Part shown: piece after piece, positions 1-64,000 of the stretch
How positions within the stretch are numbered: position 1 is the first letter of the stretch
Layout: each line of letters starts with the position of its first letter
NCBI GenBank assembly: GCA_965261345.1
Contig: OZ253449.1
Location: 2,221,826 to 2,285,825 of the forward strand
Length of the DNA: 64,000 bases
Source: Chloroflexota bacterium
Lineage (GTDB): Bacteria > Chloroflexota > UBA11872 > VXNJ01
Direction of reading: 5' to 3'
Position numbers and translations under genes: made by a program
The notes under the pieces: model-generated
Seen by the model: only the letters and a program-made list of their open reading frames with translations
What the model was told of the DNA's origin: nothing
Databases searched by the model: none

Positions 1-232
1 GATGACTCCAACCCTCGGGCTGGCCCTGCCAGGCGTGGGCGTTATCCCAGTGGCCGGATTGGTGGATGTACCGGCCGGTCATGAAGTTGGCGCGCGACGG
101 CACGCAGATCGGGCAGTTGACATAAGCGCGGTCAAAGCGGACCCCGCGGGCGGCTAAGGCATCGATGTTGGGGGTCTTGACGACTTCGTGTCCGTAGCAA
201 CCAGTCATCCTGCGGGTGTGTTCATCAGACAT
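1..232 (-). CDS. Sulfatase (arylsulfatase family), N-terminal part; gene continues beyond window start
   Basis: Minus-strand translation from the ATG (revcomp of 230-232) gives MSDEHTRRMTGCYGHEVVKTPNIDALAARGVRFDRAYVNCPICVPSRANFMTGRY.... This is the sulfatase N-terminal signature, including the C-x-P-S-R formylglycine motif. Not in the ORF track because it runs off the window edge. Confidence 0.6.
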   Translation of the reverse strand, partial: MSDEHTRRMTGCYGHEVVKTPNIDALAARGVRFDRAYVNCPICVPSRANFMTGRYIHQSGHWDNAHAWQGQPEGWSH

Positions 233-391
233 GAGAATTAGCAGGTTCATCGGTTGCATGGTCGGGGTCGGTCCTATTTGGGGCATCGTATCTCTCTAAA
301 TGTTGCCGTAGGGAGCACCCACCGCCCCCGGAATTTTTTTTGGTACCTTGGACTATCGGGTCGGTGCTCACACGGCCTGGAATCATGGGCG

Positions 392-403
392 CTCTCTAGA
401 GAG
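392..403. promoter_or_regulatory. Perfect 12-bp palindrome CTCTCTAGAGAG 12 nt upstream of the SRAP start codon
   Basis: Seen directly. Position is consistent with an operator or translation-control element. No canonical LexA/Cheo box was found. Confidence 0.3.
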
Positions 404-415
404 ATCGGCTTGGCA

Positions 416-1078
416 ATGTGCGGACGCTTCGGGCTCTTTTCCGACCTCGATCATCTGGCCGAGCAATTCGGCTTTGAGCCGCTGGCGTTGCGCGAGCTTT
501 ACCAGACCTCCTACAACGTTGCCCCGACCCAGGATGTGTTGACGGTTTCCGCTCCCGGGCTAACCCTGGAACCGATATGGATGCGCTGGGGGCTGGTGGC
601 CCCCTGGCTGGCCGCCGGGCGGCCGCTGGGCAAACCGATCTTCAACGCCCGGTCGGAGACGATCGCGCAGAAACCGATGTTTCGCAGTGCCTTCCGCCGC
701 CGCCGCGGCCTGGTGCTCGCCGATGGCTTCTATGAGTGGCAGCGGATCGGCGCGCGCCGGCAAGCGCACTGGATTCGCCGGCGCGACCGGGCGCCGCTGG
801 CGCTGGCAGCGATATGGGAGCGGCAGGCCGGATCGGGGCTCCGCTCCTGTGCGGTCGCCACCACCACCGCCAACGAACTTATGGCGCCGGTCCACCAGCG
901 GATGCCGGTTCTATTGGATCCGACGACGGTTTCGCGCTGGCTGGACCCGGGCGCTGGCCGCGATGAGTTGCTCTCCCTCTGCGATCCCCGGGCGTGGCCG
1001 GACATGGAGGTGCTGGCGGTCTCAGATAGGGTTGGCCGGGTGGCCAACAACGACCCCAGCCTCATCGATCCGATTTAG
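416..1078 (+). CDS. SRAP-domain (SOS-response associated peptidase, YedK/HMCES family) abasic-site processing protein
   Basis: The ORF track opens at 254, but the family-typical N-terminus MCGRF (ATG at 416-418) lies inside it. The Cys2 nucleophile requires Met1 removal, so 416 is the biological start. The whole sequence matches the SRAP fold (FNARSET, DGFYEW). Confidence 0.8.
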   Translation: MCGRFGLFSDLDHLAEQFGFEPLALRELYQTSYNVAPTQDVLTVSAPGLTLEPIWMRWGLVAPWLAAGRPLGKPIFNARSETIAQKPMFRSAFRRRRGLVLADGFYEWQRIGARRQAHWIRRRDRAPLALAAIWERQAGSGLRSCAVATTTANELMAPVHQRMPVLLDPTTVSRWLDPGAGRDELLSLCDPRAWPDMEVLAVSDRVGRVANNDPSLIDPI

Positions 1079-1103
1079 GCGGTAGGGCGGCCGCTGGCGC
1101 CGC

Positions 1104-4100
1104 TTAACCCCAATCGCGGCTTGGTTCATTGACCACCAGTTCGGCCGACCAGGGCGGGGCCAGGGCCCGGGCCCGGTCGACCATGATGTTGGCGCAACCG
1201 TCGCGGCGTGACATCTCTCCCTCCACCAGCACCAGCGGGGCACAGAGGGCGTCGCGGTGCCTGTCCCAGGTCGACGGCCAGACCGCCAGCGGGACCATCC
1301 CGAATTCATCCTGCAGGGTCATAAAGATCATCTGCCCCAGCGGCCGCTGCCGCCGCAGCACCTTGCCGGCGACGCTGATCCGGACACCGTCAGGGACGTG
1401 GGCAAGCTGGCGGCTGCTTAGCACCGACCCGGCCAGCTGCGGGCGCAGGACCGACATCACATGACCATCGGTCCAGAGCCCCAGGGTTTGGTACTCGTAG
1501 GCCATCCGGCTAGATGCCGGCAACGGCGCGAGATTGGCCATCGTCGCTCCAAGCGGCAGCGGCAGGGGAGCCTGGGCCGAGGGCGGGCGGTAGCGCAGAC
1601 CCACCTCCCAGAGGGCTTGCCGGCGATCGTCAAATCCGGCCAGCCGGTCGCAGGCCCCGGCCTTGACCAGGGCTTCCAGGGCCCCCTGGTAGAGCCCGCT
1701 GCGAGCCACCAGGTCGCCCAGCGAGCGGAAATTTCCGCTCTTTACGCGCGCGTCCAGCATTCGCTGGGCGCTGGTCTGTTCTACGCCGGCCACAAACGTT
1801 AAGCCCATCCGGAAGGCCGCCTTGCCCGCGGGACTGCAGCGCAGCTGGCTGCGGTTAACGTCCGGCCCAAGGACGCTGACCCCGCGTTGGTGGGCATCTT
1901 CCTTGAGGGTCTCGATCGACCAGAAGCCCATCGGCTGAGCATTAAAGATCGCACAGTAAAACTCAACCGGAAAGTAATGCCGCACCCAGGCCATGTGATA
2001 GGCGGTGGCGCCGAAGGCCAGGGCATGGGCCTCGGGGAACATGTAATGCGGGTTGAATTTCTTAAATATCCGATCGGCTATCGCGGTCGGCACCCCGCGC
2101 GCCCTGGCGCCATCGCGGAAGCGCTCCCAGTAGGAACGGAGCAGGTCGGTGTTGTTGCGGCGCTGAAAGGCCCGCCGCAGCAGATCAGATTCCGAGGCCG
2201 ACAGACCGCCCACGTCCATCCCCAGCTGGACCACCTGGTCCTGGAAGAGAATGATCCCCAGCGACTTGGCCAATGCCCGCTCCTCCAAGGGGTGGTCATA
2301 GTCCCAGGCCCGTCCACCGCGGCGGCGCAGGAATTCCGATACCCCGTCATTGGCTCCCACCCCGGGCCGCACGGCGGCCACCTCCAGGGCCATGTCGTAG
2401 AGATGGCGGGGCTTCATGCGCGCGATCGTCTGCATCTGCGCGGCGCTCTCGACCTGGAACACCCCCACCGTGTCGCCGCGACCCAGGTCGGCATAGACCG
2501 CCGGATCGGCATGATCAATCCGGCTCAGATCGAGTCGCCGGTGGTGGCGGGCCTCGATCAGCTGCAGGCACTCCTGTAGCTGCGAGAGCGCGCCGAGAGC
2601 TAGGAAATCGATCTTGACAAAGCCGGCATCCTCGATCGTGTGTTTGTCCCACTGGCAGATGTAGCGTCCGGCAATTGCCGACGGCTGCACCGGCACCATC
2701 TCGCTAAGTGGCCGCGAACTGATGATCATCCCGCCCGGATGCTGCGCCAGCCCCTTGGGAAACCCCTGCAACTGACCGCCCAGCTCGATCAGGTCGCGCC
2801 AGCCGCGGTGATCGCGCTTGCCCGCCAGCTGCGGTATCTTGGTCAGCGCCTCCTCCAGGTCGGCCGCCGATCGCGATTCGGCGCGGCGGGCCAGGAGTTC
2901 AAGCTCGGTGGCCGGCAACCCCAGCGCCCGGCCGACATCGCGGACCGCGCCCTTGAGGCGGTAGGTGGGGATCATCGCGGTGAGCGCGGCGCGCTCGGGG
3001 CCCAACTCGGCAAACACCTTCAGGATCAGTTTTTCGCGGATGTCGCGCGGAAAATCCAGATCGATGTCGGGTGGACCAACCAGCCGGTCCTCGGGCAGGA
3101 ACCGCTCCAGTGGCAGATCGTATTGCAGGGGGTCGACATGTGAGAGCCCGATCAGGGTGCCGGTGAGCATGGCCACCGATGAGCCGCGCCCGCGCCCGGG
3201 TGCGCGTTCAGCCAGCGGGGCTCCCGCCGGCAGGTGTCCCAACTCGACGGCAACCTGCCTGGCCCACTCGATGATTTGGCGGTAGAGCAGAAAGAATCCG
3301 GCCAGGTCGTGTTTGGCAATCAGGCGGAATTCCTCGTCCAGGCGCGCCTGGACGGCGGGGCCGATCCGGCCGTAGCGCTGCCGGGCGGCGGCCCGGCAGA
3401 CATGCTCGAAATAGGCCTGCCCACTGGCAAAACCGGGCGGGATCGGGTAGCTGGGGAAGGAATAGCGGATCTGCTTGGCGGCAAAGGCCATGCAGCGCCG
3501 GGCGATCAGGTCGTTGTTGGCCAGCGCCTGCGGCCAGCGCCTGAACAGGCGGGCCAATTCGGAGCGCTCGCGCAGGTGGTAGTTGCGGTTTGGGTGCCGC
3601 TGGCGATGACAGCCGTCAAGGGTGGTATTGAGGCGAATTGCGGTCAGGACGTCGCAGAGTCGATGGCGGCTGCGGTCGTGATAGCAGGCCCCATTGGTTG
3701 CGACGATGCCAATTCCCAGGTGGCCGGCCAGCTGGGCCCGGTCACGATTGCCGGCCAGCTCGCCGGGGGCAAGATGGCGCTGCAGTTGCACAAAGACCGC
3801 CTCGTTGCCCAGCATCTGGCAGTAGCTGCCCAGCAATCGGCGGGCGGCGGCGATGTTGCCGGCCGCAAGCAGTTGCGCCAGATGTCCACCCGGGGCCCCC
3901 ACCAGGGCGATGAGTCCCTGCCCGTGCTCGGCCAATTGCCCGCGATCGAGTACCGGATCGCGGCGATCGCCCCGCTGGTGGGCGTTGCTGATCAGGCGGC
4001 ACAAATTGGCATAGCCGATTCCGGTTTCGGCCAGCAGGGTGATGGGGGCGGGCTTGAGCTGGTCGTGCGCAATTGCCAGCTCGGCGCCGATGATCGGCTT

Positions 4101-4286
4101 TATCCCCACCGCCTGGGCGGCCGCGGCCAGTTCCAGCGCCCCGGTCAGGTTATTGCGGTCGGTAAGGGCCAGCGCCCGATAGCCCAGCTGGGCCGCGCGG
4201 GCGACCAGTTCGTCAACCGATGAGGCTCCCCGCCCGAACGAGTACCAGCTCCGGCAGGCCAGCTCGCTGTAGCTTGGCAGCTCCAT
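1104..4286 (-). CDS. dnaE2: Error-prone DNA polymerase III alpha-like subunit DnaE2 (ImuC)
   Basis: 1060 aa. PHP-domain N-terminus MELPSYSELACRSWYSFGRGASSVDELV.ALALTDRNNLTG and a Pol III alpha core. The length (shorter than DnaE1) and position immediately downstream of an ImuB-like gene are typical of the mutasome polymerase. Confidence 0.85.
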   Translation of the reverse strand: MELPSYSELACRSWYSFGRGASSVDELVARAAQLGYRALALTDRNNLTGALELAAAAQAVGIKPIIGAELAIAHDQLKPAPITLLAETGIGYANLCRLISNAHQRGDRRDPVLDRGQLAEHGQGLIALVGAPGGHLAQLLAAGNIAAARRLLGSYCQMLGNEAVFVQLQRHLAPGELAGNRDRAQLAGHLGIGIVATNGACYHDRSRHRLCDVLTAIRLNTTLDGCHRQRHPNRNYHLRERSELARLFRRWPQALANNDLIARRCMAFAAKQIRYSFPSYPIPPGFASGQAYFEHVCRAAARQRYGRIGPAVQARLDEEFRLIAKHDLAGFFLLYRQIIEWARQVAVELGHLPAGAPLAERAPGRGRGSSVAMLTGTLIGLSHVDPLQYDLPLERFLPEDRLVGPPDIDLDFPRDIREKLILKVFAELGPERAALTAMIPTYRLKGAVRDVGRALGLPATELELLARRAESRSAADLEEALTKIPQLAGKRDHRGWRDLIELGGQLQGFPKGLAQHPGGMIISSRPLSEMVPVQPSAIAGRYICQWDKHTIEDAGFVKIDFLALGALSQLQECLQLIEARHHRRLDLSRIDHADPAVYADLGRGDTVGVFQVESAAQMQTIARMKPRHLYDMALEVAAVRPGVGANDGVSEFLRRRGGRAWDYDHPLEERALAKSLGIILFQDQVVQLGMDVGGLSASESDLLRRAFQRRNNTDLLRSYWERFRDGARARGVPTAIADRIFKKFNPHYMFPEAHALAFGATAYHMAWVRHYFPVEFYCAIFNAQPMGFWSIETLKEDAHQRGVSVLGPDVNRSQLRCSPAGKAAFRMGLTFVAGVEQTSAQRMLDARVKSGNFRSLGDLVARSGLYQGALEALVKAGACDRLAGFDDRRQALWEVGLRYRPPSAQAPLPLPLGATMANLAPLPASSRMAYEYQTLGLWTDGHVMSVLRPQLAGSVLSSRQLAHVPDGVRISVAGKVLRRQRPLGQMIFMTLQDEFGMVPLAVWPSTWDRHRDALCAPLVLVEGEMSRRDGCANIMVDRARALAPPWSAELVVNEPSRDWG

Positions 4287-4288
4287 GA

Positions 4289-4582
4289 TTAGTAGCTTTG
4301 CTGGTACCAGCGCCCGCTGACCAGGTCGCAGAACACGGTCAGCAACTGTCCGCTGGCTAGCAACAGCTGGAAATAACGGCGGCGGATCGGCTCATCGCGC
4401 CACCATTCATCATCTAGTTCCCATACGTCCAGCAGCGCCCGCACCGGAATTTGCCGGCCAGGGTGTGGTGCAACCGCCAGCGGGAGGCCGCGATCATCAC
4501 TGTGCACACCGGTGGCGCGCGGCAGGTTTACGGGGCGGTAAAACGGACCAGCGCCTGGCGCCGTTCCGGAATGCGTGACCAT
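4289..4582 (-). CDS. Small ORF between imuB and dnaE2; possibly the frameshifted C-terminal tail of ImuB (DUF4113-like), otherwise a hypothetical protein
   Basis: 97-aa ORF overlapping the 3' end of imuB by ~55 nt in a different frame. It ends in the conserved-looking motif WELDDEWWRDEPIRRRYFQLLLASGQLLTVFCDLVSGRWYQQ, 3 nt before the dnaE2 start. Confidence 0.35.
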   Translation of the reverse strand: MVTHSGTAPGAGPFYRPVNLPRATGVHSDDRGLPLAVAPHPGRQIPVRALLDVWELDDEWWRDEPIRRRYFQLLLASGQLLTVFCDLVSGRWYQQSY

Positions 4583-5727
4583 GGTTCTACTTCAATTACC
4601 CGCAGCAACGCCTCGCCGGCGAGGCGTTTACCCAGCCGGGCTACCGCGACCTGCAGGTCGGTTTTGCGCGATTGCGACCAGAGTTCGGCCTGGATGGTGG
4701 GCACCGTATCAAGCTGGCCCAGTTCGACCTGGAGGTTCTCGACCGGACCGGGCAGGCCCAGTGGCCCATCGCCCAGCCCCGCCAGTCCTGCCTGGATGGC
4801 TGAGTGGGCGGCGGCGGGGCTGGCGGCCAACTCCTTGAAAGTGTGCCTAAAAGACCAGGTCGGGTGATCGCTGATCTGCCCGATCAGGACCGCTTGACCA
4901 GCTGCCCTTCCCTCCATTGCCGGGAGGCGGTATAGGCGCTGCAACAGGGCCAGCAGCCCACTGCTGAAGGCCTCTACACTCACCGCTGGAAATGGAAACT
5001 CGAGCCGGTCGGCAGCCGTTGGCGTGGCCGGCAATGGCCTTAAAGGGGCGTGGTCGCGACCCTGGGCCAGCTCCCAGGCCCGGGCCCCGTCGGGACCGAA
5101 GCGCGCGCGCAGGGCCGCTTGCGGCTGGGCGGCCAGGTCGCCGATGCACTGTAGGCCGAAATCCTCAAGCAGTCGACGCGTTGCCTCCGGCAACGGCAGC
5201 AGCGATAGCGGCAGATCAGCCAGGAAGGACCGCAAGGCCTCCGGACTGGTCGGAGCCGGCAGCATCTGATTGGCGCCCGACTGCTCGGCCGCACAATAGG
5301 CTGCGAATTTCCCCGTGCCCATCCCCAGCCGAACCTCCCAGTCGCCCGCGACGGCAGCGCGCAGGCGGCCGGTTAGGCCGCCAATGCCCCCGTAGAGCGC
5401 GGCCAGCCCACCTATATCGATGTAGGCATGACCCGGATCGGTGCTTTCAACCCCGGGAAAGCAGTTGGCCAGATGACCGATTACGCGTTCCCAACAGAGG
5501 CGGTAATGGACCGGGTCGGCGGCAATGAGGGCCACATCCGGGTAACTGGCCAGAATCTGGCTGAGCGGGGTTCCCGGCCGGGCGCCGATTGTCGGACTTG
5601 CCTCGCGTAGCCGCGGGCGCGAGGCGATGCCGTCGTAGATTACCAGCGGGCGTCCGGCCAGCTCGCGATGGCGTGCTGATTCGGCCTGCAGGGCCAGCCG
5701 GGGAATGATCAAACAAGCTACATACAT
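4528..5727 (-). CDS. imuB: ImuB, Y-family-polymerase-like mutasome component
   Basis: Y-family/UmuC-like fold starting MYVACLIIPRLALQAESARHRELAGRPLVIYDG (ATG = revcomp of 5725-5727). The ORF track extends to 5838, but the family-typical N-terminus begins at 5727. Sits directly upstream of dnaE2. Confidence 0.75.
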   Translation of the reverse strand: MYVACLIIPRLALQAESARHRELAGRPLVIYDGIASRPRLREASPTIGARPGTPLSQILASYPDVALIAADPVHYRLCWERVIGHLANCFPGVESTDPGHAYIDIGGLAALYGGIGGLTGRLRAAVAGDWEVRLGMGTGKFAAYCAAEQSGANQMLPAPTSPEALRSFLADLPLSLLPLPEATRRLLEDFGLQCIGDLAAQPQAALRARFGPDGARAWELAQGRDHAPLRPLPATPTAADRLEFPFPAVSVEAFSSGLLALLQRLYRLPAMEGRAAGQAVLIGQISDHPTWSFRHTFKELAASPAAAHSAIQAGLAGLGDGPLGLPGPVENLQVELGQLDTVPTIQAELWSQSRKTDLQVAVARLGKRLAGEALLRVIEVEPWSRIPERRQALVRFTAP

Positions 5728-5964
5728 AGTCCATGATGATATCAAAACAAGATATGAAAGATGCATACGTTTAGCTAACGCAATAATGCAATTACCGCCC
5801 ACGTCCGGGTAGCCCGATGCCCGGATCCGATTTGCCAATAGCCGGCTCTCCCCTGCCGGTCCGGTCCGCCAGCGGCGGCTTTTTTAAAAAATCCCTTGTA
5901 AGGTCGGGTAATTTGGAGCGCAAATTGATAATTTGGAGGCTGAGCGTTTCAAACTGTCCGTTTT

Positions 5965-7053
5965 GTGCTGGAATGCCCTGGCCTAAAGCACCGATTCGTC
6001 CTGGGAGCTGCCGTGCCGTTGACTGACGACTTTCAAATTCCGGTATCAGATGCGCCGTTTTGCGCCGAGACCGACCTGTCTGCCCAGCAGGACTGGCGGA
6101 CCCCCATCGATCGTTTCTTCGTGCGCAGCCACTTTGCCGAGCCGACGCTTGGCACCGACCATCAGATTTCCATCCGGGGCGCGGTTGCCCGACCCTACTC
6201 GCTCGGCAGCGATCAGCTGCTGGAAATGGAATCGGTGACCCATACGGTCACCATCGAGTGCGCCGGCAACAGCCGATCGTATCTCTCACCGCCGGCGGCG
6301 GGCCTGCAGTTCCAGCATGGTGCGGCCGGCAACGCCAGCTGGGAAGGGGTGCCGCTGGCCGTGCTGCTGGAGTCGGCCGAGATCCTGCCCGGAGCGCTGG
6401 AGGTCCTGTTCCGCGGGGCCGATGCCGGTATGGAGGGCGGCGAGCACATGAGCTTTGAGCGCTCGCTGCCACTTGACCGGGCGCTTTCACCCGATACGAT
6501 CGTTGCGCATTCGATGAATGGTCGCCTGCTTACCCGGTCCCATGGGTTCCCGGCCCGCCTGATCGTGCCCGGCTGGTACGGGATGGCCTCGGTCAAATGG
6601 CTAACCGATATCGAGGTGATCGATTACCATTTTGACGGCCACTTCCAGTCCGATGCCTACACCTTTATTAATCCCGGCGCCGGCTCGGGCCCCAATCCCC
6701 CGGTTACGACCATGGCGATCAAGTCGGTCATCACCCGGCCGAACCAGGGCGCCAGGTTGCGGGGTCCGGTTACGATTTCCGGTTTTGCCTGGTCGGGCAA
6801 TGGCTTGGTAGACCTGGTCGAGGTGAGCCCCGACCAGGGCGAAAGCTGGATTGCCGCCGATTTGGCGCCGACCGATTCCCCGCGTGCCTGGCGCGGGTGG
6901 AGCCTGGACTGGCATCCGCCGGGCAGCGGACACTATGTTCTTTCCGCCCGGGCCCGCGATGCGGCCGGCAACATGCAACCGCGACGAGCCAGCTGGAATT
7001 ACCGCGGCTACGTAAATAACGCGATGCAGGCCATCTCGGTCATTGTTGAATAG
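5965..7053 (+). CDS. Sulfite-oxidase-family molybdopterin oxidoreductase (Mo-co binding domain plus dimerisation domain)
   Basis: Motifs VRSHFAEP and ECAGNSRS (Mo-ligating Cys). C-terminal Ig-like Moco dimerisation region. Confidence 0.75.
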   Translation: MLECPGLKHRFVLGAAVPLTDDFQIPVSDAPFCAETDLSAQQDWRTPIDRFFVRSHFAEPTLGTDHQISIRGAVARPYSLGSDQLLEMESVTHTVTIECAGNSRSYLSPPAAGLQFQHGAAGNASWEGVPLAVLLESAEILPGALEVLFRGADAGMEGGEHMSFERSLPLDRALSPDTIVAHSMNGRLLTRSHGFPARLIVPGWYGMASVKWLTDIEVIDYHFDGHFQSDAYTFINPGAGSGPNPPVTTMAIKSVITRPNQGARLRGPVTISGFAWSGNGLVDLVEVSPDQGESWIAADLAPTDSPRAWRGWSLDWHPPGSGHYVLSARARDAAGNMQPRRASWNYRGYVNNAMQAISVIVE

Positions 7054-7114
7054 CCCGGGGCACCCACAAGGCCCTCGCCGATTGGCCGGGGTTCCGCCGG
7101 CGCCGGCGTCGGCT

Positions 7115-7188
7115 TGGCTGGGGTAGAAGGATTCGAACCTCCGCTACGTGGGCCAGAACCACGCGTCCTACCGCTAGACGATACCCCA
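7115..7188 (-). tRNA. tRNA-Gln (anticodon CTG)
   Basis: Minus strand reads TGGGGTATCGTCTAGCGGTAGGACGCGTGGTTCTGGCCCACGTAGCGGAGGTTCGAATCCTTCTACCCCAGCCA. Folds as a cloverleaf with anticodon loop TTCTGGC, a GGTTCGAATCC T-arm and an encoded CCA. Confidence 0.85.
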
Positions 7189-7268
7189 ATTGGCGCCGGG
7201 TTGAATCAGCGTTGAAAATGTTAGCAAGCAACCTACCGCCAATCAGCCCCACCGACAGGCCCGCCTAA

Positions 7269-9704
7269 GTGATCCGAACGAGTCCGATTTACCACGCCGG
7301 GCGGCCCGCAGCGGGCCGATTGCTGCTGTTTGCCCTAGCGCTCTTTTCAGCGCTGGCGCTGGCGGGCGGGGCCGCCGCGGTCGCGGTGCGGGCGCTGGGT
7401 GAAGAAAACGAGGGGATTTGCAATTACTCGGCGCCGATGCGCAATGCCCTGCTTGCGCACGAGGAAAAGGAATTCTTCCTGTGTGATTCGTCTCCGTTTA
7501 CCGATGATGATCAGGACTTTATCTGGGCCGGCGATCTGGACCTGGCAAGCCATGTGGGCTCGTACTTTACCCCCGGCCAGGGCGAGCTGGACGGCTATGC
7601 TGCAGGGTCACGCGTGGATTTGATCAGGCCCGGCTTTGCGGTAGACGACATAAATGCCGACGCGGCGCTGGAGTCGTACCGGAACAACGAGGATTACCGT
7701 GAGTTCGGCATCGATTCCCAAGGGTCGGAGGCCGATCGGCAAAACTCCGACGGAGTGCTGGGTCTAACCTTCCTGCTGGACGGTTCACCGCCGGCCCGCA
7801 GCGGATTGACCAGCGACAGGTTCTTCGGCACCGAGGGCGAACTGGTGTGGATTACCTTCCAGATGGGGGATCCGCCGGATGGATTCTCCAACTGGAAGGA
7901 TTCTGATCTCGATGGCGATGGTTTTTATCTAACGCTTGAGCTGGAAATTGAAACGTCCGGCGATTCGCGCTCGGTTTTCTTCCTGGTCAATTCGGATGAT
8001 CCGCCCGATACCCTCTATGCAATCCCATTCTTAATTCCCGAAAACGATGAGATCGAATCGACCCAACGGGTTGACGTGAACCTGACCCCAGTCGGCGTAT
8101 ACGACACCCGCGTGGACGCCGCCGACCTGGCGCCGACCGACTACATCGACGATGAGGAAGATCGATTCGAAGAGATCGAGCGGGCGCTCGCGCGCGGCGA
8201 TCGGGCAACCCTTGAGGTGAGCGACGACGACCTGCCGGCCAATCGGGTTTGTGACCGCAGCCGGGTGGTAACCGAGGCGCTGGAGGCGGCCACCGGTGAT
8301 GATTGCGATGAAATCAGCGTCGCCGACCTGGCCGGCATCGCCGACCTTGATCTTTCGGAGCTGGGAATCGAGACACTGGCCGCCGATGATTTCGCCGGCC
8401 TCGCAAAGTTGCGGAGATTGGACTTGGCTGGAAATGACATCTCCAGCCTGCCGGCCGGCGTTTTTTCCGGGGTCGGCTCCGAACTGACCGCGCCGACGGT
8501 GGCAGTGATTGACATAAGTGACAATGCCGGTCCCGCCGATCGCGGATTTTCACTGGCCAACGTGTCAAGCCGATTTCGCGCGAGCATGAAAGCGCGCCAG
8601 GCCGTCCGGCTCAATTCGTTCGTTAACATAAGCGACCCCAGCTACGGTTTCGAAGATTCCTCGTATTCGGTTCGCGAGGGGCAAAACCTGGTTGTCGGGC
8701 TCTCGGCCTTCCGCGATAGCACTATCACGTTCCGGGCGTTTGCGCGCGACAGCGGGCGCTATTCCGACACCGATTGCCAAGCCCCCTGTGAGGCCCCCGG
8801 GGCAGCGGTGATCGATGAGGACGGAGAGTATCTGCTCGGGTTTTCGGTACCGATCGACGAAGACGAGAACGACGATACCTTCACCATGCTTTACGGAGCG
8901 GGCATTGATCCCGACTCACTGGACTCGATCGCCGGCCTGGCAAAGCTCACCGTGACCGAAGCGGCGGTTGTGCTACCCAGCGAATTTGATTCGATCGTGG
9001 TATTGGCGGGCACCGAACTGATTACGGCCCCGAACAATCCCGACTTAGACCACAACCTCTCTGATCTATCAGTTACCCGCGGCCGGCTGCGCCTGAACGC
9101 TCCTTTCCGGCAGTTCTACTACGACACCGGCGGCCTTACACGCTGGGGCTACCCGACCTCGGAAGTCCTTATGCTTGAACCTGGCACGCTTTCGCAGTTC
9201 TTCCAGCGCGGTGTGGTCGACTTTCACGATGTCGGCTTCGGCTGGATCCTGGAACGGCGATTGACCTGGGACTACGTAGGTGGTGGAGCCGGCGGAAGCT
9301 TTGACCAGGGGGTCGAACCGGCGCCGGTTCAACCGGGCGGCGGACCGGTGGTCGGATTCGGTCACGCAGTGACCAACCAGACCGCCAGCGGGGGTCGCAC
9401 CGGATTCCTCGACACCTACAACGAACTCGGCGGAGTGGACAGTTTCGGCTATGCCAAGACGGCTGCGCGGGTGGACACCAACCTGCCGGGGACGCTATTC
9501 GAACCCGGTACAACCCCAGGATTTATTCGACAGTACTTCCAGGCGGCAATCTTCCAGCGCTCTGCGGCGGGCACCGTCGAAATTACCCTGCTGGGCGATA
9601 CGCTGCGCAATCAGTTGGTGCCGCAGCACTCCAGCATCCCCGCCTTCAGGCGCGCCAACCGGCTGCTGGAAGGTCAGGTCCTGAATCTGCAGCTGATCAA
9701 TTGA
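7269..9704 (+). CDS. Secreted/cell-surface protein: signal peptide, acidic Asp/Glu-rich region, leucine-rich repeats, two C-terminal LGFP-type repeats
   Basis: N-terminal hydrophobic segment LLLFALALFSALALAGGAAAVA. LRR-like LDLSELGIETLAADDFAGLAKLRRLDLAGNDISSLPAGVF. C-terminus GGLTRWGYPTSEV...GTLSQFFQRGVVDF and ELGGVDSFGYAKT...GFIRQYFQAAIFQ fit the LGFP cell-wall-anchoring repeat pattern. Paralogous to the CDS at 51587-52291. Confidence 0.7.
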   Translation: MIRTSPIYHAGRPAAGRLLLFALALFSALALAGGAAAVAVRALGEENEGICNYSAPMRNALLAHEEKEFFLCDSSPFTDDDQDFIWAGDLDLASHVGSYFTPGQGELDGYAAGSRVDLIRPGFAVDDINADAALESYRNNEDYREFGIDSQGSEADRQNSDGVLGLTFLLDGSPPARSGLTSDRFFGTEGELVWITFQMGDPPDGFSNWKDSDLDGDGFYLTLELEIETSGDSRSVFFLVNSDDPPDTLYAIPFLIPENDEIESTQRVDVNLTPVGVYDTRVDAADLAPTDYIDDEEDRFEEIERALARGDRATLEVSDDDLPANRVCDRSRVVTEALEAATGDDCDEISVADLAGIADLDLSELGIETLAADDFAGLAKLRRLDLAGNDISSLPAGVFSGVGSELTAPTVAVIDISDNAGPADRGFSLANVSSRFRASMKARQAVRLNSFVNISDPSYGFEDSSYSVREGQNLVVGLSAFRDSTITFRAFARDSGRYSDTDCQAPCEAPGAAVIDEDGEYLLGFSVPIDEDENDDTFTMLYGAGIDPDSLDSIAGLAKLTVTEAAVVLPSEFDSIVVLAGTELITAPNNPDLDHNLSDLSVTRGRLRLNAPFRQFYYDTGGLTRWGYPTSEVLMLEPGTLSQFFQRGVVDFHDVGFGWILERRLTWDYVGGGAGGSFDQGVEPAPVQPGGGPVVGFGHAVTNQTASGGRTGFLDTYNELGGVDSFGYAKTAARVDTNLPGTLFEPGTTPGFIRQYFQAAIFQRSAAGTVEITLLGDTLRNQLVPQHSSIPAFRRANRLLEGQVLNLQLIN

Positions 9705-9780
9705 CCGGGCCGGTTAGCGCCGGCCAGGCAGCGCCCGCCGCAGTCTGGCTGGCAATTGGTCGCGTCGCGTTGACGGGAGG

Positions 9781-10347
9781 GTGCGAGTCGTGCAATTAGG
9801 CTGGCGGACGGTGGCTTCGCGATTGGCCTGGAGCGGCCGCTTTCCGGTGTTTGAGGATGAGATCGAAGCCGAATTCGACGGACGCCGCCACACCTACACC
9901 TACCTTGCCTCGCGGGCCCGGGCGGTTTCCATCCTGGCCCAGGGCGTGGACGGTCGGATATTAACGGTGCGCGAATACCGTCACCCGCTCGGACAGGTCG
10001 TGCGCGACCTGCCGATGGGGTCGCTGCGCAAGGATGAGGACCCGTTGGCGGGGGCGGCCCGCGAACTGCGTGAAGAAACCGGGTACCGCGCCGGTAAGCT
10101 CGCATGGTTTGGCGCGGTGCATCCGATTCCGGCGCTCACCCGCCTTCGTTTGGAGTATTTTTTCGCCCAAAACCTCGAATTCGTCGGCGCCCAGCGCGAT
10201 GAATCAGAAATCATGGAAACCGATTGGCTAGAACTGGGGCAAGTGGTCGCTGGAATCGAGGCCGGCAACCTGCAGGCCGGTTCGATCCAGTTGGGGGTCC
10301 TAATGGCCGCCCAGCGCGGTTTGATCTGCCTGCCCGCGCCGGCATGA
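9781..10347 (+). CDS. NUDIX hydrolase
   Basis: Nudix box G.AARELREETGY. Stop overlaps the gltX start (ATGA). Confidence 0.75.
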   Translation: MRVVQLGWRTVASRLAWSGRFPVFEDEIEAEFDGRRHTYTYLASRARAVSILAQGVDGRILTVREYRHPLGQVVRDLPMGSLRKDEDPLAGAARELREETGYRAGKLAWFGAVHPIPALTRLRLEYFFAQNLEFVGAQRDESEIMETDWLELGQVVAGIEAGNLQAGSIQLGVLMAAQRGLICLPAPA

Positions 10348-11870
10348 AGCCCGAAACGCCTACCCGGCCGCGCTATCGGATCGCCCCCAGCCCCACCGGC
10401 TCGATCCACATCGGCACCGCCCGGACGGCGCTTTACAACTACCTGCTAGCCCGTCAAAGCGGTGGAGATTTCGTGTTACGGGTCGAGGACACCGCCCGCG
10501 ATCGAAACCGGCCTGAATGGGAAGCGGCGATATATTCGGGGCTTGCCTGGTTGGGCCTGGATTGGGATGAGGGTCCCGATATCGGCGGGCCCTATGGGCC
10601 CTACCGCCAGAGCGAACGCTTAGAACAACATCGCGTCTGGCTTGATCGCCTCATTTGCAGCGGCCGGGTCTATCGCTGTTTTTGCAGCCCGGAAGAGCTG
10701 GCTCAGGAACGCTGGGACGCCCAGCGGGCCAAACTACCGCCGCGCTATTCCGGGCGCTGCCGGCGGCTGTCGGATGCTCAGGTTTCCGCCCGCCTGGCGG
10801 GCGGTGAACCTGCCACCTACCGCTTTGCGGTCCCGCAAAAAAGCGTTGGCTACCCGGATTTGATAATGGGTAACCTGGAGGAAGACGCGGCCCTGTGGGG
10901 TGATTTCATCGTGGCCCGTTCCGACCACTCACCGGTCTACAACTTCGCCGTGGTGGCCGACGACTGCGACATGGCCATTACCTGCGTTCTGCGGGGGGCC
11001 GACCACATCTCCAACACGTTCAAGCAACTGGTGCTCTATGAGGCGCTCGGGGTTGAGGCTCCGCAGTTTGGGCACATCCCCTTGGCGCTTAATGCAAAAC
11101 GGCAAAAGCTCTCCAAACGGGACGGATCGGTCTCGATTGCCGAATACCGCGATCTGGGCTATCTCCCCGAGGCGGCAAACAATTTCATGGCCCTCCTGGG
11201 GTGGAACCCCGGCGATGAACGTGAGTTTTTCACCCTTGACCAACTGGTGTCCGAGTTCTCCGTGGCGCGCATCAATCGCTCCAACGGGGTCTTCGACAAC
11301 GATCGCCTGGACTGGTTCAACGGTCAATATCTGCGCCAGTTGAAGCTCCCGCAACTGGCCGAACGGGCCTGGACCTGGCTGCAGGCGAGTGGCTACTTTG
11401 ACGGTGCGGGTTCCCCGCGGAAATCGATCGGCGATGGAACCCTCGACTTCCAGCCGGTGGACCGCCCCGAGCGCGAGTACTTTTCCTCCGCCCTGGGCCT
11501 GGAACAGGAGCGGATCAAGAAACTGGCCGATCTGCCGGCGGTCATTTCGTTCTTTTTCGTCGATCGCGTCGATCCCGAGTTAAAGGATCTGGTGGCCCGC
11601 CGGCAGAGCCCCCAGGACACCGCGGCCGCGCTTACCCGGGTGGCCGATTGGACCCGCGGGCGCGATCTTTCCGATCTGGCCGCCACCGAAGATTTCCTCC
11701 GCAGCCTGGCCGCAAGTCTGGGTTGGAAGGCCGGAGTATTGTTCATGCCAATCCGGATCGCGCTGACCGGTTCGAAGGCGACTCCGCCGCTATTTGAAAC
11801 GATGGCCGTCCTGGGCGCCGGTCGGGTCCAGGACCGGCTCCGCCGGGCCGTTGCGGGCCTTGATGGCTAG
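10344..11870 (+). CDS. gltX: Glutamate--tRNA ligase
   Basis: Class I HIGH motif (SIHIGTART) and KMSKS-like KLSKRDG. ATG at 10344 precedes MKPETPTRPRYRIAPSPTG. The ORF track's upstream extension from 10224 is unlikely to be translated. Confidence 0.9.
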   Translation: MKPETPTRPRYRIAPSPTGSIHIGTARTALYNYLLARQSGGDFVLRVEDTARDRNRPEWEAAIYSGLAWLGLDWDEGPDIGGPYGPYRQSERLEQHRVWLDRLICSGRVYRCFCSPEELAQERWDAQRAKLPPRYSGRCRRLSDAQVSARLAGGEPATYRFAVPQKSVGYPDLIMGNLEEDAALWGDFIVARSDHSPVYNFAVVADDCDMAITCVLRGADHISNTFKQLVLYEALGVEAPQFGHIPLALNAKRQKLSKRDGSVSIAEYRDLGYLPEAANNFMALLGWNPGDEREFFTLDQLVSEFSVARINRSNGVFDNDRLDWFNGQYLRQLKLPQLAERAWTWLQASGYFDGAGSPRKSIGDGTLDFQPVDRPEREYFSSALGLEQERIKKLADLPAVISFFFVDRVDPELKDLVARRQSPQDTAAALTRVADWTRGRDLSDLAATEDFLRSLAASLGWKAGVLFMPIRIALTGSKATPPLFETMAVLGAGRVQDRLRRAVAGLDG

Positions 11871-11901
11871 TCCGGGCAGTAGTCCGCCAGGGGGCGCCGA
11901 G

Positions 11902-12258
11902 ATGGGCTGCAATATCGGCCCTGCGCACCGCCGCCGCAGATTGATCAGCGGGTTCATCATGATCCAATTGACGATCATCGGGTTTGCCATCCTGCTGGCC
12001 GTCGGGGCCGAACCTTGGCAGCGGGCACTTGTAGGGATTCCGCTCTGGGCTGGCTTGGTATGGATTGGACAGTTCCAGCAGCGAATCTGCATCTATTTCG
12101 TTTTTGCCGGAATATCCGACCCCGCGCTTGGGATATCGGCAGAGCAGCTTCAATCCGCGGCCTACCGGCGTGCCGTGCGCGCCCGCACGCGAACGCTGGT
12201 TGGGGTCAGCTTTCTGATCGCCTTGGCGGTTGCGGCCCTTTCGCTGCTAGTTCCCTAG
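11902..12258 (+). CDS. Hypothetical small membrane protein
   Basis: ORF immediately downstream of gltX with 3 predicted hydrophobic helices (IMIQLTIIGFAILLAVGA, GIPLWAGLVWIG, VGVSFLIALAVAALSLLV). No family recognised and the start is uncertain. Confidence 0.3.
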   Translation: MGCNIGPAHRRRRLISGFIMIQLTIIGFAILLAVGAEPWQRALVGIPLWAGLVWIGQFQQRICIYFVFAGISDPALGISAEQLQSAAYRRAVRARTRTLVGVSFLIALAVAALSLLVP

Positions 12259-13022
12259 GGATCTAGCAGCCACAGTTTCGCCCGACCGATCGGGTCGCTC
12301 GGGACTCGAAGATGACTGGGGTGCGTAATGGTTCCCGCCACCGCCCCAGCTTGGCCACTCCAACCATTCCACCAACCCGGGGCCTTCGCCCATCGCTCCC
12401 CTCGGCACCAGGGAGGGATCGAACTCATCCTCGATAACCGGTTCGATTGGAGCATTAAACGAGGGATGCTCGGCAAAGTCGGGTATTTAAAGTGACCACA
12501 TAGGGTTTCGCCCAAGAGGGTCAGCGGCAGGCGCAGCGGTCGCTTTGGGAGGTCGCTGGGGATTGAAAGATTGCGCCGGTTCAGCGCTTGGATTGACCAC
12601 GGCGGCCATCTGGGTCGAGTCGGCGGTGGGGTTCGAGTTATCGACTACAGACTGCCCGGTCGCAAATTCAACGTCGATTAGGGATCGGTGCAACTGGCCC
12701 ACAGTACGGATCGGGCAATCGCTGCGGCCGGCAGTGCCAGGGCGCCTCCGTCGGGGGCCGAAATTGTGCGTTTGATGGGCACTTGCAACATTTGCGGCAT
12801 ATTTTGCGCAGTTGGCTGCGGCCTGAACGGTAGCCGATGCGGTTTACCCTCGGGCGCGGTGCAATTGAACTCAGTTTTTTGGAAGATCGGTCCGAATAAC
12901 TTGTACCGGGCGGCATGGTGCGAATAATTTTTGACCAGTGGCGCTGGGACCCCAACTGTCGGGTTGATCGCCACCGGAATCGGGACGGCTCGGTACGAAC
13001 GCTTGAGCGGGTGGCCGGACTG

Positions 13023-14450
13023 CTACCAGCCCGGGAGGTAATCGGCCTCGGCGTTGAACAGCTCATCGGTCATCTTGGCGATCTCGTCGGTACTGCAGAC
13101 CGCGGCGGTCAGCGGATCGAGCATGAGCGCCTGTTTGGCCAGATCGCGGTCACGGCGCAGTCCGGCCAGGGTCCCCAGTTCGACAATGCTCATGTTGCTG
13201 CGGCAGACCGCCGCCATCTGCGGCGGCAGGGCCCCGTAGGCGGTGGGGGTAACCGATTGGGCGTGGGCCAAACAGGCCAATTCGACGATCCCGTCGGATG
13301 GCAGATTTGAAATCAAGGCGCCGGCGCCGGACCAGTTGTTGGGCACGTTGCCGTGGAAGACGAACGGCTCGTTCTTGGCCGATGCCTCAATGATCCAGGA
13401 GGCATATTCGAAGCTGCGGCGGGTCTCGATCGGCGCGCGGCCGTCGGCCATTGCCCGGCGCGAAGCTTCATCGGCGGCCCGCCGACTTGGCCAATTGGTC
13501 AAGAGGAACCCGGTCTGTCCGTGGTAGCCGCCTCGCATGAAGCGCTCCCTGGTCGTTGCCCGTTTCCGATACCAGGGCAGGTATTCGGAAAGGTGCCCGG
13601 AGCTCTCGGTGATGAAGGCGCCGAAATGGAGCATCATGTCCTTGCGCACCAGATCGAGCGAATCATCGCCCGGTTCGGCCCGCTCCAGATCGCGGCGCGC
13701 CTGGGCCTTTAGCAGCGGATACAGATCGCGCTCCCCGTGTTGGAGCCTTGTAAACCAGGCCAAGTGGTTGATCCCGGCACATTCCCAGGTCATCTGGTCG
13801 TATTCGATCCCGGCCTGCTGAGCCAGCAGCCGGCTGGTGCCCTGGACCGAATGGCAGAGGCCGACGACCCGCATGTCTGAGGCTTGAGCGGCCGCCTGGC
13901 AGAGCATTCCCATCGGGTTGGTGTAGTTGAGGACGATCGCCTCGGGGCAGAATCGCTCGCAGTCGGTAAGGATCTGCAGAAACGCCGGCAAGGTCCTAAA
14001 TGTTTTGAAAAGACCGCCCGGTCCGATCGTGTCGCCGATGCACTGATCAACTCCGTAGCGAGCCGGAATCGCGTTTTCGAATTCGATTGTCTGCAGGCCG
14101 GAAACCTCTATCGTTACCACGATCCAATCGGCCCCGGCCAGCAAATTACACCGGTCGGTGTCGGCTTGCAGGTCCCACTTGATACCAGCTCCGGCCTGGC
14201 CGATTAGGGCGCCGATCAACCGGCGCATCGTTGCCAGCCGATCGGGATCGACGTCCACCAAACGGATCTGGCCGCCGGCGTTGTCGGGGATGGCCAGGAT
14301 GTCGGCAACTAGCTTGGGGGTGAAATGGCTACCGGCGCCGACGATAACTACGTTGATGGGGGTCGGCATCGCTCCGGGAAGGCCGCGCTGGTTTTCCGAA
14401 ACCATCGTTTCGGTCCCGATTGCCGGCACAGTTACGGTTGGGTCAGGCAT
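13023..14450 (-). CDS. Glycoside hydrolase family 4 (NAD+/Mn2+-dependent alpha-glucosidase/alpha-galactosidase-type)
   Basis: N-terminal Rossmann segment INVVIVGAGSHFTPKLV and the GH4 core (NYTNPMGMLCQA..VVGLCHS). The true start may be internal, near 14369. Confidence 0.8.
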   Translation of the reverse strand: MPDPTVTVPAIGTETMVSENQRGLPGAMPTPINVVIVGAGSHFTPKLVADILAIPDNAGGQIRLVDVDPDRLATMRRLIGALIGQAGAGIKWDLQADTDRCNLLAGADWIVVTIEVSGLQTIEFENAIPARYGVDQCIGDTIGPGGLFKTFRTLPAFLQILTDCERFCPEAIVLNYTNPMGMLCQAAAQASDMRVVGLCHSVQGTSRLLAQQAGIEYDQMTWECAGINHLAWFTRLQHGERDLYPLLKAQARRDLERAEPGDDSLDLVRKDMMLHFGAFITESSGHLSEYLPWYRKRATTRERFMRGGYHGQTGFLLTNWPSRRAADEASRRAMADGRAPIETRRSFEYASWIIEASAKNEPFVFHGNVPNNWSGAGALISNLPSDGIVELACLAHAQSVTPTAYGALPPQMAAVCRSNMSIVELGTLAGLRRDRDLAKQALMLDPLTAAVCSTDEIAKMTDELFNAEADYLPGW

Positions 14451-14538
14451 TGCGGTCGTTATTCCTTAGCGTCGCCGGCGGAAGATCGGAGCGGTCGCTC
14501 GCGGCACCGATCGGATGTGTGCCTTCGCGGTTGGACAC

Positions 14539-15318
14539 CTAAAAGATCGTAAACCCGCCATCGACGACGAGGTCCAGGCCGACCGTGAAATTCGAGGCCG
14601 CAGACGCCAAGTAAATCACCGCACCCTGAAGGTCCTCGACCGAACCCATGCGCCCGATCGGAGTGTCGCGCAGCCAGATCGGCTGACAGTGCTCGCGGAT
14701 CCGGGGGTTGTCGGCCATATCGGTGGTAATGTAGCCGGGGCTGAGGGCGTTGACATAAATGCCATGCGCGATCCATTCGGCCGCCAGCGAGCGGGTCAGG
14801 TGAATCAGGCCGGCTTTGGAGGTGTTGTAGTGCGCCTGCCACTGCGGGCGGTTGACTATGCTGCCCGACATCGAGGCGTTGTTGATGATCTTGCCGCCCC
14901 CGGTGGGAATCATGGCCCGGGCTTCGGCCTGCATGCATAAGAACGGCCCCTTGAGGTTGGTGTCAATTACCCAGTCCCAACCCGCTTCCGAGGTGTCCAG
15001 GGTGGCGGCGTGCTCGCCGACGCCGGCATTGTTGACTGCAATGTCAAGGCGATCCCAGCGGGCCACTATATCCTCGACGAATCCATCAACCTCTGATTTT
15101 TGGGTCACGTCCGCCGGCAATACCAGGGTGCGTCGCCCAAGGCCGTCGATCGCCGCGGCGGTCTCTTCCAACGGCGCCTGGCGGCGCCCGACCAGGGCGA
15201 CGTCGGCCCCGGCTTCAGCCAGCCCAATCGCCAGTGCCCGCCCGATGCCAGAACCGGCGCCGGTTACCACGGCGTTCTTGTCGGCCAGCGAAAATCGATC
15301 GAGTACACCCATCAGCAT
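14539..15318 (-). CDS. SDR-family short-chain dehydrogenase/reductase
   Basis: TGAGSGIGRA cofactor motif, NNAG, and catalytic YNTSK. Co-oriented with and upstream of the GH4 gene. Confidence 0.8.
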   Translation of the reverse strand: MLMGVLDRFSLADKNAVVTGAGSGIGRALAIGLAEAGADVALVGRRQAPLEETAAAIDGLGRRTLVLPADVTQKSEVDGFVEDIVARWDRLDIAVNNAGVGEHAATLDTSEAGWDWVIDTNLKGPFLCMQAEARAMIPTGGGKIINNASMSGSIVNRPQWQAHYNTSKAGLIHLTRSLAAEWIAHGIYVNALSPGYITTDMADNPRIREHCQPIWLRDTPIGRMGSVEDLQGAVIYLASAASNFTVGLDLVVDGGFTIF

Positions 15319-15411
15319 CTCCTATTTAAGTTGCCTGCCGTCTAACTTTTGCATTAACGCGCTCCTAGAATTTTTAATGAGTCGGCAGCACCCGGAACGA
15401 AAAAATAACCA

Positions 15412-15723
15412 ATGGCAAAAACTGGACCGCGGATCAAGGCCCTCAGCCTGAACCCCGACGCCAAGCCAACCAGAATCGATACCGACCGTTACTACCAGAT
15501 GAAGGCGGCGATCCTGTCCGAAATCTGCGGCCGCAAGCTGGCCATCGCCTTCTCCGATCTGGCTCCGACCCTGGTGACCAGGCTCCGTGGTCCAGTCTGG
15601 CGCGGCGCCTCGATCAAATGGCATGCCACGACCGTAAAGTTGGATCTTGAGGCCCGTGGCCTGATCCACCGGACTCAGATTCGCAATCGCCAATACCTAA
15701 ATCCTGGACCCGGATCGCGATGA
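15412..15723 (+). CDS. Hypothetical protein
   Basis: 103-aa ORF with reasonable composition. Its stop overlaps the start of the downstream DUF454 gene (ATGA). No family recognised. Confidence 0.4.
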   Translation: MAKTGPRIKALSLNPDAKPTRIDTDRYYQMKAAILSEICGRKLAIAFSDLAPTLVTRLRGPVWRGASIKWHATTVKLDLEARGLIHRTQIRNRQYLNPGPGSR

Positions 15724-16118
15724 CAGGCACGGCCTGGTCAAGGCGCCTGGTGCGCTATCTCTATCTACTGGGCGGCCTGCTGTGCCTGCTGTTGGCAGGC
15801 ATTGGCGTGGTGGTCCCGGGAATGCCGACCACGGTGTTTCTGTTGCTGGCGGCCGGAGCGTTTGCGCGCAGCTGCCCGGTTATGTATCGCTGGCTGATCG
15901 ACAACCGGCTATTTGGCCCTTACCTGCGCGCCTGGCAGGAAAATCCTTCGCTTCCGCGCTGGCTGAAGGCCTACATCGTCGCGGTAATACTTTTCAGCGT
16001 TACCGCGTCGCTGCTGCTGGCAAACCCGCCGTTCCTGATCGGGGTACCGGCGGTCGGACTGGCGCTGGTGGGCTGTTATTGGGTCTCGCTCAGGGTTCCC
16101 ACCCGGACGGCTGGTTGA
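15720..16118 (+). CDS. DUF454/YbaN-family inner-membrane protein
   Basis: ~130 aa with the YbaN-like topology: LLGGLLCLLLAGIGVVVPGMPTTVFLLLAAGAFARS...YIVAVILFSVTASLLL. Confidence 0.65.
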   Translation: MTGTAWSRRLVRYLYLLGGLLCLLLAGIGVVVPGMPTTVFLLLAAGAFARSCPVMYRWLIDNRLFGPYLRAWQENPSLPRWLKAYIVAVILFSVTASLLLANPPFLIGVPAVGLALVGCYWVSLRVPTRTAG

Positions 16119-16136
16119 GGCCGGCAAATAACCGCT

Positions 16137-16838
16137 CTAAGCCTTAATCGCCGAGGGACAGAGTTCGGCCAGTTGGCAGTTAGGGCAATCAGCCCGGCGG
16201 GCCTTGCAGATCCGGCGGCCGTGCCAAATCAAGCTATGCCCAAAGAAAACCCACTCGGCCTGGTCCACCAGCGCCATTAGGTCCTTTTCAATCCTTACTG
16301 GGTCCTGGGCGGTGGTCAATCCCAAGCGTTGGGCGAGCCGGCTGATATGGGTATCTACGACGATCCCGCTGGCGATTCCAAACGCGGTTCCAAGCACCAC
16401 GTTGGCTGTCTTACGGGCTACTCCGCGAAGGGTCAGCAACTCGTCCATCGAGGCGGGCAACCGGCCGTCGTACTCCTCAACCACCCTGGTCGCGGCGGCC
16501 TTGATCGCCCGCGCCTTATTGCGGAAGAACCCGGTGCGCCGAACCAACTCTTCAATTTCAGCAAGATCGGCGGCGGCAAAGTCGGTCGGCGAGGGAAAGC
16601 GGGCAAACAAGGCCGGAGTCTCGGCGTTGACCCGTTCGTCGGTGCATTGCGCCGAAAGAATCGTGGCAACGGTAAGCTCCCATGCGCTGGAATATTGCAG
16701 TTCGCAGTCGGCATCGGGGTACAGCGCCCTGAGTTGGGCCACGATCGTTGCGGTCCGCTCGGTTCGCTTGGCTCGGCTTTCGCGCCAGCGCCGAATCTTG
16801 ACTGCGCCGGATTTAGGTTTGGCATTGCGGGCGGCCAA
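16137..16838 (-). CDS. nth: Endonuclease III (DNA-(apurinic/apyrimidinic site) lyase)
   Basis: HhH-GPD core (LTLRGVARKTANVVL) and C-terminal 4Fe-4S motif C-x6-C-x2-C-x5-C (CKARRADCPNCQLAELC). Confidence 0.85.
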   Translation of the reverse strand: MAARNAKPKSGAVKIRRWRESRAKRTERTATIVAQLRALYPDADCELQYSSAWELTVATILSAQCTDERVNAETPALFARFPSPTDFAAADLAEIEELVRRTGFFRNKARAIKAAATRVVEEYDGRLPASMDELLTLRGVARKTANVVLGTAFGIASGIVVDTHISRLAQRLGLTTAQDPVRIEKDLMALVDQAEWVFFGHSLIWHGRRICKARRADCPNCQLAELCPSAIKA

Positions 16839-16945
16839 TTAACGCTACCTTTGGTACTTTGCTACATGTCGTGATTATCTTGGTAGATTGCCAATCTGCC
16901 CGGTTATTGTGAAGGCTGGCGAAAAAGATTTGGAGCTGGCCAGAG

Positions 16946-17812
16946 TTGAGTGGATGGACATTTGAACAGGTTTCGACGGGCCACGCCTTTAGCGAAGGGC
17001 CCCAGTGGACCGGCGATTCGATCCTGTTTACCGATCTGTACAACCATCGGATCCTCAGATTTGACCCGGCCAGCGGCCGGACCGAGTGTTACTTTCAGGG
17101 CGTGCTGCAGGGCAACGGCCTGCTGTATTCGCAATCTCGCCGGCTCTACTGTTGCGAGATGGTCGGCCGCTGCGTCTCCGAAATTGGACCCGGCCGTCGG
17201 GTGGTGGTCGACTCACATGCCGGTCGCCGGCTCAATTCACCCAACGACATAACCGAGGATTCGGCCGGCCGGCTATGGTTTACCGATCCTCGCTACGGCC
17301 ATATCCGCCGCGATATGGAACTGGATCACGAGTCGATTTTTCGCTATGACCCCGCCGGCGATGGCCTCAAGCGCCTCACCTTCGATACAACTCGCCCCAA
17401 TGGTCTGCTGCTGTCGGCCGACGAGAAAACCCTCTACGTGGCCCAGAGCGATTACGGAGAGGCGGCCAAGCGCGAACTGCGCGCCTATCCGGTCCTGCCC
17501 GACCAGACCCTCGGGCCCCACCGGGTGCTGCACAATTTTTTTCCGGGGCGCGGGGTTGATGGGATGGCCCTTAGTGACACCGACCACGTCCTGGCGGTCT
17601 CGGGTTGGGCGGTGAGCGGGCAGGGCCCGATGATTACGGTTTTTGAAGATTCCGGGCGGGTGACCGAGACCCAGCCGACACCCTATCCGGTGCCCACCAA
17701 TATCTGTTTTGGGGGCCCCGATCTTTCCGATCTATACCTGACCGCCGGTGATGGCTGCCTTTACCGGGTCGCCGACTCCGGTTACCGTGGCGCCGAACGC
17801 TACCGCCGCTGA
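16946..17812 (+). CDS. SMP-30/gluconolactonase/LRE-family beta-propeller hydrolase
   Basis: Family-typical FSEGPQW...ILFTDL...LYCCE...PNDI...LWFTD segments. Start is probably TTG at 16946. Confidence 0.75.
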   Translation: MSGWTFEQVSTGHAFSEGPQWTGDSILFTDLYNHRILRFDPASGRTECYFQGVLQGNGLLYSQSRRLYCCEMVGRCVSEIGPGRRVVVDSHAGRRLNSPNDITEDSAGRLWFTDPRYGHIRRDMELDHESIFRYDPAGDGLKRLTFDTTRPNGLLLSADEKTLYVAQSDYGEAAKRELRAYPVLPDQTLGPHRVLHNFFPGRGVDGMALSDTDHVLAVSGWAVSGQGPMITVFEDSGRVTETQPTPYPVPTNICFGGPDLSDLYLTAGDGCLYRVADSGYRGAERYRR

Positions 17813-17883
17813 TCGCGGCGGTAGCGAAGAAAATACTGGCCCCAAAAACAGGTAGGCGGTGACCGGGTGATTGGATTGGATTC

Positions 17884-20370
17884 TTAGTCGCGATTGGTTC
17901 CGGATCGGACGTTGCGGCCGGGCGCGTAGCGGGAAAGCAGGGCCGACCGGTCGATCCACATCTCGCCGACCTGGAATGCGAAACCGCCTTGATGGAGTGG
18001 CGCCATATCGGCCTGGCCGGTGTCCGCGTGGTCTCTATTGCGGCGCAGGTGCGCGGTTCGTTCTGGCATGTAGAGAGAGAGCAGGCCGAGCATGTAGGCC
18101 CGATCTAGTTCACGGCGCCAGGTTGGCGGTTGCTCGCGGATTGAAAATCCCAACCGCCGAGCTCCCCGAAAAAGTAGGGTCGTTGCGGTAACCGCTTGCA
18201 CACAGCGACCATTGCGGTCGAGCGAACCGTCGGCCATTTGTTGCGACAGGGCGGCCAGATCTTCGCGCAGGGTTTTGATGACCTGCCAGGTCCGGACCGG
18301 CGCGGCGGCACCGGCCAATCGGGCAAGCTGGCGGTTGGAAAAGTGAATCCGGCAAATTAAATCACCGCGGCGTATACGATTTCCATCTGGCAATATGAGC
18401 GGACGCCAATCCTTATGGATTTCCAAACCGTAGAGTAATAGGCCGTCGCTGCGCACCGGTTGCAACCGGTGCCAACGCGAGTAAAGTCGATCCCAAACCC
18501 ACCAAATCCAGAGCAGGCCGGAGGGGCGGCCCGGTGCGTGCTTGCCGGCGGATTTGAGGGCTATGCGCAACCCGGCGTGGGCCATTTGCCCAGCCACACG
18601 GGTCGCCGGCGGAGAAGGCGCTCCCGGTGCCGGCCCACCGGCCGAATACCAGCGCCGTCCAATCCCCAGAAAGCCCAACGCCCAGCGTAGAAACATCCAG
18701 ATCATCCCGATCCGCCAGGGCAGGGCGCGCAACCGCCGCGGCGAGGTGCGAATACTTGCGGCGCCGCGGTTTTGGCCGAGAAATTGGCTTGGACCGATGC
18801 GCTGCAACCGGCCGTTTGAGGATCGCAGCGACGCGGTCGCGCGGCGCATCAAATCCAGGTCCTCGGCCAGCTGCAGCTCGCAATCAAATCCGCCGAGGCG
18901 CTGGAATAGCTCCCAGTCTAAGTAGACCATCTGGGAATGGATGTCAAAGAGCCGCTTGCCAAATTCCAAAGCGTTGAAGAATCCGCACTCCCAGAAATTG
19001 TTCGATGCCGACTTGACCCGGATACTCCCGCCGTGGGAGCCGTTGCGCCAAGCTGAGGCCACTGCCAGAAGAACCGCCGGCTCCAGCGTGGAATCTGCAT
19101 CCAGAAAAACCAGCACGTCGCCACGTGCCAGGGTCGCGCCCAGATTTTTTGCCCGCGCCGTGCCACGGTTCGGTTCTTGCGCCAGGCGCACCGGCGGCAT
19201 ATCCGCCGGGGTGTCCGTCCAGCGGCGCGCCAGATTCTCGACCACGTCTACGGTGGTGTCGCGTGAACCGTTGTCTACGACCACGCATTCCACTCGGTCA
19301 AGCGGATATTGCTGCTCGGCAACCGATTTGAGCGCAAAGGTGATGTGGGATTGTTCGTTGAGGGCGGGCACAATTACTGAAATAAGCGGCGATTTTTGGT
19401 TGCCCTGGGACCGGCCATTGCCCAGCGCGAGCAACTGGCTGGCCGTTACGATGTCCCGTTGTGCCGCCAAAGCGGTAAGGTGATCGAGCACGCGCCGCCG
19501 CGCGCGGCCATCCTGGAGCCGTTGCGGATGCAGGAACACCTTGACCACCGGGCTGCGCGACAGACCTCCGTAACGGAGCCGGGCGAGCGCCGCGACGGCC
19601 CAGTTGCCCAATTGCAGCAACCGCTCGTGGAAGCCGCCAACTCCCATAAAACCCTGCCACGGGGTCGCGATCGCCCGCCCGGTCCGCAAGTCGCGCAACC
19701 CCGACTGTTCGAGCACATAGCGGTATCCGGCAGACGCCACACCGGACCGACCGGCGTGATTGGTCAGCCAGGCCGGGGCGCAAAATCCGTCCGGCTCCAC
19801 CCCGATGGCTTCGACGATAGCGCGCCGAGCGGCAAGGGCGGCTTCGCCGGCGATGGGAGCCGACAGGCTTGAGAATTCACTAGCCCGCGGGGCAAACAGC
19901 CGGCCCCGCAGGCGGGCAAGCGGCGAACCCTGCAACCTGCCGCGGGTCGTGTGCGACCAGCCGTGGGCAACGATCTCACTGCCGGCGGCGACCTCTGCCC
20001 GCAGCAGCCTGCACAGCTCCGCGTCTTCTGCCAGCGGCCAACGACCGGCATAGCAGGGCACCACCTTGAGTACGCGCGGCCGGATGTTGCGCTGATCCAA
20101 CTCGTCGAGCAACTGGCGCACTCCAGACGCAAACGGCGGCGCCACATCATGAATCGTAACCAGCAATTTGGGCCTGGGTCGCGAGCGGGAGTCGGCGCGC
20201 ATTCCCTTCATCCTAGAGTTCCAACCCCGCCGCACCGGAGACATCGATACGGGTTCGATCTCCAACCCCAGGGTGCGCCGCCCGCGGATATCAGGTCCAA
20301 AGTTCCTGCCTGCCTCATCGCTGAAAAGGTTGCTGACGGTGGCAGCCCACAGCGCCGCCACGGCGCCCAT
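17884..20370 (-). CDS. Large multidomain protein: polysaccharide-deacetylase-like (DUF2334-type) N-domain, family-2 glycosyltransferase, uncharacterised C-terminal domain
   Basis: 828 aa. Deacetylase-like region KLLVTIHDVAPPF...IVAHGWSHT. GT2 region LISVIVPALNEQ...VVVDNGSRD...FLDADS. C-terminal ~270 aa has two hydrophobic segments and no recognised family. The N-terminal ~60 aa is low-complexity, so the start is uncertain. Confidence 0.7.
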   Translation of the reverse strand: MGAVAALWAATVSNLFSDEAGRNFGPDIRGRRTLGLEIEPVSMSPVRRGWNSRMKGMRADSRSRPRPKLLVTIHDVAPPFASGVRQLLDELDQRNIRPRVLKVVPCYAGRWPLAEDAELCRLLRAEVAAGSEIVAHGWSHTTRGRLQGSPLARLRGRLFAPRASEFSSLSAPIAGEAALAARRAIVEAIGVEPDGFCAPAWLTNHAGRSGVASAGYRYVLEQSGLRDLRTGRAIATPWQGFMGVGGFHERLLQLGNWAVAALARLRYGGLSRSPVVKVFLHPQRLQDGRARRRVLDHLTALAAQRDIVTASQLLALGNGRSQGNQKSPLISVIVPALNEQSHITFALKSVAEQQYPLDRVECVVVDNGSRDTTVDVVENLARRWTDTPADMPPVRLAQEPNRGTARAKNLGATLARGDVLVFLDADSTLEPAVLLAVASAWRNGSHGGSIRVKSASNNFWECGFFNALEFGKRLFDIHSQMVYLDWELFQRLGGFDCELQLAEDLDLMRRATASLRSSNGRLQRIGPSQFLGQNRGAASIRTSPRRLRALPWRIGMIWMFLRWALGFLGIGRRWYSAGGPAPGAPSPPATRVAGQMAHAGLRIALKSAGKHAPGRPSGLLWIWWVWDRLYSRWHRLQPVRSDGLLLYGLEIHKDWRPLILPDGNRIRRGDLICRIHFSNRQLARLAGAAAPVRTWQVIKTLREDLAALSQQMADGSLDRNGRCVQAVTATTLLFRGARRLGFSIREQPPTWRRELDRAYMLGLLSLYMPERTAHLRRNRDHADTGQADMAPLHQGGFAFQVGEMWIDRSALLSRYAPGRNVRSGTNRD

Positions 20371-20531
20371 CGCGCTTGATTATTCTTCCCCCGCCACTTC
20401 CTCCCGCGGTACAAATTGCTCTGCTACGCCCCGGCGGGCAGCACCAGATAAATTACCTGCTGCCGGTGGCTCTCCGTTTGCTGCGCTAATCTCCGCCTCT
20501 CTTGAATCTTTAGGCGATCACTCTTCCAAAT

Positions 20532-20595
20532 CCGCTAATTTTCGGACTCGCCGCGGTTATTTAGGATCTGACGGGAACCTGACGGAAATTAGCGG
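20532..20595. repeat. Inverted repeat (10-bp perfect arms CCGCTAATTT / AAATTAGCGG, 44-nt spacer containing a TGACGG direct repeat) in the leader of the deacetylase/GT2 gene
   Basis: Seen directly in sequence. Lies between tRNA-Lys and the start of the 828-aa gene, on the same transcriptional orientation. Confidence 0.5.
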
Positions 20596-20854
20596 TTGCC
20601 AAGTCGGCGTGCCCGCAGCGACCGCCCGGTCGGGAGCTAGCAGCTGCCCAATTCTTGGCCTGCGGGTGCACTCGATGGCCAAAACCGGGCCGGGTCGACC
20701 GATCGCGGTCAGGTGACCAGCAAAAACCGGCTGAACTTGTGACCGCCCGCCCCCGGCAGCAACCGGCCGGTATTTCCCCTCGGGCAAACCAAAATTGTTG
20801 CGGGAATGTTGCGGGCATTTTGCCCGAATAACCGAAGGCGGCGGCGGCCACTGC

Positions 20855-20929
<75 letters not shown>

Positions 20930-20973
20930 GCAAGAGTATAAGAGCGCCCGCCAGCGCGGTTTTCTTGAAGGAG

Positions 20974-21258
20974 TTAGGCGACCTGGCGCTCGCGCAGATT
21001 GGCCACGTGCCCGCGTATGTTGCGGGCCAGATCCTCATCGGATGCGGCAGATTCAGCCATCTGAATGAAGTCTTCCGAGGAGAGTTGCAACTGGGCCAGC
21101 ACCCGACGGTCGATCGGGCAGGGATAAATGTATTCGTCGATGTAGCCGCCGGCCAAGGCCAGCGCTTTATCTGACATGCGCGCAATCCAGGGCACGCCGT
21201 CGACGGCCACGTCGCGGCCGCGCGGACGGAACGGACGTTCGATGGTGGGTTCGGTCAT
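20974..21258 (-). CDS. Conserved hypothetical protein
   Basis: 94-aa ORF with non-repetitive composition (…VPWIARMSDKALALAGGYIDEYIYPCPIDRRVLAQL…). No family confidently recognised. Confidence 0.45.
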   Translation of the reverse strand: MTEPTIERPFRPRGRDVAVDGVPWIARMSDKALALAGGYIDEYIYPCPIDRRVLAQLQLSSEDFIQMAESAASDEDLARNIRGHVANLRERQVA

Positions 21259-21339
21259 CTTCAGGCTCCAGCCGGGCGATTAGTTTGCAGGCGCACGCAT
21301 TGCTTGAGTCTATTCGCTGATCCGACGAAATTCCACCGC

Positions 21340-22293
21340 CTAGGGCAACCGATCCAGTCCCATTTCATGGACCAGCTCGGTGACTTCGTCCGGCCTGGCC
21401 ACCGGTTCGGCCAGGGCCGCAAGCAACGACTTTCGCCGATTGGCAGATTGTGGTCCAGCCGGGCCGGACTCAAACCGATCGAGCGCGGTCAGCAGGGCCA
21501 GGAAACGATGGACTCCCAGCAGCTCCGGCCGGTAGCCGCCGCCGCCGATGTATTCGAAAAGGCCGATCAATTCAAGCGCCAGTGGCGTGGTGACCGCACA
21601 GGTGAAGTGATCGGTTGCCCCGCGGGCTCCGCTGGCGATTAGGTAGGACACCAAGCGGCGTTCCACCCACTCGGCCCCCAGCACTGAGAAGTCGACAACC
21701 GCGACCGACTGTCCATCGCTAACCAGGTTGCTGGCCGAACAATCCAGCGACCCGTAATTCCAAGACCCCTGCCAGGCGATCTCATAGACCGGCTGCAGCA
21801 GATCCTCGGCATCGAAGAGATCGGGGTTGATCGACCGGCAGGCCCGGGCGGTGCTGGCCAGCTCCCCCCGATCGCGCTCGCGCAGGTGCTCGTCGATTAG
21901 CTGGTCGGATTCGCTGCGCGACCCCGACAGATCGGCGAATATGAGATCGATGGCCAGCAGCGAACGCAGGGCGACAGATACCTGGGGATCGTCGCGATCA
22001 TGGCTGATGACCGCGTCCAGGGTTTGCTCACCGACCCAGGAAAGCAGCAGTGCCGCCTCCTCCATATTGGCGGCAATCACCTGCGGGGCGGGCGCGTCGA
22101 ATGCGGCCAACTGTTCGAGCGTGGCCTTCTCGGTGCGGTAGGCGTCCAGATCCTGTCCGTATAGCTTTAGGGCCCAACGCCGACCGTCTGACCCGCTGAC
22201 TGAGTAACAGGCTCGTCCGTTGGAACGTTCAACTATCGGCTGAGTCGAAACCGTGGCTCCGGTCAAATCCGCGGCCAGTTGATCGGGCTTCAC
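21340..22293 (-). CDS. Phosphotransferase-enzyme-family protein (aminoglycoside/choline-kinase-like protein-kinase fold)
   Basis: Kinase-like catalytic segment GSLDCSASNLVSDGQSVAVVDFS (the HGD..N..DF equivalent) and an N-terminal nucleotide-binding lobe (WALKLYG). Confidence 0.6.
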   Translation of the reverse strand: MKPDQLAADLTGATVSTQPIVERSNGRACYSVSGSDGRRWALKLYGQDLDAYRTEKATLEQLAAFDAPAPQVIAANMEEAALLLSWVGEQTLDAVISHDRDDPQVSVALRSLLAIDLIFADLSGSRSESDQLIDEHLRERDRGELASTARACRSINPDLFDAEDLLQPVYEIAWQGSWNYGSLDCSASNLVSDGQSVAVVDFSVLGAEWVERRLVSYLIASGARGATDHFTCAVTTPLALELIGLFEYIGGGGYRPELLGVHRFLALLTALDRFESGPAGPQSANRRKSLLAALAEPVARPDEVTELVHEMGLDRLP

Positions 22294-22551
22294 TGCCCCG
22301 ACCTCAATCTCAGCCGCAACTCGGGTGTGAACGCAGGCCGGTCGGCCAAAGCGGCATCAACCCGGATTGGCGCCGGTGCGGGAGCAGTACTGCAGGTTGG
22401 AAATGACCCAACGCCTGGTTTGGCTGAGAGGCGGCGGCGGGTTATCGTGGAATGCCCGCACGCCGAGCCGGTGGCGTGGCGATCGAGCGGCAGCCGGTTC
22501 ATCCGTTCTGCCCCATAGGCAAAAATCGGATAATCCGGCCAGGGCTCGATC

Positions 22552-23073
22552 GTGATGCGAACACTAGTACTCAATCAGGATTACCAGCCGCTAAACATTT
22601 GCGCGGACCGGCGCGCATTCGTGCTGCTCGATCGCGGCAAGGCCGACCTCATCAGCGAGTACCGACAGCGCTTTGCCACGTTCTCCGGTTCGCTGGTCCG
22701 ACCGTCGGTTATCCGCATGCGCTACTACATCCGGCGCCCCCAGCCGGGGGCTAATCTGGGTCGCCGAGAACTGTTTGAGCGGGATGATCACTCCTGTCAG
22801 TACTGCGGCGCGCGCAACGCCGAATTTACGGTCGATCACGTTGTTCCCAAGCGCCTGGGCGGAGCCGGAACCTGGGAAAACCTGGTAACTAGTTGCCGAA
22901 TGTGCAATCTGAAAAAAGGCGGTAAGACGTTGGGTGAGGCTGGGATGCGGCTTTACCGTAAACCCGGTCGGCCGATCATTTCGATGAACCGGATGGTGCT
23001 TTCCAAGGCCGGGCCTCAAATTGATCCGAGCTGGCGGCAATTCCTTCAACCGGCGCTTATCAAGTCAGGCTAA
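22552..23073 (+). CDS. HNH endonuclease
   Basis: C-terminal HNH motif DHSCQYCGARNAEFTVDHVVPKRLGG..WENLVTSCRMCNLKKG. Confidence 0.75.
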   Translation: MMRTLVLNQDYQPLNICADRRAFVLLDRGKADLISEYRQRFATFSGSLVRPSVIRMRYYIRRPQPGANLGRRELFERDDHSCQYCGARNAEFTVDHVVPKRLGGAGTWENLVTSCRMCNLKKGGKTLGEAGMRLYRKPGRPIISMNRMVLSKAGPQIDPSWRQFLQPALIKSG

Positions 23074-23097
23074 ACGCCCCGTCCGGGGCGCTAGTCG

Positions 23098-23310
23098 CTA
23101 GGGGTTGGCGCTTTCCTTCTCGTCGGATTCGGCGACCCCCTCCATATCGGCCTGGGCGTCCGATTCCTCGTCCTCCGGGCGAGCTTCCTGTCTAAATTCC
23201 CGAATGCTTCGACCCAACGCTCCGCCGATCCCGGATATCTTGCCGACACCGAAGACGACTAGAACGATTACCAGGACGATCAGGAGTTCGAGCGGGCCTA
23301 CCGATGGCAC
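23098..23310 (-). CDS. tatA: Twin-arginine translocase subunit TatA/E
   Basis: MPSVGPLELLIVLVIVLVVFGVGKISGIGGALGRSIREFRQE followed by an acidic tail, the classic TatA architecture. Confidence 0.8.
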   Translation of the reverse strand: MPSVGPLELLIVLVIVLVVFGVGKISGIGGALGRSIREFRQEARPEDEESDAQADMEGVAESDEKESANP

Positions 23311-23400
23311 GATCTGAACCTTACTACTTAGGAGACTAGGTCCGCCGGTGCAATTGGCACCTGGGCGGCGGACGTTCCTATTTTAGGGAGTTGGTGGAAG

Positions 23401-24072
23401 TTAGCCGCGATGCAGGCCGCGGGCCTGCGGGCTCCCCAGGTAGGAGAGCGAGCGCTGGTAGTTGTCCTCGGATATCCATCCCTTAGACATGTAGTAGGTC
23501 AGGATCTGACCTAGTTCGAGGATCGCGATCAGGTTGATCCCGGCCGCGCCGAGCCGAGCCGACGATTGCGCGGCTCGGTCGATTAGCACCACCGCGTCGG
23601 TGACCTCCAGGCCAACCGCGCGCAACGCCTCTGCGGTCTGGACCACCGACCCGCCCGAGGTGATCAGGTCGTCGACGATGAGTACCGCCTGGCCGGGCAG
23701 GAATCGACCCTCAATGCGGGCCTCCGCGGCGGTGGCCGGGTTTACGTAAATTAAGGGAATATCGGCGGCCAATGAGATAGCGGTAGCCAGGTTGAGTCCA
23801 CCCAATGGCACCCCGGCGATAAGGTCGAACGGTCCGCATTGCGGTCGGCGCCGACCCTGGCGTGACCAGATCTCCTCCAAGACCACGTCAGCAGCCGCGC
23901 GCAGCCCCGGCGGGTTGCAGCAGAGCACCTTGGGGTTCATGTAGACCGGAGAGTTGATGGTCGAACGGCCGAGCGTAAAGCTGCCAAATTCGATCCCACC
24001 CAGTTCGTAGATGGTACGGGCCAGGGCCAGGACGATCGATTCTTGGGCACTGGAATCTTGGGGAGGAATCAA
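23401..24072 (-). CDS. pyrE: Orotate phosphoribosyltransferase
   Basis: Type I PRTase PRPP-binding motif VLIVDDLITSGGS and the OPRTase N-terminal region. Confidence 0.85.
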   Translation of the reverse strand: MIPPQDSSAQESIVLALARTIYELGGIEFGSFTLGRSTINSPVYMNPKVLCCNPPGLRAAADVVLEEIWSRQGRRRPQCGPFDLIAGVPLGGLNLATAISLAADIPLIYVNPATAAEARIEGRFLPGQAVLIVDDLITSGGSVVQTAEALRAVGLEVTDAVVLIDRAAQSSARLGAAGINLIAILELGQILTYYMSKGWISEDNYQRSLSYLGSPQARGLHRG

Positions 24073-24221
24073 AAATTGCCCCGGGACTTGATTGGGTTTC
24101 TATCAAATCTAATAATCGGGCGCAAGCAAATTGACCGATCCGCCCGAGGAGGGTTCTGCTGGCTGAGTTCGATCCGGTCGCCTTCATCGCCGCCAAACGC
24201 GACGGGCGACCGCACCCCCGC

Positions 24222-25490
24222 TTGGAACTGAACCGATTCGTAACCGGCCTGACCGCCGGGCAGATACCCGATTACCAGACCGCGGCATGGCTGATGGCCG
24301 TTCGCTGGCGCGGGCTAGATGAAGCCGAAACGCTCTATCTGACCAATGCGATCGCCGATTCAGGGTCCCGAATCAGCTGGTCCCATTCGGATCGTCCGGT
24401 GGTCGACAAGCATTCGACCGGCGGGGTTGGCGACAAGACCTCGCTGGTGGTGGTGCCGCTGGCGGCCGCCTGCGGGATGGCCGTTCCAAAGCTATCCGGA
24501 CGCGGGCTCGGGCCGACCGGTGGAACGCTGGACAAACTGGAGGCGATCAGTGGATTTGAGGTGAATCTTGGCGCGGCGCGGCTGGTGGATCAGGTCGATC
24601 GGCTCGGATTGGCGATCGCTGCCCAATCAAAAGATCTGGCGCCGGCCGACGGGCGGCTGTACGCGCTGCGCGACGTGACTGCCACCATCGATTCGATTCC
24701 CCTGATCGCGTCCTCGATCATGGGTAAAAAGCTGGCCGGCGGGGCATCTACCCTGGCGCTCGACGTTAAGTGTGGCAGTGGTGCCTTTATGCCCGATTTT
24801 GAGTCCGCGCGCACCCTGGCCGAGAGCATGGCCGCCATCGGGTCGGCCGCCGGCGTAAACGTCCGCGCCTATATTTCGGCGATGGACCGCCCTCTGGGGT
24901 ATGCGGTCGGAAATTCGCTTGAGGTCAGCGAGGCGATCGAATGCCTCTCGGGCGAAGGTCCGCCCGACCTGCGGGAGCTGGCGATAACCATCGTTGCCGG
25001 CCTGCTGCGCGACTGCGGACTAAAGAGCGCACCGCGGGCCGCCCGCCAGGCCACCGACCAGGCGTTGGCATCGGGCCGCGCGTTGGCCAAATTCGCCCAA
25101 ATGGTTAACGCGCAAGGCGGCGACTTGGATGCCTTCCAGCGCAAGCCACCGCATGCCGAGGCCGTCCGGGCGGCATTTTCTGCCCATTCGGGAGGCCACT
25201 TGGCCGGCATCGATGCGGGCGCAATTGCTTCGCTTGTCCACTCACTCGGCGGTGGGCGCAGCCACAAATCTGACCCGATCGATCACGCGGTGGGAGTCGT
25301 ACTGCAATGCTCTCTCGGCCAGGCGGTTGCTCCCGGACAACCGCTGGCGACCATATACGCGCGCAGCCGTGCGCAGCTGACTGCTTCACAGGTGGAAATG
25401 CGGGAAGCGTTTACCATCACCGACTCTCCGCCGCTGCCCGGCGCGCTGCTGCTGGGCCAGGTGGCGCAGTCGGCAGCTCCCAAAAATTAG
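24222..25490 (+). CDS. deoA: Thymidine/pyrimidine-nucleoside phosphorylase
   Basis: Motifs DKHSTGGVGDKTSL and LSGRGLGPTGGTLDKLE. The ORF track starts at TTG 24222, but the conserved N-terminus (…FDPVAFIAAKRDGRPHPRLELNRF…) is encoded in frame upstream back to the stop at 24132 with no ATG/GTG/TTG. The true start is unresolved and may be CTG at 24156/24159. Confidence 0.85.
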   Translation: MELNRFVTGLTAGQIPDYQTAAWLMAVRWRGLDEAETLYLTNAIADSGSRISWSHSDRPVVDKHSTGGVGDKTSLVVVPLAAACGMAVPKLSGRGLGPTGGTLDKLEAISGFEVNLGAARLVDQVDRLGLAIAAQSKDLAPADGRLYALRDVTATIDSIPLIASSIMGKKLAGGASTLALDVKCGSGAFMPDFESARTLAESMAAIGSAAGVNVRAYISAMDRPLGYAVGNSLEVSEAIECLSGEGPPDLRELAITIVAGLLRDCGLKSAPRAARQATDQALASGRALAKFAQMVNAQGGDLDAFQRKPPHAEAVRAAFSAHSGGHLAGIDAGAIASLVHSLGGGRSHKSDPIDHAVGVVLQCSLGQAVAPGQPLATIYARSRAQLTASQVEMREAFTITDSPPLPGALLLGQVAQSAAPKN

Positions 25491-25666
25491 ACTTTTGGCA
25501 TATGCCGCCCGACATTTCCCAATCAACCTGGCCTTGACTGAAGCTGCCTGACCCGATACCCGCCGCGGGGATACCGCCGGCCTTACTGAGCCCCTACGAT
25601 CCGGGCGCGGTAGAACCCGAAATCTACGCCGCCTGGGAGGCGTCGGGGGCGTTCACCGCGCCGGTT

Positions 25667-28240
25667 GTGAACGATCGCCGGCCGTTTACGATTGCCATGC
25701 CGCCGCCGAACCTGACCGGCGCCCTCCACTACGGGCACGTGGCGTTTGTGACGTTCCAGGACTTAATGACCCGTTGGCAGCGCATGCGCGGCACTCCGAC
25801 GCTCTGGTTGCCGGGTACCGATCACGCCGCGATCGCCACCAACGCGGTGCTGGTTGCCCAACTTGCCAAAGAGGGCAAATCGCGCGAGGAGATCGGCCGG
25901 CCTGCGTTTGAGGCCATGTTCTGGGAATGGATGGCCACGAGCGGGGCGCGGATTCGCTCGCAGCTGCGCCTGGCGGGAGCCTCGTGCGACTGGTCGCGCG
26001 AACGATTTACGATGGACGCCGGGCTCAGTCGGGCGGTCAACGCTGCTTTCGTCGAGCTCTACGAGCGCGGTCTCATCTACCGTGGAAACTACCTGGTCAA
26101 TTGGGATCCGGTCGACCAGACGGCGATCTCCGATATCGAGGTCGAATACCGGGACGTCGAATCATTCCTCTGGACGGTTCGCTACCCACTGGTTGATGGC
26201 GGCCACATTGAAGTTGCCACAACGCGGCCCGAGACCATCCTGGGCGATACCGCAATCGCGGTCAATCCCGACGATGAGCGCTATGCCCACCTGGTTGGAA
26301 GGTTGGCCCGGGTGCCGGTGATCGACCGGCAGATTCCGATTGTTGCCGATTCCTACGTGGACAGGGATTTTGGCTCCGGTGCGGTCAAGGTCACGCCCGC
26401 TCACGATCCCAACGACTATGCGATCGGGCAGCGCCACGACCTGACGATGATCAACATCCTCAATCGCGACGGGACGCTCAACGGTAACGCCGGCCCGTTC
26501 GTCGGGCAGGATCGTTTGGAAGCGCGCGAAAACCTGGTTGAGTGGCTGCGCGCCAACGACCTGGTCGCCAGCTGCCGCCCGCACAGCCACGCGGTGGGTC
26601 ACGGTCAGCGCTCGGGGGCGGTGATCGAACCGATGCTCTCGCGGCAATGGTTCGTTAGCACCAGCTCGATGGCCGCCAAGGCCGCCGCCGCGGTGCGCTC
26701 GGGCGCTATCTCGTTTCACCCCGAACGCTTTGCTCAGGTCTTCCTGCACTGGATGGACAACATCCGCGACTGGTGCATCTCGCGCCAGATCTGGGTCGGC
26801 CATCGGGTCCCGGTCTGGTACTGCTCGCAATGCCCCGACCCGATCGTGCGGACCAGCCCGCCGGAAAACTGTCCGAGCTGCGGGGGCAGCGTTACCCAGG
26901 ACGGCGACGTCCTTGATACCTGGTTTAGCTCGGGCCTGTGGACGTTTTCCACCCTGGGTTGGCCAGACCGGACCGAGGACCTGTCGTACTTCCACCCGAC
27001 CACGGTGATGGAGACCGGCTACGACATCATATTTTTCTGGGTGGCGCGGATGGCCATGCTGAGCCTCGAGTTGCTCGACCAGATCCCTTTTGAGCACGTC
27101 TATCTCAATGGCCTGCTGCGCCGCGCCGACGGATCCAAGGTTTCTAAGTCCAATCCCCAGCCGGGCGATGATCCGGCCGATGTAATTGAGCAATTCGGAG
27201 CCGACGCGGTGCGATTTTTCATCGCCACCGGGTCGGCTCCCGGCAACGATATGAAGCTCTCGCTGGAGCGGCTAACCGGCGCTCGCAACTTTGCCAACAA
27301 GCTCTGGAACGCGACCCGCTTCGTCCTTGCCGCGCAGCGGTCTGCGGCCGGTCAGCTGGCCCCACCGTCGGCCTTTGACCAATGGATCCTGCACCGTGCC
27401 GCGGCAACCGTGGAGCGGGTTTCCACCCTGCTATCGCGTTTTCAGTTCGGTGAGGCCGGACAGCTAGTCCACGACCTGCTATGGGACGACTTTTGTGACT
27501 GGTATATCGAGGCCGCCAAGCTGCGACTGGCCGGGTCCGACGGACCGGCTGCGGCCCGGGCCGCCCACACTCTCAAAACCGTCCTGATCACCGGGTTAAA
27601 ACTTCTCCACCCCTACATGCCGTTCGTGACCGAAGCGCTCTGGGGGCACCTTCACCCCGACGGCGGTGCGGGTGCGCTGATAACCGCGCGCTGGCCCGAA
27701 TCCGAGCCCGAGGATCTGCAACGATCCGCGGTGGCCAAGAACGTGGACGCCCTGCAGGCGGCGATTAAGGCAATCCGGCGAAAGCGTGCGGATTTCCGGA
27801 TCGATCCTGGGACGCAGATTAGCGCTGAGATCGTGCCTGGCGCCGCCGAAGTCCAGGCGCGGGCCGAGGCGCCGGTGATCGAGCGCCTGGCGGGAATCTC
27901 CGATCTACGGATCAGTGCCGCCCAACCGGCCGCGACCGAACCGTCGGCCGGATCGATAATGCGCCGGCACGATCGCCGCTGCGCCTTCATCGTCGCGGCC
28001 GGAATCGCCGTCTATTTGCCGTTGGAAGAGTTGCTCGACTTTGCGGCCGAACGCGAACGGGCCCGTTCGCAGGCAGATGTCTTAGAGGCCAGCGTCAAGC
28101 GTCTGGCCGGGTTGCTGGCCAACCCCGGGTTTGTGGGCAAGGCGCCAGCCGATGTGGTCGAGCAACGCCGCCGGCAGCTCTCCGAAGCGCGCGCCGACCT
28201 GGCCCAACTCAACCAATTCATCGCCGAATTAGAAGCCTGA
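25667..28240 (+). CDS. valS: Valine--tRNA ligase
   Basis: PPPNLTGALHYGHV (HIGH region), KVSKSNPQ (KMSKS-like), editing and anticodon-binding domains, C-terminal coiled coil. The family-typical N-terminus (…SPYDPGAVEPEIYAAWEASGAF…) lies in frame upstream of the first GTG (25667) with no canonical start codon back to the stop at 25535. The true start is unresolved (CTG 25586?). Confidence 0.9.
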   Translation: MNDRRPFTIAMPPPNLTGALHYGHVAFVTFQDLMTRWQRMRGTPTLWLPGTDHAAIATNAVLVAQLAKEGKSREEIGRPAFEAMFWEWMATSGARIRSQLRLAGASCDWSRERFTMDAGLSRAVNAAFVELYERGLIYRGNYLVNWDPVDQTAISDIEVEYRDVESFLWTVRYPLVDGGHIEVATTRPETILGDTAIAVNPDDERYAHLVGRLARVPVIDRQIPIVADSYVDRDFGSGAVKVTPAHDPNDYAIGQRHDLTMINILNRDGTLNGNAGPFVGQDRLEARENLVEWLRANDLVASCRPHSHAVGHGQRSGAVIEPMLSRQWFVSTSSMAAKAAAAVRSGAISFHPERFAQVFLHWMDNIRDWCISRQIWVGHRVPVWYCSQCPDPIVRTSPPENCPSCGGSVTQDGDVLDTWFSSGLWTFSTLGWPDRTEDLSYFHPTTVMETGYDIIFFWVARMAMLSLELLDQIPFEHVYLNGLLRRADGSKVSKSNPQPGDDPADVIEQFGADAVRFFIATGSAPGNDMKLSLERLTGARNFANKLWNATRFVLAAQRSAAGQLAPPSAFDQWILHRAAATVERVSTLLSRFQFGEAGQLVHDLLWDDFCDWYIEAAKLRLAGSDGPAAARAAHTLKTVLITGLKLLHPYMPFVTEALWGHLHPDGGAGALITARWPESEPEDLQRSAVAKNVDALQAAIKAIRRKRADFRIDPGTQISAEIVPGAAEVQARAEAPVIERLAGISDLRISAAQPAATEPSAGSIMRRHDRRCAFIVAAGIAVYLPLEELLDFAAERERARSQADVLEASVKRLAGLLANPGFVGKAPADVVEQRRRQLSEARADLAQLNQFIAELEA

Positions 28241-28242
28241 GC

Positions 28243-29850
28243 ATGTCGATGGCCGAACCGGCGGCGATCCCCGCATTCCAGATCTCTCTCTTCGAACGCC
28301 TGTTCGCCTCGATCGCCCAGGAGATGGGAATTACCCTGCAACGCTCCTCGTTCTCGCCCAACATCAAGGAGCGGCGCGATTTTTCATGCGCGGTATTTGA
28401 TCGCCAGGGCCGGATCATTTCGCAGGCTGAACACATTCCGGTCCACCTGGGAGCGATGCCGATGTCGGTCGCCGCGGCAATGGAGCTCTTTGAGCGCGAT
28501 CGCGCCGTCCCCGGCGACTTGGTGATCCTCAACGACCCCTATCGCGGCGGCACCCATCTGCCCGACATTACGACCGTCTCGCCGATCTACGTCCCGACCG
28601 AGACCGGCCCGGAGATGTTCGGCTATGCGGCCACCCGCGCCCACCACGCCGATGTCGGGGGAATGAGCCCGGGGTCGATGGCGATCGCGCGGGAGATCTA
28701 CCAGGAAGGGCTAATCATCCCGCCGGTCAAGCTGGTGCGTTCAGGAATCGTCGACCCGGGGATGATGGACCTAATCACGCGCAACGTACGCACCCCCGAC
28801 GAGCGTCGCGGCGACCTGACCGCGCAGTTGGCGGCGCACCGGGTGGCCGATCGCCGCACCGCCGATATCGCCGACCGCTATGGGCTCGCGCGGCTGCTGG
28901 CAATCTCGGGCGAGCTGATCGCTTACTCTAATCGCTTAGCACGCGCCCGCATCGCGAAGCTGCCACACGGCAGCTTCGCATTTACCGATTGCCTCGATGA
29001 CGACGGGGTCAGCGAGCAGCCGATCCCGATATCAGTCCGGGTAACCATCGGTCCGGACGGGCTCGAATTTGATTTTGCCGGCACCAGCGGTCCGGTTGTT
29101 GGGTCGCTGAACGCTCCGGCCTCGGTGGCCCGCTCGGCGGTTTACTACGTGTTGCGTTGCATTGTCGGGATGGATGTGCCGGCCAATGACGGGCTCTACA
29201 GCGCGGTTTCAATAAACGTGCCCGAGGCCAGTCTGCTGGACCCGCAGATCCCGCGTCCGGTGGCCGGCGGCAACGTCGAAACCTCGCAGCGGGTAGTCGA
29301 CGTCCTCTGGGGAGCGCTGGCGCAGGCCCTGCCCGATCTGGTTCCGGCGGCCGGCCAGGGAACCATGAACAACGTGACCCTGGGCGGGTACGACCACCAG
29401 CGCGGTCGGCCATTTGCCTATTACGAAACGATGGGCGGTGGTGGTGGTGGCGGTCCGCGGCGAGCCGGCGCATCGGGAATTCACGTGGCCATGAGCAATA
29501 CCTGGAACAGCCCGGTCGAAGCGCTCGAACACGCCCTGCCGGTCCAGGTCGAGTGCTACGCGCTGCGTCCCGGCTCGGGTGGAAAGGGTGCCCACCCGGG
29601 TGGGATGGGCCTCCGACGCGACATAAAGGTGCTCACCGAGACCGTTGTCACCCTGCTCGGCGAGCGCCGCCGCAACCGCCCCTGGGGACTGGCCGGCGGC
29701 GGCCCGGGCGAACTTGGTTCGGATTACCTGCGCCGTGACGGGAAATGGGAGCCGGTCCCGGCCAAGGCCAGCATCACCCTGCAGGCGGGCGAGGTGATCT
29801 CGCTGCGCTCACCGGGCGGGGGCGGATGGGGCAGTCCGGCGGGGTCATAG
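28243..29850 (+). CDS. Hydantoinase B/oxoprolinase-family protein (HyuB-like)
   Basis: Family core …[21 protein letters not shown]… 535 aa. No hyuA-like partner adjacent. Confidence 0.85.
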
Positions 29851-29895
29851 GATCGATGTCCGGGTCTGCCCGCGCAGCGGTTATTTAGTTATCGG

Positions 29896-30639
29896 GTGCG
29901 GGCATTGACCACTCCATCTGCTAGCGACCATTCCGATTGCCTGATCGCCCGGCTGCGGGCCGCCGCCAGCGCCAGCGGTGACTTGGTGGTCATCGGGAGC
30001 GCTGCTACCGGACCCGAAATTGCCCAGGAACTGACCCGGCCGCTGGCGGCCCGCCTGGCCGGCGACGTGCGATCCGCCCGCCTGGAGATCGAGTTTGCGG
30101 GTCCGGCCGTCGGCTTGCCGATCGCGCGGTTCGGGGCCGACGAGATACGTCAGTTGATTAGGTTTGATGCGGTGCCCCGATTTGGTCCAAGCTCGCCCGA
30201 TACCCGCTGCCGGCCGGTGGGCGAATTGACAGTCGATCGTTTCGCCGATTTTTTCGAGGCCGTATTTGAACCCGCTCAACTCGGGCTCGGCAGTTGCGCC
30301 GAGATCGCCGAGTTGGCCCGGAAGCTGCATGCAGGTCGCCCGATCGAGGGCCGGACCGATTACCGCGGGGCTGTAATCGAAGTCGGCGGCCGCGCGGCCG
30401 GACTGCTGTTTCTGGCCGGATTCGGCGCAACCCGGCGGATCGGTTTTATGGGAGTTGAGCCAGGGCTGCGCAAGAACCCGGGGATGCGCGCGGTGCTGGC
30501 GGCCGGGACCAACTGGATTAGCGACCAGGGAGTGGTGGCGCTTCTGGCCGAAGTGGCCTTGGGCAACCCGGTTTCGCTCCGGTTTGTAAAGCGGCTCGGC
30601 GGCCGCGCGGCCGGATCGCGGATCATTTACCGCTTCTAG
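29896..30639 (+). CDS. Hypothetical protein, possibly acyl-CoA N-acyltransferase (GNAT)-like C-terminus
   Basis: GTG-start ORF of 247 aa. The C-terminal …GVVALLAEVALGNPVSLRFVKRLGG… is weakly reminiscent of the GNAT fold. Assignment is tentative. Confidence 0.45.
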   Translation: MRALTTPSASDHSDCLIARLRAAASASGDLVVIGSAATGPEIAQELTRPLAARLAGDVRSARLEIEFAGPAVGLPIARFGADEIRQLIRFDAVPRFGPSSPDTRCRPVGELTVDRFADFFEAVFEPAQLGLGSCAEIAELARKLHAGRPIEGRTDYRGAVIEVGGRAAGLLFLAGFGATRRIGFMGVEPGLRKNPGMRAVLAAGTNWISDQGVVALLAEVALGNPVSLRFVKRLGGRAAGSRIIYRF

Positions 30640-30641
30640 CC

Positions 30642-31211
30642 TCAGCCGTCCCCGAGCCGAGCGCTTGCCAGCACGCGGTAGATCGGCCCCGACGAAAGCA
30701 GCCGACTCGACATCAGGTCGATCCGCCGGGCAATCATGCCAAGCTCGAGGTCAGCCAAAGCCGCCGCCGCGACCAGACCGAGTTCTTTGCGCTCGGCCCG
30801 CCCCAGCGAACGCCGGACCCGGGCGATTGTCAGATGCGGCCGGAAGCTAGATTGCGCCAGCGGCAGTCCGACGTCCGCCAGCCGGGACAGCAGGCGCGCG
30901 CGGAGCTGGCAAAGCTGCTTGATGTGTCCGGAAACCGCCAGCGTGATCACCCGGCCCGAAAAGACTGGATTGGCGATCGCTGGGCGGAAACGCAGCTCCA
31001 GTGGAGCCGACCCGGCCGCCGATGCGTTGAGGGCAGCGCCAATAAATTCCTGCTGGGCCGGTTCGATATCGCCCAGGAACGCCAATGTCAGGTGGAGATT
31101 GCCGGGGGGAACCAGCCGCAGCTGGTGGTGATGAGGTTGCAGCGACGCAGTCGCCGTGCCAATCGCCCGGGCACTGCATGCGGGCAGCCCGATTGCCACG
31201 AACGCCCTCAT
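30642..31211 (-). CDS. thpR: RNA 2',3'-cyclic phosphodiesterase (2H phosphoesterase, LigT/ThpR)
   Basis: Two H-x-T-x motifs (HLTLAFLG and HLTIARV) with appropriate spacing. Overlaps the hemW stop by 4 nt. Confidence 0.75.
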   Translation of the reverse strand: MRAFVAIGLPACSARAIGTATASLQPHHHQLRLVPPGNLHLTLAFLGDIEPAQQEFIGAALNASAAGSAPLELRFRPAIANPVFSGRVITLAVSGHIKQLCQLRARLLSRLADVGLPLAQSSFRPHLTIARVRRSLGRAERKELGLVAAAALADLELGMIARRIDLMSSRLLSSGPIYRVLASARLGDG

Positions 31212-32422
31212 CGGCCGGCCGCTGCGCTCGGCAGTAGCGCCGCTCCCAGGCCGTCGGCCACGTACATACCGTAGTCGGTCGGGGCGATTTGGGCGCCGCT
31301 AACGTTCAACAGCCCGGCATTGGCCAACTCGGCGATGCGTTCACCGTGCTCGGCAAACAGGTCGTAGTCAAATTGGCGGGCGAGCTGATCGGCGTCCAGC
31401 CCGACGGCGGTGCGCAGCGGCAGGGTGAGTGCCTCCAGCAGCAGGTCGGCGGGGGCGAGGGTTTCCGACCCGGCCACGATCGAATGACCAGATTCGAGCA
31501 GCGTTCGGTAACGGCGCGGATCTTTGACTAAGTGGTAACGACGCTTACCGATGAATCCGTGGCCGCCGCAACCCAGTGGCAGGTAGCGGTGACCGGCCCA
31601 GACGTTGGAGTTGTGGCGGCAGGCGAAACCTGGGCGGGCCCAGTTCGAGGTCTCGTAGTGGGTAAAACCGGCCTGCCCCAGCACCGCCAGCGCCAGCTGG
31701 TAGAACTCCGACATCTCGTCCCCCTTGACCAGGGTCCCCAGCCTTTGGGCTCGCCGTCGGGCACGCGGTGAATCCAGGGTCAGGGCGTAACAGGAGATGT
31801 GGTTGACCGGAAGGTCGGCGGCCCGTTCAAGATCGCCCCGCCAGGCCGCCAGGTTCTGCCCCGGAGTGCCGTATATCAGATCGAGCGAGACCGATTCAAA
31901 TCCGCCGTTACCGGCCAGTTCGCAGGCCAATTGGGCCTGCTTTGCGCTGTGGCCGCGGTCGAGCTGACCCAATCTCCGGTCGGCGAAGGACTGGACCCCC
32001 AAGCTGATACGATTGGCGCCGGCGGCAGCCAGGCCCGCAAGCAGCCCTGCGGTAATGTCCTGGGGATTGGTCTCGACCGAAATCTCGGCTGTTGGCTGGC
32101 ACGCAAAGCTGGCCGCTACGGCCGCCAGCAGATCGGCCAGCCCGGTCGCACCGGCCAGGCTCGGGGTGCCGCCGCCAACGTAGATGGTCGAGATCTGAGG
32201 GGCCGGGTCGGCATATTCGCCCACCTGGACAATTTCGCTCGCCAGCGCCGCCAGGTAGGCTTCGCGATCGACGGGAGAACCAACGGCCACGTTGAAATCG
32301 CAATACCAGCAGTGGTGGTGGCAGTAAGGAAAGTGGAGGTAGAGTCCGATCGGACCGGCGCTGGCGGGTTCGGCCCGATTGGCAAAAACATGCGGGTTGC
32401 CCGGTGGCGCAGCTTGGTTCAA
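31208..32422 (-). CDS. hemW: Radical SAM heme chaperone HemW (HemN-like, oxygen-independent coproporphyrinogen oxidase family)
   Basis: CxxxCxxC radical-SAM motif in LYLHFPYCHHHCWYCDF, plus the HemN C-terminal domain. Confidence 0.85.
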   Translation of the reverse strand: MNQAAPPGNPHVFANRAEPASAGPIGLYLHFPYCHHHCWYCDFNVAVGSPVDREAYLAALASEIVQVGEYADPAPQISTIYVGGGTPSLAGATGLADLLAAVAASFACQPTAEISVETNPQDITAGLLAGLAAAGANRISLGVQSFADRRLGQLDRGHSAKQAQLACELAGNGGFESVSLDLIYGTPGQNLAAWRGDLERAADLPVNHISCYALTLDSPRARRRAQRLGTLVKGDEMSEFYQLALAVLGQAGFTHYETSNWARPGFACRHNSNVWAGHRYLPLGCGGHGFIGKRRYHLVKDPRRYRTLLESGHSIVAGSETLAPADLLLEALTLPLRTAVGLDADQLARQFDYDLFAEHGERIAELANAGLLNVSGAQIAPTDYGMYVADGLGAALLPSAAAGR

Positions 32423-32463
32423 GCACCGCCCCGATCAACGTTTAAAACCCGTGGATTTGATAA

Positions 32464-33348
32464 TTGCCGGTCGGCCCCAGCGGCCCGCAATTTCTCAGAC
32501 CGCGCCAGCTTGCCCTGATCATCGATTCCCATACCCACATTTTTCCACCGCGGCAGATTGCCGGACGGGCGGCGATCGCGCGGCGCGAGCCCTGGTTCGG
32601 AGTGCTCTATGGGTCCGGCGGCCGGATGGCGACCGCCGAGCGGCTTCTGGAAGAGATGGATCGTTCCGGGATCGAGCGTTCACTGGCCTTTGGTTTTGGT
32701 TGGCGCGACCCCCATCTCTGCCGCGAGCAAAACGAATACTTGGTCGAATCGGCCGAGCGCTCGGCCGGCCGAATAAGGGTGGCAATCACCGTTCCGATGG
32801 GTGAAGCAGCGGCGGCCGAAGCCGAACTGGACCACTTTGCGAATGCCCCGATCGCCGGGGTTGGCGAGCTCTACGCCGGCGCCCAGGGGTTCGACCTCGG
32901 GACGCTGGCGCAGGATTCTTGCCTACCCCAGATCTGCCGCCAGAACGACCTGATCCTGTGTGTACACGTTTCCGAGCCGGCCGGCCACAACTACCCGGGC
33001 AAGGACTTGACCGGGCCGCGCAGCATCGGAAAATTTATCGCCGGCATGCCGCCCGGCCTGCGCCTGCAACTACCGCACTGGGGGGCCGGCTTTGGAATCT
33101 ACGAGTCCATGCCCGAGGTGGCGGCGGCGACCGCCTCAGTGCGCTATGACTGTGCCGCTTCGCACCTTCTCTACGACCGCCGCATCTATCACCTGATGTC
33201 CCAGATCGCCCCGCAGCGGATCATGTTCGGATCGGATTTCCCCTTAACCGGCCAAGCGCGGATGCTGGCCCGCGTAAAAAAGATCGGGCTGCCCGCGGAC
33301 TTATTAACGGCGTTCCTAGGTGGCAACGCCGCCGCCTGGGGGATCTAG
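32464..33348 (+). CDS. Amidohydrolase-2-family metal-dependent hydrolase (TIM barrel)
   Basis: N-terminal IIDSHTHIFPP metal-binding His-x-His and the amidohydrolase-type barrel. Confidence 0.7.
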   Translation: MPVGPSGPQFLRPRQLALIIDSHTHIFPPRQIAGRAAIARREPWFGVLYGSGGRMATAERLLEEMDRSGIERSLAFGFGWRDPHLCREQNEYLVESAERSAGRIRVAITVPMGEAAAAEAELDHFANAPIAGVGELYAGAQGFDLGTLAQDSCLPQICRQNDLILCVHVSEPAGHNYPGKDLTGPRSIGKFIAGMPPGLRLQLPHWGAGFGIYESMPEVAAATASVRYDCAASHLLYDRRIYHLMSQIAPQRIMFGSDFPLTGQARMLARVKKIGLPADLLTAFLGGNAAAWGI

Positions 33349-33373
33349 AGGACGATTGCAATTGCCTGACCGA

Positions 33374-33955
33374 ACGATGTTGTTGGGAACTTCGAATTCC
33401 GGCAAGGTGGACGAGCTGCGAGCGCTGCTGCAAGGCTGCGGCTGGAGGGCAGTATCTCCGGCGGATTTGGTAATCGAGTTGTCGGTTGTCGAATCCGGCG
33501 CCACCTACTCTGAAAACTCGGCCCTGAAGGCGATTGCCTACTCGCGGGCCTGTGATCTGCCGGTGCTTTCTGATGATTCAGGCCTCGAAGTTGACGCCCT
33601 TAACGGGGCCCCGGGAATCGCCTCGGCCCGCATGGCCGGCGGGAGCGACCGGGGCCGCACCGATCATCTGCTGGCCCTACTTAAGGGGGTGCCTTCGCAG
33701 CGGCGCGGCGCCCGGTTCGTCTGCATGGCAACGATCGCCCGTCAGGGCGTTGTGCTGGCCGTCGGCTGCGGGCAGCTCCGCGGCCGGATCGCTCCTGCCG
33801 CCGCCGGCGGTGGAGGTTTCGGCTACGATCCAGTGTTCCTGCCCGACGGTTGCGCTATCACTCTGAGCGAGCTCGGGAAAGATTACAAGAACGAGATCTC
33901 ACATCGTCGCCAGGCGGTCGTCGAAGTGCTGAAAATCCTTGCCGACAAGACCTAG
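33374..33955 (+). CDS. rdgB: Non-canonical purine NTP pyrophosphatase (RdgB/Ham1 family)
   Basis: MLLGTSNSGKVDE…SDDSGLEVDALNGAPG…GFGYDPVF. The ORF track starts at 33320, but the family N-terminus begins at the ATG at 33374. Confidence 0.8.
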   Translation, partial: TMLLGTSNSGKVDELRALLQGCGWRAVSPADLVIELSVVESGATYSENSALKAIAYSRACDLPVLSDDSGLEVDALNGAPGIASARMAGGSDRGRTDHLLALLKGVPSQRRGARFVCMATIARQGVVLAVGCGQLRGRIAPAAAGGGGFGYDPVFLPDGCAITLSELGKDYKNEISHRRQAVVEVLKILADKT

Positions 33956-34805
33956 GCGTCCGGATTCGGGTCGCCGCCGGGCCGGGGCTCCGCGCGGATT
34001 TCGACCGCGCCGCGCGCGCGGCCAGAATCTGCTAATCGACCAGGAGATAGTGGAACGCATCGTGACCGTCGCGGGGATCGATGCTACCAGCAACGTGCTT
34101 GAAATCGGCGCCGGGTCGGGTGTGCTCACGCGCGCCCTGGCCGCCCGCGCCGGGCAGGTCTTGGCAATCGAGGTGGAGGCCGAGTTGACGATCCAACTGC
34201 GCCAGGAACTGAAAGGCTACGACAACCTGAAAGTAATCCGCGGCGACGCCCGTACGATCGACCTGGCCACCTTCTTTCCCGGCTGCAAGTACAAACTGGT
34301 CGCCAATCTCCCTTACTCAGTGGGCACACCAATGCTGGTGGACGCAATCCGCGCCGACCACCGGCCCGACCAGATAACGGTCATGCTGCAGCGCGAGGTG
34401 GCTGAGCGGATCTGCGCCCTCCCCGGGGACTGGTCGACTCTGACGGTTATGACCCGACCCTTCGGTGATCCCCATATCGCCTTCGGCGTCCCGCCGTCGG
34501 CCTTCTGGCCCAAGCCCAAGGTCGCCTCGGCGGTAGTGAGCATTACCACCAACGACCGCGATCGCTCCGATCCGGCGACCGCGATCGCAATATTCCTGGC
34601 CCGCCACGCCTTTGCCCAGCGCCGCAAGAAGCTGGCAAATTCACTGGCCGCCGGGCTGCACCTGGAGCGGCCGCCGATCCTGGAGCTGCTCACTGCCGCC
34701 GGCCTTGATCCAAACGATCGTCCGGCCAACCTGGACATGGACCAGTGGTTTCGTTTGGCGGAAACGTTCCGAGCCCAAGAAAGCCTGCCGCATGGGCTGG
34801 CTTGA
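33939..34805 (+). CDS. rsmA: 16S rRNA (adenine1518/1519-N6)-dimethyltransferase
   Basis: GQNLLIDQEIVERIV…VLEIGAGSGVLT SAM-binding motif and KsgA core. Overlaps the rdgB end. Confidence 0.85.
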   Translation: MPTRPRRPDSGRRRAGAPRGFRPRRARGQNLLIDQEIVERIVTVAGIDATSNVLEIGAGSGVLTRALAARAGQVLAIEVEAELTIQLRQELKGYDNLKVIRGDARTIDLATFFPGCKYKLVANLPYSVGTPMLVDAIRADHRPDQITVMLQREVAERICALPGDWSTLTVMTRPFGDPHIAFGVPPSAFWPKPKVASAVVSITTNDRDRSDPATAIAIFLARHAFAQRRKKLANSLAAGLHLERPPILELLTAAGLDPNDRPANLDMDQWFRLAETFRAQESLPHGLA

Positions 34806-35409
34806 CCGTTTTCGATCGGGTGAGCGACCGGTCCGACTGGTGGCCTTTCTGGGCAATCCCGGCGCCAAGCATGCCAGGTCGCGCCACAATGTTGGCTGGC
34901 GGGTGGGCCGGGCGGCGCTAGCCTCCCGACCCGGCGCCAAAACCCGGCGGCGCTACCAATCCGAATTTGCAATCTGCCAGTTGGGGTCGTACCCGTCCGC
35001 CCTGCTCTTTCCGCATACATATATGAATGAATCGGGCCGGGCGGTCCGAGCGGCGCTGAAGGGATTGCGGCTCGAGCCGCAACAGCTGGTCGTGGTGCAC
35101 GACGATCTCGACCTTGGATTTGCCACCCTGCGCATTCGTTGCGGTGGGTCGGCCGGTGGCAACCGCGGGGTTGAATCGATCATCGGGGCGGTCGGCGACC
35201 ACGAATTTATGCGAATCAAGCTGGGAATCGGCCGCCCGCCACCGGGTCAGGATCCGGCCAAATACGTGCTGGGAAACTTCGGCCGCGGCCAGGAACCGGC
35301 GGCGGCAAGGATGATTGAGGCCGCAACCCGGGCGCTAGAGCAGGTTGGCGAGCTGCCCCCGGACCAACTTATGAACGAATTCAACCGCGACTGGGGCCGG
35401 ATGCCATGA
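34792..35409 (+). CDS. pth: Peptidyl-tRNA hydrolase
   Basis: ATG at 34792 precedes MGWLDRF…LVAFLGNPGAKHARSRHNVGW (Pth signature). Overlaps the rsmA end by 14 nt. The ORF track's extension from 34612 is not biological. Confidence 0.85.
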   Translation: MGWLDRFRSGERPVRLVAFLGNPGAKHARSRHNVGWRVGRAALASRPGAKTRRRYQSEFAICQLGSYPSALLFPHTYMNESGRAVRAALKGLRLEPQQLVVVHDDLDLGFATLRIRCGGSAGGNRGVESIIGAVGDHEFMRIKLGIGRPPPGQDPAKYVLGNFGRGQEPAAARMIEAATRALEQVGELPPDQLMNEFNRDWGRMP

Positions 35410-38400
35410 GAGCCGAGCGAATTGTTGATTTGCTCACCCGCCGCGATGAATTTGCCGCCGCGATCGAAAGCGCCCTCGAGCCGGGCCAAAAGACGATCTG
35501 TTGCATGCGGCCAACCGGCGCGATGGTGGTCGCCAAACTGGTGGCGCAGGCCAAGGCCCCGCTGCTGCTGCTGGTCTCCGACGAGAACCGCGCCGAGGAA
35601 CTGGTCCGCGAGCTCGAGTTGTGGGCGCCACGGCTGGACGTGCTCCATTTTCCGGCCGCCGACCACTATCTAAATGCCCAGTCCGGCATCGATCACGCGA
35701 TTCTGGCCGGCCGCTCGCAGGTGCTAAAGCGACTCACCTTAGCCCGCCTCAACCAAACCCAGTCAAGCAGCTTCCTGGTGATCGCCTCGGCCCGGGCGAT
35801 CGCCCCCAAGCTCTGCCCGGTCGAAGAATTTGCCGAGCGTCTGCTCTCGCTGGCGCCGGGGATGCGGATCGAGCCGCGGCTGCTGGCCGAGCGCCTCCAG
35901 GAGCTCGGATACCGTCGGTCGCCGCTGGTGGAGGAACCGGGCGAATTCGTTCAACGCGGCGGACTCGTCGACTTTTTCCCGCCCGAGGCCAAGCTACCGA
36001 TCCGGGTCGACTTTTTTGACGACGAAATTGAATCACTGCGCCATTTTGCGGTCGGCAGTCAACGATCCGAAAACCACCTGGAGGCCTGGGAGGTCGGCTC
36101 GGCCACTGAGTACGCGGTCTGGTCCAGTCCGGAAGCGGCCGCTCAACTCTCGCAACTTGATGCCTCCGGGCTGCGTCGCGCTGACCAGGACCGCTTCGCC
36201 CGCGAAATAGCCCTGCTCGAGCACCAAGCGTTTTTTGACGCCGCCCCGTTCCTGCTCGGTTCGGCCCTTCCGCGCTTCAGCTGCCTGCTCGACTACGCCG
36301 CCGGCCTTGGCATGGCCATCGAAGAGCCGGATCTGGTGCGTTGGTCGCTGGCTGAATACTGCGGCACCGAGGCCCGGTTGCGCGCCGAAATGGTCGCCGA
36401 TCGCCAGCTCCCGGCCGGCCTGGGTTCGCCTTTGTTTGACAGCCAATGGCTAAGTGATCGGTTCGGCGAGGCGGAATTGACGATCACCCAGAGCCCGCCC
36501 GGTCCCAACGCGCCGGTGGTGACTGCGGCGACCGAGATGTCGGCCCCCGACAGCTACGGCGGGCGTCTACTGCACATGGCCCATGAACTCTCGCAATCGG
36601 GGATGGCCACGATACTGGCCAGCTACCAGGGCGATCGATTGCTCGAACTGCTAGTTGAGCATGGCGTCTGGGCCAAACGACTCGCCGACGCAACGATGCC
36701 GCTGCGGGCCGGTGACGTGGTGGTGGTCCGGGCCTCGCTCGCAAACGGCTGGCGTCATCGTTCGTTGAATCTGCAGCTACTTACCGATTCGGAAATCTTT
36801 GGGCGCCAGCGCCGCCAGAAACAGGCAACATTCCAACCGCATGCCGACGAAGACTTCCTGCTTGACCTGAGCCCGGGCGAACTGGTGGTTCACGTCGAGC
36901 AGGGTATCGGACGGTACCAGGGGGTGGTGCGGCTGGCGGATGCGGCCGGCGACCGCGAATACCTGCAAATCATCTATGCCCAGGATGCCAAGCTCTACGT
37001 CCCGGTCGAGCAGATGGGGCGGATCCAGCGTTACGTGGCCGCCGGCGAGGCCACTCCCAAACTCTCGCGCTTGGGGACCGCCGACTGGAACCGGGCCAAG
37101 ACCAAGGCGACGAAGGCGGCGCGCGACATTGCCGGCGAACTGTTGGAAATCTACGCCACCCGCGAAACCAGCACCGGCCATCGCTTCGGCCCCGACTCGG
37201 ATTGGCAGGTTGCTATGGAGCAGGCCTTCCCGTTCGTGGAAACACCCGATCAACTCTCGGCCATCGAGGCAGTAAAGGCCGACATGGAGGCCGATCGGCC
37301 AATGGATCGGTTGATCTGCGGCGATGTCGGTTTCGGTAAGACCGAGGTCGCCGTCCGGGCCTCGTTCAAGGCGGCCCACGAGGGCAAGCAGGTGGCAGTT
37401 CTGGTCCCGACCACCATCCTGGCCCAGCAGCACTTTGATACGTTTGGCGACCGATTGCAGGAATTCCCGATGCGGGTGGCCATGCTCTCGCGCTTCCAGA
37501 CCCCGGGCGAGCAGAAACGGGTGGTCTCCGAAATTGCCTCCGGCAACGTTGATGTCGTAATCGGCACCCACCGGCTGCTCTCACGCGATATCAAGTTCGC
37601 CGACCTCGGGTTGGTGGTTGTCGATGAAGAACAGCGTTTCGGGGTATCGCAAAAGGAAAAACTAAAAAAAATGCGCGCTGATGTGGACATCCTTACCCTG
37701 ACCGCCACCCCGATTCCGCGCACCCTGCACATGGCCCTTACCGAGGTTCGTGACATCTCGGTGATCGAGTCGCCGCCGCACAATCGCCGGCCGGTCAAGT
37801 CCTACGTGACCGGTTATTCCGAGGATGTGGTCCGAGAAGCGATCGAATCGGAGTTGGCCCGCGGCGGGCAGGTGTTCTTCGTTCACAACCGCGTCAACTC
37901 CATCTATGGGGCCGCCACCAGGGTGCGCAAGATTTGTCCCGCCGCCCGGGTGGCGGTCGCCCACGGACAGATGCCGGCCAACGCCCTGGAATCGACGATG
38001 GTTGAATTTGCCTCCGGTCAGAGCGACGTTTTGGTCTGCACCGCGATCATCGAGAACGGGGTCGATCTTCCCAACGTAAATACCCTGATAGTCGACGAAT
38101 GCTGGATGTTCGGCTTGGCCCAGCTGTACCAGTTGCGCGGGCGGGTGGGGCGTTCGGCGACCCAGGCCTATGCCTATTTCCTCTACACCCGCGAGGACCG
38201 ACTGACTGAATCCGCGCAGCAGCGCTTGCAGGCGGTGCTTGAGGCCAATGACCTGGGCGCGGGTCTGCGATTGGCAATGCGCGACCTGCAGATCCGCGGG
38301 GCCGGTGACATGCTGGGCGCCAACCAATCCGGGTTTGCCAACTCGGTGGGCCTCTATATGTACCTGCAAATGGTTCGCGATGCGGTCCGGGAATCAAAGA

Positions 38401-38888
38401 ACGACGGGTCGGCCCCCGAACGCAAACAGCACATCACCCCGGTCGATCTTCCGCTGGCAGCCTACATTCCGGACGAGTATGCCGGTACTTATGCCGCCAA
38501 ACTGCGCGAATACCAACGCCTGGTACGGGCGATCTCAGTTAGTGATGTTGAAGCGGTGGCCGACGGGTTGCGCGAGCGGTTCGGCGAATTTCCCGCGGCG
38601 GTCGCCAATCTGGTCTACGTGGCCCGGGTGCGGGCGCGGGCCACCGCCCTTGGAATCAATTCGATCGCCACCACTGGTGGCGATCTCTCTATCCGGGTCG
38701 ATGGGCAATTTGCTATCGATCGCTCCGACCTTCGGCGAACCCTAGGCTGGGATGCCCGGGTCGGGCAGATGGGAATTGTCTGGCCCGATTTCGAATCGGC
38801 GCCGGACTGGCGCGACAAGCTGCTCTCCTGCATGGAACGGCTGGCCGCTCGCAGGGGATCGGTCAATCCGGCCCCCGCCAAGGCCTAA
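35406..38888 (+). CDS. mfd: Transcription-repair coupling factor
   Basis: 1160 aa. UvrB-homology N-domain and a RecG-like SF2 helicase core (LICGDVGFGKTEVA, DEEQRFG, TLTATPIPRTL). Start overlaps the pth stop (ATGA). Confidence 0.9.
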   Translation: MRAERIVDLLTRRDEFAAAIESALEPGQKTICCMRPTGAMVVAKLVAQAKAPLLLLVSDENRAEELVRELELWAPRLDVLHFPAADHYLNAQSGIDHAILAGRSQVLKRLTLARLNQTQSSSFLVIASARAIAPKLCPVEEFAERLLSLAPGMRIEPRLLAERLQELGYRRSPLVEEPGEFVQRGGLVDFFPPEAKLPIRVDFFDDEIESLRHFAVGSQRSENHLEAWEVGSATEYAVWSSPEAAAQLSQLDASGLRRADQDRFAREIALLEHQAFFDAAPFLLGSALPRFSCLLDYAAGLGMAIEEPDLVRWSLAEYCGTEARLRAEMVADRQLPAGLGSPLFDSQWLSDRFGEAELTITQSPPGPNAPVVTAATEMSAPDSYGGRLLHMAHELSQSGMATILASYQGDRLLELLVEHGVWAKRLADATMPLRAGDVVVVRASLANGWRHRSLNLQLLTDSEIFGRQRRQKQATFQPHADEDFLLDLSPGELVVHVEQGIGRYQGVVRLADAAGDREYLQIIYAQDAKLYVPVEQMGRIQRYVAAGEATPKLSRLGTADWNRAKTKATKAARDIAGELLEIYATRETSTGHRFGPDSDWQVAMEQAFPFVETPDQLSAIEAVKADMEADRPMDRLICGDVGFGKTEVAVRASFKAAHEGKQVAVLVPTTILAQQHFDTFGDRLQEFPMRVAMLSRFQTPGEQKRVVSEIASGNVDVVIGTHRLLSRDIKFADLGLVVVDEEQRFGVSQKEKLKKMRADVDILTLTATPIPRTLHMALTEVRDISVIESPPHNRRPVKSYVTGYSEDVVREAIESELARGGQVFFVHNRVNSIYGAATRVRKICPAARVAVAHGQMPANALESTMVEFASGQSDVLVCTAIIENGVDLPNVNTLIVDECWMFGLAQLYQLRGRVGRSATQAYAYFLYTREDRLTESAQQRLQAVLEANDLGAGLRLAMRDLQIRGAGDMLGANQSGFANSVGLYMYLQMVRDAVRESKNDGSAPERKQHITPVDLPLAAYIPDEYAGTYAAKLREYQRLVRAISVSDVEAVADGLRERFGEFPAAVANLVYVARVRARATALGINSIATTGGDLSIRVDGQFAIDRSDLRRTLGWDARVGQMGIVWPDFESAPDWRDKLLSCMERLAARRGSVNPAPAKA

Positions 38889-39065
38889 CCGAACCCGCCG
38901 CGCATGCGTCTGTTATTGTTGTTTGCTTTGAGGGACGCCGAGGCTAGAGGAGTTTCGATGAGCGCGCCGGCGGTCAATAAAATCCCGCGGCCACAGTTAT
39001 TTCAGTGCTGCCCGCACCGAACCGAAACCCACCAAATTATTAAGTTCAAGAACAGCCTGCCCTAG

Positions 39066-41459
39066 ATGGCCCAACGTCGCAAGACCCCCAAATCGCCGCC
39101 CGGCAAATCCAAAGCGGCGCCCAATCTCGTAATCGTTGAATCGCGCACCAAGGCCCAGACGATCAAGCGCTACCTGGGCAAGGACTATCAGGTCCTGGCC
39201 TCGGTTGGGCACGTTCGCGATCTCCCCAAGAGCAACCTCGGCGTCGACTTAGAAAACGGGTTTTCGCCGACTTATGTCGTACCGCGCGACAAGCAGAAGA
39301 CGGTCACTCAGATCCGCAAGGCCGCCGCCGAATCACAGACTGTGCTGCTAGCCACCGACCCGGATCGCGAAGGTGAGGCGATCGCCTGGCACCTGATGGC
39401 GGCGGCCAATTTGGATGCTGACAAGACCAGCCGGATCCGGTTTCATGAAATCACCAAGTCGGCGGTCGCTGAGGCGCTGGCCGCCCCGCGGGCGGTAGAC
39501 AATGATTTGGTGGCCGCCCAGCAGGCGCGTCGGGTTCTGGACCGCCTGGTGGGATTTACGATTTCGCCAATTCTGCGGCGGCGCATCCCCGGCGGGCGAT
39601 CGGCCGGTCGGGTTCAGAGCGTTGCCCTGCGGATCGTAGTAGATCGCGAAATTCAGCGCCGCGCCTTCATCCCGGTAGATTGGTGGACGTTGTCTGGTTC
39701 GTTTGGCCGCAAAGACGGCGAGAGCGCTGAGTTTGAAGCCGCCCTGTATGCGAAGGGGTCAGAACTGAAACTGGATTCGCAGGCCGCTGCCGACACCACC
39801 CTGGCGGATCTGAGCACAACCGGCTACACCGTTTCCGACCGCAAAATTTCCGACCGGCAGCTGCGTCCACTAGCCCCCTTTACGACCGCCAGCCTGCAGC
39901 GGGCGGCCTCCAACCGGCTGGGTCTTTCTCCGTCGCAAACGATGCGGATCGCGCAAGGCCTTTACGAGGGAGTCCGGGTTGCCGGGCGCGGGCAGATCGG
40001 CCTGATCACCTATATGCGAACCGACTCGGTTTCCGTTTCGGGGCAGGCGTTGGGAGCGGCGCGAAATTACATCGAGTCCGAATTTGGCTCGGAAGACCTC
40101 CCGGCCAAGCCCAATTTTTACAAGACTCGTACCCGCAACGCCCAAGAGGCCCATGAGGCGATCCGACCGACTGAGGCCAACCTTGCCCCGACGATGGTTG
40201 CCGATGCCTTAAATTCCGACCAGCTCCGTCTTTACGATCTCATCTGGCGGCAATTTATTGCAAGCCAGATGATCCCGGCCACATCCCGGCGAGCGGTCTG
40301 TGACATTGCCGCCGATTCGGCTAGCGGACTGTTCTTCCGGGTCGGCGCATCACGGGTGGTAACGCCGGGGCATCTCCGGGTGGCCGGCTACGGACCGCGC
40401 ATCGACCAAGCCGAATCGGATCGTTTCGATTGCTTGACGCAGCTGGAGACCGGCGCCCGACTAAAGCTCTTTGCGGCCGAGATTGCCAAGCACACGTCGG
40501 AACCGCCCTCGCGCTATAGCGAGGCGGGTCTGATCCGGGTGCTCGAAGACGAGGGGATCGGCCGACCCAGCACCTACGCCTCGATAATTCGCACACTCAA
40601 GGACCGCGAATACGTAACCACCGAGCGCCGGACCATGATCCCGACCCAAACCGGCGAGTTCGTGACCACTGCAATGTCCGAATTCTTCGCCGACATCGTC
40701 GATATCGCTTTTACCGCCCGGATGGAAGCCGAACTCGACCGTGTCGCCCGCGGCGAACGCGGTTGGGTTGAGGCCACTGGGGAATTCTGGGGAAGATTGG
40801 ATGCCGATTTGAACAACGCCCGCGAAAACCTAAAGAAACCGGTCGCCGACAAGCCGATCGACGAAGAGTGCCCGAAATGCTCCAAGGGGTTGGTCCAGCG
40901 ACTGGGCCGCAACGGCATGTTCATCGGATGCAGCGGGTTCCCCGAATGCCGCTACACCCGCAACATCGAGGGCGCCGAGGAGGAAGACTCAAAGCCGGAA
41001 GAACTAAACGAAAAGTGCCCGGACTGCGAGTCGGAACTCGTCTACAAACAGGGGCGCTTTGGCAAGTTCATCGGGTGCAGCAACTATCCCGAGTGCCGCT
41101 ACACGCGGCAGATTCTCCAGCCGATTGGAGTGGATTGCCCCCAGTGCGATGACGGCGAACTAGTGGTGAAGAAGACTCGCCGCGGAAGAATCTTCTATGG
41201 TTGCCAACGCTATCCGGACTGCGATTACTCAACCTGGCAAGACCCGCGGCGCACTCCCGCCGGGGCCGCCGACCGACCGGCCAAATCGTCGACTGAGTCA
41301 AACGGGCAATCCGAACCGGCTGCCAAGATCGGTTCCTGCCCCCAATGCGGCAAGGACCTAAATCTGAAACGCGGACGCTATGGCGAATTCGTCGGGTGCA
41401 GTGGGTTCCCTAAATGCCGCTTTACCGGCAAACCAGCCGACTTTGCGGCCGCCGGATAG
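39066..41459 (+). CDS. topA: DNA topoisomerase I with C-terminal zinc-ribbon repeats
   Basis: Toprim N-terminus (LVIVESRTKAQTI), type IA core, and four C-terminal C4 zinc ribbons (CPKC…C..C repeated). Confidence 0.9.
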   Translation: MAQRRKTPKSPPGKSKAAPNLVIVESRTKAQTIKRYLGKDYQVLASVGHVRDLPKSNLGVDLENGFSPTYVVPRDKQKTVTQIRKAAAESQTVLLATDPDREGEAIAWHLMAAANLDADKTSRIRFHEITKSAVAEALAAPRAVDNDLVAAQQARRVLDRLVGFTISPILRRRIPGGRSAGRVQSVALRIVVDREIQRRAFIPVDWWTLSGSFGRKDGESAEFEAALYAKGSELKLDSQAAADTTLADLSTTGYTVSDRKISDRQLRPLAPFTTASLQRAASNRLGLSPSQTMRIAQGLYEGVRVAGRGQIGLITYMRTDSVSVSGQALGAARNYIESEFGSEDLPAKPNFYKTRTRNAQEAHEAIRPTEANLAPTMVADALNSDQLRLYDLIWRQFIASQMIPATSRRAVCDIAADSASGLFFRVGASRVVTPGHLRVAGYGPRIDQAESDRFDCLTQLETGARLKLFAAEIAKHTSEPPSRYSEAGLIRVLEDEGIGRPSTYASIIRTLKDREYVTTERRTMIPTQTGEFVTTAMSEFFADIVDIAFTARMEAELDRVARGERGWVEATGEFWGRLDADLNNARENLKKPVADKPIDEECPKCSKGLVQRLGRNGMFIGCSGFPECRYTRNIEGAEEEDSKPEELNEKCPDCESELVYKQGRFGKFIGCSNYPECRYTRQILQPIGVDCPQCDDGELVVKKTRRGRIFYGCQRYPDCDYSTWQDPRRTPAGAADRPAKSSTESNGQSEPAAKIGSCPQCGKDLNLKRGRYGEFVGCSGFPKCRFTGKPADFAAAG

Positions 41460-41732
41460 GAATACCTGATCCCATAAAGTCGTTGCGGAAGCTGGACTAC
41501 ACCCCTGCGCCGCTACCCCAGACGGCAACGAAGTCCGGGGCCAAACCTGGCGGCGACAAAGCCTGTAAGCGAGCGCTTGATCGGCGACGCTTAAGTACAG
41601 GAATTTGCCGCCGGGCGGAACCGGAACCGTGGTCTGGAAGCGGGGTAACCCGGGCCAAGTCGGGCGCGCCCTTCTTCGGGTTCGCCCAAAAGGCCGTGCT
41701 GGGCGCTCGCTAAACCCCATACTCCATCTGGA

Positions 41733-43754
41733 TCAGCGGCCGCTCCGGAGCGGCGCCAGATGTGCCGCCACTTCGTCGATGCTGCGGGTTATCCGCAGGT
41801 CCGGCAGGCTTCGCAGCAGCCAGTTGCCGTAACGCCTGGTAAGGATCCGGTCTTCGAGCAGCGCCAGCACTCCGATGTCCGATCGGCTGCGGATCAAGCG
41901 CCCAAAACCCTGTTTTAGATCAATTGCCGTAAGCGGGAGCGAGAGCGCCCCAAAAGATGATCCGTTCTGCTGCTCGATCGCCCGGCAACGGGCCGCAAAC
42001 ACCGGGTCGGACGGCGCCGGGAAGGGCAGGCGGTCGATTACCACCATAGCCAGCGCCTCACCGCGGATGTCAACGCCCTGCCAGAAACCCTTGGTGGCAA
42101 ACAGGACGGCGTTCTGGGAGCGCCGAAATCTGCTCAGCAGGTGTCGCGTCGACGCCTGACCCTGCAGCAGACAGGTCCGGTCGGGCAGGGCCGGCTCCAC
42201 CAGGCGGTGGAATTGGCGCATCCGGCGCAGGCTGGTGCAGAGCATGAATACGCCGCCAGGGCAGGAATTGACCAGCTGAACAATCTGGTCGGCGATCGGG
42301 CCCAGTTCGGCCTCCCCGGCGCCAACCCGCGGCGGCGGCATACTGGCGGGAACATACAGCAGCGCCTGGCGCTGCAGGTCGAACGGGCTTTCGATCTGCC
42401 GCTCGATCGCATTTGTCAATCCGATTCGCGAGCGCGCGAACTCAAAATTGCCGGCCGTAGCCAGGGTCGCCGAGGTCAATGTCACCGAGGCCGCCAGGCG
42501 ATCGGGGCCAAACATCCGATCTGCCAGGATCGGGGCCACACTAAGCGGGGTGGCGATCATCCCGTAATGATCCTGGCGGTCGGGTTGGAGGTGGAATATG
42601 TAGTCGGGGTCGTGATCGCCGAGCACGTAATTTAGCGCTTCGAGCAGGTCCTGGATCGAGGCGAGCACCGGCACCAGCGGACCGAACTTGGGATCTTCGG
42701 TTTCAACCGATTCGCGCAGCGAGCGCGCGACCAGGTCCAGGCTGGATATAAGTGAGCTCGCCTGGTCGCTAATGAAATCCACGAAACGGTCACGCGATTC
42801 GGCATCGATTGAGACCTGACGCCGGTAAGGGCCATCTGTGCTCCCGCCCGCCAAGTCGGTAACGTAACGGTCGAGGCGATTAAAGAACGGCTCGGCGGCG
42901 ATGTCGAGCCCCCCGGCCGGTGGCATCCGCAGGCCGGTCAGTGCCCGGGCGGTCCGCAGGTTGCGCGCCAGCCGCTGCCAACGCGCGCGAGTGATTTCGA
43001 TCGAGAAGGCCGAGGAAGCAAACGATTCAAGCTGATGGGCCTCGTCGATTACGGCAACGTCGTGCGGTGGTAGCAGCGGATCCGCCCCCTGCTGATAGGA
43101 GTTGATTGCGGCCAGATAAAGCGCCTGATTGGTCACGATCACGTCGGCCGAACGGGCCTTCTGGCGCACCGCCGTTACGTGACACTCAGCATATAGCTGG
43201 CAGCGTTCGCCGTGGCACATATCGCCGGCTCCGTTGATCTTGGACAGGAGCGGGTCGGATGGGGGGACATTGCCCAATTCGGCAAAATCGCCGGTCTGGG
43301 TCGTTTGTGACCAGGTTGCGACTTCGGCAAGCAGCTCCCGCCGCCCGCCCGCACCAAGATCTTCGAGAGTGAGTTGACCGCCGTGCAGCTGCGCAAATTT
43401 GTATTTACATAAATAATTGGCGGCGCCCTTGAGGTTGGCGACCACAAGGTCATTTCGACCAAGGGCGGCGGCGATCAGCGGGAGGTCTTTTTCAACCAGC
43501 TGATCTTGCAATGCCCGGGTGGCGGTTGCCACCCACAACCTCTTGCCGAGCAAGATCGCCGGAGCAACGTAGGCAAATGTCTTTCCGGTTCCGGTACCGG
43601 CCTCCACGAGCAGGTCATCTCCGGCGGCAATCGCATCGGCGACTGCCTTGGCCATCTGGATTTGGCCGGCGCGGGGTTCAAACTGCTCCCCGAGGACCCT
43701 GGCGAATCGCCCTTGCGGGCCAAACACCGAGTCGAGGTCAGGTCCGCCGACCAT
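41733..43754 (-). CDS. DinG/Rad3-family ATP-dependent DNA helicase
   Basis: Walker A GTGTGKT, DEAH box VIDEAHQLE, and helicase C-terminal motifs. ~670 aa. Confidence 0.8.
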   Translation of the reverse strand: MVGGPDLDSVFGPQGRFARVLGEQFEPRAGQIQMAKAVADAIAAGDDLLVEAGTGTGKTFAYVAPAILLGKRLWVATATRALQDQLVEKDLPLIAAALGRNDLVVANLKGAANYLCKYKFAQLHGGQLTLEDLGAGGRRELLAEVATWSQTTQTGDFAELGNVPPSDPLLSKINGAGDMCHGERCQLYAECHVTAVRQKARSADVIVTNQALYLAAINSYQQGADPLLPPHDVAVIDEAHQLESFASSAFSIEITRARWQRLARNLRTARALTGLRMPPAGGLDIAAEPFFNRLDRYVTDLAGGSTDGPYRRQVSIDAESRDRFVDFISDQASSLISSLDLVARSLRESVETEDPKFGPLVPVLASIQDLLEALNYVLGDHDPDYIFHLQPDRQDHYGMIATPLSVAPILADRMFGPDRLAASVTLTSATLATAGNFEFARSRIGLTNAIERQIESPFDLQRQALLYVPASMPPPRVGAGEAELGPIADQIVQLVNSCPGGVFMLCTSLRRMRQFHRLVEPALPDRTCLLQGQASTRHLLSRFRRSQNAVLFATKGFWQGVDIRGEALAMVVIDRLPFPAPSDPVFAARCRAIEQQNGSSFGALSLPLTAIDLKQGFGRLIRSRSDIGVLALLEDRILTRRYGNWLLRSLPDLRITRSIDEVAAHLAPLRSGR

Positions 43755-43796
43755 CAGCCGGTGAGGACCTGAGCTGAGGGAACCGCGGGCGGGCGG

Positions 43797-46232
43797 TTAG
43801 TCCGAATCGATCTGAACCGAAATGGACTGGGCGATTGAATCAATCGCTGAGCCAATGTGAATCTGGTGCGGGCCGCAGTGCAGCGTCCAGCCGCGCGTGC
43901 CGGGGTCCCAAAACGAGAACGACCGGTCATTGAATTCAAGCTCGACCGCTCCGGTTTCGCCGGGATCCAACTCGATCCGGGCGAATGCCCCCAGTTCCCG
44001 GCGCGGGCGGAACACCGGCCCTGCCGGCGACTCAATATAAGCCTGGACCACCTGCGCGCCGCGGCGGTCTCCGTTGTTGGTCACGTCCACTTCAATCCGC
44101 AGGTAACCGCCCGGGCCGTGCGAGCAAATTCGTGGGTTCCCGATTTGGAAGGTTGTATAGGAAAGCCCGTGACCGAAGCGGTATCGGGCCGGCAGTTGGC
44201 GGGTGTCGAAATGGCGATAGCCCATCAACAATCCCTCGCCGTAGCGGACCTCGCCGGATTCGCCCGGAAAATTTCCAAATGAAGGCGAATGTTCGATCCG
44301 CAACGGGATGGTTGTCGGCAGTCGTCCGGATGGGTTGACAGCCCCGCTGATAACGTCGGTCAGGGCATTTGCCAATTCCTGGCCGCCAAACCAGCATTGC
44401 AAGATCGCGGGTACGCTCTCGTCCCAGGCCATCGTCACCGGTGAGGCGGCATTGATAACCACCACGGTGTTGGGATTGGCCTGGGCGACCCGCAAAATCA
44501 GTTCGTCCTGGCCACAGGGAAGGTTCATGTCGGGGCGGTCTACGCCCTCGCTCTCAAAGTCCTCGTTATTGCCAACCACAACGATTGCGATATCGGCAGC
44601 GCGCGCCGATTTGACCGCGGCCTCGAGCATGTCGGCCGGCAGTGGCGGCCGCAACCCCACCCGGGCCGCCCGAAACATGGGGGCGCCTTGCCCGAGATAA
44701 TCGATGTGTATTTTGTGCTGTCCCGCGGACAGCACCAAATCCTCTATCGCCTCGATACTTCCAAACCCGAAATAAGACTCACCGGGTGGGAGCGGCGCAT
44801 TGATACCGTCAATTACGACCTTGCCATCAACCGACACGCGGGTCTGCCCCACCTGGTAGAGCGACAGCTGGTAGGTTCCCGCAATATCTGCGTTAAATAT
44901 CGCGCTGGCGCGGGCGCGGATCAACGACCCATTGGGATTGGGCGCAAAGTCCAAAAATTCCGACCGTGAAACCGTTTCGGTACGGCTTACCGCTCCGTCA
45001 GCGTCGAGATATTCAACCCTCATGCCCGCGCCTCCGTCCGGGGATTGCAGGTTGGGCGCCTCAATCGTCGGCAAGAATTTGCCGACCCAGACACCCGGCG
45101 AATATTCGACCGTGCTACCTGGTCCGAGCGCCGCTCGCAGGCTGCCGGGCAGATCGATCCGGTAATGTGGCTGTAGCTGCGCCGATCCGCCGCCGTAGAG
45201 CTGAAGGCGGCCGGCATTGTGGCCGATGAGGGCTACTTTTTTTCCGCCGGCCAGCGGCAATAGATCCCCATCATTTTTTAAAAGTACGATGGCCTCGGCC
45301 GCCGCCCGGCGAATGATCTGGCGATGTTCGGGCAGATCGACCTCGTTTTCATGGTCGATCATCGGGCCTTCAAATCCACCGACCCGCTCGATCAGCTGCA
45401 GGATCCGGGAGGCTTGCTCATCGACCAACCCCGGATCGACGTCGCCAGTATCGACCGCGGCGGCCAACGCTGGACCGAAAAATCGCGGCGGACCGGGCAT
45501 CTCAACATCGAGCCCGGCGTTGGACGATTCGACCGTGTCGACGGCCGAAAACCAATCGGTCATGACGATCCCGTCGAACCCCCACTCCTCCCGGAGCAGG
45601 TCGCGCAAGAGCCACCCATTGGCGGTGCAGAAAGTGCCGTTGAGGCGGTTGTAGGCGGTCATGACCCCCCAGACACCAGCTTCTTTAACTGCCGCTTCGA
45701 AGGGCGGCAGGTAGAGTTCGCGCAGGGTCCGCTCATCGATGACGGAGTTGATGGTCATGCGCTCGAACTCAGCGTCGTTTCCGACAAAATGCTTAATGAC
45801 GCAGGCAACGCGTTCCGACTGGACGCCGCGGATGTATGCGACCGCCATCCTCGCCGAGAGGAAGGGGTCTTCCGAATAGCATTCGAAATTCCGCCCGTAG
45901 AGCGGGGAGCGATGAAGGTTTACGGTCGGGGCCAGCAGAACCGAACAGGATTTGGTCTTGGATTCCTGGCCAAGTGCAACGCCGATCCGTTCAACCAGGG
46001 CCGGGTTCCAGGTCGCCCCCAGAGCCGATCCGCAGGGGAAGCACGCCGAAGTTTTGCCCAACCCGAATATGCCGGCACCGCGCGCGCCGTTGGGCCCGTC
46101 GGTAACTTTCAGGCCGGGAACGCCCAGGCGCTCTATTCCCTGCATGAACCACATTGATTCTCCGGATGTGAGGGCGGCCTTTTCCGCGATGGTCAGGGCG
46201 CGAACGATATCGGGGCGGGGTCGATTGTTCAC
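43797..46232 (-). CDS. Glycoside hydrolase family 3 beta-glucosidase (BglX-like) with C-terminal beta-sandwich domain(s)
   Basis: GH3 N-domain (…SEDPFL…GFDGIVMTDW…) and C-terminal GH3 plus fibronectin-III-like domains. 811 aa. Confidence 0.85.
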   Translation of the reverse strand: MNNRPRPDIVRALTIAEKAALTSGESMWFMQGIERLGVPGLKVTDGPNGARGAGIFGLGKTSACFPCGSALGATWNPALVERIGVALGQESKTKSCSVLLAPTVNLHRSPLYGRNFECYSEDPFLSARMAVAYIRGVQSERVACVIKHFVGNDAEFERMTINSVIDERTLRELYLPPFEAAVKEAGVWGVMTAYNRLNGTFCTANGWLLRDLLREEWGFDGIVMTDWFSAVDTVESSNAGLDVEMPGPPRFFGPALAAAVDTGDVDPGLVDEQASRILQLIERVGGFEGPMIDHENEVDLPEHRQIIRRAAAEAIVLLKNDGDLLPLAGGKKVALIGHNAGRLQLYGGGSAQLQPHYRIDLPGSLRAALGPGSTVEYSPGVWVGKFLPTIEAPNLQSPDGGAGMRVEYLDADGAVSRTETVSRSEFLDFAPNPNGSLIRARASAIFNADIAGTYQLSLYQVGQTRVSVDGKVVIDGINAPLPPGESYFGFGSIEAIEDLVLSAGQHKIHIDYLGQGAPMFRAARVGLRPPLPADMLEAAVKSARAADIAIVVVGNNEDFESEGVDRPDMNLPCGQDELILRVAQANPNTVVVINAASPVTMAWDESVPAILQCWFGGQELANALTDVISGAVNPSGRLPTTIPLRIEHSPSFGNFPGESGEVRYGEGLLMGYRHFDTRQLPARYRFGHGLSYTTFQIGNPRICSHGPGGYLRIEVDVTNNGDRRGAQVVQAYIESPAGPVFRPRRELGAFARIELDPGETGAVELEFNDRSFSFWDPGTRGWTLHCGPHQIHIGSAIDSIAQSISVQIDSD

Positions 46233-46425
46233 GGTCGATATGCTCTTTTCTGGCTCATTGGATTCAATATCTAAGGGTTACAGGATGGCTCGTACATAAA
46301 TTGTTGACTATTCGGATTCCAATTGCGTTGCAGAGAATGCCGGCCGGCCGGTCCTTTCCTGGATTGGTGATATTGCCGTCCATGGCAACCCTGAATCTTG
46401 CCGGCAATCGCCGGAGTTCTTTCCC

Positions 46426-47073
46426 TTGTTTTGCCAACTGCGTTCGATGTGGATCGGCTGCCATGTCGCACCAGTTGAACCCGGCACGATTGCTAACCGG
46501 GTCCAATTCTGGGATCACTGCTTAAGGTTCAACCGGTGCGGCGGCGCTTTGTGGCAAGTTGCTGGCATTCGCCGGCTCGGCCTAATTTCGGTCACCGGAA
46601 GTTCCGGTGCGGCGAGCGGTGCCGACCGTCTGCCGCCGCCGGGCCACGGCCATCAGGCACTGCACTGTGACAATCAGACATCGTCGGTGGTGCTGAACTA
46701 CGGTGCCTGCAATTCGGTCTGGATGCTTGACGACTTCACCCCCGACAATGGTGCCACGCGTCTGGTGCCGGGAACCCACCGGCTGCTGGCGCAGCCGCGC
46801 GATCATCTGGCCGACCCGCACCCGGGCCAGATATTGGCCCTCGGCCGGGCCGGCACGGTGATCGTTTTAAATGGCATCATCTGGCACGGCGGCACCGCCA
46901 ACCGCACCAGCCGGCCGCGGCGAGCCATCCACTCTTTCTGGCTGGCGCGCCAGATAGAGCAGCAGACCGACCAGGCACACTGGATTTCGCCCGCCGCTAT
47001 CGCCGAATTGAGTCCGGCCCTGCGCTATTTGGTTCACGTATTGAACCGGCCGCCGGATCGCTGTGCAGTATAA
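46426..47073 (+). pseudogene. Truncated duplicate of the downstream PhyH-family dioxygenase gene (C-terminal ~140 codons conserved, N-terminal half replaced by unrelated sequence)
   Basis: nt ~46636-47040 are ~90% identical to 47491-47907 (PPGHGxQALHCDNQ…LVPGTHRL…WHGGT.NRTSRPRRAIH). The N-terminal part of the ORF has no PhyH similarity. Confidence 0.55.
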
Positions 47074-47907
47074 ACGACAATTACAATACTTGGGTCAGGT
47101 TGACATGGCCGCCGCCCGGCAGGCGCGCAACTTGAAGGTGGAGGGGCAGAGATGGATACGAAGACAGCGTTGGCCGAACTGGGCGTTAACGATGAGGCGT
47201 TGACGGAGGAAGAAAAAAGGGAGCTCGACGAGCGGGGCTACGTGATTTTTGAAGATCTCTTCGGCGGTGAGCAACTGGCTGCCATGCGGCAGCGATTTGA
47301 TCGGGTGCTTGCGCTTGAGGGTGGCGACGGTAGGGAAGCTAATGCCGAGGCCAATGTCGGAAGACTGGCCAATCTCGTCGAAAAGGGCTCCGAATTTGCT
47401 ACCTGTTACTCTCACCCCAAGGTTCTGGCCGCGATTTGGCACGTCATCGGCGGCGAGATGCATTTGGGCTCCCTCAATGGGCGCGCGGCGCCGCCGGGCC
47501 ACGGCAATCAAGCACTGCACTGTGACAATCAAAAATCGGCGGTGGTGCTGAACTACGGTGCCTGCAATTCGCTCTGGATGCTTGACGACTTCACCCCCGA
47601 CAACGGTGCCACGCGTCTGGTGCCGGGAACCCACCGGCTGGTGGCGCAGCCGGGCGATCATCTGGCCGACCCGCTGGCCGAGCACCCGGACCAGATATTG
47701 GCCCTCGGCCGGGCCGGGGCGGTGCTCGTTTTTAATGGCATCACCTGGCACGGCGGCACCGTCAACCGCACCAGCCGGCCGCGGCGAGCCATCCACTGTT
47801 TCTGGCTGGCGCGCCAGATTAAGCAGCAGCTGATCCAGGCTGATTGGCTCTCCCCGGCCACGATCGAAAACCTCTCACCGGCGGTCCGCTACGTCCTGCA
47901 CGTATGA
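46636..47907 (+). repeat. Tandem direct duplication (~410 bp units at 46636-47040 and 47491-47907, ~90% identity) covering the 3' two-thirds of the PhyH gene
   Basis: Direct nucleotide comparison of the two segments; they run colinear through both stop codons. Confidence 0.7.
47152..47907 (+). CDS. Phytanoyl-CoA dioxygenase (PhyH)-family Fe(II)/2-oxoglutarate-dependent oxygenase
   Basis: 251 aa. His-x-Asp…His facial triad context (ALHCDNQ … WHGGTVNRT…RR). Confidence 0.8.
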   Translation: MDTKTALAELGVNDEALTEEEKRELDERGYVIFEDLFGGEQLAAMRQRFDRVLALEGGDGREANAEANVGRLANLVEKGSEFATCYSHPKVLAAIWHVIGGEMHLGSLNGRAAPPGHGNQALHCDNQKSAVVLNYGACNSLWMLDDFTPDNGATRLVPGTHRLVAQPGDHLADPLAEHPDQILALGRAGAVLVFNGITWHGGTVNRTSRPRRAIHCFWLARQIKQQLIQADWLSPATIENLSPAVRYVLHV

Positions 47908-47938
47908 ACTTAGCGGCTTTGGCTGAACGGGCTCACGT

Positions 47939-48297
47939 TTGCGTGATCGGGGCTGGGATCGTCTCGGGGCTTCGATTGGCTACCACCTGGCCTGCGAGGA
48001 CGTAGGCGATGTTGTGGTCGTGGATCGGTCGCCACTGCCTGGTTGGGGATCGAGCGGTTGCGCGGCAGGCGGGTTCAGGCTGCAATTTACGGACCCGGCC
48101 GATATCGCCTTTTCGCGCTGGAGCGCTTGCTGCGATTTGAACGCGACACCGGAGTCAGCCCGCAGCTTCGCCAGTACGGATACGTGTTCTTGGCCCAGAG
48201 CCCGGCGCGCCTGGCTGCCCTGACGGCGATCAACGCCGCCCAGCGCGGCGCCGGCCTGACCGAAGCGGCGAGGCCGCTACGACCAGCTAAGGGTTAA
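47939..48297 (+). pseudogene. FAD-dependent oxidoreductase (DAO family) N-terminal fragment, frameshifted and truncated
   Basis: Across two frames the region reads VCVIGAGIVGASIGYHLA.EDVGDVVVVDR…GSSGCAAGGFRLQF… then …LERLLRFERDTGVSPQLRQYGYVFLA…, the first ~120 aa of a DAO-type flavoenzyme. It ends where the IS relic begins. Confidence 0.55.
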
Positions 48298-48299
48298 TC

Positions 48300-49420
48300 G
48301 CATCCGCAAATGTTATGGCCTGCGTTCGTATTGCCGCAGGCGCAAAGACCGCGGGCTGCTGCAGCCGCGCGCGATGGCCGCGCGGCTGGGGATCCCGGTT
48401 GGTTCGCTGGGATACTGGCGACGCCGAGACCGGCTGATCGGCCACGTTGCCGACGATAGAGGCATGCGGCTCTAGGAGTGGCCCGACAATACGCCGGTCC
48501 CGCCCACCCGGAAACCAAGGAAGGAAGGTCGCGACAACGACGCCGTTGTCGTCGACATGATCAGCGAGGTGCAGTGTGCAACCTGAGTTTTGGTCTGCGG
48601 CCTTCGGGCATGGATGAACTTCTGGCGCGCGCCCATGGCGGCGACCATCCTCCCGAACTGGTGGGCCCTGAACTCAAGAGCCGTCGTCGGTCATGACGGC
48701 TTCGAGCTGCCAGCCCCGGGCCGACGGATCCCTGGCCACCCTGCGCGCCGGTCTGGACGTCCAGCGGGCGGACGGATTGCGCGGGGTTAGGTGCAGCTCG
48801 GCCCAGAGGTAGGAGGAAGCAACGTCGATGGCGCTGTGCCGCCACAGGGTGCCCCCGGTGCCGGAGAGGAGGCTGATTTGGAAGCAATCAAATTGCACCA
48901 GCGCGCCGGGACGATCGACAGGTGGCGCTCGGGTTCCGGTTCGGGACGCTGCGGTCCCGGCGGGGCGGCAGAGCCGGCCACCAGCGCCAGGCGCCTGGCG
49001 CGGTCGCTGCGCCCATGGCGCTTCAGCACCCGCCGGACGCCGGCGGCCGAGACCCGTAGCCCGCCCCACTCCGCACGTTGCGGCTCGGCCGCGGGCCGGA
49101 CCGGTCCCAGGCCGGGGTTGCCGCTCGCGAACGCCACGATGCGCTGCTCGAACAAGGGTGAGATGGAGTTCGGCATCTGCGCGCGGCGGCGCTCTCGGGG
49201 GCGCAGGAGGCCGGGGCCGTAGCTATCGGCCCGGGACTTCCAGCGGTAGAAGGCGGAGTGATGTATCCCGATTACCCGGCGGGCGTCCCTGACGCTGCCG
49301 ATTCCCCTGGCCAATGCCAAAGTGCGCAGGCGGTAGCGGTATATTGCGTCTTCGGGGGTCATGCAAAGAGGCCTTTGCTGCGTTTGGTTTCACAGCAGAA
49401 TGCCTTGCGTGGCCCCTACG
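48300..49420 (-). mobile_element. Degenerate IS481-family insertion sequence (frameshifted, 3'-truncated transposase)
   Basis: Minus-strand ORFs 48787-49362 (HTH N-terminus: …IGIHHSAFYRWKSR…FEQRIVAFASGNPGLGP…) and 48674-49069 (start of the DDE integrase core: LVQFDCFQISLLSGTGGTLWRHSAIDVASSYLWAELH…MTDDGS) lie in different frames. The rest of the catalytic domain is missing. Confidence 0.55.
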
Positions 49421-49464
49421 AAATCAGGTGCTGACCTGTCGCAGGTACTCGGAAATAGGGCGGC

Positions 49465-50997
49465 CTAGGCGAGCGCCAGTTTGCGGTGCCGCCGATCGTA
49501 TGTCGAGGCCAGCTTGACCAGCAGGGCCTTTCGCATTCGGCCCAGCGCGGGGGCATGGGCCGGATCGCCGGCCAGGTTGACATGCTCGCCGGGGTCAGCC
49601 TTGCGGTCGTAGAGGATCTCGTTGCCCTCGCCGTCAATCCAGTACTTGTTTAGTTTGTCGATGAGCGTGAGCACCGAGAATCCGCCCAGCGAATCGCGGG
49701 TGGCGCCGGGAACCGCGTAGCCAATCTGCGCATTGCCGGGATCGAAGTACTCCACCAGCACACTGTCCTTGCCCGGTCCGTCGGCACTGGCGAGCTGCCC
49801 CCAAAGCGAGGCCCCGTCGACCGGCGCCGGGATCGGCAGCGAGAGGGCCTCCAGCAGGGTGGGCACGAGATCTACAGCTTCGAAGAATCCGTCAAATGTT
49901 CGCCCGCCGGGCAGGCCACCCGGCCAGCGCCAGACCATCGGTACGTGCAGGCAGGAATCGTAGTGGGCCTGGTGCTTGCCCATGGTGTAGTTGTCGCCAC
50001 AGGCGTCGCCGTGATCTGAGTAGTAGACCACGATCGTGTTGTCGAGTTGGCCGGAGCGCCGCAAATGCTCGATCACGCGCCCGCAATGGTGATCGACCAT
50101 CGTGCAGGAAGCATAGTAGTACCGTCGGAATTGGATTACCTCTTCCTCCATGCGCGGAAGCAGGCGCTCGGCGATCTGGCGCACCATCACCGGCTTGTCG
50201 TCCAATTCGCCGGGCACCACGTCGGGCCGCGGCACGCTTGCGGCCGGATAGCGATCGACATATTCGGCCGGCGGATTGCAGGGCGGGTGCGGAAGATAAA
50301 AACCGGCGATGGCGAACCACGGAGTGTCACCGGCGGCGTCGATGAACCCAATAGTCTGGTCGGCCACCCAGGCGCTGTAGGAGAGCTCCTCGGGAGCCTC
50401 GAAATCCCAATATTGCTCGCTGCGATCGCCGGTTACCGGGTGCGGCACGCCGACCTTGGCTTCCATGCCCGGGGCGACCTGACGAATCCAGCGGATGTAG
50501 TCGTCGGGGTAGCAGCCCGGCCCTTCGGCGTTAACGTGCACGTCGAAGCCGTAGCCGGGATGCGGGCGATCATAGTTGCGCGAGCTATGCGGCAGGAAGT
50601 GCAGTTTGCCCAGGTTGCCGGTCCGGTAGCCGGCATCGGAGAGGATCTGGGCAACCGTCAACTCGTCCTCTGAGAGTGCGATGCCATTGGAAGTAACGCC
50701 GTGATTGCGGGGGTAGCGACCGGTCAGCAGGGTGGCGCGCGACGGCGCGCAGACGGGATTGTTGACGTAATTGCCGGTCACGTTGACTCCCTCGGCCGCC
50801 AGGGAATCAATGGCCGGCGTCTGCACGTAGCCGTCGGAATTTACGCCCAGGCAATCGAAGCGCTGCTGGTCTGACGTGAGGAATAGGACGTTGGGGGGGC
50901 GTTCGACCATTGCGGTGCCTCCGGTTATCCGGGCAATCGGCGTTCGTTTGGCCATTATTGGAAAAATCGATTGCCAACGGGGCGGAAGACGTTGCAA
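49465..50997 (-). CDS. Sulfatase (arylsulfatase family)
   Basis: NVLFLTSDQQRFDCLG…NPVCAPSRATLLTGRYP (C-x-P-S-R formylglycine motif) and the sulfatase C-domain. The likely start is the internal MVERPP (~50910). Confidence 0.85.
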   Translation of the reverse strand: MQRLPPRWQSIFPIMAKRTPIARITGGTAMVERPPNVLFLTSDQQRFDCLGVNSDGYVQTPAIDSLAAEGVNVTGNYVNNPVCAPSRATLLTGRYPRNHGVTSNGIALSEDELTVAQILSDAGYRTGNLGKLHFLPHSSRNYDRPHPGYGFDVHVNAEGPGCYPDDYIRWIRQVAPGMEAKVGVPHPVTGDRSEQYWDFEAPEELSYSAWVADQTIGFIDAAGDTPWFAIAGFYLPHPPCNPPAEYVDRYPAASVPRPDVVPGELDDKPVMVRQIAERLLPRMEEEVIQFRRYYYASCTMVDHHCGRVIEHLRRSGQLDNTIVVYYSDHGDACGDNYTMGKHQAHYDSCLHVPMVWRWPGGLPGGRTFDGFFEAVDLVPTLLEALSLPIPAPVDGASLWGQLASADGPGKDSVLVEYFDPGNAQIGYAVPGATRDSLGGFSVLTLIDKLNKYWIDGEGNEILYDRKADPGEHVNLAGDPAHAPALGRMRKALLVKLASTYDRRHRKLALA

Positions 50998-51554
50998 ATA
51001 ACCGCAGTCGAGAGCTTTGTCTATCGCCTCCCTGGCCGATCTTTCGTCGGAGCCTTAGTCTACCCCGACGAAGGCTTGACCGGCCCGGGTGAAGCCACCC
51101 TGATGGAGCGAAGCGGCAGCGTCCGGGCCGCTTTGATGGAAATGGGCGAAATCGTGGCGGAATGGATCCCATGGCCTCGGAAAACGTCTGGTGGCGGCTT
51201 TTCTTGGGTGATCGACGGCGCAGTGGGCCGGTGACCGCATCGGCCATCGACGCCATTGACGTGGCCGTCTGGGATATCCGTGGTCAGGCCCTCGGGGTTC
51301 CCATCCATACGCTGCTTGGAGGTGCGCTGCGCGCTGCGGTGCGGATGTACAACCATGCGGTCATGCCCGAACCGGTAGCGGTGGCGGATGCCCTCGGCCC
51401 GCTGCTGGAGGAGGGTTGGACGGCGGCTAAGTTCATCGCCTCACCTTCCGACCCCACCGGCGTGCCCAACCGCGAACGGTTCGATCCGCGGGCCGCAGTC
51501 CGGCGCGGCGCGGCCGCCACGGCGGCTGCCGCCCACCACCTGATTCTGAGCTAA
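50971..51554 (+). pseudogene. Enolase-superfamily (MR/MLE-type) N-terminal gene fragment, frameshifted
   Basis: Two overlapping frames encode …ITAVESFVYRLP… and …ASAIDAIDVAVWDIRGQALGVPIHTLLGG.LR…VRMY…, which resemble the capping domain of mandelate-racemase/muconate-lactonising enzymes. No barrel domain follows. Confidence 0.5.
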
Positions 51555-51586
51555 AAACCCCGGCCTTTACCCATTCGATCGAGGTA

Positions 51587-52291
51587 TTGGACAGCCTGCC
51601 GGTTAGAGCCATGGGCAATCCAAATCTTGACCACAACATCCGTGATCTCTTGGTATCGCTTGACGATGGCAGCAAGGTAACCGCGGGGTTCCTTTCCCAC
51701 TACAACCTGACCGGCCAGCTGGAGCGCTGGGGCTTTCCAACCTCAGAGGTACTGGTACTAGAAGACGGCACCCTAACCCATTTCTATCAAAGAGGGGCAG
51801 TTGACTTCCACTACCTGGGCAGCGGCTGGATTGTGGAAAGAAGACTTGCCTGCGACTACGTCGGTGGGGCAGCAGAGGGATCCACCGACCAGGGAGTAGA
51901 AACCGATCTTCTAAATCCTCATCCCGGTACGCTCTTAGGTCCCTGGGGATACAAGGTATCCGACTTTGCCATCGATGGCACCGAGGTTGGCTTTGCCGAA
52001 TTCTTTGTTGCCCTGGGCGGAGTCTCGGTCTCCGGCTTGCCCAAGATCGATGCCAGGGAGTACGTGGATCTTCCCGGCAGACTGCATGCCCCAGGGAGAA
52101 CCTACGGCTTTATCCGCCAGTACTTCCAGGCGGCGGTGCTAGAGTTTCATCCCAATGACGAGCGAACCCCGGTAATGCTGACCCTTCTGGGCGATACCCT
52201 GCGCGGCGTTCTGGTGCCCGACTTTGCCGAGCATCCTCCGTTTAACGCTGCCATAGAGCTGGTAATCGGAGACGGGTATGCGCCCTACTAG
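51587..52291 (+). CDS. LGFP-repeat protein (paralogous to the C-terminal domain of the 7269-9704 protein; no signal peptide, possibly a gene remnant)
   Basis: NPNLDHNIRDL…ERWGFPTSEVLVLEDGTLTHFYQRGAVDFH…YGFIRQYFQAAVLEF…TLLGDTLRGVLVP aligns residue-for-residue with residues ~600-800 of the large surface protein. Confidence 0.6.
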   Translation: MDSLPVRAMGNPNLDHNIRDLLVSLDDGSKVTAGFLSHYNLTGQLERWGFPTSEVLVLEDGTLTHFYQRGAVDFHYLGSGWIVERRLACDYVGGAAEGSTDQGVETDLLNPHPGTLLGPWGYKVSDFAIDGTEVGFAEFFVALGGVSVSGLPKIDAREYVDLPGRLHAPGRTYGFIRQYFQAAVLEFHPNDERTPVMLTLLGDTLRGVLVPDFAEHPPFNAAIELVIGDGYAPY

Positions 52292-52369
52292 GTGCCGAGG
52301 GCGGCACCGGATGGTCGACTTGCGCCGTTGACTGCTGTCAATATCGAAAAACCTGCAACATGAAGACGA

Positions 52370-53164
52370 TCACGCCGGGTTAATTCGACCGGTCAACAGG
52401 CCGAGCATCGCATCAAATCCCGCCAGTTGCATGCGGATTCGAGTTTCCAGCTCAATGACCCCCGGCGTTTCGAGCGTTACGCCTCGATCGGAGAGATTGG
52501 TCATTACGTAAAAGGGCAACGGCCAGTTCTCCCGATCGCGCATGTATTCGGCAATTTCTTCGGGAGTTTCCTCGTCTTCGTCGTCATCGGACCGGTGGAC
52601 GACGCCGCGATCGACCGGCATCTCATCGACTTCTGGCTTGGAAAATATGGGCCCTTCGCGTGCAACCGCCGCGACCAGGACATCCGACCAGGCATTGGGC
52701 ATGCTTGTGAAACAGTAAAAGCCGTCTTCAACCGGATCCTCATGGGCGTCGATCCAAAGATCAAGGCGCTCCTGCCCAATCATTTCCAGGCCCAAGCGAG
52801 ATTCGGGGCTGTCGCCCAGTTTGAATGTTCGGTTCACATCCTGGCCATCTACGTTCTCGCGGGTGCCAAGGTCAAAACCGGTCGGGTTTACGCAGGGCAA
52901 GACCTTGAATCGAATCTCAGGCCAGTTACGCCAACGCTGCTCCTCTAAAAATTGCAGGACAGCGTGCACGGGCGCCGGTTCATCACCATGCGTTCCGGAA
53001 TATAAGCCCACCAAGTACCGGGGGTCGTTGCCGGGCCGCAGCTCCAACCGAATCAAATCAAGCTGGCGTTCAGGCAATCGATGACGATGGATCGTTAGCC
53101 CGGGCGTTCCTTCCAACGCCTCGTAACGGGCCAGCAGGGCGGCGTAATTAGTAACTCTGGGCAT
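52370..53164 (-). CDS. Succinylglutamate desuccinylase/aspartoacylase (AstE/AspA, M14-like zinc hydrolase) family protein
   Basis: GTHGDEPAP zinc-binding motif, LPCVNPTGF, NRTF, and an acidic C-terminal region. Paralog of 54696-55466. Confidence 0.8.
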   Translation of the reverse strand: MPRVTNYAALLARYEALEGTPGLTIHRHRLPERQLDLIRLELRPGNDPRYLVGLYSGTHGDEPAPVHAVLQFLEEQRWRNWPEIRFKVLPCVNPTGFDLGTRENVDGQDVNRTFKLGDSPESRLGLEMIGQERLDLWIDAHEDPVEDGFYCFTSMPNAWSDVLVAAVAREGPIFSKPEVDEMPVDRGVVHRSDDDEDEETPEEIAEYMRDRENWPLPFYVMTNLSDRGVTLETPGVIELETRIRMQLAGFDAMLGLLTGRINPA

Positions 53165-53390
53165 GAAATATTTGGCTGATCAAACTTTGGCGCTCGATTA
53201 TCGAAAGGAGTTGGCGCGAAATACGGGTCGGAATGGATGCGTGCGACGTGGCAGGTTCAAACGCGCCCGGCACCCCAATGGACATAGAATTCGGCCGGGA
53301 AATGGTTTGGTCACCGGCAAACGCCAATTGCCAACCCAACCCAGGCTGTGAGCTGGTTATCCGAAGAGGCCAAGATTGCTTCTGCGGTCG

Positions 53391-54497
53391 TCAAACCGCC
53401 CACTTGGCAACGGCACCGGGATCGAGTTCCAACCCCAACCCGGGTTTGTCGTGAAACGGGGACCACTGCCCGTTTTTTTGTTGAGGAAACTCGGTGTACC
53501 AAATCCGATCGACGGTCAAATTGGTGTTCATGTATTCGACTACTTTTAGGTTTGGGGCAGCACAGCATACGTGCAGGTGAACCAGCTGGACCGAGTGCGG
53601 CGCGACCGGTAAGTTGGCTGCGTGGGCCAAGTGTGAAATCTTGAGCCATTCCGTAATGCCGCCGCAGCGGCCCACATCCGGTTGACAGATGTCGGCCCCG
53701 CCGGCGGCGATCAACTCGGCAAACCCAAATTTGGTGTATTCGTGCTCACCCGTAGCAACCGGGATATTGACTGCTTCGCGGACCCGAGCAAGCCCGCGGA
53801 TATCGTCGGCGATGAGCGGCTCTTCGTACCAGCCCACGTTGAACTCTTCAAACTCCTTGGCCATGTAGATCGCCTGTTTGGCGTAATACCCGTTGTTGGC
53901 GTCTATATATATTTCGACGTCATCGCCGACCGCCGAACGCACCGCCGCCAGGCGGGCAATGTCTTCACGTTCGGACTGTCCAAAATCCTTGCCCACCTTC
54001 ATCTTGAGGCGGGGAATGCCCTGGTCGACATAATCGACCATTTCGGCAATCAGTTCCTTTTCGGTGAAATTGGTCCAGCCGCCACTCCCGTAGATCGGAA
54101 GAGATTCCTGGTAGGGACCAAGCAGCTTGAAGAGCGGCAATCCTAGCGCCTTGGCTTTTAGATCCCAAAGCCCAATATCAACCGCCGATATCGCGCAGAT
54201 CGCCACGCCCTTTCGACCGTATCCGCGAACATGCCAGAACATGTCGTTCCAGAGTTGCTCGATGTTGAATGGATCCTTGCCGATGAGCAGCTTGCGAAAT
54301 CCTTCATCGATCGCCTGGCGAACACCCGGATAGGCGAGCCCGATCCCCAGGCCTTCCACGCCCCCGTCGGTATGGATGTGCACGAACACCTGCCCGCGTC
54401 CGCCGGCCCATTTCGGCGGGTCGGGGATAGTGGCATCCTGGATTGGGCGAGCGTGTGGATAAAAGAGCTGGGTGGTGGTTACATCGGTAATTTGCAC
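53391..54497 (-). CDS. Mandelate racemase/muconate lactonising enzyme-family protein (enolase superfamily)
   Basis: Capping domain (…AISAVDIGLWDLKAKALGLPLFKLLGP…) and barrel metal ligands (KVG…IDANNGY…EEP…ATGE). 368 aa. Confidence 0.85.
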   Translation of the reverse strand: MQITDVTTTQLFYPHARPIQDATIPDPPKWAGGRGQVFVHIHTDGGVEGLGIGLAYPGVRQAIDEGFRKLLIGKDPFNIEQLWNDMFWHVRGYGRKGVAICAISAVDIGLWDLKAKALGLPLFKLLGPYQESLPIYGSGGWTNFTEKELIAEMVDYVDQGIPRLKMKVGKDFGQSEREDIARLAAVRSAVGDDVEIYIDANNGYYAKQAIYMAKEFEEFNVGWYEEPLIADDIRGLARVREAVNIPVATGEHEYTKFGFAELIAAGGADICQPDVGRCGGITEWLKISHLAHAANLPVAPHSVQLVHLHVCCAAPNLKVVEYMNTNLTVDRIWYTEFPQQKNGQWSPFHDKPGLGLELDPGAVAKWAV

Positions 54498-54695
54498 GGT
54501 GGCTGATCCGGCCCTAGCAGCGAAATGAAATGCGCCCCAATTTCAACATCAAAAGCGATTGCTCGGGCCCGCCCGCAGCGTTTCTACGGAGAAGGGCCGC
54601 TACAAAACTCCCGGACGTTAAGACAGAGGAACCGCCACTTGCGCAATACACAAATTAATCGTGGGCACCGAATCGTGGGAGCGTTGGCCGGCGCC

Positions 54696-55466
54696 TTAGT
54701 TACCGCTGACCAGATTCAATAGCTCCGTGTAGGCTGCCAGCTGCATATTGACTCGCGTGTCCAGGTCAATTACCCCGGGGGTTTCCAGGGTTACCGATCG
54801 CGGGCTTATCTGGGCCTCAACGTGAGTTGACAAGCCCCATTGGTCTGTTTCCCGGCTTCGTTGCTGGCGCGCTAGGCGGCGCGCCCGATTCAGCGCCACG
54901 ATGCCGTTTTCAACTTTCATCTCGTCAACTTCCTCACGCGGGTAGATCGGGCCCTCCCTGGCGACCGCGGCAACCAACCGCGGATCCCAGGCCGATGGAA
55001 GTCGCGAGAAACAGTAAAACCCGTCTTCAACCGGGTCTTCGTGGGCGTCGATCCAAAGATCGGTGGGTTCTACTCCGATCAGCACTAAGGCGGCCAGAGC
55101 TTCGGGGCTATTGCCCAACTTGAATGTGCGATTTACGTCCTGGCCCTTAGCGTTTTCACGCGTGCCAAGGTCGAAACCGGTCGGGTTGACGCAGGGCAAC
55201 ACCCGCATTTCCAGATTGGGCCAGGCCCGCCAACGCTCTTCTTCGAGGAATTGCAACGTCGCATGAACCGGGGCCGGCTCATCGCCGTGGCTGCCGGCGC
55301 TCAGGCCTACCGTGTGCTTGATCGGGCCCTGGGAGACCAGCGTTAGCCCAACCAACTCGATTGACCGGTCGGGCATTCGAAATCTCGAGATCGTCACCCC
55401 CGGCAGCGTTGCCAGGCGTTCATAGCGAGCCAAGAGTTGGGCGTATTTGACCGGTCGCGCCATCAA
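54696..55466 (-). CDS. Succinylglutamate desuccinylase/aspartoacylase (AstE/AspA) family protein, paralog
   Basis: GSHGDEPAP, LPCVNPTGFDLGTRENAKGQDVNRTFKLG. ~60% identical to the 52370-53164 product over the catalytic region. Confidence 0.8.
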   Translation of the reverse strand: MMARPVKYAQLLARYERLATLPGVTISRFRMPDRSIELVGLTLVSQGPIKHTVGLSAGSHGDEPAPVHATLQFLEEERWRAWPNLEMRVLPCVNPTGFDLGTRENAKGQDVNRTFKLGNSPEALAALVLIGVEPTDLWIDAHEDPVEDGFYCFSRLPSAWDPRLVAAVAREGPIYPREEVDEMKVENGIVALNRARRLARQQRSRETDQWGLSTHVEAQISPRSVTLETPGVIDLDTRVNMQLAAYTELLNLVSGN

Positions 55467-56211
55467 GATCCTTTTTCGCGGGCCGATTGACGGGTAGATT
55501 ATCCGTGTACGGGAATCGAGCGCGCTCGGTCAAATTACCGCGTCGGCGATCTGAACGGATGGGCTGGGCCGGTCACATTGACGTGCATCCTGCTCTTTTT
55601 ACCGGAATTCCATTGCTCGAACGCGGTGCCGACCGGGAATGGGGACCGGATCCCGAATACGTGGCCTACAGGCAGGACGCGAGCGTACTAATTCCTTGGC
55701 CCGGCCGCAGATCAAGGTCAAGCTGGCGGCAGGTAGCTTTGCGTATTTAGTGCGCGTTGACCGCCACCGCAATATGTTTTGGGATACCAGCAGGATAAAT
55801 CACCCAAGACAGCGAGCCTCTTAACGGAATCGCGCCCACGCGCGGGTCCAGACCGCCGAGGCCAGCGACGGCGCTGTCCAACGGGCCAGCAGGCGGGCTA
55901 GGGCGACCGGAGTCGGGACAGAAGCGGAAATTTCCGCGCATGCGTGCGACGGCCGGCATTTGCACTAAATGGCTTCGGGTTGGCGGGGCCATCTGCGAGC
56001 CGGTAAATATCATAGGCGGTCGTTGTCAGTGACAAAATAATTTTTCCAACCCCGAACGCCGCAGCTGGGAATTTCCGGTCCCGGTTGCCCGGCCGGCGTC
56101 GCATCCTGATGACCTGGAATCAGGCCGGCGCGGCAGCATGAATTTCTTGCTGCTGCAAGCGGTCGAAATCGACTCCGGAACCTGAGCGCCGATCGGGCGT
56201 CGCGGTGGGTG

Positions 56212-57258
56212 TTAGGCGTTCCATTCCAAGGCGACGCCGAGATAGGATTCCTTCTCGTTTAGGAGTCCCAGGTAAGCGCGCTCGATCTGCCGCGGAGGCA
56301 GTCGGTGTGAGATCAACGGTTCGATCTGCAACCGCCCGCGGGTGGCCAAATCCAGGACGGTCGACAGGTTGTGAATAGTCGATTCGTCGCTGGCGGTCTG
56401 CGGCCAGAACGGTATCAACCACTGCAGTGAACCGCGCAACTTGAGGCCGCGCCGGTGAACGTCTCGCAGTAGCGGGGTCAGATCGACCACATGCTCGCGC
56501 CGCGGCGATCCCAAGAGGACCAGCTGTCCGAAGCTGCGCACGAAAGGATAGAGCCCGCCGAGGACGGCTGCCTCGCCGACCGCGTCGACGGCAATGTCGA
56601 GCCCGTTCGGTGCGCCCAGGCCGGCAATGCCGGCGCCCACTTGTTGCGCGACTGGTTCGGCGATTGCTTCGACGCCGATCATCGTTGCCAGTTCGCGTCT
56701 CCGGCTGGAAGGATCGATCCCGATCACCCGGCAGCCGGCCAGCTGGTAAAGTTGCGCGGCCATGTTGCCGATCAATCCCAGCTCCCAGATCCCAACCCGA
56801 TCGTTGAGGCGCGGGCGTGAATTGGAAAGAGCGCTGAACGCTATCAGTGGCATCATGCACGCGGCCGCAACTGCCCCGTCCAACCCTTCGGGAACGCGAG
56901 CGAGCAGCTGTGTGCCCGGAGTTCCCGCGTCGGGCACCCGCAGGTGCTGAAAATCCTGGTGCCTGCTCGAGCTAAATACCCGCTCACCAATCTCGAATCC
57001 GGACACCGCGGCACTCTTGGCGACGATGCGTCCGACGTTGGCATACCCGGCCGCCCAGGGGTAGGCGCACCAGGAACCCGGGACCGTTACGTTCTTGTCC
57101 AATCCGGTGAAATTGGCCAGTTCGGTGCCGGCCGAGATGAACGTGAATTCGGTCTCGACCGTCAGTTCGTCTGGCCCCGGCCGGTCGGCGATTTCTATCG
57201 CATCAAGGAATACCTGACCACGTCCCGCGACGAGCACTCTAACAGCCTGCATGCTCAA
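56212..57258 (-). CDS. Medium-chain dehydrogenase/reductase (MDR, alcohol-dehydrogenase-like)
   Basis: GroES-like N-domain and Rossmann domain (GIWELGLIGNMAAQL…GCRVIGID). Tandem paralog of the next gene. Confidence 0.8.
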   Translation of the reverse strand: MSMQAVRVLVAGRGQVFLDAIEIADRPGPDELTVETEFTFISAGTELANFTGLDKNVTVPGSWCAYPWAAGYANVGRIVAKSAAVSGFEIGERVFSSSRHQDFQHLRVPDAGTPGTQLLARVPEGLDGAVAAACMMPLIAFSALSNSRPRLNDRVGIWELGLIGNMAAQLYQLAGCRVIGIDPSSRRRELATMIGVEAIAEPVAQQVGAGIAGLGAPNGLDIAVDAVGEAAVLGGLYPFVRSFGQLVLLGSPRREHVVDLTPLLRDVHRRGLKLRGSLQWLIPFWPQTASDESTIHNLSTVLDLATRGRLQIEPLISHRLPPRQIERAYLGLLNEKESYLGVALEWNA

Positions 57259-57309
57259 CCGCTCTTGGTCCGGATTGGCGCCTACATGAGGATGCGGGCG
57301 GTCCGGAGA

Positions 57310-58359
57310 CTATTGCCTCCAAATGAGCGCGACGCCGCTGTAGTGCTCCTTGTCATTTAGAAGACCCTGGTAGGCGCGCTCTATCTGCTGCGGCGGCATC
57401 CGGTGCGAGATCAGCGGTTCTACCTGCAGGCGACCGCGGGCGACCAGGTCCAATACCGTTTCCAGGTTGTGCAAGGTCGACTCATCGAAGGCGGTTTGCG
57501 GCGTTAGCGGGATCAGCCATTCGAGCGATCCGCGAAGCTTTATTCCGCGCCAGTGGATATCTGACAACAGCGGATTCATGTCGGCGACGTGCTCGCGGCG
57601 TGGTGAACCCAACAGGGTCACCTGGCCGAAGCGGCGCACGAACCGATGGATCTGGGCAAGGATTGCCGATTCACCAACAGCATCGATCGCGATATCCAAT
57701 CCGTCGCAAGCTCCCAGGCCGCCCATCTGGGCCTTAACGTCGGCCGGTTCCGGCGAAGCCACCCGCCCGATCCCGACGCCCTGCGCCAGGTCGCGTCTAA
57801 AGCCCGCCGGATCGATGCCGATCACTCGGCAGCCGGCCAGTTGGAAAAGCTGCGCTGCCATGTTGCCGACCATTCCCAGGCCCCAGATCCCGACGGTGTC
57901 ATTGAGGCGCCGGGGGGTGTTGGAGAGCGAGCTCATCGCCACCAGCGGCATGCGGCAGGCGGCGGCGACCGCCGGGTCGAGGTCGTCGGGGACCTTTGCC
58001 AGCAGCGACCCGGCCACGCTCACGCCCAGTCCGGGACCACCGTGGGTGACGAAGTGGACCTGTTGGTGTTTGGCGAAAGAAAAGACCCGGTCGCCGACCC
58101 CAAAGTCTTCGATCTTTTCACCGACTTTGATCACACGGCCGACATTGGCGTACCCGGAGGGCCAGGGATATTCGCACCAGGACCCTTTCTCGTAGACCTG
58201 CGGGGTCAGGGCGGTGTAGTTGGCCAGCTCCGTCCCGGCGGAGATAAACGTGGCTTCGGTCTCAACCATGACCTCGCCGGGACCGGGCCGGTCGGCTATC
58301 TCGATTTCTTCCAGCAGGACCTGGTTCTTACCTGGCACCAGTACCCGATTTGTGCGCAT
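57310..58359 (-). CDS. Medium-chain dehydrogenase/reductase (MDR), tandem paralog
   Basis: Same architecture (GIWGLGMVGNMAAQLFQLAGCRVIGIDP). ~55-60% identical to 56212-57258. Confidence 0.8.
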   Translation of the reverse strand: MRTNRVLVPGKNQVLLEEIEIADRPGPGEVMVETEATFISAGTELANYTALTPQVYEKGSWCEYPWPSGYANVGRVIKVGEKIEDFGVGDRVFSFAKHQQVHFVTHGGPGLGVSVAGSLLAKVPDDLDPAVAAACRMPLVAMSSLSNTPRRLNDTVGIWGLGMVGNMAAQLFQLAGCRVIGIDPAGFRRDLAQGVGIGRVASPEPADVKAQMGGLGACDGLDIAIDAVGESAILAQIHRFVRRFGQVTLLGSPRREHVADMNPLLSDIHWRGIKLRGSLEWLIPLTPQTAFDESTLHNLETVLDLVARGRLQVEPLISHRMPPQQIERAYQGLLNDKEHYSGVALIWRQ

Positions 58360-58908
58360 CAGAAGACCCCGTCCTCTATGAAATTACGATTGGCGCCGGA
58401 CCGCGGCGGCGGGTTGGGCACCAAAGCCGTTCGCCCATATCTTCAACTTATCGATAAAAAAGAGTGGCAAATGGCGGTAGGGACGGTTACGGTTGAGCGG
58501 ACGTTGTCATTGGCACGGTCCGCGGCCAAAGGTGGCCGCGCGACACCGGGATCACCAGCGGTGACCTTGAGAATTCCAAACGCAGGTGGACCACTTTCCG
58601 GGGTGTGTTCGCCGGGTCGGACGTAGTTGCGTTTGCGGCGGCAAGGACCTGGGCTTGCTTGGCAGCCGGATAAATAGTCGATGCGGTAATCATGGTGCTG
58701 CCCATCTGCGTGGACGGTTGGTGCCGACCACGCGGACGGACGAACCTCCCGGAGAGCGCCGGCCGGTGGGCCTGTTTTTCGCAACGGCGTGCTGATTTTG
58801 GGCCCTGGCGGTGATCGCGCTATTGGTTGCGCTTTGGGCCCAAATTCGTAGCCCCCGATAATCTCGGTCGGGCCGTCGGGCCCAAAACCTGCTTGCGAAT
58901 TTAGGAAA

Positions 58909-59715
58909 ATGATGGCCAAGATCGCCGCTGAGCTGTTCACCGTCCGTGAACACCTGGGCAATCAGCAGCAACTGCATGAAACGGTTCATCGCCTGGCCGG
59001 GATTGGCTTTGAGTACGTGGAGTTGGCGGCGGTCGCGGCGGTCGACGGCCCAGACGCTGACACCAGTCCGGCAACGCTGCGGCAAATGCTCGACGACCAC
59101 GGGCTTCGGGCCTCAAGCGCCCACCGGCGCTTTGGAAACCTGCGCGACAACACCGCGGAGGAACTTGATTACCTCCAAACCCTGGGCTGTTCGATGGTGG
59201 CGCCACCGGTCATCTTCGATGTTTACGATTACCGCGATTTCGACGGTTACCGGCGCTTTCTCGAAGAAGCACAACCGGTCCGCGAAACAGTGGCCGCCGC
59301 CGGCATCGATTTTGCCTACCACAACCATTCGCACGAGTTTGTGTATTTTGCCGGCACCAACGCCATGGAATACATGATCGAAAAGAGCCAAATGCAGATG
59401 GAGCTGGACACCTACTGGACCGCGATTTCCGGCGCTGACCCGGCGGAGATGATCTCACGCCTGAAAGGTCGAATCCGTTATCTGCACTGCAAGGACGCAC
59501 AGGTCTTTCCGACCGACGATCCGGATTTGTTTGCCATGCCCGGACCCACCTTCGCACCGGTCGGCGAGGGCCTGCTGAACTGGGGCGCAATCCTGGCCGC
59601 GGCGGCTGAGGCCGGAACCGAGTACTACATCATCGAGCAGGATGTTTGTCGGCGCGATCCGTTCGACTGCCTAGCGTCTTCATTCCAGTTCCTTTCGGAG
59701 GAAACCAAAACCTAG
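58909..59715 (+). CDS. Sugar phosphate isomerase/epimerase (xylose-isomerase-like TIM barrel)
   Basis: Family-typical …GFEYVEL…, …HNHSHEF…, …LHCKDA… segments. 268 aa. Confidence 0.8.
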   Translation: MMAKIAAELFTVREHLGNQQQLHETVHRLAGIGFEYVELAAVAAVDGPDADTSPATLRQMLDDHGLRASSAHRRFGNLRDNTAEELDYLQTLGCSMVAPPVIFDVYDYRDFDGYRRFLEEAQPVRETVAAAGIDFAYHNHSHEFVYFAGTNAMEYMIEKSQMQMELDTYWTAISGADPAEMISRLKGRIRYLHCKDAQVFPTDDPDLFAMPGPTFAPVGEGLLNWGAILAAAAEAGTEYYIIEQDVCRRDPFDCLASSFQFLSEETKT

Positions 59716-60008
59716 TCAAAAACGCGCCGCGCATGCCGGCCGCTACTTTTAAGCGGCGATCGCGGCACTGCCGGGTCGGCCCCCAGGCCGCTGTGACTGG
59801 GACGGGCCGCGCGGGCGTCGGGTAAACCCCTTCATCATCCGACCGTTGGACGGCTATCCCTCACCCGACCCCAGTCCGGCGGTGCGGTCAAGTTCCGGGC
59901 CCGAGACCGGTCAAACCTTTCCAGTGCAGATGGCCGGGGCCGCCTGCTCAGTCGGGCTTGACCGCGCTGACGGAATTAAGCGCCGCTACCGGTTGAACCG
60001 CGCTAGTC

Positions 60009-60665
60009 CTATCCGGTTCCAAACTGACGGTCGCCGGCATCGCCAAGACCGGGAAGGATGAAGCCGCGTTCGTCTAACCGATCGTCCAGGGCGGCAATGA
60101 ATATCGGCACTTCGGGGTGTTCGCCGTGCAGGCGAGCCACTCCTTCGGGGGCCGCGATCAAGCCCACAAAGGTGATGCTGGAGATTCCCTGGCGCTTCAG
60201 CAGCCGGCATGCGGCCGAGGCCGATCCGCCGGTCGCCAGCATTGGGTCCAGCAGCAGGCACATCTGCACGGCGACAGGACCCGCCGCCGCGGCGTAGTAC
60301 TCGATCGGGTCGAGCGTTTCCTCATCGCGGCGCAGGCCCAGGTGATAGACGACGGAATCGGGTAGGACCTCGGAAAGCGCCTCCGACATGCCCAGCCCGG
60401 CGCGCATCACCGGCGCCAGTCCGATCCGTCCCGGCAGGCGCCGTCCGGGGGCGATGGCCGCGGGGGCCGCAACCTCCACTGGCGTGGTGGCCAGGTCGGC
60501 GGTCGCTTCGTAGAAGATGAGGCGGGTCAGATCCCTAACCAGGGTGCGGAATCGGTGCGGCGGCGTGGCGGCGGCGCGAAGTTCGCACAGCTTGTGCTGC
60601 ACAACCGGGTGGGCCGACACCCAGAGTTTGGAGTTGGATTTAGTTGGATCCATCGGTTCAGACAA
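60009..60665 (-). CDS. upp: Uracil phosphoribosyltransferase
   Basis: PRPP-binding LLLDPMLATGGSA motif and C-terminal FILPGLGDAGDRQFGT. Confidence 0.85.
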   Translation of the reverse strand: MSEPMDPTKSNSKLWVSAHPVVQHKLCELRAAATPPHRFRTLVRDLTRLIFYEATADLATTPVEVAAPAAIAPGRRLPGRIGLAPVMRAGLGMSEALSEVLPDSVVYHLGLRRDEETLDPIEYYAAAAGPVAVQMCLLLDPMLATGGSASAACRLLKRQGISSITFVGLIAAPEGVARLHGEHPEVPIFIAALDDRLDERGFILPGLGDAGDRQFGTG

Positions 60666-61560
60666 TTTTGGGCTAAGGCTCGGCGGGCCGCCTAAATATC
60701 CATTCGTGCGTTGGCCGGCTGGCGCGGGTGTTGGTTCCTGTAGACCCTTCTAGGCATCCGATTGGTGCTGCGACCGCCAGCGCGTTTGAGCCGCTGAAAG
60801 CTCCGCGGTTATCGCCCGGACCTGCGCCGGCGATCTGGCCACCCCACCAGCGGGTCATGCGGCATAGCCAGCTAGAGGAGATCACGGTTGCCGATATCGG
60901 CCGCTCCCTTGGCCATGCCATGCATGTTGATAGATGCCTGGCTGGACGGCCCGCAGGACAGCGGCATTTCTCAAAGTTGCCCCATGCATGACCGGTTGCG
61001 GTTGTCGTGACCAGGATCTTCCACCACGCAGGCGGTGGAGAGGTTGAGGATGGCGCCGCCGCTGCGGTCATTGAAGTACCCGGCGGAGATGTCGCCCGGT
61101 CCCGATTGCTTCGGCGATGCAGGGGCGGTGTCCATCGACCTGATCGCCGGGATCGATCGGGCCGTTAGCCTGCGCTTGCCCAGGTTCCGTGCGCGCCGCT
61201 CGCGCTTGGTTTATGCGGCCAATTTCAGCAATTTGCCCACGGCCATTGGTCCAACTTCCATCACTCGAGCATGCGCATCGCGGGGCGGCAGATCGTATTT
61301 GGGCAGCAACTATTTCGCGGCGGCGATATCCGCGAGTTCCCAAGTGGGAAAACAGAGGATAGGATGCAAACATGCTCACGTATTTGCCGTTTGCCATATT
61401 TGCCGCATGAATTCCACGTCGGTGACGCCGTCCAAATTATTGGGTTCCGCGTGAATTGGCCGTCTGTCCGATTGAACCCGTTTGCAAAAATTCGCATCCC
61501 AGTGGCTACGAACTGTCGGTGGCTGGTTCTCGATAACTTAAAACTGCCGGGCAGGGCAGC

Positions 61561-62826
61561 TTGACCGCAAGTGGCCAAATCACCATCTACGGCATTCAAT
61601 GGTGCCCAGACTGCCGCCGCTGCCGCCAATTTTTGGGCGAGCATGGCATTGGCTTTCGCTGGGTGGATCTCCTCGAGCAGGCTTCCGCCGAGCAGGAGTT
61701 CGCCCAGCTCGACATTGGTCGCCCGGTGCTGCCTACGGTGCTGCTCGCGAATGGGCGGGCGTTGCTGCGGCCGAGCAATGCCGAATTGGCCGACGCGCTC
61801 GCAATCGATACCGATCGTGAGCGGCGCTATTGGCCCCTGATCATCATCGGAGGGGGTCCAGCCGGGCTCGTCGCGGCGACATTTGCCGCCCGCGATGGTT
61901 TCGACACGCTGGTAATTGAGCGTGAACAGGTGGGAGGCAACGCCAATCTCTCCGGCGAAGTTGAGAACATGCCCGGTTTCCCGACGGCGATAAGCGGATT
62001 TGAGCTAAGTGACCGCTTGCGCGCCCAGGCCCGTAAAGCCAACGTCGAGATGATCCAGGCCGCCAACGTTGTTCGAATCGACAGCCTGGGGCCGTACCAC
62101 ACGGTGGTAACCGAGGACGGTGAAGAATACAGCTGCTTTGCCTTAATCATTGCGACCGGCAGCACATATCGTCGCCTGCAGATCCCCGGTGAGTCCAAAT
62201 TGAATGGTTCCGGTGTCTACTACTGTGCGGCCACCGACGCGTATTTCTATACCGGAGAACACGTGGCCGTAGTTGGCGGCGGCAATTCGGCCGCCGAAGC
62301 GGCGCTGGCACTAGCTAGCTATGCCGGGAAGGTCTCGATGCTCGTGCGCGGTGAAAACCTCACTGCCAACGCCATCATCGCCGAACGGCTATTGGAAATC
62401 GCCAATATTGAAGTTATCTACGGAGTTGATCTGCACGAATTTCGCGGCGACGGCCAACTCGAAGCGGTTCGTGTGCGCGACATGCAGACCGATCAACTGC
62501 GCGATATTGCGGTCCGCGCGGCCTTCGTGTTTATCGGGATGCGACCAAATTCCGAATTCCTGCGCGAGGGTCGGGTTGAACTGGACCGACGGGGCTTTAT
62601 CTGCACCGGCAGCGACGTATCCAGCCGCGGCGACCTGGGTGCGGACCCCGACGAATTGGCCGATTTTGCGACGGCCGTGGCACCTGGGATATTCGAGTCT
62701 TCGGTTCTGGGAATATTTGCCGCAGGCGACATACGAAAAAACAGCTCAAAATTCGTTGCCACCGCCACCGGCGAGGGTGCCGCAGTGGCGATGTTGGCCA
62801 GCCAATACCTGCGCAACATGGCCTAG
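61561..62826 (+). CDS. Glutaredoxin-like domain fused to thioredoxin-reductase-like flavoprotein (atypical: single Cys in place of CxxC)
   Basis: N-terminus ITIYGIQWCPDCRRCRQFL (Grx/NrdH-type CPxC). Then FAD motif IIIGGGPAGL, an NAD(P)-type GGGNSA motif, and FAAGD. The canonical TrxR active site CATCD is replaced by CAATD. Confidence 0.8.
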   Translation: MTASGQITIYGIQWCPDCRRCRQFLGEHGIGFRWVDLLEQASAEQEFAQLDIGRPVLPTVLLANGRALLRPSNAELADALAIDTDRERRYWPLIIIGGGPAGLVAATFAARDGFDTLVIEREQVGGNANLSGEVENMPGFPTAISGFELSDRLRAQARKANVEMIQAANVVRIDSLGPYHTVVTEDGEEYSCFALIIATGSTYRRLQIPGESKLNGSGVYYCAATDAYFYTGEHVAVVGGGNSAAEAALALASYAGKVSMLVRGENLTANAIIAERLLEIANIEVIYGVDLHEFRGDGQLEAVRVRDMQTDQLRDIAVRAAFVFIGMRPNSEFLREGRVELDRRGFICTGSDVSSRGDLGADPDELADFATAVAPGIFESSVLGIFAAGDIRKNSSKFVATATGEGAAVAMLASQYLRNMA

Positions 62827-63155
62827 CGATTTATCGCTCAGGCGGAATCGATCTTGGCAAATCGGATTGCCGTAATCGCTAGGGATCGGGATTCTGCGCG
62901 CGTATTGAACCTGGCCTGCCTGCGTCCATGCACGGCCTGACGCCGCCTGCTCCGCCGATCGGGAATGGCCGTCCCGGACCCCGGCGCAATGGGCCCGGAT
63001 GCGACCGACGCAAGGCTCGGCCGAGTTGACGGATACCAGGTAAATTCCTCGGCCAATAACGGGATCCGTCCGGTAAAGGGTTTACCGGATCCGCGGGGTG
63101 GCTTTTGCCTGGCTTTACCGGCCAACAATCCGACCCCGATGCGACTAGGCGGCCG

Positions 63156-64000
63156 CTACGCGGGGCCGCTGAGAATGGCGTCGGTCATTACCGCCAGGAA
63201 CAACAATGCCAGGTAGGCCAGCGAATACAGGTAGAGCGGCCTTGCCTCCTTGGCATCTTCTGTCCGCTTCAATCTCACCGCCCGATAGATGAACACCGCC
63301 CCAAGTACCAGGGCCGAGACCAGGTACATAAATCCGACCGCGCCGGTTGCAAAGAACATTACGGTCAACGCAACCAGCAAGATCGTATGTAGCAGGATCT
63401 GTAACTTCGTTTGCCCAAGGTCGGTTACGACTGGCAACATCGGCACCCCGGCGCGAGCATAATCCTCTTTGATCAAGAGCGCCAAGGCCCAAAAATGCGG
63501 TGGCGTCCAAAAGAAGATGATTGCGAACAGGTAGGCCGCCGGAAGATCAATCGACCCGGTAATGGCAGCCCACCCGACCATCGGTGGGATGGCGCCGACA
63601 GCTCCGCCGATGACGATGTTGTGGGGCGTCGAACGCTTGAGGCCGAGGGTGTAAATGAATATGTAGATCAAGGTCCCGCTCAATGCAAGCACGGCGCTGA
63701 GTACATTTGCAAGCGAACCCAATAGCGTGAACGCCGCGACGTTGAGCGCGATTCCAAATATCAAAGCGTGCCGCCTTGAAATTCGGCCGCTGGCAACCGG
63801 TCGACGGCTAGTGCGTCGCATCTTTTGGTCGAGATCACCTTCAGCGCCGTGATTTAGGGCATTTGCCCCGCCGGCGGCCAGATACCCACGGACGAGAACG
63901 AGTCCTGCAATCGCCGGGTCGGGCCAACCCTTCGCGGCAAGGACCATCCCGCCGACAGCGGTTAGGAGGAGGAGGAATATGATCCGAGGCTTTGTCAGCG
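63156..64000 (-). CDS. ctaB: Protoheme IX farnesyltransferase (heme O synthase), 5' end runs off the window
   Basis: UbiA-family motifs (…ANALNHGAEGDLD…RRP…). Translation upstream of the track's Met continues in frame to the window edge (LTKPRIIFLLLLTAVGGMVLAAKGW), matching the CtaB N-terminus. Confidence 0.85.
   Translation of the reverse strand, partial: LTKPRIIFLLLLTAVGGMVLAAKGWPDPAIAGLVLVRGYLAAGGANALNHGAEGDLDQKMRRTSRRPVASGRISRRHALIFGIALNVAAFTLLGSLANVLSAVLALSGTLIYIFIYTLGLKRSTPHNIVIGGAVGAIPPMVGWAAITGSIDLPAAYLFAIIFFWTPPHFWALALLIKEDYARAGVPMLPVVTDLGQTKLQILLHTILLVALTVMFFATGAVGFMYLVSALVLGAVFIYRAVRLKRTEDAKEARPLYLYSLAYLALLFLAVMTDAILSGPA

Follow-up and report, generated by a model that had tools for sequence, protein, structure and literature searches.

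A Chloroflexota glutaredoxin-thioredoxin reductase fusion without the second reductase cysteine

In the thioredoxin reductase (TrxR) of Escherichia coli, the thiol of C138 touches C4a of the flavin and attacks the disulfide of the partner, and D139 acts as the acid-base catalyst. An open reading frame in the stretch of DNA analyzed here (64,000 nucleotides from an uncultured Chloroflexota bacterium, hereafter the window) codes for a TrxR-type module with threonine at the position of C138 and aspartate (D226) at that of D139. The module is fused to a glutaredoxin (Grx)-like domain with an intact dithiol. The locus raises the question of whether the missing cysteine is real, how far its loss extends, and what a flavoprotein of this kind could still do.

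Domain layout of the fusion protein

The features of the gene are listed below in window coordinates.

61561..62826, + strand: complete open reading frame for a Grx-like domain plus a low-Mr TrxR-type flavoprotein; TTG start, 421 aa plus stop
61561..61824, + strand: N-terminal glutaredoxin/mycoredoxin-like fold, aa 1-88 (Pfam Glutaredoxin, 2LQO, AF2)
61603..61614, + strand: Grx redox motif C15-P-D-C18 within WCPDC (aa 14-18), from invariance in the family alignment
61849..61866, + strand: FAD-binding GxGxxG motif, GGGPAG, G97 to G102, in (nearly) invariant columns of family alignment A1
62224..62238, + strand: degenerate redox motif C222-A-A-T225-D226 at the position of TrxR CATCD, from alignment to TrxRs
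62275..62292, + strand: NAD(P)H-binding GxGxxA motif, GGGNSA, G239 to A244, in (nearly) invariant columns of A1
62344..62364, + strand: V262-R-G-E-N-L-T268 at the position of HRRxxxR, from BLASTP against E. coli TrxR
62611..62691, + strand: insertion relative to canonical TrxR, aa 351-377, from HMMER/BLASTP gaps and comparison within the clade
62716..62730, + strand: FAAGD of the FAD domain, aa 386-390, from family alignments

An in-frame TAA lies at 61534-36, and alternative starts lose the Grx fold. One independent assembly encodes an identical protein of 421 aa (P0278), and the protein from another differs at 2 aa (P0273).

A preliminary description of this DNA had proposed a Grx-like N-terminal domain with a CPDC motif, and this assignment was confirmed by a Pfam Glutaredoxin (PF00462) match at aa 7-61 that passed the gathering threshold (36.0 bits, cutoff 22.9). 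The WCPDC codons are TGG TGC CCA GAC TGC (nt 61600-61614). All 117 aligned family members share C15 and C18, P16 is invariant, and P58 of the "LPT" (cis-Pro) loop is nearly so in alignment A1. The best solved relative of the domain is mycoredoxin-1 (2LQO, E 1.2e-6), and the AF2 model gives it a beta-alpha-beta-alpha-beta-beta-alpha fold. The NCBIfam mycoredoxin model (TIGR02200) scored the window protein at 46.6 bits, below its cutoff of 89.5; a family member with an intact reductase CxxC, P0121, reached 83 bits. A short linker of about 10 aa connects the Grx fold to the reductase module.

The C-terminal module is of the low-Mr TrxR type, as had been claimed. Pfam Pyr_redox_2 matched aa 93-349 (150.6 bits), and among solved structures low-Mr TrxRs are the nearest relatives (E 2e-52 to 1e-45). 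The window protein shares a two-Rossmann fold with these enzymes (TrxB; E. coli 1TDE/1F6M, M. mazei 4ZN0, D. radiodurans 2Q7V), and it has their GxGxxG, GxGxxA, D139-equivalent and G(F)AAGD elements. FAD-binding GxGxxG and NAD(P)H-binding GxGxxA/G motifs define low-Mr TrxRs (PMC8564101), and both are present. The protein is 34% identical to E. coli TrxR, and the two align end to end at the C-terminus by BLASTP; the E. coli sequence that we used is identical to 1CL0_A. The window protein differs from low-Mr TrxRs in its N-terminal Grx domain, in the Thr that replaces C138, in the absence of HRRxxxR, and in an insertion before FAAGD. This insertion makes the region about 21-27 aa longer than in TrxR, has a pLDDT of 53-68 in the AF2 model, contains an extra 7-aa clade-specific insert, and is missing two His that the family conserves, H351 and H355. 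The protein ends in ...YLRNMA, and a C-terminal Cys pair is absent.

The CAATD motif (TGT GCG GCC ACC GAC, nt 62224-62238) aligns column for column with the CA[ITA]CD of solved low-Mr TrxRs. Against E. coli TrxR, C222 corresponds to C135, T225 to C138, and D226 to D139, and the earlier reading that the second redox cysteine is gone thus stands. Judged from this alignment, an intradomain disulfide cannot form in the reductase module because the second redox cysteine is absent. In a published cross-link design, C138 is the residue joined to Trx C32 in a mixed disulfide (PMC8469568). The NADPH-specific HRRxxxR motif, which binds the 2'-phosphate, was likewise correctly described as missing. V262-R263-G264-E265 aligns with H175-R176-R177-D178 and T268 with R181, which reduces the motif to a single Arg, R263 (=R176). 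LVRGE spans aa 261-265, and LVRG[DE] is found in nearly all members of the fusion family; R263 is invariant and HRRxxxR is absent family-wide. On the sequences compared, the missing HRRD is a trait of the family and is not linked to the Cys loss. The NCBIfam TRX_reduct model (TIGR01292) scored the window protein at 269.4 bits, below its cutoff of 343.45, and fusion members with an intact CxxC likewise fell below it (313-318 bits).

We compared the protein to known systems that share parts of its design. AhpF (1HYU, 4O5Q), in which an N-terminal thiol-redox fold is likewise tethered to a TrxR-like module, was the top full-length Foldseek match of the AF2 model (pLDDT 84.7), with E 2e-36 over 432 aligned columns, and offers the nearest functional parallel to the CxxC-intact fusion members. 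In AhpF, two Trx folds stand in tandem and each module keeps its CxxC intact; the window protein has a single Grx fold (about 80 aa), and its reductase CxxC is broken. The domain arrangement also differs between AhpF and the model (rmsd 13-19 A), and two NCBIfam models fell below their cutoffs (AhpF TIGR03140, 209.7 versus 502.9; TIGR03143, 225.7 versus 687.65). NTRC and other TrxR-Trx fusions likewise combine a low-Mr TrxR and its own dithiol carrier in one polypeptide, and one entry of this comparison, 9VV4, was among the fold matches of the model. NTRC uses a C-terminal Trx as carrier, and both of its CxxC centres are intact and required; the window protein instead carries its Grx at the N-terminus and has a degenerate reductase centre. 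In the thioredoxin-glutathione reductase (TGR) found in animals and parasites, a Grx is likewise followed by a TrxR, but that TrxR is of the high-Mr, glutathione-reductase type with an interface domain and a C-terminal Sec/Cys centre, whereas the window protein is bacterial and of the low-Mr type. Its top sequence and fold matches are all low-Mr TrxRs or AhpF.

TrxR-like enzymes without a CxxC are already known. Ferredoxin/flavodoxin-NADP+ reductases (FNRs) and YpdA/Bdr lack the motif yet are working flavoenzymes with non-disulfide or small-thiol substrates, and YumC-type FNRs have a C-terminal extension, an aromatic residue that stacks on the flavin and an extended hinge (PMC8564101). These enzymes are more distant from the window protein (FNRs E ~1e-17, Bdr E ~1e-11) than are true TrxRs (E 1e-52). 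The window protein also differs from them in keeping one Cys and the D139 equivalent, in having a Grx domain, and in a Cys loss that arose independently inside a CxxC-bearing family.

The fusion family and its cysteine-lost clade

The preliminary description had considered the architecture unusual, and this view did not hold. The Grx-TrxR fusion is a large family, mostly from Chloroflexota and abundant there, whose members are about 410-430 aa long and combine an N-terminal Grx fold bearing WCPDC with a TrxR-like module marked by LVRG[DE] and by the insertion ahead of FAAGD. The window protein shares 47-53% identity with more than 100 members over 98-100% of its length. Among the best 120 homologs, 116 have WCPDC and 103 have an intact reductase CxxC. 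The fusion itself is common; only the loss of the reductase Cys is rare. Our literature searches found no description of a bacterial Grx/low-Mr TrxR fusion or of its relatives with REC or cNMP domains (see below), and database annotations of the parent family read only "FAD-dependent oxidoreductase" or "thioredoxin reductase (NADPH)". The latter label is wrong for the clade that has lost the Cys.

The loss extends well beyond the window. Besides the window, five other assemblies of the same or a closely related species carry CAATD. The closest 11 orthologous clusters, at 64-69% identity, have CAA[S/G]D, except for one with SAASN (P0005), which has lost both reductase Cys and D226. In the resulting clade of 12, 11 members have CAA[S/G/T]D and one has SAASN. 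C222 and D226 are retained in 11 of the 12, CxxS or CxxT occurs in nine, CxxG is found in three, and one member is without any Cys. The Grx cysteines C15 and C18 are kept in all 12.

The preliminary description had named two ways in which its reading could fail, a sequencing error that turned CATC into CAAT and orthologs that all retain CxxC. Neither was borne out. The same codons occur in all six assemblies, every ortholog at 64-69% identity lacks the second Cys, and changing T225 to Cys (ACC to TGC) takes two substitutions and no indel. The sequence also has an omega of 0.10 across a dS of 0.32. We rejected a sequencing or assembly error on the basis of the assemblies, the orthologs and the two-substitution codon change, and we consider its probability negligible.

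We placed the clade in a simple neighbor-joining (NJ) distance tree with 100 bootstraps. The window protein and 11 clusters are monophyletic (bootstrap 100) and nested among CxxC-intact fusions. A sister clade with CASCD or CAACD joins them at bootstrap 98, and the branch to the Cys-lost clade is 1.57 times longer than that to the sister, a rate of evolution about 1.6 times as fast. P0021, which has SAASD, is nested within the sister clade at bootstrap 100 and therefore represents an independent Cys loss. A separate clade, also monophyletic at bootstrap 100, holds a very large family of proteins of about 550 aa (P0127, P0134, P0163) with a Grx-like plus TrxR-like core and no redox Cys. These proteins have lost all four cysteines and carry a Response_reg (REC) or cNMP_binding domain at the N- or C-terminus; they share 35-41% identity with the window protein, and their core aligns over its residues 4-420, approximately. 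On this tree, the reductase CxxC was lost at least twice more in the superfamily.

The surroundings of the lost Cys have changed as well. The CxxC helix is remodelled in the clade (T224A, G227A, P228F/Y), and the family-conserved H351 and Q398 are also lost; these two residues are replaced in all three degenerate lineages. The loop consensus is Y-C-A-A-[STG]-D-A in the Cys-lost clade and Y-[GA]-A-[AT]-x-E-A in the Cys-less family, and E247A is common to both. We read this as convergence on a similar pattern, Y-x-A-A-[ST]-[DE]-A. No compensating conserved Cys was found in the alignment of the 12 clade members. C192 is conserved in the clade, but it is also a Cys in E. coli TrxR and lies away from the active site, and C348 is present in only seven of the 12.

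ValS proteins encoded on the same contigs showed identities (100%, 94% and 73%) that track those of the fusion protein (99%, ~90% and 69%), which indicates vertical inheritance. Scanning a genome collection with the fusion protein gave nothing closer than 46% identity among the matches listed.

Selection, gene context and possible functions

We estimated selection on the gene after the Cys was lost. Comparing the window copy with L089 and L091, both of which also carry CAATD, gave omega values of 0.10-0.11 at a dS of ~0.32. P0005 gave 0.13-0.15 against its relatives, and the Grx domain alone gave 0.12-0.22 within the clade. Omega after the loss is 0.10-0.15 over dS from 0.3 to above 1 in both domains. 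By these estimates, purifying selection is maintained in the Cys-lost clade (omega about 0.10-0.15).

Some strains nevertheless carry broken copies, and these, together with the accelerated rate of the clade, would fit a scenario in which the Cys loss inactivated the enzyme and left a dispensable gene that is heading for loss. The near-identical strains L087 and L088 have Q49* and Y179* by point substitution with neighboring genes intact, and frameshifts are found in L089 (two +1) and in L090 and L091 (one each). Genes adjoining the L090 and L091 copies are shortened too, so long-read assembly errors probably explain these frameshifts. On the strain level, at least one copy does look genuinely inactivated. 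The window copy and that of L085 are intact, conservation is complete in the FAD and NAD(P) motifs and in the Grx CPDC, and we rejected a clade-wide pseudogene on the low omega in both domains. We consider progressive decay of the gene improbable.

Gene context offered few clues. In an all-against-all BLAST of neighbors from 31 loci, no operon partner was shared beyond four syntenic genomes (L001-L004), in which the gene lies near a ChrA/Sulf_transp/TusA/rhodanese cluster. That neighborhood is absent at the window and at L085. A phmmer search of the protein against all window ORFs of at least 90 aa found no paralog. Rfam searches of positions 58000-64000 (E<=1) and of the entire window (gathering threshold) revealed no regulatory RNA or riboswitch, and no sigma-70-like promoter was found upstream.

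Because the Cys loss is real, lineage-wide and kept under selection, the enzyme is probably not a classical disulfide reductase, an activity that has probably gone from the window protein. Our best explanation, which we hold tentatively and place a little short of an even chance, is a broken relay. CxxC-intact members would work like AhpF or NTRC and pass electrons from a reductant to FAD, to the reductase CxxC, to the tethered Grx CxxC and on to a substrate. In the ancestor of this small clade, the C138-equivalent Cys was exchanged for S, T or G, which would break the relay at the FAD-to-disulfide step. The flavin module may then act as a thiol-independent flavin oxidoreductase, as do other CxxC-less enzymes with the TrxR fold. 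The Grx CPDC would take another role, as a thiol-transferase with its own source of reduction or as a regulatory module that senses redox state. The invariant Grx CPDC and the retention of C222 and D226 in 11 of the 12 members count against this explanation, and thiol chemistry could persist.

Those same residues favor a rewired relay, already suggested in the preliminary description, in which the tethered Grx supplies the missing thiol and the protein is still a self-contained disulfide reductase. C222 could pair with Grx C15 in a disulfide between domains or subunits, with FADH2 as its reductant, or the flavin could reduce C15-C18 directly. Single-Cys mutants of E. coli TrxR retain some activity, and purifying selection acts on both domains, including the Grx. 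The reductase module of the AF2 model is also in an FR-like conformation (TM 0.89 to 5MH4, FR, versus 0.67 to 5MJK, FO), in which the CxxC loop faces outward to a Trx-type partner. However, the Cys that was kept is the equivalent of C135, the flavin-distal one, rather than that of C138. P0005 is constrained despite lacking both Cys and D226, and the clade no longer has H351 and Q398, whose presence co-varies with an intact CxxC. The loss of all four cysteines in the related superfamily adds to these points, which somewhat weaken both a dithiol supplied in cis by the Grx and a single-Cys mechanism. The CxxC loop is buried against the flavin in the FO state (PMC8564101), which would leave little room for a whole Grx domain. 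A relay rewired in this way seems unlikely to us, though it deserves serious weight. Slightly more doubtful is the specific proposal of a split C222-Grx C15 disulfide or direct flavin-to-Grx reduction, with, as its second reading, a clade that is intermediate towards the Cys-less, sensor-coupled family. To our knowledge, no low-Mr TrxR-fold enzyme has been described with a disulfide split in this way or with a flavin that reduces a tethered Grx directly. C222 could instead act alone, as in single-Cys flavoprotein reductases, by pairing with a small thiol or persulfide in a mixed disulfide while the Grx serves as a thiol-transferase. The CxxS or CxxT motifs of nine members agree with such a monothiol mechanism, as do the sulfur genes near the gene in the four syntenic relatives and the mycoredoxin-like character of the Grx domain, since mycoredoxin works with a small thiol. 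Set against these are the three members with CxxG and the one with no Cys, the flavin-distal position of C222, and the restriction of the sulfur-gene neighborhood to four closely related genomes. We would be surprised if it proved correct.

The broken relay can also be viewed against the wider superfamily. The Cys-less relatives carry sensor domains, and the scaffold therefore has a selectable thiol-free function. The Cys-lost clade seems to stand near the start of a route that the superfamily took at least twice more, and the same conversion appears to have yielded the very large family of REC- or cNMP-coupled flavoproteins.

Low-Mr TrxRs are the textbook case of catalysis by a flavin-adjacent Cys, and in the present lineage precisely this Cys has been exchanged in nature, while a fully conserved, tethered Grx dithiol is kept and purifying selection has been long-lasting. 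TrxR annotation should not be transferred to such genes. If the Grx thiols take over, the lineage would reveal a new electron route out of a TrxR-fold flavin. If they do not, it would provide a stepwise record of how a disulfide reductase becomes a thiol-independent flavoenzyme.

The fusion protein and its family

The fusion gene lies where the preliminary description placed it. An in-frame TAA occurs upstream at 61534-61536, and no alternative start codon intervenes between it and the first beta-strand of the glutaredoxin (Grx) domain, so TTG 61561 is the sole start that keeps this domain. Independent gene calls in two other assemblies gave the same 421-aa product (P0273 and P0278).

Fusion gene and motifs
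61561-62826, + strand: fusion ORF, 421 codons, TTG start
61600-61614, + strand: WCPDC of the Grx domain, aa 14-18
62224-62238, + strand: CAATD of the reductase, aa 222-226, codons TGT GCG GCC ACC GAC
aa 261-265, + strand: LVRGE

Pfam matches (Glutaredoxin, aa 7-61, 36 bits; Pyr_redox_2, aa 93-349, 151 bits) and solved relatives bear out a Grx-type N-terminal domain with WCPDC joined to a low-Mr thioredoxin reductase (TrxR)-type module. The nearest solved structure to the Grx part is mycoredoxin-1 (2LQO, E 1.2e-6). The C-terminal part is nearest to low-Mr TrxRs (E 2e-52 to about 1e-45) and matches TrxR-like FNRs (about 1e-17) and Bdr (about 1e-11) much more weakly. The FAD motif GGGPAG, the NAD(P) motif GGGNSA and FAAGD are all intact.

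We aligned the reductase module to E. coli TrxR (sequence identical to 1CL0_A). C222, T225 and D226 correspond to C135, C138 and D139, and the second reductase cysteine is missing as described; the lost residue is therefore the equivalent of C138. According to work by Williams and Ludwig, C138 is reportedly the cysteine next to flavin C4a. V262-R263-G264-E265 aligns with H175-R176-R177-D178 and T268 with R181, leaving one of the three arginines that bind the NADPH 2'-phosphate, as across the whole fusion family. In cross-linked TrxR/FFTR-Trx complexes, C138 forms the mixed disulfide with Trx C32 (PMC8469568). A sequencing error was excluded as the source of CAATD: identical codons are found in the window and in five more assemblies (L085, L087/L088, L089, L090 and L091) that belong to the same species or to one closely related to it, and reverting Thr (ACC) to Cys takes two substitutions.

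An AlphaFold2 model built from 117 family sequences reached pLDDT 84.7 and pTM 0.82, with low confidence at residues 123-131 and in the insertion 351-377. The top full-length Foldseek match was AhpF (E 2e-36), but the rmsd of 13-19 A means that domain placement differs. The reductase module lies nearest flavin-reducing (FR) conformers (TM 0.89 to 5MH4 and 0.85 to 1F6M, versus 0.67 to the FO conformer 5MJK).

Searching 5.8 billion protein clusters returned many 410-430-aa proteins of the same architecture, the named ones from Anaerolineae, Caldilineaceae and other Chloroflexota. A genome scan added, among the matches listed, examples from Dehalococcoidia, SAR202, Ktedonobacteria, Actinomycetota and a small number of further MAGs.

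Motifs in the 120 best homologs
WCPDC in the Grx domain: 116 of 120
CATCD in the reductase: 90 of 120
CASCD or CAACD in the reductase: 13 of 120
LVRG[DE], no HRR: nearly all

By these counts, being fused and lacking the NADPH motif are the family norm, and only the cysteine loss is special. The architecture is thus common, contrary to the preliminary description; its observation that HRRD is absent is correct for this protein but describes nearly all homologs. The NCBIfam TrxR model scored the query at 269 bits and intact members at 313-318 (cutoff 343), and no fusion member scored reached the curated TrxR or AhpF cutoffs. Our literature search found no paper on the family. Judging by architecture, CxxC-intact fusions most plausibly work like AhpF or NTRC: electrons would pass from the reductant to FAD, the reductase disulfide, the tethered Grx disulfide and then the substrate.

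Some database entries hide the Grx domain. P0010 (locus L002) is called from an internal start and is a shortened gene call, since Grx-coding MASPKVTIYGIRWCPDC... lies in frame immediately upstream (7932-8000 of that locus). P0001 (L090) starts past a +1 frameshift at codon 92. Counting architectures from such calls gives too few fusions.

Lineages without the reductase CxxC

Outside the query's own 90% cluster, the nearest relatives are 11 full-length clusters (64-69% identity). Had such orthologs all carried an intact CxxC, this would have refuted the preliminary description; all 11 instead lack the second cysteine, reading CAASD (seven), CAAGD (three) or SAASN (P0005, which has thus lost both cysteines and the aspartate). 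The shorter calls P0010 and P0022 also carry CAASD. In a reductase-module tree (neighbour-joining, 100 bootstraps), the query and these clusters are monophyletic (bootstrap 100), with the query sister to the other 11 (bootstrap 100). CASCD/CAACD fusions form the sister of this whole Cys-lost clade (bootstrap 98), and both nest among CATCD fusions. The window's ValS is 100%, 94% and 73% identical to ValS of contigs whose fusion proteins are 99%, about 90% and 69% identical; its best named relative is 'Chloroflexota bacterium' (76%). Because the two sets of identities track each other, the cysteine loss is, on this comparison, a vertically inherited trait of a single lineage of uncultured Chloroflexota.

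The protein was maintained long after the loss, as judged by omega (Nei-Gojobori). Values were 0.12-0.15 among four sister-genus members, alike in the Grx and reductase parts. Comparing the window with L089/L091, all of which have CAATD and which are separated by a dS of only about 0.32, gave 0.10-0.11. In a three-point comparison, the Cys-lost branch is 1.57x longer than that of the sister, with the C-terminal FAD part standing out most (1.98x), ahead of Grx (1.66x) and NAD(P) (1.53x). This pattern fits a functional shift.

The CxxC helix is wholly remodelled in the Cys-lost clade, from F-C-A-T-C-D-G-P-F-Y-K to Y-C-A-A-[STG]-D-A-[FY]-[AF]-Y-[AT], and a 7-aa insert was gained. H351 and H355, conserved in a family-specific insertion, are absent. 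Q398 (E. coli Q294), which is Gln in 9/9 canonical TrxRs and 40/43 intact fusions, is Tyr or Phe. No new conserved cysteine appears among the 12 members compared: C192 is clade-conserved, but E. coli TrxR also has Cys at this position; C348 occurs in only 7/12.

Positions co-varying with CxxC
62611-62613, + strand: aa 351
62623-62625, + strand: aa 355
62752-62754, + strand: aa 398

Within the sister clade (bootstrap 100), P0021 (SAASD) and its neighbour P0019 (C-SCD) represent, by their tree position, an independent degeneration of the CxxC; Q398 is replaced there too.

We also searched 1.84 billion representatives exhaustively with HMMER and examined the best 150 at 50% identity. Most are about 550 aa, with a Grx-like and TrxR-like core aligned to query residues about 4-420. 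Cysteine is absent from both motifs (typically 'RWSxRS' and 'Y-G-A-A-T-E-A') in 75 + 15 of the 150, and these Cys-less proteins, with an added Response_reg or cNMP_binding domain, form one clade (bootstrap 100, neighbour-joining). A227 and A247, among others, are common to them and the query clade; H351 and Q398 are replaced in both. Judging from this family, the scaffold evidently has room for a function that does not depend on thiols, and loops that lose the CxxC cysteines converge on a similar sequence. The family is very large (P0127, P0132, P0134, P0136, P0163, P0168 and about 85 other representatives, about 550-720 aa), each protein combining Response_reg and/or cNMP_binding with a Cys-free Grx-like fold and a TrxR-like flavoprotein without CxxC. 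These apparently unstudied proteins look like signal-regulated flavoenzymes descended from Grx-TrxR fusions.

H351 and Q398 are kept with an intact reductase CxxC, and each of the three lineages without it has other residues at these positions; H355 follows the same trend less strictly. These residues may be part of the family's disulfide-relay machinery.

Gene surroundings and broken copies

The fusion gene is solitary, with an identical arrangement in the close relative L085.

Neighbouring genes
58909-59715, + strand: AP_endonuc_2 / sugar-phosphate isomerase-type TIM barrel
60009-60665, - strand: upp, uracil phosphoribosyltransferase, identified via the L085 ortholog
63156-63947 and beyond, - strand: ctaB, UbiA-family heme O synthase, on the other side of the fusion gene; followed by ctaA in L085

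With valS, mfd, topA and an error-prone DnaE2-type polymerase gene also in the window, these housekeeping neighbours mark a chromosomal region, not a mobile element. No neighbour is conserved across the fusion family, and searches at the window found no RNA motif, promoter match or paralog.

Upstream of the fusion gene, a gap of roughly 890 bp (60666-61560) separates it from upp and holds no convincing ORF. The one signal in its minus-strand translation is a weak match to the GH4 C-terminal domain (E 0.028), and the gap may thus contain a gene remnant. A 134-aa ORF without Pfam match is called in this gap in L085 and L087, and L090 has an IS-type HTH_Tnp_1 ORF there. In four syntenic sister-genus loci (L001-L004, fusion gene at 8001), a ChrA chromate-transporter gene is divergently adjacent or within about 2.3 kb (about 300-2300 bp upstream), a Sulf_transp/TusA/rhodanese cluster lies nearby, and a 2-hydroxyacid dehydrogenase gene follows. 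This neighbourhood is absent from the window locus.

Some copies are broken. In L087 (2458-3723; L088 is identical), point substitutions create Q49* and Y179* with all neighbours intact, apparently a real inactivation at strain level. The other lesions are +1 frameshifts from single-base 'A' insertions: two in L089 (codons 230 and 392) and one each in L090 (codon 92) and L091 (codon 171). Neighbouring genes are shortened too in L090 and L091, so the frameshifts there are probably long-read or assembly errors.

Possible roles of the altered fusion

Sequence comparison confirms a TrxR-fold flavoprotein fused to Grx whose catalytic cysteine was lost lineage-specifically. In the Cys-lost clade, the flavin-to-disulfide step lacks its key thiol. 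P0005 lacks both thiols and the residues co-varying with CxxC are gone, while the flavin site, nucleotide site and Grx CPDC are fully conserved. We therefore favour, tentatively and at somewhat under even odds, a flavin module uncoupled from dithiol-disulfide exchange that would reduce another acceptor; the Grx dithiol would either depend on a different system for its reduction or have a regulatory role that responds to redox state.

The preliminary description suggested, as one option, that the tethered Grx cysteines stand in for the missing thiol. The cysteine loss, the fusion and the absent HRR on which it drew all stand, and the unusual architecture does not; we rate this rewiring a less probable alternative, though the one of greatest interest if true. 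A monothiol mechanism using a small thiol is less likely still. So is plain decay of the gene: the L087/L088 inactivation shows that at least one strain can do without it, but omega over the long term speaks against decay in general. TrxR-fold enzymes without CxxC are already a known phenomenon; the fusion family is abundant and unstudied, as are its relatives without cysteines.
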